24,000 nt of DNA from an uncultured Actinomycetota bacterium (GCA_963798505.1 CAWCTX010000005.1:807745-831744); one strand, 5' to 3'. Shown: positions 1 to 24,000, numbered from the stretch's first letter. Notes: a model not told the origin generated them from the letters alone. Numbers and translations: made by a program.

Positions 1-166
1 AGGACGCCCGCTCGGCGACCGCGGTCAGGTAGGGCCCGAACAGCACCGTGGCGATCGTCGTGACGTAGGCGGAGTTGGCCCAGTCGTAGAAGTACCAGGC
101 GCGCTGCTCGCGGCGGCGGGCCTCGGGGTCCGCGAGCGGTCCGGCGGACGCGAGCGGCAACGACAC
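1..166 (-). CDS. MFS transporter, UMF1/Atg22-like family, N-terminal fragment (gene continues past the left edge)
   Basis: Reverse-strand reading from GTG at 166 gives VSLPLASAGPLADPEARRREQRAWYFYDWANSAYVTTIATVLFGPYLTAVAERAS. The W-Y-x-Y-D-W-A-N-S-A-Y motif is typical of the N-terminus of UMF1-type MFS permeases. It is absent from the ORF track because it is open at the window edge. Confidence 0.55.
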   Translation of the reverse strand, partial: MSLPLASAGPLADPEARRREQRAWYFYDWANSAYVTTIATVLFGPYLTAVAERAS

Positions 167-196
167 GGCTGCACTCCCGTTGAGTCTTGGGCTACG

Positions 197-977
197 TCAT
201 GACCAGAGGCCGCGGTCAGCGAAGACACCACGGAGTGCCTCCAGGTCGTCGGTCATGATCCCATCGACGTCGGCGTCCAGGAGGCGATTCATCACGGTGG
301 TGTCGTCGACGACCCAGACGTGCACGGAGATGCCGAGCCGGTGGGCGGCGGCGAGGAAGCGGTCGTCGACCAGATCGTACGCCTCGCACCGCCAGCGGCA
401 CCTGCACACAGGCGACGTTGCGCGGCACGAGGTGGTCGAGGCGGCCGGTGGGCGCGAGCGCCGCCAATCGCAGGGCGGCGACCTCGCGGGGACCCATAGA
501 CGTAGCGAGGCGCGGTCCGGCCGCGTCCCGGACCGCGCGCACGCGCGCATCGGAGAACGACGCCACGCAGACCCTGTCGACAGCGCCGGTGCGGCGCAGC
601 ACGTCCAGCAGCGGGCCGATAGCCGGGGCGTCCTTGACGTCGACGTTGACCCGCAGCTCGGGCCACGTCATGAGCACGTCCTCCAGCGTCGGGACCGGCT
701 CGCGGCCGCCGACGGCCAGCCGCACGACCTGCTCGTGCGCGACATCTCTGATGCGCCCGGCCGGCCGGTCAGGCGGTGCAGCCGACGGTCGTGGAACACC
801 AGCAGCACGCCGTCGGACGTGGCGTGCACATCGGTCTCCACGTAGCGGTAGCCGAGGTCGACGGCTCGCTGGAATGCGGCCATCGTGTTCTCCCACGCGT
901 GCGCCGCCCCGCCGCGGTGCGCGAACGCGATCGGCCCGTCGTGCTCGAGGTAGGCGTAGGCCGCGGCGCTGGCTCAC
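197..977 (-). pseudogene. Glycerophosphodiester phosphodiesterase (GDPD family), reading frame broken about 3 times
   Basis: GDPD-like sequence is spread over three minus frames. The GTG at 977 overlaps the upstream stop as GTGA. The pieces are [61 protein letters not shown] (ORF 668..883 frame), [43 protein letters not shown]...VCVASFSD (ORF 216..977 frame) and EAYDLVDDRFLAAAHRLGISVHVWVVDDTTVMNRLLDADVDGIMTDD (ORF 197..550 frame). Frame switches are near 960, 757 and 388. Confidence 0.8.
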
Positions 978-2228
978 GCCGCCACGCTACGGGGCAGCTC
1001 CTCCTCGACTCGAGACACCAATTCGTCTTCGACAAAGTTGTCGGCCGCGGCCAGCCACCCGGCAGCCAGCTGGACGACGAGGACGGCGAACAAAGCGCCG
1101 ATCGGCACGGTCCACCCGCCGGTCGCCGAGTGCAAGATGCCGAACAGGAAGGGGCCGGTCGCGGCGAGCAGGTAGCCGATGCTCTGGACGAAGCCCGACA
1201 GCGCGACGGTGCTGCCGGCGGTACGGCAACGCAGGCCAATCATCGTGAGGGCCAGTGGGAACGAGGCGCTGCCCAGCCCGATCAGCACCGCCCAGACCCA
1301 GGCTGCGGCGCCGCCGGGCGCCAGGAGCAGGCCGGCGTAGCCGACGGCGTAGATGGCCGCGAGGCCGACGACGTACGGTCGCTGGCTGGCGCGCCGGAAG
1401 GCGAGCGAGGGCACCACGAGCGAGGTCGGGATCGAGATCGCCGACATCACCGCCAGTGTCAGGCCGGCGCGCTGCGCGCTCATCCCGGCGTCCTGCCACA
1501 GGGTGGCGAACCAGCCGAACGAGACATAGGCCTGCAGCGACTGCGTGCCGAAGTAGATCGCGAGCGCCCACGCGGTGCGGCTGCGGGCCATGCTGGACAG
1601 CCGGGCGTGGGTGCCGTCGCCGGCGCGTTGATGCGGGCGGCGCAGCAGGACCAGCCAGGGAACGAGCGCGACCGCGGCGAGCCCGGCCCACACGCCGAGG
1701 CCCGCCCGCCAACTGCCGCCGGCTAGCTGGTCGACCGGCACCGTCAGGGCGGCCGATGCTGTGGCGCCCAGGGCGAGCGCGGTGGTGTAGAGCGCGGTCA
1801 TCGGGCCGACGCGGTCGGGGAAGTGACGCTTGACGACCGCCGGGATCAGGACGTTGCCCAGCGCGGCGCCGGCAAGGGCGAGGGCACTGCCCGCCAGGAA
1901 GGGCACCGGAGTGCTGACCAGCACCCGAAGAAGGCAGCCGACGACCACCGCGGCGAGCGACCCGGCGAGGACGGCCGACTCGCCGAAGCGGCGGGACAGC
2001 GCGGGGGCCACCGAGCCGAGGGCGGCGAAGCAGAGCACCGGCAGGGTCGTCAGGAGTCCGGCCTGCGCGCCGGTCAGGTGCACGAGCATCGCGCAGCTCG
2101 TCGAGGAGCGGGCCGACGCTGAGGACGGCGGTGCGCAGGTTGAGCGCGGCGAGGGCGACCGCCGCCACGACCAGCCAGGTGGCGGTGCGGTTGCTGGTGC
2201 CGAGGGTCCGTTCGGAGGTTAGAGTCAC
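974..2228 (-). pseudogene. MFS transporter, CynX/cyanate-permease-like, one frame break near 2088-2098
   Basis: The N-terminus from GTG 2228 (MTLTSERTLGTSNRTATWLVVAAVALAALNLRTAVLSVGPLLDELRD) lies in the ORF 987..2228 frame. The remaining 371 aa (LVHLTGAQAGLLTTLPVLCFAALG..., about 12 TM segments) lie in the ORF 974..2089 frame. The LNLR..VGPLL..L motif followed by AGLLTTLP is typical of CynX-type MFS proteins. Confidence 0.75.
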
Positions 2229-2254
2229 CGTAGGCCGTAAATCAGCGGGTCATG

Positions 2255-2268
2255 GGATGAATTCATCC
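2255..2268. promoter_or_regulatory. Perfect 14-bp palindrome GGATGAATTCATCC in the divergent MFS/GntR intergenic region; candidate GntR operator
   Basis: The palindrome was read directly. It lies between the MFS start (2228, minus) and the GntR start (2314, plus). GntR/FadR regulators bind short palindromes and are often autoregulatory. No binding data are available. Confidence 0.3.
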
Positions 2269-2313
2269 TACCATTCGTGCGCGGCGGACCACTAGAGGCG
2301 TCGGAGGGGTCTG

Positions 2314-3003
2314 ATGAGGGAGGTCGGATCGGCGCTGTTGCAGCCCACTCACCGGTCGGCGCTGGTCGACCAGGTGATCTCGCAGCTGCACACCAAGATC
2401 AGCACGGGGGAGTGGGGGGTGGGGGAGCGGATCCCCACCGAGCCGGAGCTGGTGGCGGCCCTCGGGGTAGGCCGAAACACCGTCCGCGAAGCCGTACGGG
2501 CCCTGGCGCATGCGGGCCTGCTTGACATCCGGCAGGGCTCCGGGACTTACGTGCGGGCCGCCAGCGAGCTGTCCGGGGCCGTGTCGCGGCGCGTGGCCGC
2601 GGCCGGCGTGCGCGAGGTGTTCGAGGTGCGACGCGGCCTCGAGCACCAGGCGGCGCGGCTTGCGGCGACGCGTCGTACCAACGCCGACCTGGTCGCCCTT
2701 GACAAGGCCTTGGCGGTGCGCGAGATGGCTTGGCGCAGCGGCGATCTCGACGCATTCGCCGACGCCGACATCGCGTTCCACGCACTAGTCGTACGTGCCG
2801 CGCACAACGCGCTACTCGACGATCTCTACGCAGACCTCGGCGCCGCCGTCCGTGATGCGCTGGCACGGGACCTGCGGGCGCGCCCGGAGCCCGAGTACCT
2901 CGACCACGGCGTGCTCGTGGCAGCGATCCGCGAGCGCGACGTCGAGCGCGCCGGCCGCGAGGCGACCTCGTTCCTCGACGAGACGATCGAGCGTCGCGGC
3001 TGA
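2314..3003 (+). CDS. GntR family transcriptional regulator, FadR/FCD subfamily
   Basis: Intact 229-aa ORF with a GGAGGGG Shine-Dalgarno 4 nt upstream. The N-terminal winged HTH reads ERIPTEPELVAALGVGRNTVREAVRALAHAGLLDIRQGSGTYV. The C-terminal helical FCD-like domain reads EVRRGLEHQAARLAA...DIAFHALVVRAAHN. Confidence 0.85.
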   Translation: MREVGSALLQPTHRSALVDQVISQLHTKISTGEWGVGERIPTEPELVAALGVGRNTVREAVRALAHAGLLDIRQGSGTYVRAASELSGAVSRRVAAAGVREVFEVRRGLEHQAARLAATRRTNADLVALDKALAVREMAWRSGDLDAFADADIAFHALVVRAAHNALLDDLYADLGAAVRDALARDLRARPEPEYLDHGVLVAAIRERDVERAGREATSFLDETIERRG

Positions 3004-3007
3004 GAGC

Positions 3008-3029
3008 AACGCTGGGGCGCCCCAGCGTT
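3008..3029. terminator. GC-rich perfect hairpin AACGCTGGGG-CG-CCCCAGCGTT between convergent genes; candidate bidirectional terminator
   Basis: A 10-bp perfect stem starts 5 nt after the GntR stop and is followed by ATATA. The DinB-family gene converges from the right (stop at 3064). Confidence 0.5.
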
Positions 3030-3063
3030 ATATAGCGACCGATCGGCGCCCCGTGGACGGCGT

Positions 3064-3582
3064 CTATTCGCCGGTGAGCCCGTCGATCGACTCACGCAGC
3101 AGGTCGGCATGGCCGTTGTGCCGCGCGTACTCCTCGACCATGTGGCACGAGGATCCATCGGAGGCTGACGCCGCGAACCGAGGCCTTGGCGAGCATGTCC
3201 AGGCCGCCGTCAGCCAGCGCCTCGGCCACCAGGGCGCGGGAGCGGGTCACGGCGTCCTGCCAGATCGCCTGGAGTTGCTCAGGCGTGTCCTCGGCGGCCG
3301 AGTGCCAGTCCCAGTCCATGTCGGCCTTCCAGTCCACCGTGTCCCAAGGCGGCGACGAGTGACGGCCGTGCAGCACCCGCGAGAACCAGTCGTCCTCGAC
3401 ATAGGCCAGGTGCTTGAGCATCCCGCCCAGGGTCATCGTTGAGGCAGCGGTCGTTGCGTTCAGGGCGGCCGAGTCCAGTCCGGCGGTTTTCCACGCCAGC
3501 GTCGCGCGATGGAAGTCGAGAAAACCAAGCAGTGTCGCGGTCTCGTCGGCTGCGAGTGGGGGTTCTGGTCGGCCCTGCTCAT
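3064..3582 (-). pseudogene. DinB/DUF664 family protein (mycothiol-transferase-like fold), two frame breaks
   Basis: The reconstructed protein is MSRADQNP/PLAADETATLLGFLDFHRATLAWKTAGLDSAALNATTAASTMTLGGMLKHLAYVEDDWFSRVLHGR...[33 protein letters not shown]. The breaks are at the G5 run 3558-3562 (C-run on the coding strand) and at GG 3144-3145. The total span is 519 nt, a multiple of 3, so the two breaks cancel. Confidence 0.75.
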
Positions 3583-3652
3583 CAAGACGGTCACGAGGGG
3601 CGAGTCTAGGGGTTGGCCGTATCGGTGACCCATGCCTATCCGACTGGCGCGA

Positions 3653-5822
3653 TCAGACGGGCTGGACGGGCTCAGGGACCGGCTCCCTCTCGGGCTCACC
3701 TGGGGCCTCCGGCGCCGTACCGCGGTCGAGCTCGCTGGGCCACCAGATCTTCCCGCCGAGGTCGAGGTTGAGCGCGGTGACCAGCACCGACCGGACGATC
3801 ATGGTGTCCACTAGGACGCCGAGCGCGACCGCAACGCCGAGTTCCGCGAGGAATACCAGCGGCAGCGAGCCGAGGACGAGGAACGTCGCCGCGAGCACGA
3901 GGCCGGCCGAGGTGATCACGCCGCCTGTCGACGACAGCGCGATCAGCGAGCCCTTGCGGGTGCCGTGGTTGACGGTCTCCTCCCGGACCCGGGTCATCAG
4001 GAAGATGTTGTAGTCGATACCCAGCGCCACGAGGAACACGAAGGCGAACAACGGGAAGCCCGGGTCGGATCCGGCGAAGCCGAAGACGTACTCGAACAGC
4101 AGTGCCGAGATGCCCAAGGCTGCGCCGAACGAGAGGACCACCGTCGCGATCAGCAGGACCGGGGCGAGCACGGCGCGGAGCAGGGCGAGCAGGATCAGGA
4201 ACACCACGAGCAGGACCAGCGGGATGATCACCAGGTTGTCCCGGTTGGAGGCAATCTTGGTGTCGAGGTAGAACGCCGACCCGCCGCCGACGAGCGCGTT
4301 CGCGCCGTCGACCTCGTGGACCGCATCACGCGTGCCCTCGACGATGTCGAAGGCGTCCTGCGAGGAGATGTCCGCGGCGATGGTCGCCTCGAAGTAGGCG
4401 CGGCCGTCAGCGATCGGCGTGGCGGTTTCTGGCTCACCGACGCCCTCGACCCGGGCGACCGCGTCGCGGACGGCGTCTATCTGGTCCTGGTTGGCAACGA
4501 CCTGGACGGTGTTGGATGCGTCCTGCAGACCGTGTTCCATCAGGACCTTCTGGCCCTTGATCGAGTCGAACTCCTTGGTGTAGGTCTCCTCGGTCGAGAG
4601 GCCCCCGGTGTCGAGCCGGAACAAGCCGAGGCAGGCGACCAGCAGGATGCCGGTGGTGACGACCCAGACGACCCGCGGACGCGGCGCGACCGCGTTGCCC
4701 ACCTTCGCCCACATTCCGGTGCTGGTCGGCTCGTGCGAGCCGAACGTGGGCCGAACCGGCCAGAAGATCCAGCGGCCGCAGATGACCAGCAGGGCGGGCA
4801 GCAGGGTCACCATCACGAAGAAGGTGGCCGCGATGCCGACCGCGATGACTGGACCGAGGCCGGCCGTGGAGTTCAGCTCGGCGAAGACCAGGCAGAGCAT
4901 GCCGATGCACACGGTCGCGGCACTGGCGAGGATCGCCGGCGCTGCCCGGTGCAGTGCGAACGCCATCGCCTCGTGCCGGTCCTGGTGGCGGCGCAGCTCC
5001 TCGCGGTAGCGGGCGACGAGCAGCAGCGCATAGTCGGTGCCGGCGCCGATCACGAGGACGCTGAGGATGGCCTGGCTCTGGCCGTTCACGGTGAGGTCGG
5101 CGTACCGCGCCAGCAGGTAGATGATGCCGGTCGCGATGAGATTGGCGAAGACGGCGCAGAGCACGGGCAGGATCCACAGCACCGGGCTGCGGTAGGTGAA
5201 GAGCAGGATGACCACGACCACACCGAGCGTGGCGAGGATCAGGTTGGTGTCGATGCCCTCGAAGGTCTCGGCCGCGTCCGCGGTCTGGCCGCCGAAGCCG
5301 GCAAGGTGCACCGTCACGCCCTCCACCCCGGCGATGTCGCGGACCTCGTCGGCAGCCTCGGGGACGTCGGTCCAGCCCTCGTCGCCGAAGTTGAGGACTA
5401 GGTAGAGGTAGGCGGCCTCTCCGTCGTCGGACAGCAGTCGCTGCGGACGGTTCCTGCTCGGCCACGTTCGGCGAGAGTACGTCGGGGGAGCCGTCGGCGT
5501 TCTCGTCGGTGACGCCGTCGACCTGGGAGGCGATCGCGTCCGCCTGCTCGTCCATTGCGGCGAGGTCGGCCTCGGTCAGGCCGCCATCGCGGTGGTAGAC
5601 GACGAGGGTCGGGATGTCGTTGGGGTCGATGCTCTCGGACAGTTCGTCGAGGACCTTCGTCGACTCGGCGGAGGCAGGGAGCCACGACGACGCCTCGTTG
5701 TTCTGCACGTCGACGAGCTTGGGGCTCAGCGGGGCGAGCAGGAACGCGAGGAGTACGACGGCCGCGGCGACGATCCACTTGGTGACTGGGCCGGTGAGCT
5801 TTCCGGCGATCTGACGGTGCAT
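3653..5822 (-). pseudogene. MMPL family (RND superfamily) membrane transporter, one frame break near 5445-5460
   Basis: The N-terminus from ATG 5822 is MHRQIAGKLTGPVTKWIVAAAVVLLAFLLAPLSPKLVDVQNNEASSWLP... (ORF 4434..5822 frame). The protein continues as LLSDDGEAAYLYLVLNFGDEGW...GTDYALLLVARYREELRRH...GIDYNIFLMTRVREE (ORF 3653..5326 frame). It is paralogous to the gene at 13104-15227. Confidence 0.85.
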
Positions 5823-5871
5823 GAGGGCAGCCTCTCTAGGACCACGGGCAGGGCATACCTGACTCCGAAAG

Positions 5872-5945
5872 TCGTGGTGATGATGTCCTTGGCGGAGACG
5901 CTAGGTGCGCTTCGGTGATTGGTGCTTCTCGATTCCTGACCGGCT
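5872..5945 (-). repeat. Copy L (inverted, decayed) of the AraC-tail/VOC-head module, upstream of the MMPL start
   Basis: The reverse complement is AGCCGGTCAGGAATCGAGAAGCACCAATCACCGAAGCGCACCTAGCGTCTCCGCCAAGGACATCATCACCACGAC. It aligns with 8001-8075. The ATG is replaced by AAG and the TGA by TCT. Confidence 0.7.
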
Positions 5946-5971
5946 GGGACCGATCAGGAATCGAGAAGCAC
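5922..5971. promoter_or_regulatory. Large palindrome (18 bp perfect, 22-bp arms with 1 mismatch, 6-nt centre) in the divergent MMPL/MFS control region
   Basis: GTGCTTCTCGATTCCTGA (5922-5939) is the exact reverse complement of TCAGGAATCGAGAAGCAC (5954-5971). The arms extend to 5943 and 5950. The palindrome is formed by the junction of repeat copies L and C1. Confidence 0.6.
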
Positions 5972-6006
5972 GGGTCAACGGAGGGCACCTAGCGTGACCG
6001 CCGTGG
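5948..6006 (+). repeat. Copy C1 of the AraC-tail/VOC-head module, abutting the MFS start
   Basis: The sequence is GACCGATCAGGAATCGAGAAGCACGGGTCAACGGAGGGCACCTAGCGTGACCGCCGTGG. The module's TGA (5995-5997) overlaps the MFS GTG (5994). The position equivalent to the VOC ATG is GTG 6003, in frame with the MFS. Confidence 0.7.
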
Positions 6007-7307
6007 TGCTCCGACGCCTCGTGCCCTCCGCCTACCGGCCGGTGCTCGCCAACCGGGTGTTCCGGCGACTGACTCTCGGCTTCGCGGTCTCGTACCTCGG
6101 GGACGGGATGAGCTTCGTCGCGGTGGCGTGGCTCGCCATCGAGCTGGCGCCGCAGGCGACCGCGGGGCTGTGGGTCGGCGGCGCGGTGGCCGCGTACACG
6201 TTGCCGGGTGTGGTAGGCGCGCTGGTGTTCGGTCGCCGCCTGCGCCGGGTGCCGGCCAGGCGGCTGCTGCTCGCGGACAACGTCGTGCGCGGCGTGTTCC
6301 TGGGTGTCGTGCCGCTCGCCTGGCTCGCCGGGCTGCTCACGCCGCCGCTGTACGTCGTGCTGCTCGCGGTCTCGTCGCTGCTGCACGCGTGGGGCAGCGC
6401 GGGCAAATACACACTGCTGGCCGAGCTGCTACCGGACGAGCAGCGGCTCGCCGCGAACACCCTGGTCAGCTCGCTCAACTTCGCTGCCACGATCGCCGGG
6501 CCGGCGATCGCCGGTGTGCTGGTGACGTACGTCAGCTCGGCGCTCGTGATCGGCCTGGACGCGCTCACGTACGTGTTCCTCGCTGTGCTTGTCGCTCGCA
6601 CCCGGCTGCCGGAGGCGGGGGAGGTCTCACCCGTCGACCAGGCGGCCGCGCGCGGCGGGGTCGCGTTGATGCGGTCCCATCCCGAGCTGCTGGGGCTGCT
6701 GACGCTCACCTGGTTCTTCAACCTGCTGTACGGCCCGGTCGAGGTCGCGCTGCCGCTGCACGTGACCGACGACCTGCACGCTTCGGGCACGCTGCTCGGC
6801 CTGTACTGGATGCTGTTCGGCATCGGCGCGGTGCTTGGCGGGCTCGCAGTCGGCGCGCTGCGGCAGCTCCCGCGCTGGCCGGTGACGGTCGCGATCGTGG
6901 TCGCCTGGGGGCTCATCGCTGCTGCCGTTCGGGTTCGACGTGCCGACGGCCATCACGGTCGCGTGCTTCACGCTCGGCGGCGCGATCTACGGACCGTTCG
7001 TACCGCTGTCGGTGACGCTTATGCAGGCGAAGTCGCCACCGCAGCACCTGGCCGCGATGCTCGCAGCCCGAAGGCGGTGCTGCTGACCGCGTCACCGCTC
7101 GGCGCGGCAGTCGGCGGGCCGCTCACCTCGGCGCTGGGCCCGCGAGCGACGCTCGGGGGCTCAGGACTCGCCACGGTGGCGCTCGGCGCCGTCGCGTGCG
7201 TCCTGCTGCTGGCCCGGCGCAGCAACCAGCGAGCGCGCGTGGCGAATAGGGTGGCCAGACCGATCACGAATCGAGAAGCACCGGTGAACGAAGCGCAGCT
7301 AGCGTGA
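5994..7307 (+). pseudogene. MFS transporter (EntS/DUF894-like), two compensating frame breaks, C-terminus fused to an AraC-tail repeat
   Basis: The 437-aa ORF reads MTAVVLRRLVPSAYRPVLANRVFRRLTLGFAVSYLGDGMSFVAVAWLAIELA... Between about 6910 and 7072 the sensible sequence is in another frame: WGSSLLPFGFDVPTAITVACFTLGGAIYGPFVPLSVTLMQAKSPPQHLAAMLAAR. There is an extra G in the G-run 6907-6911 and a missing base near 7071-7074. The last residues, RVANRVARPITNREAPVNEAQLA*, are repeat copy C2. An alternative start is GTG 6003. Confidence 0.75.
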
Positions 7308-7322
7308 TCGCCATGGACATCA
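7237..7322 (+). repeat. Copy C2 of the AraC-tail/VOC-head module, at the MFS 3' end
   Basis: The sequence is GCGTGGCGAATAGGGTGGCCAGACCGATCACGAATCGAGAAGCACCGGTGAACGAAGCGCAGCTAGCGTGATCGCCATGGACATCA. It aligns base-for-base with 7982-8067. The TGA is at 7305-7307 and the ATG at 7313. Confidence 0.75.
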
Positions 7323-7582
7323 ACGAGTTGCTCATTGGAAACGAGACGTGTTGAAAGTAGGACGAAATGTGCGTTGAGGCCTCGGCTCGCCGCGTACCAC
7401 GCGGGCTTGCCAACCAAGACCATGTCGACGACGCGCAGACCGTCGCGGTCCAGAATGCCGCGCTGGAAGGCATCTACGTCGCTGCTGACGAGCCGGCCCT
7501 GATTCGGCTGCACCAGTCCGGTGAGATCGACAATGTCGAGTTCCAGAGTGGGGTGGGGCGCCAGCCGCGCTGGGCAAGTCCG

Positions 7583-8052
7583 GTGCGACGTACGATTGCG
7601 GACGTGACCAGCGGACCCGCCGCGGCCCAGCAATTGCGCGATCTCGCGCGGCTGCGCCGTGTCCGCGACCGGATCGACCGGGAGTACGCGCAGCCGCTGG
7701 ACGTCGAGGCGCTCGCCCGCGGCGTGAACATGTCGGCCGGGCATCTCAGCCGCGAGTTCAGGCGCGCTTACGGCGAGTCGCCGTACAGCTATCTGATGAC
7801 GCGGCGCATCGAGCGCGCGATGGCGCTGCTGCGTCGTGGCGACCTTAGCGTCACAGAGGTCTGTTTCGCGGTCGGCTGCTCGTCGCTGGGCACCTTCAGC
7901 ACTCGCTTCACCGAACTCGTCGGTGTGCCGCCCAGCACCTACCGGGGCCAGACGGACGCGCGACGTCGGGGATGCCGTCGTGCGTGGCGAAGCAGGTGAC
8001 CAGACCGATCAGGAATCGGGAAGCACGGGTCACCGAGCCGCAACTAGCGTGA
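7583..8052 (+). pseudogene. AraC/XylS-family transcriptional regulator (short, HTH-only type usually paired with a VOC gene), one frame break near 7944-7971
   Basis: From GTG 7583 the protein reads VRRTIADVTSGPAAAQQLRDLARLRRVRDRIDREYAQPLDVEALARGVNMSAGHLSREFRRAYGESPYSYLMTRRIERAMALLRRGDLSVTEVCFAVGCSSLGTFSTRFTELVGVPPSTYR. The tail MPSCVAKQVTRPIRNREARVTEPQLA* is in the -1 frame and ends at TGA 8050-8052. G-runs at 7944-7947 and 7968-7971 are candidate break sites. Confidence 0.8.
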
Positions 8053-8067
8053 CCGCCATGGACATCA
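7982..8067 (+). repeat. Copy C3 (native context) of the AraC-tail/VOC-head module
   Basis: The sequence is GCGTGGCGAAGCAGGTGACCAGACCGATCAGGAATCGGGAAGCACGGGTCACCGAGCCGCAACTAGCGTGACCGCCATGGACATCA. It spans the AraC 3' end, the 5-nt gap and the VOC start. Confidence 0.75.
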
Positions 8068-8471
8068 CCATCCACACCAGCCTTCCTTCCCCACGACGAC
8101 CCGGAGGCCTCCCTGGCCTTCTATCGCGACATCCTCGGCTTCGAGGTCCGCAGCGACGTCGGGTACGGCGGGATGCGCTGGATCACGGTCGGCCCCGCCG
8201 ACCAGCCCGACACGTCCATCGTCCTGCTCCGCCGGCCCGCCGGGTCCCGGCGTCACCGACGACGAGCGCCGCACGATCACCGAGATGATGGCCAAGGGCA
8301 CCTACGGCTGCGATCCTCCTGGCCACCAAGGACGTCGACAGCACCTTCGAGCGGCTGCAGGCCAGCGACGCCGAGGTCGTCCAGGAGCCGACCGACCAGC
8401 CGTACGGCGTACGTGATTGCGCCTTCCGCGACCCCGCGGGGAACACGGTCCGCATCCAGGAGCTGCGCTGA
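8058..8471 (+). pseudogene. VOC family protein (glyoxalase/bleomycin-resistance/dioxygenase fold), three +1 frame breaks
   Basis: The reconstruction is MDITIHTS/FLPHDDPEASLAFYRDILGFEVRSDVGYGGMRWITVGPADQPDTSIVLL/..[75 protein letters not shown]. The breaks are at C8082, about 8230-8248, and T8309. The frame order is 0, 1, 2, 0. The span is 414 nt. Confidence 0.8.
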
Positions 8472-8630
8472 GGCGTCCGACCATCTACGTCGGCTCGAGG
8501 CCGCCAGCCAGCACATCGGGCTGGTGTGCCGATGGGACTCGATAGGCGCATGGAGGTGCTTCGCAATGGCTGAGAGTAAGCCCGCAAAGAAGGGCACGCA
8601 GCAGTCCGCACATAGGGGGTCACCATAGGC

Positions 8631-11019
<2,389 letters not shown>

Positions 11020-11092
11020 AGGCCGATTCCTCATCCGTCCCGGCTACAGGTCCGAATGGGAGGTGACCGGAACACAGAAGAGGAGAGGTCAA

Positions 11093-11445
11093 ATGAAGAG
11101 AATGAGGACGAGGATCCTCGGCGGCGCGAGCCTCGCTGGTTTCGCCGCTGCGGTCACGCTCGCGCTCGCTCCTGCAGCCCACGCCGACCCGCAGATGGCG
11201 GACGGGTCCGTTCGCTTCGTTCGGGACTCGATCCAGTCGGGTGTCTACCTCGCCATGCCGACCAGGGCGGGGGGTGAGGTGTTCTCAGACGCGTCCGCGC
11301 TCGCGCGCAGCCGCACACCGGTGGCGGGAATTTTGTGTTCGGCGATGGGTCCGTGCGGTTCCTCACCACGTCGTCGATCGCTGCGAGCACATGGCGGTCC
11401 GCTCTGACACCGAGCAACGGTGACGTGCTCGGCAACGATTGGTAG
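11093..11445 (+). pseudogene. Small secreted protein with two tandem H-X9-DG/DUF1559-C-terminal-like modules, one frame break between 11278 and 11313
   Basis: A GAGGAGAGG SD lies 5 nt before ATG 11093. The signal peptide is MKRMRTRILGGASLAGFAAAVTLALAPAAHA. Module A is ADGSVRFVRDSIQSGVYLAMPTRAGGEVFSD. Module B is in the -1 frame: HTGGGNFVFGDGSVRFLTTSSIAASTWRSALTPSNGDVLGNDW*, with stop TAG 11443-11445. The region has lower GC and more rare codons (AGA, AGG, ATT, TTG) than its neighbours. Confidence 0.6.
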
Positions 11446-11472
11446 CGGGAGTCCCGCCATTGGTTAGCTTGT

Positions 11473-11529
11473 CGATCAAGGAAGAATCCGGCATCGAGGA
11501 GACCGGGAAGCCGAACTCTTCCTTGATCG
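11473..11529. repeat. Long imperfect hairpin between convergent genes (13-bp perfect stem CGATCAAGGAAGA / TCTTCCTTGATCG)
   Basis: The arms are at 11473-11485 and 11517-11529, with four extra pairs (CGGC/GCCG) inside. No U-tract follows on either strand, so it is not a canonical intrinsic terminator. Confidence 0.4.
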
Positions 11530-11625
11530 CCGCGGAAAACGACCTGCGCCGATAAGTCACATTATGTTAAGTACGGGTCTTCGGACTGTGAGCCGGGCCC
11601 TCCCCTGATCGGCGCGCGGGCAGGC

Positions 11626-12069
11626 TCAGTGCCAGTCGCTGATCTGCACGTCCCGTGGCGCCGGCGCGCCCTCGCCGGTCTCCACCAGGGACTTCAGGCT
11701 CATCAGGAACGAGCCCCACTTGGTGCTGCAGTGGTGCATGAACTCGACCGGCTCCTTCCAGCCCTGGTGCTTGAACAGCACGATCGTGTAGTCGCCGTTC
11801 TGGCGGAGGTCCCAGTCGACCGTCGTCCCGATCCATTCCTCGGGGCCGTCGACCACCCGCCAGGTCACCCGCTCGGACGGCCGCAGCTCGAGGACCTCCA
11901 TGTCGAAGCCACCGACCGGGAACCGGAACTCGAGGACGCCGCCGACGTCGCCACTCCCCTTCGTGTCGTCGGTCCACCAGCCGGCGAGGCCCTCGACGGT
12001 CGTCAGCGCGTCGTACACCTTCTCCGGTGTCGGGGTCTTGACCCCGACCCTGTGCAGAATGTCCACCAT
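11626..12069 (-). CDS. SRPBCC-fold protein (AHSA1/Aha1-like domain)
   Basis: A start at ATG 12069 is preceded by AAGGAGAG 5 nt upstream. The protein reads MVDILHRVGVKTPTPEKVYDALTTVEGLAGWWTDDTKGSGDVGGVLEFRF...WRVVDGPEEWIGTTVDWDL...STKWGSFLMSLKSLVETGEG. The upstream part of ORF 11626..12168 overlaps the ArsR gene end and is not needed. Confidence 0.8.
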   Translation of the reverse strand: MVDILHRVGVKTPTPEKVYDALTTVEGLAGWWTDDTKGSGDVGGVLEFRFPVGGFDMEVLELRPSERVTWRVVDGPEEWIGTTVDWDLRQNGDYTIVLFKHQGWKEPVEFMHHCSTKWGSFLMSLKSLVETGEGAPAPRDVQISDWH

Positions 12070-12101
12070 CTCGACTCTCCTTGATCTCGTCAGTCCTGTT
12101 G

Positions 12102-12452
12102 TCAGTTCCGTTGGGTGCGCTGGATCGCCTCGGCGATCCGCTTGATCCGCTGCAGCCGGGCGTCCCACGCCGACCCGACCGACGACAGCTGGGCCACCGC
12201 GCGGGCGAGCTGGGCGTCGTCCACCGAGTACCGCTTCTCCCGGCCGGCCGGCGTCGCCCGGACCAGGCCGACCCGGTCGAGGACGCCGAGGTGCTTGGCC
12301 ACCGCCTGACGGGTGACCGGCAGCTGCCGGCCCAGCGTGGTCGCCGTGCCGTCGCCGTCGATGAGCAGCAGGTCGAGCATTCGGCGCCGGGTCGGGTCGC
12401 CGATCGCGGACCAGAGGTCGTCGTCGACCTTCTCGGCCACCGCGGTGCTCAT
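12102..12452 (-). CDS. ArsR/SmtB family transcriptional regulator
   Basis: Intact 116-aa ORF: LWSAIGDPTRRRMLDLLLIDGDGTATTLGRQLPVTRQAVAKHLGVLDRVGLVRATPAGREKRY (winged HTH). Its start overlaps the upstream gene's stop as ATGA. Confidence 0.85.
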   Translation of the reverse strand: MSTAVAEKVDDDLWSAIGDPTRRRMLDLLLIDGDGTATTLGRQLPVTRQAVAKHLGVLDRVGLVRATPAGREKRYSVDDAQLARAVAQLSSVGSAWDARLQRIKRIAEAIQRTQRN

Positions 12453-12910
12453 GGCCGCACCTCCAGCGTCGCGACGTACGGTGCCAATCGCGGCAGATAG
12501 AAGTCCCAGCCGGTGACGTGCTCCTGGTACTGCTGCTCGAGGATGGCGGCCTCCCAGCCCATCTCGCGGAAGCCGGTCTCGGTCATCTTGAGCAGCGTCC
12601 CGCCGCCCGACGGGGTCAGGTCGAAGGTGACCAGCAGCGAGTTGCCCTCAGCCGCGACCTCGCCGGCCGGGTGCGTCCAGCGGAACGAGAACGTCCGCGG
12701 CGGTCGCGCGTCGACGACGGTGAATGCCACCACTGCCCCGCCGGCGTCGCGGTCACCGAAGACGATCTCCCCCGCCGACCCGGGCGTCGGCTGGTATCGG
12801 GCGTCGTCCGGCCACCACTGTTTGAGATGGTCTGGACTGCTCACCACCTCGAACACGACCTCGGGCGACGCCTCGACGTAGATCTCGCGCTCGATGGTTC
12901 CGAGGTCCAT
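12449..12910 (-). CDS. SRPBCC-fold protein (AHSA1/Aha1-like domain)
   Basis: A start at ATG 12910 has an AGGAGAG SD 4 nt upstream. The protein reads MDLGTIEREIYVEASPEVVFEVVSSPDHLKQWWPDDARY...FSFRWTHP...LVTFDLTPSGGGTLLKMTETGF. It is the first gene of a three-gene minus-strand operon. Confidence 0.8.
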   Translation of the reverse strand: MDLGTIEREIYVEASPEVVFEVVSSPDHLKQWWPDDARYQPTPGSAGEIVFGDRDAGGAVVAFTVVDARPPRTFSFRWTHPAGEVAAEGNSLLVTFDLTPSGGGTLLKMTETGFREMGWEAAILEQQYQEHVTGWDFYLPRLAPYVATLEVRP

Positions 12911-12920
12911 GTCACTCTCC

Positions 12921-12982
12921 TGCAACGTTTGGTTGCGCATCAGGTTACCCGGAGTGCCCGCATCGCGCAACCATCAGTTGCA
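12921..12982. promoter_or_regulatory. Two near-identical 17-bp palindromic sites (TGCAAC-N5-GTTGCG at 12921-12937; CGCAAC-N5-GTTGCA at 12966-12982); candidate ArsR operators
   Basis: Both sites were read directly. They lie between the SRPBCC-ArsR-SRPBCC operon start (12910, minus) and the MMPL start (13104, plus). Site 1 abuts the SD. The site centres are 45 bp apart. Confidence 0.45.
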
Positions 12983-13103
12983 CCTCAGGGCGGCGCACAG
13001 AAAAACTCGATCCCCCGGTCACGATGAGAAACTCAGTTTCGACGTGTCAGTAGAGAGGTCTACGGTCACCTTCAACGAGCGGTTACGGGTGGGGGCACGT
13101 CAA

Positions 13104-15227
13104 ATGGGTGCGTTGTTGGCCAAGGTCGGCGCGTTCGTGTGCGGCCGGCGTACGAAGTGGATCGTCCTGGCGTTCTGGGTGCTGGTCCTGGCGGTCGCCG
13201 GGCCACTGTCGAGCAAGCTCACCGGCGCGCAGGAAAACGATGCGGCCGCCTGGCTGCCCGGCACCGCCGAGTCGACCAAGGTGTTCGAGACCCAGCTCGA
13301 GCAGTTCGGGTCCGGCGAGACGCTGCCCGCCGTTGTCGTCTACGAGCGCACCGGCGGCGTCACCGAAGCCGACTTCGCCAAGGTGAGCGACGACGCTGCA
13401 CGCATCGCCGACGTCAGTCTCGTCGATGGCGAGGTCATCGGTCCCGTGCCGTCCGACGATGGTGAGGCACTGCAGGTCATCGCCCAGCTCGATGTGAGCG
13501 ACAACGGGTGGATGGACCTCCCCGGCGCCCGTGAGGACATCGCTGCCATCACTGAGTCCGACGCCGACGGCCTCAGGTCGTACGTGACCGGCCCGGCCGG
13601 GGTCAGCGCCGATTTCGCGGACGCCTTCGAGGGCATCGACAGCTCGCTGCTCTATGCCGCCTTGGGCGTCGTGATCGTGATCCTGCTGCTGTCCTACCGC
13701 AGCCCGACACTCTGGTTGCTGCCGGTCATCGCGGCAGTCACGGCGCTCACTGTGGCGCAGGCGGTTGTCTACCTCCTCGCCGACAACGCCGGCCTCACTG
13801 TCAACGCGCAGACCGCGGGCATCCTCCTCGTCCTCGTCTTCGGTGCCAGCACCGACTATGCGCTGCTTCTCGTCGCTCGCTACCGGGAGGAGCTGCGCCG
13901 GCACGTCGACAGGCACGAGGCCATGGCGTTCGCCCTGCACCGAGCCGGGCCGGCGATTGTCGCCAGTGCCGCGACCGTCGCGGTCGGCATGCTGTGCCTG
14001 GTTGCGGCCGAGATGAACTCCACGCGTGCCATGGGGCCGGTGCTGGCGATCGGCATCGTCATCGGGATGGCCGCGATGCTCACGTTGCTGCCGGCGTTGC
14101 TCGTCATCGTCGGCCGGTGGGTCTTCTGGCCGGTGAAGCCGACCTTCGGCTCGGCCGAGCCGTCCGACACCGGCTTCTGGGCGCGCATCGGTCGGTCTAT
14201 TGCCCGCCGTCCGCGATTCGTCTGGCTCGTCACCTCCGCCGCGCTCGGGGCCATGGCGCTTGGCCTGCTGGGCCTCGACACCGGCGTCATCGCCAACAAG
14301 GACGCGTTCATCGACAAGCCAGAGTCCATTGTCGGCGAGGAGGTGCTGGCCGAGCACTACCCCGCCGGCACCGGCAACCCTGTCGTGGTCGTCGCCAACG
14401 CCGACCAGGCCGACGAAGTACGCGCGGCATTGGCCGAAACGCCTGGCATCTCCGAAGTGAGCGAGCCCATTCCATCGCAGGGCGGCCTCGTCATCATGGA
14501 AGGCACGCTCGAGGCCGCGGCCGACAGCTCCGAGGCGCACGACACCGTCGATCGCGTACGGGAGTCCGTCCACGCGGTGCCCGATGCCGACGCGCTGGCC
14601 GGCGGCAACTCCGCGATCGCCCTCGACACGTTCCGCGCCTCGGAGCGGGACAGCGCGGTCATCATGCCGCTGATCCTGGTTGCGGTGTTTTTCATTCTCG
14701 CGCTGCTGCTGCGCGCGATCGTGGCGCCGCTCATCCTCATCGCGACGGTGGTGCTGTCATTCGCCGCGGCGCTCGGCGCGAGTGCGCTCATCTTCGAGCA
14801 CGTCTTCGGATTCGCCGGTGTCGACACCGCGTTCCCGCTGTTCGTCTTCGTGTTCCTCGTCGCGCTGGGCATCGACTACAACATCTTCTTGATGACGCGC
14901 GTGCACGAGGAGGCGCAGCACCAGGGCACTCGGCGCGGGGCGCTCACCGGACTCGCTGCCACCGGCGGTGTCATCACGTCCGCCGGGCTCGTGCTAGCCG
15001 GCACGTTCGCTGTGCTCGCAACGCTCCCCGTGGTCGCGTTTGCCGAGATTGGTTTCACAGTGGCGTTCGGCGTCCTGCTCGACACGCTCATCGTGCGGTC
15101 GATCCTTGTGACGGCTCTCAACCTCGACGTCGGGCAGCGGATGTGGTGGCCGAGTGCGCTCAGTCGCCAGCCGGACATCGACCTCGACGAGGTGCTCGAG
15201 GAAGAGACGGTCCCCGTCAATAGGTGA
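13104..15227 (+). CDS. MMPL family (RND superfamily) membrane transporter, intact
   Basis: From ATG 13104 (in-frame GTG alternative at 13089) the protein reads MGALLAKVGAFVCGRRTKWIVLAFWVLVLAVAGPLSSKLTGAQENDAAAWLP...GASTDYALLLVARYREELRRH...GIDYNIFLMTRVHEE. I estimate about 60% identity by eye to the 3653-5822 paralogue over the aligned core. Confidence 0.9.
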   Translation: MGALLAKVGAFVCGRRTKWIVLAFWVLVLAVAGPLSSKLTGAQENDAAAWLPGTAESTKVFETQLEQFGSGETLPAVVVYERTGGVTEADFAKVSDDAARIADVSLVDGEVIGPVPSDDGEALQVIAQLDVSDNGWMDLPGAREDIAAITESDADGLRSYVTGPAGVSADFADAFEGIDSSLLYAALGVVIVILLLSYRSPTLWLLPVIAAVTALTVAQAVVYLLADNAGLTVNAQTAGILLVLVFGASTDYALLLVARYREELRRHVDRHEAMAFALHRAGPAIVASAATVAVGMLCLVAAEMNSTRAMGPVLAIGIVIGMAAMLTLLPALLVIVGRWVFWPVKPTFGSAEPSDTGFWARIGRSIARRPRFVWLVTSAALGAMALGLLGLDTGVIANKDAFIDKPESIVGEEVLAEHYPAGTGNPVVVVANADQADEVRAALAETPGISEVSEPIPSQGGLVIMEGTLEAAADSSEAHDTVDRVRESVHAVPDADALAGGNSAIALDTFRASERDSAVIMPLILVAVFFILALLLRAIVAPLILIATVVLSFAAALGASALIFEHVFGFAGVDTAFPLFVFVFLVALGIDYNIFLMTRVHEEAQHQGTRRGALTGLAATGGVITSAGLVLAGTFAVLATLPVVAFAEIGFTVAFGVLLDTLIVRSILVTALNLDVGQRMWWPSALSRQPDIDLDEVLEEETVPVNR

Positions 15228-15279
15228 ATATCGTTGCAATCAATGAAAGATCACGACTCGGTAAACTAGTAATCACCTA

Positions 15280-15308
15280 TTGCGCTCTCGCCCTATCGAT
15301 TCTAGGGT
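15280..15308 (+). promoter_or_regulatory. Candidate sigma-A-type promoter TTGCGC-N17-TAGGGT for the riboswitch/rpf transcript
   Basis: The -35 is at 15280-15285 and the -10 (TAnnnT pattern) at 15303-15308. It lies in a locally AT-richer stretch just upstream of the riboswitch 5' end. This is a sequence pattern only. Confidence 0.35.
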
Positions 15309-15310
15309 GC

Positions 15311-15523
15311 GGAAATCGCGTGAAGTGCGCGTGGTCGGAGCCGGCCGCCGAGTCCTGCCCACCGGGTGCCGACCCACATCGGCAACCACGCACGGGCAGG
15401 AGCGGGGGACCCACCGCGCAGGCATTTGAAGCGCAGGGGTGAAGCCTTCCCCACTTCCCCAAAGTGCTGGCCGAAGGCCGGGCAACCTCTCAGCCCGAAC
15501 CCGTCAGCTGACTCCGCAGGCGG
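15311..15523 (+). promoter_or_regulatory. ydaO/yuaA-type cyclic-di-AMP riboswitch
   Basis: The hallmark conserved blocks appear in order: AAUCGCG...GGAGCGGGGGACCCAC...CAGGGGUGAAGCC...GGCCGAAGGCCGGG...AGCCCGAACCCGUCAGCUGACUCCGCAGGCG. The element lies immediately upstream of an rpf gene, the known actinobacterial context for this riboswitch class. The boundaries are approximate. Confidence 0.8.
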
Positions 15524-15604
15524 CAGGAGAGGCTCGTTCATGCCACGTACCACCATGCCTCCGCCCCGCCATGCCCGACGGAGCGGCGAGCCGACGCACC
15601 GTCT

Positions 15605-16321
15605 TTGGTGTGGAGGCGAGCGCGACCAACAGCACGGCGGCCGCGGGCGCATCGGACCATCCGCATCGGACGGCTCGCAGTGGTCGCAGGCGTCACCACG
15701 GCGCTTCCTGCGGTCGGCCTGGCGGCAACAGCCCACGCCCAGGACGGAGGGACCTGGGACCAACTCGCCCAGTGCGAGAGCGGTGGAAACTGGTCGGCAA
15801 ACACCGGCAACGGATATCAGGGCGGGCTTCAGTTCGCGCCCGGCACCTGGCGTGCCTACGGCGGCACCGGCAGCGCCGCCGGCGCCAGCCGCGAGGAGCA
15901 GATCGCGGTCGCCCAGCGCGTGCAGGCCGGGCAAGGCTGGGGCGCCTGGCCCGCGTGCTCCCGCAAGCTCGGCCTACGTGGCGGCGGTGGCGGCGGCTCG
16001 TCCGCGCAGCCGGCCCAGTCGCAGCAATCCAGCCAGCCGAGCCGGGCCACCCGGTCGTCCCGCAGCAGCGCCGCGCAAACCCAACAGGCCCGACCGGTCC
16101 GCCGTGCGGCTGCGGCACCCACCGTGGTCGTGACCCGGGCCCCGTCGACCGGGCCCCTGGCCGGAGCGGACTACACCGTGCAGCCCGGCGACTCGCTGAG
16201 CAGCATTGCCCGACAGTTCGGCATCCCGGGTGGCTGGCAGGAGATCTACGCCCGCAACCAGGCGCTGCTGGCCGGTAACCCCGACCTGGTCTTCCCCGGA
16301 GAGCAACTCGACCTGCGATAG
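15605..16321 (+). CDS. rpf: Resuscitation-promoting factor (Rpf transglycosylase-like domain) with C-terminal LysM domain
   Basis: The signal-like N-terminus is RIGRLAVVAGVTTALPAVGLAATAHA. The Rpf core is WDQLAQCESGGNWSANTGNGYQGGLQFAPGTWRAYGG...EEQIAVAQRVQAGQGWGAWPACSRKLGL. A low-complexity linker follows, then LysM (YTVQPGDSLSSIARQFGIPGGWQEIYARNQALLAGNPDLVFPGEQLDL). In this frame the first start is TTG 15605 or GTG 15608. The SD-preceded ATG at 15540 is in a different frame, so there may be another frame break. Confidence 0.85.
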   Translation: MVWRRARPTARRPRAHRTIRIGRLAVVAGVTTALPAVGLAATAHAQDGGTWDQLAQCESGGNWSANTGNGYQGGLQFAPGTWRAYGGTGSAAGASREEQIAVAQRVQAGQGWGAWPACSRKLGLRGGGGGGSSAQPAQSQQSSQPSRATRSSRSSAAQTQQARPVRRAAAAPTVVVTRAPSTGPLAGADYTVQPGDSLSSIARQFGIPGGWQEIYARNQALLAGNPDLVFPGEQLDLR

Positions 16322-16345
16322 CGGAAGGAGGCGGCCGCTGCAGTC

Positions 16346-16390
16346 GATCAGGGCCCCGGTACCCCCGGCCGGGGCCTTGATCATCTTTTG
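16346..16390 (+). terminator. Intrinsic terminator after rpf
   Basis: The stem GATCAGGGCCCCGG (16346-16359) pairs with CCGGGGCCTTGATC (16369-16382) with one G-U pair. It is followed by ATCTTTTG. Confidence 0.7.
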
Positions 16391-16451
16391 CATGGGTCGC
16401 GTGAGCTGATCGTCGCCGAGACCTGGGTGCGGCTCGTACCATGGGCACGCC

Positions 16452-16916
16452 ATGAACGACTCCCCCAACGCCGTGCGCCGGCTGAGCCCCGCCGGCCGCA
16501 CCGTACGGCTCGGCGCGGTCGTGGCCTTCCTCGGCGCCCTGGCCTACGGCGCCTACGTCGACACCGATGACATGTTCCCGTTCGGCCCGATGGCCCAGTA
16601 CGCCACGAGCCCCGACCTCGACGCCTCGATCAACTCGGCGTACGTGCTCGCGGACACCACCGACGGCACCCGGGTCCGCGTCCCGCTCAACGCCACCGGC
16701 ACCGGCATCGGCCGGGCCGAGGTCGAGGGCCAGCTCGGCCGGATCATCACTGAGCCCAGGCTCCTCCAGGTGATCGCGGACGCGTTCGCCGAGCTGCATC
16801 CGGCCCGGCCGCAGTACGTACACCTCTATCTCATGCGGGACACGATCGACCTGACCGACGGCAAGGCCACCGGGCCACGCATCACCCGCCAGCTCGCCGA
16901 CTGGGAGGTGCAGTGA
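16452..16916 (+). CDS. Hypothetical membrane-anchored protein (one N-terminal TM segment), translationally coupled to the downstream HTTM-like gene
   Basis: Intact 154-aa ORF with high GC3. It reads MNDSPNAVRRLSPAGRTVRLGAVVAFLGALAYGAYVDTDDMFPFGPMAQY... Its stop overlaps the next start (GTGA at 16913-16916). I do not recognise a family with confidence. Confidence 0.6.
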   Translation: MNDSPNAVRRLSPAGRTVRLGAVVAFLGALAYGAYVDTDDMFPFGPMAQYATSPDLDASINSAYVLADTTDGTRVRVPLNATGTGIGRAEVEGQLGRIITEPRLLQVIADAFAELHPARPQYVHLYLMRDTIDLTDGKATGPRITRQLADWEVQ

Positions 16917-17788
16917 ACGCCATCGTCCGGTGGTGGACCGCGCCCGTCCCGCTGGCGCGGGTGGCAGTGCTACGCGCCGCGATCTATCTGTTCGTCGTCT
17001 TCGACATGTTCTACCTCGTCAACGACGTCGTGCCGCATGGCTACGCGGGAGAGCTCTACAAGCCGCTGTGGATCGGGCGGGTGCTGCCGCTGCCCACGCC
17101 GACCCCCGCGCTCGTCCAGGGCCTGCAGGCGGTGCTGCTCGTCAGCGTCCTGGTCGCCGCGAGCGGGCGGCTGCCGCGACTCGCCGGCTGGACCGCGGCG
17201 GTCTGCTACCTGGAGTGGCTGATCGTCGGCATGTCGTTCGGCAAGGTCGACCACGACCACCTGGCGCTGCTGGTGGCGCTGTGGGTGCTGCCCACTGTGG
17301 GCCGGGCGCGGTTCACCGACCAGACCCAGAGCGAGGCCGCCGGGTGGGCGCTGCGGATGATCCAGCTGGCGGTGGCGCTGACCTACTTCCTGTCGGCCGT
17401 GACCAAGTCGATCCGGTCGGGCTGGCCGTGGGGCTGGGCCAACGGGGCGGTCTTCACCTGGGCGATCACCAGGCGGGGCAGCGACCTGGCCCGGTGGATG
17501 CTCGACTATCCGTTCCTGCTGCGCATGTCGCAGTGGGGCATCATCATCGCGGAGATCCTCTCCCCCGCGATCCTGTTCCTCAAGGGCCGCTGGCTGGCTC
17601 TTGCTGCGGTGTTCTTCCTCTCATTCCACCTGCTGACTTACCTCGCCATCGGCATCCACTTCCTGCCCACGGTCGTGTGCTGGCTGGCCTTTGCTCCCTT
17701 GGAGCGCTTGGTTCCTGGCCGCCGGCGGGTCCCCGTCGAGACCTCCGGACAGCCGGCCGCGGAGCCCGTACACGCTGACACCCCGTAG
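16913..17788 (+). CDS. Polytopic membrane protein, HTTM-domain-like (vitamin-K gamma-carboxylase-related fold)
   Basis: Intact 291-aa ORF with about 7-8 hydrophobic segments. It begins LARVAVLRAAIYLFVVFDMFYL, has a DHDH motif after the third segment, and contains WALRMIQLAVALTYFLSAVTK. This resembles HTTM family architecture. The assignment is by recollection only. Confidence 0.5.
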   Translation: MNAIVRWWTAPVPLARVAVLRAAIYLFVVFDMFYLVNDVVPHGYAGELYKPLWIGRVLPLPTPTPALVQGLQAVLLVSVLVAASGRLPRLAGWTAAVCYLEWLIVGMSFGKVDHDHLALLVALWVLPTVGRARFTDQTQSEAAGWALRMIQLAVALTYFLSAVTKSIRSGWPWGWANGAVFTWAITRRGSDLARWMLDYPFLLRMSQWGIIIAEILSPAILFLKGRWLALAAVFFLSFHLLTYLAIGIHFLPTVVCWLAFAPLERLVPGRRRVPVETSGQPAAEPVHADTP

Positions 17789-17856
17789 TCGGGTCTGTCC
17801 TACTCGTCCACATCTCAGATACCCTGCTCCCGCCCGATGTGTGAGGGAGGTAACGA

Positions 17857-19594
17857 ATGCCCGGGCGTCACAGCCCGCAGCGAGAGCTGGCGGAGCCCAA
17901 GCCGACGCGCTCGCGAGGGCCGCTTGTCGCCCTAGGCACAGTTGGCCTGGTGGCCGCACTGGCCGCCGGTGGCTGGGTCGTGCTGCGACCGATGGCCACC
18001 GAGACACCCGACTGCACGGGCTCGATCACCCTTCGGGTCAGCGCCGTTCCCGACATAGCCCCGACGATCACCCGGCTGGCCGATGACTACGAGAAGACCG
18101 GACCGGAGGCCGCCGACCGCTGCATCCAGGTCGCGGTCGACTCGGTGCCGGCCGGCGAGACGGCCAACGAGATCATCACGCTCGGCGGCATCCTGCCGAA
18201 CCTCTGGATCCCGGACACCTCGGTGTGGGCCGACCAGGTGCAGGCCATGACCGACGCCGCAGCGGCCGCCCCGGCGCAGCCCGCGAGCGGCGACGACGCC
18301 CCACTGCGACCACGCCTCGACGTCTCGACGTCGCTCGCCACCTCACCGCTCGTGGTCGTCGCACCGCGTGAGGCCGCCGCGGCGCTGGGGGGCGAGGCGC
18401 AGCAGTTCTCCTGGGTCCAGGTCATGGGCGGCGGCGTCAAGGCGACCGTGTCGAGCCCGAGCAGCACGTCAGAGGGACTGGTCGCGGCCCTCACGCTCAA
18501 CAAGCTCTTCGGTGCGGGTGAGAGCCGCGAGCAGCTGGTCGCCACGATGCTGCAGTACGTACGGTCGGCGGTGCCCGACGTCGAGATCCGCCTACCAGAC
18601 CATGGCCAAGGACCCGGCCAACGCACCGGCCTTCCCGGCGAGCGAGAAGTCGGTCATCGACCACAACAAGGAGCAGGCGTCGTTCGCCGCGCTGTACGCC
18701 ACCGAGGGTGTCTACTCCTTCAACTACCCGCTCGTCCGGATCAGGGCGTCCGAGACGCCTAACAGCCTCGACGTTGCCGCTCAGCAGTTCGAGGACTACC
18801 TGCGCACCCCCGAGAGCGTCGAGGCGTTCCTTGCCGATGGCCTGCGCAACGCGGAAGGCGAGTCCAAGGGGCTGACACCCGAGATGGGCGTACGCGGCGA
18901 GGTCCCGGCCACGCTCGGCGAGCCGCAGTACGCCGAGGCGGCCGTCCTGCTCAAGTCCCTGAGCGCCTTGTCCCTCGATGCCCGCCTGCTCGCGGTGATT
19001 GACGTCTCCGGGTCGATGCTGGAGAGCACTCCGGGCGGCAAGACGCGCATCGAGCTCGCGAGCGAGGCCGCCAAGGCGGCGATCGGCTTCTTCCAGCCGA
19101 CCTCCGAGGTCGGCCTCTGGGCGTTCTCGACCGACCAGGACCCGCCCAACGACTGGGTCGAGCTCGTGGAGACTGCGCCGCTGGGGTCCCAGGTCGACGG
19201 CGCCACGCAGGCAGAGCGGCTCGTCGAAGAGACCGACACGCTGGTCGACATCACCAAGGGCCACACCGCGCTCTACGACACCGCGCTCGCGGCCTACCGC
19301 ACCGCCAAGGCCGGCTATGACGCGGGCAAGATCAACTCTGTGGTGCTGCTCACCGACGGGGAGAACGACAACCCCGGCGGTATCAGCCTCGACACGCTGC
19401 TGAGGAACCTGCAGGCCGAGGTCGACCCGGCTCGCCCTGTTCTGCTCATCACCATCGGCGTCGGGCCGGACGCGGACATGGAGTCCCTCCAGCAGATCTC
19501 CAGCATCACCGGCGCGGCTGCCTACCAGGCGGTGGATCCCGGCGACATAGGCTCGGTGTTCCTCGAGGCGATGGCAGCGCGTACGTTGCGGTGA
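17857..19594 (+). pseudogene. Substrate-binding-domain plus von Willebrand factor A (VWA) domain protein, one frame break near 18588
   Basis: A GGGAGG SD precedes ATG 17857. There is an N-terminal TM anchor, then a periplasmic-binding-like region (ITLRVSAVPDIAPTI...LWIPDTSVWAD). After the break the sequence is AYQTMAKDPANAPAFPASEKSVIDHN... The VWA part includes the MIDAS-type motif AVIDVSGSM, then VGLWAFST and VVLLTDGENDN. Confidence 0.8.
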
Positions 19595-20096
19595 TGCAAG
19601 GCCGGGCCGAAGCCGTACGCAGTCGTCGACATCGACGGCGTCGTGGCCGACGTGCAACACCGCCTGCAGCCACCTGGAGCGGCGACCCAAGGACTGGGAC
19701 GCGTTCTTCGCGGCCGCCGACCGCGATCCGGTGCTGCCTGAGGGCCGGGCGGTCGCGCAACGGCTGGCCGAAGACCACGACCTGGTCTACCTCAGCGGGC
19801 GGCCGGAGCGCCTGCGCGCAGTGACCGTCGAGTGGTTCGCGAAGTACGAGATCCCGCCGGGCGAGCTCCTGCTACGCAACGACCGTGATCGCCGTCCCGC
19901 GCGCGTCGTCAAGGTGGAGATCCTGCGCCGGCTCGCGAGGGAGCGTCCTGTCGACGTGCTCGTCGACGACGACGCCGCGGTCTGCGCCGCCGCGCGGGCG
20001 GCGGGCTTCACCGTGCTCGAGGCGACCTGGTCGCGGCCCGAGCAGGCGCTGCTTCGATGCGCAGGAGTCGGACAGGTCGCACGTGAGGTCGGCTAG
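19591..20096 (+). pseudogene. HAD-superfamily phosphatase-like protein, at least 2 frame breaks
   Basis: The GTG/ATG start at 19591/19594 overlaps the VWA stop. The reconstruction is MMQGR/PKPYAVVDIDGVVADVQHRLQ/HLERRPKDWDAFFAAADRDPVLPEGRAVAQRLAEDHDLVYLSGRPERLRAVTVEWFAKYEIPPGELLLRNDRDRRPARVVKVEILRRL...VDVLVDDD. HAD motifs I (DIDGV) and IV (VDDD) are visible. The C-terminal frame is uncertain. Confidence 0.55.
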
Positions 20097-21069
20097 CTCG
20101 GCAGCAGGATGAGCTTCCCCATCGTCTGCCTGCCCTCCAGTGCGCGGTGCGCGTCAGCGGCTCGCGACGAGCGGTAAGGCATCGCCAATGGTGACCGTGC
20201 AGGCTGCCTTGGGCAACGGCCTCGAAGACGTCTGGCGGCCAGCGAGCGCAGCTCGTCGTCCTCCGCCGCGTAGTCGCCGATCGTCGGGCGCGTCAGGTAG
20301 AGCGAGCCAAGCTCCTGGAGCCGGTGCGGCTCGAAGGCGGGCACCCGGCCGCTGGCGGCTCCGGAGAGCACCAGCATCCCGCGCCGCCGCAGGCTCGCCA
20401 TGGACGCGTCGAAGGTGTCCTTGCCGACACCGTCGTAGACCACCGAGACACCGACGCCGTCGGTGAGCTTGCGCACCTCGGCGGCCACGTCGTCGACCTC
20501 GGTGTAGCGGATGACGTGGTTGGCGCCCATGTCGCGGGCGCGCCGCTCTTTGTCCTCCGTCGAGACCGTCCCGATGACGGTCGCGCCCTTGGCGCGCGAC
20601 AGCTGTACGAGGAGCAGACCAACGCCTCCAGCGGCGGCGTGCACGAGCACGGTGTCGCCTTGCTGCACCGGATAGGTGGACGTCACCAGGAACTGCGCGG
20701 TGATGCCTTGCAGCGCGACGGCCGCTGCCTGAGTCAGGTCAAGTCCGTCCGGCACGCGCAATGCGCGCGCGGCGGGGACGACATGCTGCTGGGCGTAGCT
20801 GCCGAACGCGTCGACCCAAGCCACCCGGTCCCCCACCGCGAAGTCGACCACCTGGTCTCCCACGGCCGTCACGACGCCGGCACCTTCGACGCCGACGACG
20901 TGCGGGAATGCCATCGGGTACATGCCCGACCTGCGGTAGGTGTCGACGAAGTTGACGCCCGCCGCAGCGACATCGACCAGCAGCTCGTCGGACCTCGGGA
21001 TGGGTGCGGCCACCTCGGTGACAGTCAGGACTTCCGGGCCGCCGGGGCGCTCAGCTCTCACAACCAGCA
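20093..21069 (-). pseudogene. qor: NADPH:quinone oxidoreductase (zeta-crystallin/MDR family), three frame breaks within about 80 nt near the 3' end
   Basis: From GTG 21069 the protein reads VLVVRAERPGGPEVLTVTEVAAPIPRSDELLVDVAAAGVNFVDTYRRSGMYP...VLVHAAAGGVGLLLVQLSRAKGATVIGTVST. The C-terminus reads sensibly only as DVFEAVAQGSLH / VTIGDALPLVA / AADAHRALEGRQTMGKLILLPS*, across three frames between about 20155 and 20235. Confidence 0.8.
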
Positions 21070-21096
21070 CACCCGAAACCCTAATAGGCTCCCCTC

Positions 21097-22609
21097 GTGA
21101 TCGACTCCGCCTTTCACGCCCTCCCGCTGCGCGTCTGCGCCGACGCCGCGCTCGATCGGGCCCGTGCCCTCGGTGCGTCCTACGCGGCGCTTCGCATCGA
21201 GCGCATCCGCTCCCAGCATCTGTCGCTGCGCGATGCCCGGCTCGAGGGAAGTCACGATGGCCTCGACGTCGGACTGTCCGTGCGCGTCGTGCACGACGGG
21301 ACATGGGGCTTCGCCGCAGGCGTCGACGTGACACCCGAGGAGGCGGCCCGGCTCGCGGAGCAGGCGGTGGCGGTCGCCCGGATAGCCGCAGGCATGAGCA
21401 CCGAGCGCATCGAGCTCGCGGACGAGTCGGTCTACCCCGACGTGTCGTGGGCGTCGGCGTACGACGTTGATCCGTTCACCGTGGCGGACGCCGACAAGAT
21501 CGAGCTGCTTGCCGAGTGGTCACGCCGGCTGCTCGACGCGGACAGTGTCGACCATGTCACCGCGTCGCTGCAGCAGGTCCTCGAGAACAAGTTCTATGCC
21601 GACAGCGCGGGCACGGTCACGACGCAACAGCGCGTGCGGCTGCACCCGGTGCTCGAGGCGCTCGCGGTCGACGAGGAGGGTGGCGGGTTCGACACGATGC
21701 GCACGCTGGCTCCGCCCGCCGGCCGAGGCTGGGAGTACCTCACCGGGACCGGCTGGGACTGGAACCGCGAGCTGGGCGAGGTGCCGCACCTACTGGCCGA
21801 GAAGCGCGCGGCGCCGAGCGTGGAGGCGGGCTCGTACGACCTCGTCATCGACCCGACCAACCTGTGGCTGACGATCCACGAGTCCATCGGACATGCGACG
21901 GAGCTCGATCGCGCGCTCGGCTACGAGGCAAACTACGCGGGCACCTCGTTCGCGACGCCCGACAAGCTCGGCAGCCTCCGCTATGGCACGCCGGTCATGA
22001 ACGTCACCGGCGACCGCACCCAACGGCACGGCCTGTCCACGATCGGCTTCGACGACGAGGGCGTCGCCGCGCAGGCGTGGGACATCGTGCGCGACGGCAC
22101 TCCTGGTCGGCTACCAGCTCGACCGCCGCATGGCGCGGATGATGTCGGGCACGCTGGGCATCGGGCGATCCAACGGGTGTGCCTTCGCCGACAGTCCCGG
22201 GCACGTTCCGGTGCAACGGATGGCCAACGTGTCGCTGCAGCCTGCCGACGGTGGCCCGTCGACCGACGACCTGATCGGCGGGGTGGAGCGGGGCGTCTAC
22301 GTGGTCGGCGACAAGTCGTGGTCGATTGACATGCAGCGTTACAACTTCCAGTTCACCGGCCAGCGGTTCTTCCGCATCCAGAACGGGCAGCTGGCTGGGC
22401 AGCTGCGTGATGTCGCCTATCAGAGCGACACTCTGTCGTTCTGGGGCTCCATGGAGGCGGTGGGCGGACCGCAGACGTGGCTGCTCGGCGGAGCGTTCAA
22501 CTGCGGCAAGGCACAGCCTGGTCAGGTGGCACCCGTATCGCACGGCTGCCCGAGTGCGCTGTTCCGAGACGTACGCATTCTCAACACGACGCAGGAGGGC
22601 GGCCGGTGA
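21097..22609 (+). pseudogene. tldD: TldD family metallopeptidase, one frame break near 22099-22104
   Basis: From GTG 21097 the protein reads MIDSAFHALPLRVCADAALDRARALGASYAALRIERIRSQHLSLRDARLEG...TIHESIGHATELDRALGYEANYAGTSF (HExxxH-type motif). After the break it reads LVGYQLDRRMARMM...GVYVVGDKSWSIDMQRYNFQFTGQRFFRIQNGQLAG...CGKAQPGQVAPVSHGCPSALFRDVRI. Confidence 0.85.
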
Positions 22610-23985
22610 CCCCGCAGGAGCTGGTCGAACGAGCGCTGTCGCTGTCGAATGCCGACCACTGCATCGTCCTTGTCGACGACGGCACTAGTGCCAATCTCCG
22701 GTGGGCGTCCAACACACTGACGACCAACGGTGTGATGCGCAGCCGGTCGGTGACGGTGATCTCAATGATCGACGGAACGTCAGGCACGGCTGCGGGCGCG
22801 GTTTCGCGGTCCGCGGTAGCGCCGGAGGAAGTCGAGGATCTCGTCCGCGCCGCGGAGCAGGCGGCGCGCGACAACGGGCCGGCCGAGGACGCTCAGCCGC
22901 TCGTCCCGGCTGAGGCGGCGCCCGACTGGGCAGAGGCGCCCGCGGAGACCTCGATCGAGGTGTTCGCCGACCTCTCTCCCGCGCTCGGGTCGGCGTTCGG
23001 CGAGGCGCGGTCGGCGGGGCGCCAGTTGTACGGCTTCGTGGAGCACGCGGTCGCGACCACGTACCTCGGGTCGTCGACCGGTCTGCGACTTAGGCATGTG
23101 CAGCCGGTGGGCAACATCGGAATCACTGGCAAGACCGCAGACCTCGCCACCTCGGCGTGGGTGGGCCAGGCGACGCGGGACTTCACCGACGTCGATGTGC
23201 TGTCGCTGGACGCCGAGCTGACCCGACGGCTGGGCTGGGCGGCGCGGAAGGTCGAGCTGCCCCCGGGGCGCTACGAGACCCTGCTGCCGCCCACGGCGGT
23301 GGCCGATCTGATGATCTACGCCTACTGGTCAATGGGGGCGCGCGACGCGAACGAGGGACGTACGGTCTTCTCCCGCCCCGGCGGCGGCACTCGGGTCGGT
23401 GATGCACTGTCGTCGCGCGCGGTGCACCTGCACTCCGACCCGGGATATCCGGGTCTGCAGTGCGCGCCGTTCGTCGTGGCGCATGCGTCGTCGAGCGAGT
23501 CGAGCGTCTTCGACAACGGGCTGCCCATCGCGTCGACCGACTGGATCGTCGATGGCACTCTCGCGGGGCTGCTGCAGACGCGCTACTCCGCCGAGCTCAC
23601 CGGACTCACCCCCACTCCCCCGGTCGGCAACCTCGTGCTCGACGTGGCCGACGGGTCGGGGTCGATCGACGATCTCGTAAGTCGTACGGATCGCGGGCTG
23701 CTGCTGACGTGCCTCTGGTACATCCGCGAGGTCGACCCGCAGACCCTCCTGCTCACCGGTCTGACCCGCGATGGCGTCTACCTGGTCGAGGGTGGAGAGA
23801 TCACCGGTGCGGTAAACAACTTCCGGTTCAACGAGAGCCCGGTCGATCTGCTCGACCGGTTTGCGGAGGCGGGTTCGACGGTGCCGGCGTTCAGTCGCGA
23901 GTGGGGTGAGTACTTCCCGCGTACGGCGATGCCGGCGCTGCGGGTGCCGGACTTCAACATGAGTACGGTTTCCGACGCTCAATAG
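22606..23985 (+). CDS. pmbA: PmbA/TldE-type partner of TldD (metallopeptidase TldD-related protein), intact
   Basis: The GTG at 22606 overlaps the tldD stop as GTGA. The protein is 459 aa: VTPQELVERALSLSNADHCIVLVDDGTSANLRWASNTLTTNG...GLLLTCLWYIREVDPQTLLLTGLTRDGVYLVEGGEITGAVNNFRFNESPVDLL. The TldD/PmbA pair order is typical. Confidence 0.8.
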   Translation: MTPQELVERALSLSNADHCIVLVDDGTSANLRWASNTLTTNGVMRSRSVTVISMIDGTSGTAAGAVSRSAVAPEEVEDLVRAAEQAARDNGPAEDAQPLVPAEAAPDWAEAPAETSIEVFADLSPALGSAFGEARSAGRQLYGFVEHAVATTYLGSSTGLRLRHVQPVGNIGITGKTADLATSAWVGQATRDFTDVDVLSLDAELTRRLGWAARKVELPPGRYETLLPPTAVADLMIYAYWSMGARDANEGRTVFSRPGGGTRVGDALSSRAVHLHSDPGYPGLQCAPFVVAHASSSESSVFDNGLPIASTDWIVDGTLAGLLQTRYSAELTGLTPTPPVGNLVLDVADGSGSIDDLVSRTDRGLLLTCLWYIREVDPQTLLLTGLTRDGVYLVEGGEITGAVNNFRFNESPVDLLDRFAEAGSTVPAFSREWGEYFPRTAMPALRVPDFNMSTVSDAQ

Positions 23986-24000
23986 ACCACTGACCTGCGG

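Follow-up and report, generated by a model that had tools for sequence, protein, structure and literature searches.

Genes and repeated elements at the locus

The window analysed here is a 24-kb stretch of DNA from an uncultured Actinomycetota bacterium. It carries an MMPL-family transporter gene (3653..5822, minus strand), an MFS_3/MFS_1 exporter gene (6003..7307, plus strand) and the gene for a single-domain AraC/XylS regulator of 149 aa with two helix-turn-helix motifs (7604..8052, plus strand; Pfam HTH_18 and HTH_AraC). These are followed by VOC1, a VOC/glyoxalase-family gene whose product begins with MDITIH (8058..8472, plus strand; Pfam Glyoxalase, E = 2e-20 with the frame-corrected translation), and, downstream of it, by a gene for a UvrA-like (class II UvrA/DrrC-like) ATPase (8631..11019, plus strand). 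VOC1 and the UvrA-like gene are frameshifted in the window, the MMPL gene lies in two frames, and the MFS gene has two compensating frameshifts near 6900-7080. Compared with the related contig L002, the AraC gene lacks 1 nt near 7947-7952, a loss that shifts the frame before the tail. The MMPL gene is intact, with 703-720 aa, in L002 and in a second relative, L001. If the frameshifts in the AraC gene and in many of its neighbours are real, the local system may be decaying.

A short element occurs four times among these genes. Its 22-nt core, CCGATCAGGAATCGAGAAGCAC, is matched with at most one mismatch at 5922-5943 (minus strand) and at 5950-5971, 7260-7281 and 8005-8026 (plus strand), and the number of chance matches expected from 100 dinucleotide-preserving shuffles is 0.00. 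The 3' part, GCACCTAGCGTGACCGCC, also has four matches, at 5891-5908 (minus strand), 5985-6002, 7295-7312 and 8040-8057. An nhmmer profile made from 218 homologous elements found exactly these four copies (E = 1e-17 to 9e-13) and no fifth copy in the 24-kb window. By strand, three copies are on the plus strand and one is inverted. The first-pass annotation had named the copies C3, C2, C1 and L, the last inverted and decayed, and had put the identity of their cores at about 85%. Its positions and layouts all agree with the coordinates given below, and so does its estimate of identity: C2 and C3 are 84% identical across 89 nt in a repeat search, and the inverted L is 82-83% complementary to C1, C2 and C3 across 53-66 nt. 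The copies are not an assembly artefact, because L001 and L002, two independent contigs syntenic with the window, have all four at the same positions.

C3 (8005..8060, plus strand) is the native copy. It consists of a box (8005-8026), an 18-nt spacer (8027-8044) and a putative -10 element, TAGCGT (8045-8050), whose final T also opens the AraC stop codon TGA (8050-8052). The AraC tail ends with CVAKQVTRPIRNREARVTEPQLA and the TGA, which is followed by 5 nt and the VOC ATG (8058-8060), 7 nt past the -10 element. C2 (7237..7354, plus strand) has its box at 7260-7281, TAGCGT at 7300-7305 and an ATG at 7313, and supplies the last 16 codons and the stop codon (TGA, 7305-7307) of the MFS gene. Its first part, 7237-7259, consists of eight decayed AraC-tail codons that now form the C terminus of the MFS ORF; this frame closes with RVANRVARPITNREAPVNEAQLA and the stop, after which come ATGGACATC and a 13-codon stub of a VOC start (7313-7354). 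C2 lies about 290 nt 5' of the AraC start. C1 (5950..6005, plus strand), at the 5' end of the MFS gene, has its box at 5950-5971 and TAGCGT at 5990-5995, followed by 7 nt and a GTG (6003-6005) that is the probable MFS start. L (5872..5943, minus strand) has its box at 5943-5922, TAGCGT at 5903-5898 and a decayed start codon, AAG, at 5890-5888. The decayed VOC start, AAGGACATCATCACC, can be followed down to about 5872. L faces the MMPL gene; its decayed start lies 68 nt before the MMPL ATG at 5822, which is preceded by GAGAGG. L and C1 are arranged head to head, with repeat arms at 5891-5943 and 5950-6002 and a gap of 6 nt.

Layout of the unit

The unit has a fixed architecture: a 22-nt box, CCG(A/G)TCAGGAATCGAGAAGC(A/G)C, an 18-nt variable spacer, TAGCGT (a TANNNT -10 element), 7 nt and a start codon. 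Across 102 boxes at 83 loci, TANNNT lies 17-19 nt past the box in 98, and ATG or GTG follows it after 7 nt in 79 and after 6 nt in 8. Among exact boxes in metagenomes, TANNNT is found at 17-18 nt in 116 of 122 and a start codon at 7 nt in 84 of 122; this sample was picked by exact box match, which inflates box conservation in that subset. Loci and metagenome boxes together have TANNNT in 214 of 224 instances, and the C3-type layout is present in 78/78 AraC homologue loci. In the window, C1, C2 and C3 all have TAGCGT, 7 nt and then ATG or GTG. The box is conserved in more than 200 instances and is always oriented toward the downstream gene. It is asymmetric; the copies are absent among inverted repeats internal to a unit.

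No purine-rich stretch that could be a Shine-Dalgarno sequence is present in the 7-nt gap (GACCGCC). In Mycobacterium tuberculosis, 73% of primary transcription start sites have TANNNT 7-12 bp upstream, and leaderless genes make up 26% (PMC3898074). The unit shares TANNNT, the lack of a Shine-Dalgarno sequence and an ATG or GTG 6-7 nt past the hexamer with these actinobacterial leaderless promoters (PMC3898074), although here the spacing is mostly 7 nt and the transcription start is a predicted one. The spacing of 7 nt is one more than the mycobacterial mode. Because 7 bp (in some cases 6) separate the -10 element from an ATG or GTG that has no Shine-Dalgarno sequence, transcription probably starts at or beside the start codon, giving a leaderless mRNA. 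With the start predicted there, the box would span -53 to -32. The -35 position reads AAGCGC, which is not sigma-70-like, and a generic promoter scan found nothing. Unlike plain leaderless promoters, which have TANNNT without a -35 consensus and begin transcription at the start codon, the unit has an additional, strongly conserved box upstream, which implies a required factor.

The native junction had at first been taken for a termination-reinitiation coupler, at which ribosomes that finish the upstream ORF restart at the ATG 5 nt past the TGA. The 5-nt gap between stop and ATG, without a Shine-Dalgarno sequence, is indeed found at both C3 and C2, and VOC translation on read-through transcripts may well gain from coupling. 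However, an ORF ends in the element only at these two copies. L and C1 stand back to back between divergent genes, so that no upstream ORF can terminate there, and in about 40% of the boxes elsewhere no ORF terminates. L no longer has an intact ATG, and 68 nt downstream the MMPL gene comes with a Shine-Dalgarno sequence of its own. The box is also placed 32-53 nt before the restart codon, and no conserved RNA structure was detected: RNAalifold on 44 copies gave -0.44 kcal/mol with zero covarying pairs, and Rfam had no match at the copies. It is thus extremely improbable that the element acts as a translational coupler. The absence of a Shine-Dalgarno sequence is better explained by the leaderless layout, because TANNNT lies 7 nt before the start.

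The element within the coding end of the regulator gene

C3 occupies the last 16 codons of the AraC gene, and these codons are unusual. We compared codon usage in 80 AraC genes, in which the G+C fraction at third codon positions is 0.916. Inside the box, arginine is encoded by AGG in 80/80 cases (10/1457 outside) and by CGA in 75/77 (37/1457 outside), glutamate by GAA in 77/78 (55/580 outside), and asparagine by AAT in 78/79 (1/44 outside). The leucine codon that gives the TA of the -10 element is CTA or TTA in 57/60 genes, compared with 8/1041 elsewhere. Codons just 5' of the box (encoding CVAKQVT) vary synonymously among the AraC homologues. These near-fixed rare codons, in genes with G+C-rich third positions, therefore reflect selection on the DNA sequence itself. 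AlphaFold predicts no secondary structure for residues 133-150, which are encoded by the box and what follows it, and gives them a pLDDT below 50. We propose that the nucleotide conservation of the tail and its rare codons arise because the final 16 codons of the regulator gene double as the VOC promoter.

A promoter placed in the 3' coding part of the upstream gene is known from M. tuberculosis, in which the recX promoter is reported to lie within recA (PMC3062782). The present case differs in that the presumed cognate regulator is the product of the upstream gene, the dual coding leaves a measurable rare-codon signature that extends across phyla, and the unit is duplicated elsewhere.

The regulator and its proposed mode of action

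HTH_18 spans residues 37-115 of the regulator. In the AlphaFold model, seven helices lie between residues 6 and 115, and the tail has low confidence. The closest PDB matches are RamA (E = 1e-10), MarA, SoxS and Rob. More than 8000 homologues were found, the best 120 of which are 87-95% identical, and identity is 82-95% across Actinomycetota, Chloroflexota, Deinococcus and some Burkholderiales. The protein has a conserved extra C-terminal tail (MPSCVAKQVT...) with an invariant cysteine. The gene also has a putative leaderless promoter of its own (7591..7606, plus strand), with TACGAT at 7591-7596, 7 nt and the GTG at 7604; among 79 aligned loci, most AraC homologues have TGGCACGAT-N7-GTG upstream. 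The layout of the AraC gene reads (T/C)ACGAT, 7 nt and GTG. In the literature searched, we found no function or binding site for this regulator.

Members of the MarA/SoxS/Rob family activate transcription from an asymmetric box of about 20 bp, which at class II promoters extends over the -35 hexamer (PMC12052159). The system described here has in common with the mar/sox/rob regulon a small single-domain regulator of the AraC/XylS type with two helix-turn-helix motifs, an asymmetric box of about 20 bp that ends 17-18 bp before the -10 element and so would lie over the -35 position, as at class II marbox promoters (PMC12052159), and targets that include efflux pumps (here MFS, MMPL and ABC) and detoxification-type enzymes. 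The differences are also clear. In sequence the box bears no relation to the marbox consensus; AYnGCACnnWnnRYYAAAYn, searched with up to 3 mismatches, has no match at any of the four copies, and its matches across the whole window are at chance level. Therefore, the element is not a marbox, and only its mode of action would be analogous. The system is found in Actinomycetota and other high-G+C phyla, its promoters look leaderless, the main operator-promoter sits inside the 3' coding sequence of the regulator itself, and the regulator carries the additional tail; binding to the box is predicted. We suggest that the 22-bp box is the operator of the MarA/SoxS-like regulator encoded at the same locus, placed in a class II position that overlaps the -35 region, and that the AraC protein would activate rather than repress from it.

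Conservation of the four copies in relatives

All four sites keep the box and TANNNT in the window and in both L001 and L002; the AraC-tail and VOC-start flanks have been cut back to extents that differ from site to site and from lineage to lineage. The C1 box is invariant in L001 and L002; in L001, C1 retains 38 nt more of a VOC start (ATGGACGTCACGACTCAC..) before the MFS ATG. The orthologues of C2 in both relatives keep the box and TAGCGT, without the tail remnant and without the stub. L is likewise conserved in both, without the 39-nt VOC-start remnant. The MFS gene lies between C1 and C2 in L001 and L002 as it does in the window, so that the association with transporters, first seen in the window, holds in these relatives.

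In several copies, here and elsewhere, decayed codons of the AraC tail persist upstream and codons of a VOC start downstream, which shows that the copies arose by duplication. The unit would have been copied repeatedly together with a few AraC-tail and VOC-start codons, its flanks decaying later, and would in this way have come to stand in front of other genes.

Copies beyond the regulator gene

The element is not confined to the 3' ends of AraC genes. No AraC ORF is located directly upstream in 43-47 of the 122 metagenome boxes (~35-40%) and in 24 of the 102 genome-locus boxes, the window, L001 and L002 included. Every one of these orphans points into a gene, and the genes encode VOC types 1-4, UvrA-like proteins, DUF1801, MFS, ABC ATPase and Ddn-like reductase. 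The unit recurs in unrelated contigs before UvrA-like, DUF1801 and VOC type 2-4 genes; the UvrA-like family is directly behind the box in L076, L127, L142, L157 and L195. The order box, VOCx, AraC, box, VOC1 is found in L017, L026, L048, L049, L063, L066, L072, L077 and L079. The 24 nt upstream of the box carry 0.31 bits per position in orphans and 1.57 in native copies, the -10 element 1.67 and 1.54 bits, and the spacer 0.96 and 1.06 bits, respectively. Since the spacer is equally conserved in orphans, many of them may be young copies.

The copies had also been suggested to be scars of duplicated and overwritten AraC-VOC modules. Duplication of AraC-VOC junctions is confirmed, and the remnants fit this origin: C2 retains its eight tail codons and the stub, VOC start codons persist at L and at C1 of L001, some orphans elsewhere keep ...PSCVAKQVTR, and the AraC-VOC module is multi-copy and horizontally mobile. 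That the copies are neutral, functionless remnants is a different matter. At four sites in three diverged genomes, the box and TANNNT have outlasted flanks that were deleted or randomised, and in orphans the -10 element is far more conserved than the upstream sequence. In addition, the orphans all face a gene, mostly with the start codon exactly 6-7 nt past the -10 element, and recur before the same gene families. The retention of box and -10 element while the flanks decay or vanish argues for function rather than neutral decay, and we regard neutral scars as very unlikely. This same pattern supports another of the first suggestions, a portable cis-regulatory cassette.

Spread across phyla

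On a Deinococcus plasmid, an exact box is followed by TAGAGT, 6 nt and ATG. One transposase gene is located near this copy. Box and regulator are likewise found together in Chloroflexota and Burkholderiales loci, and this joint travel across phyla fits a cognate factor encoded in the same cassette. The AraC-VOC module shows 76-87% nucleotide identity even between phyla, so recent horizontal transfer may account for some of the box conservation; this caveat leaves the rare-codon argument and the orphan copies unaffected.

The unit might also be a genuine promoter whose box is recognised, in place of the adjacent AraC protein, by a different transcription factor or an alternative sigma factor. 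The GGAAT in the box resembles the -35 element of SigR/SigH-type ECF promoters, AraC binding to the box is a prediction, and most orphans in metagenomes lie on contigs that lack an AraC gene. However, no GTT/CGT -10 element is present 16-18 nt past GGAAT, and the conserved TANNNT lies 28-29 nt further on. The box is identical in Deinococcus, Chloroflexota and Burkholderiales, where a host-specific actinobacterial factor would be absent, and there the AraC gene always accompanies it. The size, asymmetry and position of the box suit a MarA-type monomer. It seems unlikely, then, that another factor reads the box in place of the AraC protein.

Similar upstream regions before non-homologous genes, within a genome and across genera, have been described as putative mobile promoters by Nijveen, Matus-Garcia and van Passel (PMC3575422). 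The genes behind the unit in the window (MMPL, MFS, AraC and VOC) are non-homologous too, but the unit differs from putative mobile promoters in its defined internal architecture, its origin in a coding region and its tie to one co-transferred regulator family (PMC3575422). This reuse before unrelated genes could mean that the element serves for recombination, or moves as a promoter by a transfer mechanism of its own, with the box as the site of gene swaps behind AraC regulators. The 5' boundary of independent orphans is sharp and shared, about 3 nt before the box, many different genes are joined at the same point just past the start codon, including MD.. N-termini on UvrA-like and MFS proteins, and the module is horizontally mobile and also found on plasmids. 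Nevertheless, a repeat search of the window found no terminal inverted repeats within a unit, and no recombinase or transposase gene adjoins the copies there. The boundaries are equally explained by selection on a promoter footprint of about -55 to +1, and the extra flank of younger copies varies, as ordinary duplication and deletion would give. A recombination hot spot, as first suggested, is not needed and finds no direct support, and we give a dedicated recombination or transfer site hardly any credence.

A candidate regulon and its meaning

We consider it probable, from the sequence evidence assembled here, that each copy is a compact, activator-dependent and probably leaderless promoter that has been reused by duplication. 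In the window, L would drive the MMPL gene and C1 the MFS gene, and C3 would drive VOC1, its predicted native target, and probably the UvrA-like gene too. C2 reads toward the regulator gene, and its position upstream of the AraC start makes it a likely autoregulatory promoter, which would give positive autoregulation. The marRAB system is autoactivated, and the copy upstream of the regulator here suggests the same. The reuse of the unit before two exporter genes, the AraC gene and a gene of detoxification type points to a stress or drug-response regulon that is widespread and apparently undescribed. The four units would jointly form a local arm of this regulon of xenobiotic or antibiotic type.

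A wider proposal is plausible but more tentative: the AraC gene and its embedded operator-promoter may be a self-contained, horizontally portable cassette of regulator plus inducible promoter that has seeded a conserved, undescribed toxic-compound regulon in at least four phyla. The 3' end of the AraC gene would then be under dual selection, for the protein and for the promoter, and the regulon would comprise VOC proteins, UvrA-like ATPases, DUF1801 proteins and exporters. The inducer is perhaps DNA-targeting or electrophilic, and possibly sensed via the invariant cysteine of the tail.

If true, the promoter model would provide an operator, a promoter architecture and a first regulon map for a highly conserved small regulator of soil Actinomycetota. 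Exporters, bleomycin-resistance-like VOC proteins and UvrA-like (DrrC-type) ATPases as its targets suggest an intrinsic circuit of defence against drugs or toxins that travels on plasmids. It would also be a case of dual coding, in which the C-terminal codons of a regulator are frozen as rare codons because they serve as the promoter of the next gene, and in which a footprint of about 55 bp rewires other genes. The 55-bp unit together with the 450-bp gene would make a compact, transferable and inducible expression system for high-G+C bacteria.

The repeated unit

The window contains four copies of one repeat, designated L, C1, C2 and C3. Its 22-nt core, CCGATCAGGAATCGAGAAGCAC, occurs with at most one mismatch at 5922-5943(-), 5950-5971(+), 7260-7281(+) and 8005-8026(+), and 0.00 such matches are expected in shuffled sequence. 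This shows that the repeat claimed in the first-pass annotation is real. A second block, GCACCTAGCGTGACCGCC, lies at a fixed distance 3' of every core. Repeat search and alignment gave pairwise identities of 82-84% among the copies over 53-89 nt, and a profile made from 218 homologous elements recovered all four in the 24-kb window, with no further match. All four copies have a common layout: a 22-nt box, 18 variable nt, the hexamer TAGCGT, 7 nt and a start codon. In C3 (+ strand), the native copy, the hexamer is at 8045-8050 and the VOC ATG at 8058. The AraC stop codon begins with the last T of the hexamer. The order AraC tail, TGA stop, 5 nt, VOC ATG had been described accurately. The same holds for C2 (+ strand; hexamer 7300-7305, ATG 7313), which repeats this layout at the 3' end of the MFS reading frame, to which it is fused, ahead of a 13-codon stub. 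The earlier placement of the other two copies was also correct: C1 (+ strand; hexamer 5990-5995, GTG 6003) is immediately 5' of the MFS start, and L (- strand; hexamer 5903-5898) is inverted, 68 nt before the MMPL start, with a decayed ATG that is now AAG. The back-to-back boxes of L and C1 (5922-5971) form a palindrome with 16-nt arms. Alignment showed that the gap between the arms is 14 nt in the window versus 4 nt in two syntenic metagenome contigs, L001 (at 8592-8631) and L002 (at 8660-8698); the two spacings differ by exactly one helical turn (10 nt).

A box scan allowing up to 4 mismatches yielded 102 boxes in the window and 82 loci. TANNNT was present 17-19 nt after the box in 98 of the 102, and ATG or GTG followed the hexamer by 7 nt in 79 boxes and by 6 nt in 8. 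The hexamer was TAGCGT in 48 cases, TAGCCT in 17, TAGCAT in 6, TAGTGT in 6, TAACGT in 5 and TATAAT in 2, besides others, and its variation is confined to the middle positions. Judged by these variants, this is the pattern of a -10 element and not of a fixed codon pair. In Mycobacterium tuberculosis, 73% of primary transcription start sites have TANNNT 7-12 bp upstream, there is no -35 consensus, and 26% of genes are leaderless (PMC3898074). The start region of the AraC gene itself (window 7591-7606, + strand) reads ..GCGACGTGGCACGAT-N7-GTGACCAGC and is conserved across phyla in the upstream regions of 79 loci. It consists of (T/C)ACGAT (TACGAT in the window), 7 nt and GTG, with TGG before the hexamer in most loci, and looks like an extended -10, leaderless promoter. 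Both genes of the module, AraC and VOC, therefore show the layout of actinobacterial leaderless promoters.

The box in the last codons of the AraC gene

In C3 the box is also coding sequence. We compared codons in 80 homologous AraC genes, in which the G+C fraction at third codon positions outside the box is 0.916. The box codons are A/T-ending or otherwise rare, and almost fixed. Arg AGG accounts for 10/1457 codons outside the box and 80/80 in it, Arg CGA for 37/1457 and 75/77, Glu GAA for 55/580 and 77/78, and Asn AAT for 1/44 and 78/79. Likewise, Leu CTA or TTA, the source of the TA of the -10 element, is used in 57/60 cases there and in 8/1041 elsewhere. Codons for C V A K Q V T just upstream of the box show free synonymous variation. 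The tail is conserved as both protein and DNA, and the DNA signal is separable from the protein signal. In an AlphaFold model, residues 133-150, encoded by the box onward, had pLDDT below 50 and no secondary structure; this fits the tail peptide being a passenger of the DNA element, although the shallow alignment makes the evidence weak.

Boxes outside AraC genes

Copies outside AraC 3' ends, a point raised in the first-pass annotation, were found both in genome loci and in metagenomes. Among the boxes of the genome loci, 24 lack an intact AraC gene upstream. An independent metagenome scan with the exact 22-mer found at least 122 boxes on at least 120 contigs. Among the 122 boxes listed, 58-62 are AraC-tail boxes, and for about 43-47 the contig extends 500 nt or more upstream and contains no AraC ORF there. 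Every orphan box examined, that is, a box lacking an AraC ORF directly upstream, points into a gene whose start coincides with the conserved start position or lies a short way downstream of it. These genes encode VOC1 (MDITIH...), VOC proteins of the 204-aa type, of the 120-130-aa type (start MTMTGSSTQGIKTVLHPVSDL) and of the 137-aa type (start MNSHVSSILLGV), UvrA-like ATPases (5 cases), a DUF1801-like family (about 9 cases, which constitute a separate subclass with a leader), an MFS transporter, an ABC ATPase and a deazaflavin-dependent nitroreductase-family protein. Information content over the 24 nt preceding the box is 0.31 bits per position in orphans versus 1.57 in native copies; for the hexamer it is 1.67 versus 1.54 bits.

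The copies could be neutral scars, decayed remnants of duplicated AraC-VOC junctions. This accounts for where the copies came from, but fails on their selective retention and their fixed orientation and spacing. The first-pass annotation had suggested a translational coupler, in which ribosomes reinitiate after the stop of an upstream ORF. Such a coupler cannot apply to L, C1 or 40% of the boxes elsewhere, and RNAalifold found no conserved RNA structure or covariation among 44 copies. The first-pass interpretation is partly right: a cis-regulatory cassette, one of its three options, stands, whereas the reinitiation coupler does not. A dedicated recombination or mobile-promoter mechanism might have spread the unit, but nothing requires one; no terminal repeats were found, and the window copies have no adjoining recombinase or transposase. 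The spread fits promoter reuse, which is a described general phenomenon (PMC3575422).

In nine loci the order is box - VOCx - AraC - box - VOC1, which is what positive autoregulation would look like. A distinct orphan subclass was observed in ten metagenome loci (L093, L111, L113, L114, L119, L121, L143, L144, L149 and L185). It has a conserved ..GGCCCCGAT before the box, a 17-nt spacer, the hexamer TAGCCT and a 50-80-nt leader ahead of a DUF1801-like gene (MPAKNAKTESDGF...), and has the appearance of a target promoter that is old and independently maintained.

The locus in relatives and frameshifts in the window

L001 and L002 share one gene order, GntR and MMPL(-), then MFS_3-AraC-VOC-DUF1801-UvrA-like on the + strand, with intact genes and all four copies. 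Alignments showed that the box and TANNNT are kept at every site in the window, L001 and L002, and that the flanks are lineage-specific. L in the window has 39 nt of VOC start that are absent in L001 and L002; C1 in L001 has 38 nt of VOC start (ATGGACGTCACGACTCAC...) absent in the window and L002; and C2 in the window has 32 nt of AraC tail and 31 nt of VOC start, both absent in L001 and L002. As aligned, these differences amount to a natural deletion series, and what survives everywhere is the stretch from box to -10, a promoter footprint. The spacer of C2 has features of its own (AACG..GCAGCTAGCGTGAT) in the window, L001 and L002 alike; these three copies are therefore orthologous, and recent gene conversion from C3 to C2 was rejected. 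The element also encodes the C-terminal peptide of the MFS protein, ..PIRNREAP..QLA*, in the window, L001 and L002, so here too an upstream ORF tolerates the element within its 3' end.

In the stretch 3653-11019 of the window almost every gene is frameshifted: MMPL near 4434-5326, MFS near 6900-7080, AraC near 7947-7952, VOC at several sites and the UvrA-like gene at 9094-9560. Their orthologues are intact in L001 and L002. Either errors in the assembly or genuine pseudogenisation of a decaying locus would account for this. The AraC frameshift would replace the last ~33 residues and leave the DNA box intact. A DUF1801 gene lies between the VOC and UvrA-like genes in L001 (11059-11556), L002 and a Deinococcus plasmid; the window has none, and its VOC-UvrA-like gap (8473-8630) is ~158 nt. 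A ~290-nt segment (7316-7603) separates the C2 stub from the AraC start. Its length differs among the window, L001 and L002 by in-frame indels, and gene callers append it to AraC as an N-terminal extension (proteins P0001 and P0002). It had no family match, and BLASTP and tblastn against VOC types 1-4 and DUF1801 detected no significant VOC remnant, which leaves a second VOC gene formerly driven by C2 without support. The minus-strand ORF 7019-7744 matched no Pfam family. At Rfam gathering thresholds, the sole match in the whole window, with none at the copies, was a c-di-AMP (ydaO/yuaA-type) riboswitch at 15379-15536(+) (RF00379, 52.7 bits, E = 9e-10). The gene after it probably encodes a transglycosylase/LysM (Rpf-like) protein, by synteny with L001 18039-18755.

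The AraC regulator and its spread

The AraC-type protein has 149 aa after correction of a 1-nt deletion near 7950, and one HTH_18 domain. Its closest solved relatives are RamA, MarA, SoxS and Rob, whose chains of 107-130 residues are essentially the DNA-binding domain alone; proteins of this type act at the asymmetric marbox (PMC12052159). There are more than 8000 homologues, the best 120 of which are 87-95% identical to the window protein, and the homologues' tail includes MPSCVAKQVTRPIRNREAxxxEPQLA, with an invariant cysteine. Two ordinary UvrA-like proteins of 794-799 aa (P0124 and P0132) are filed in the 90%-identity cluster of the AraC protein (P0050). They were rejected as AraC-UvrA fusions, and their membership is probably a database clustering artefact.

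A scan of one genome per species found 80 AraC loci with 82-91% identity in many Actinomycetota orders, Chloroflexota (Dormibacteraeota, Thermomicrobiales and Limnocylindrales) and two Burkholderiales; cultured carriers include Micromonospora, Nocardia, Streptomyces and Pseudonocardia strains. The AraC-VOC pair is also found on plasmids and chromids of Streptomyces, Deinococcus, Variovorax, Paraburkholderia and Cupriavidus with 76-87% nucleotide identity. Deinococcus aetherius pDAETH-1 carries AraC-VOC-DUF1801 with the exact box, TAGAGT, 6 nt and ATG. Across Actinomycetota, Chloroflexota, Deinococcus and Burkholderiales, megaplasmids included (loci L003-L082 and L203; plasmid hits H1-H30), identity is 82-91% for the AraC protein and 76-87% for AraC-VOC DNA. 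Such identity is unusually high and suggests horizontal spread of the AraC-VOC module.

A candidate activator-dependent promoter

The role we propose for the unit is that of an activator-dependent promoter of a class II-like kind. With a transcription start at the start codon, the box would lie at about -53 to -32, the position of the forward marboxes that overlap the -35 hexamer at MarA class II promoters (PMC12052159). A scan of 5700-8600 for sigma-70 promoters and terminators found nothing, and the -35 position is non-canonical. The sequence there is not sigma-70-like, so that transcription would need a bound activator. A different factor could read the box, for example an ECF sigma factor recognising GGAAT. 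Inspection rejected an ECF-type promoter (GGAAT-N16-18-GTT/CGT), as no -10 element lies at that spacing, and conservation across phyla favors a factor transferred together with the box. Most simply, the cognate factor would be the AraC protein itself, since it is the right type of protein and the box is unchanged as the module moves between phyla with differing host factors. L would drive MMPL and C1 would drive MFS as a back-to-back divergent pair. The AraC gene would lie in the reading direction of C2; VOC, and probably the UvrA-like gene too, would be driven by C3. Box binding, activation, start sites and inducer are inferred.

The element would resemble a mar/sox/rob-type regulon promoter in its mode of working, but its box differs from the marbox, as the E. 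coli marbox consensus did not match at the copies. The part of the literature searched (motif string; AraC/VOC/UvrA/leaderless/MarA-like) held no description of the element, which, given this partial coverage, does not prove novelty. Three features look new: the box and regulon themselves, the location of the main operator-promoter within the final codons of its own regulator together with the resulting rare-codon signature, and the repeated reuse of this ~55-bp unit.
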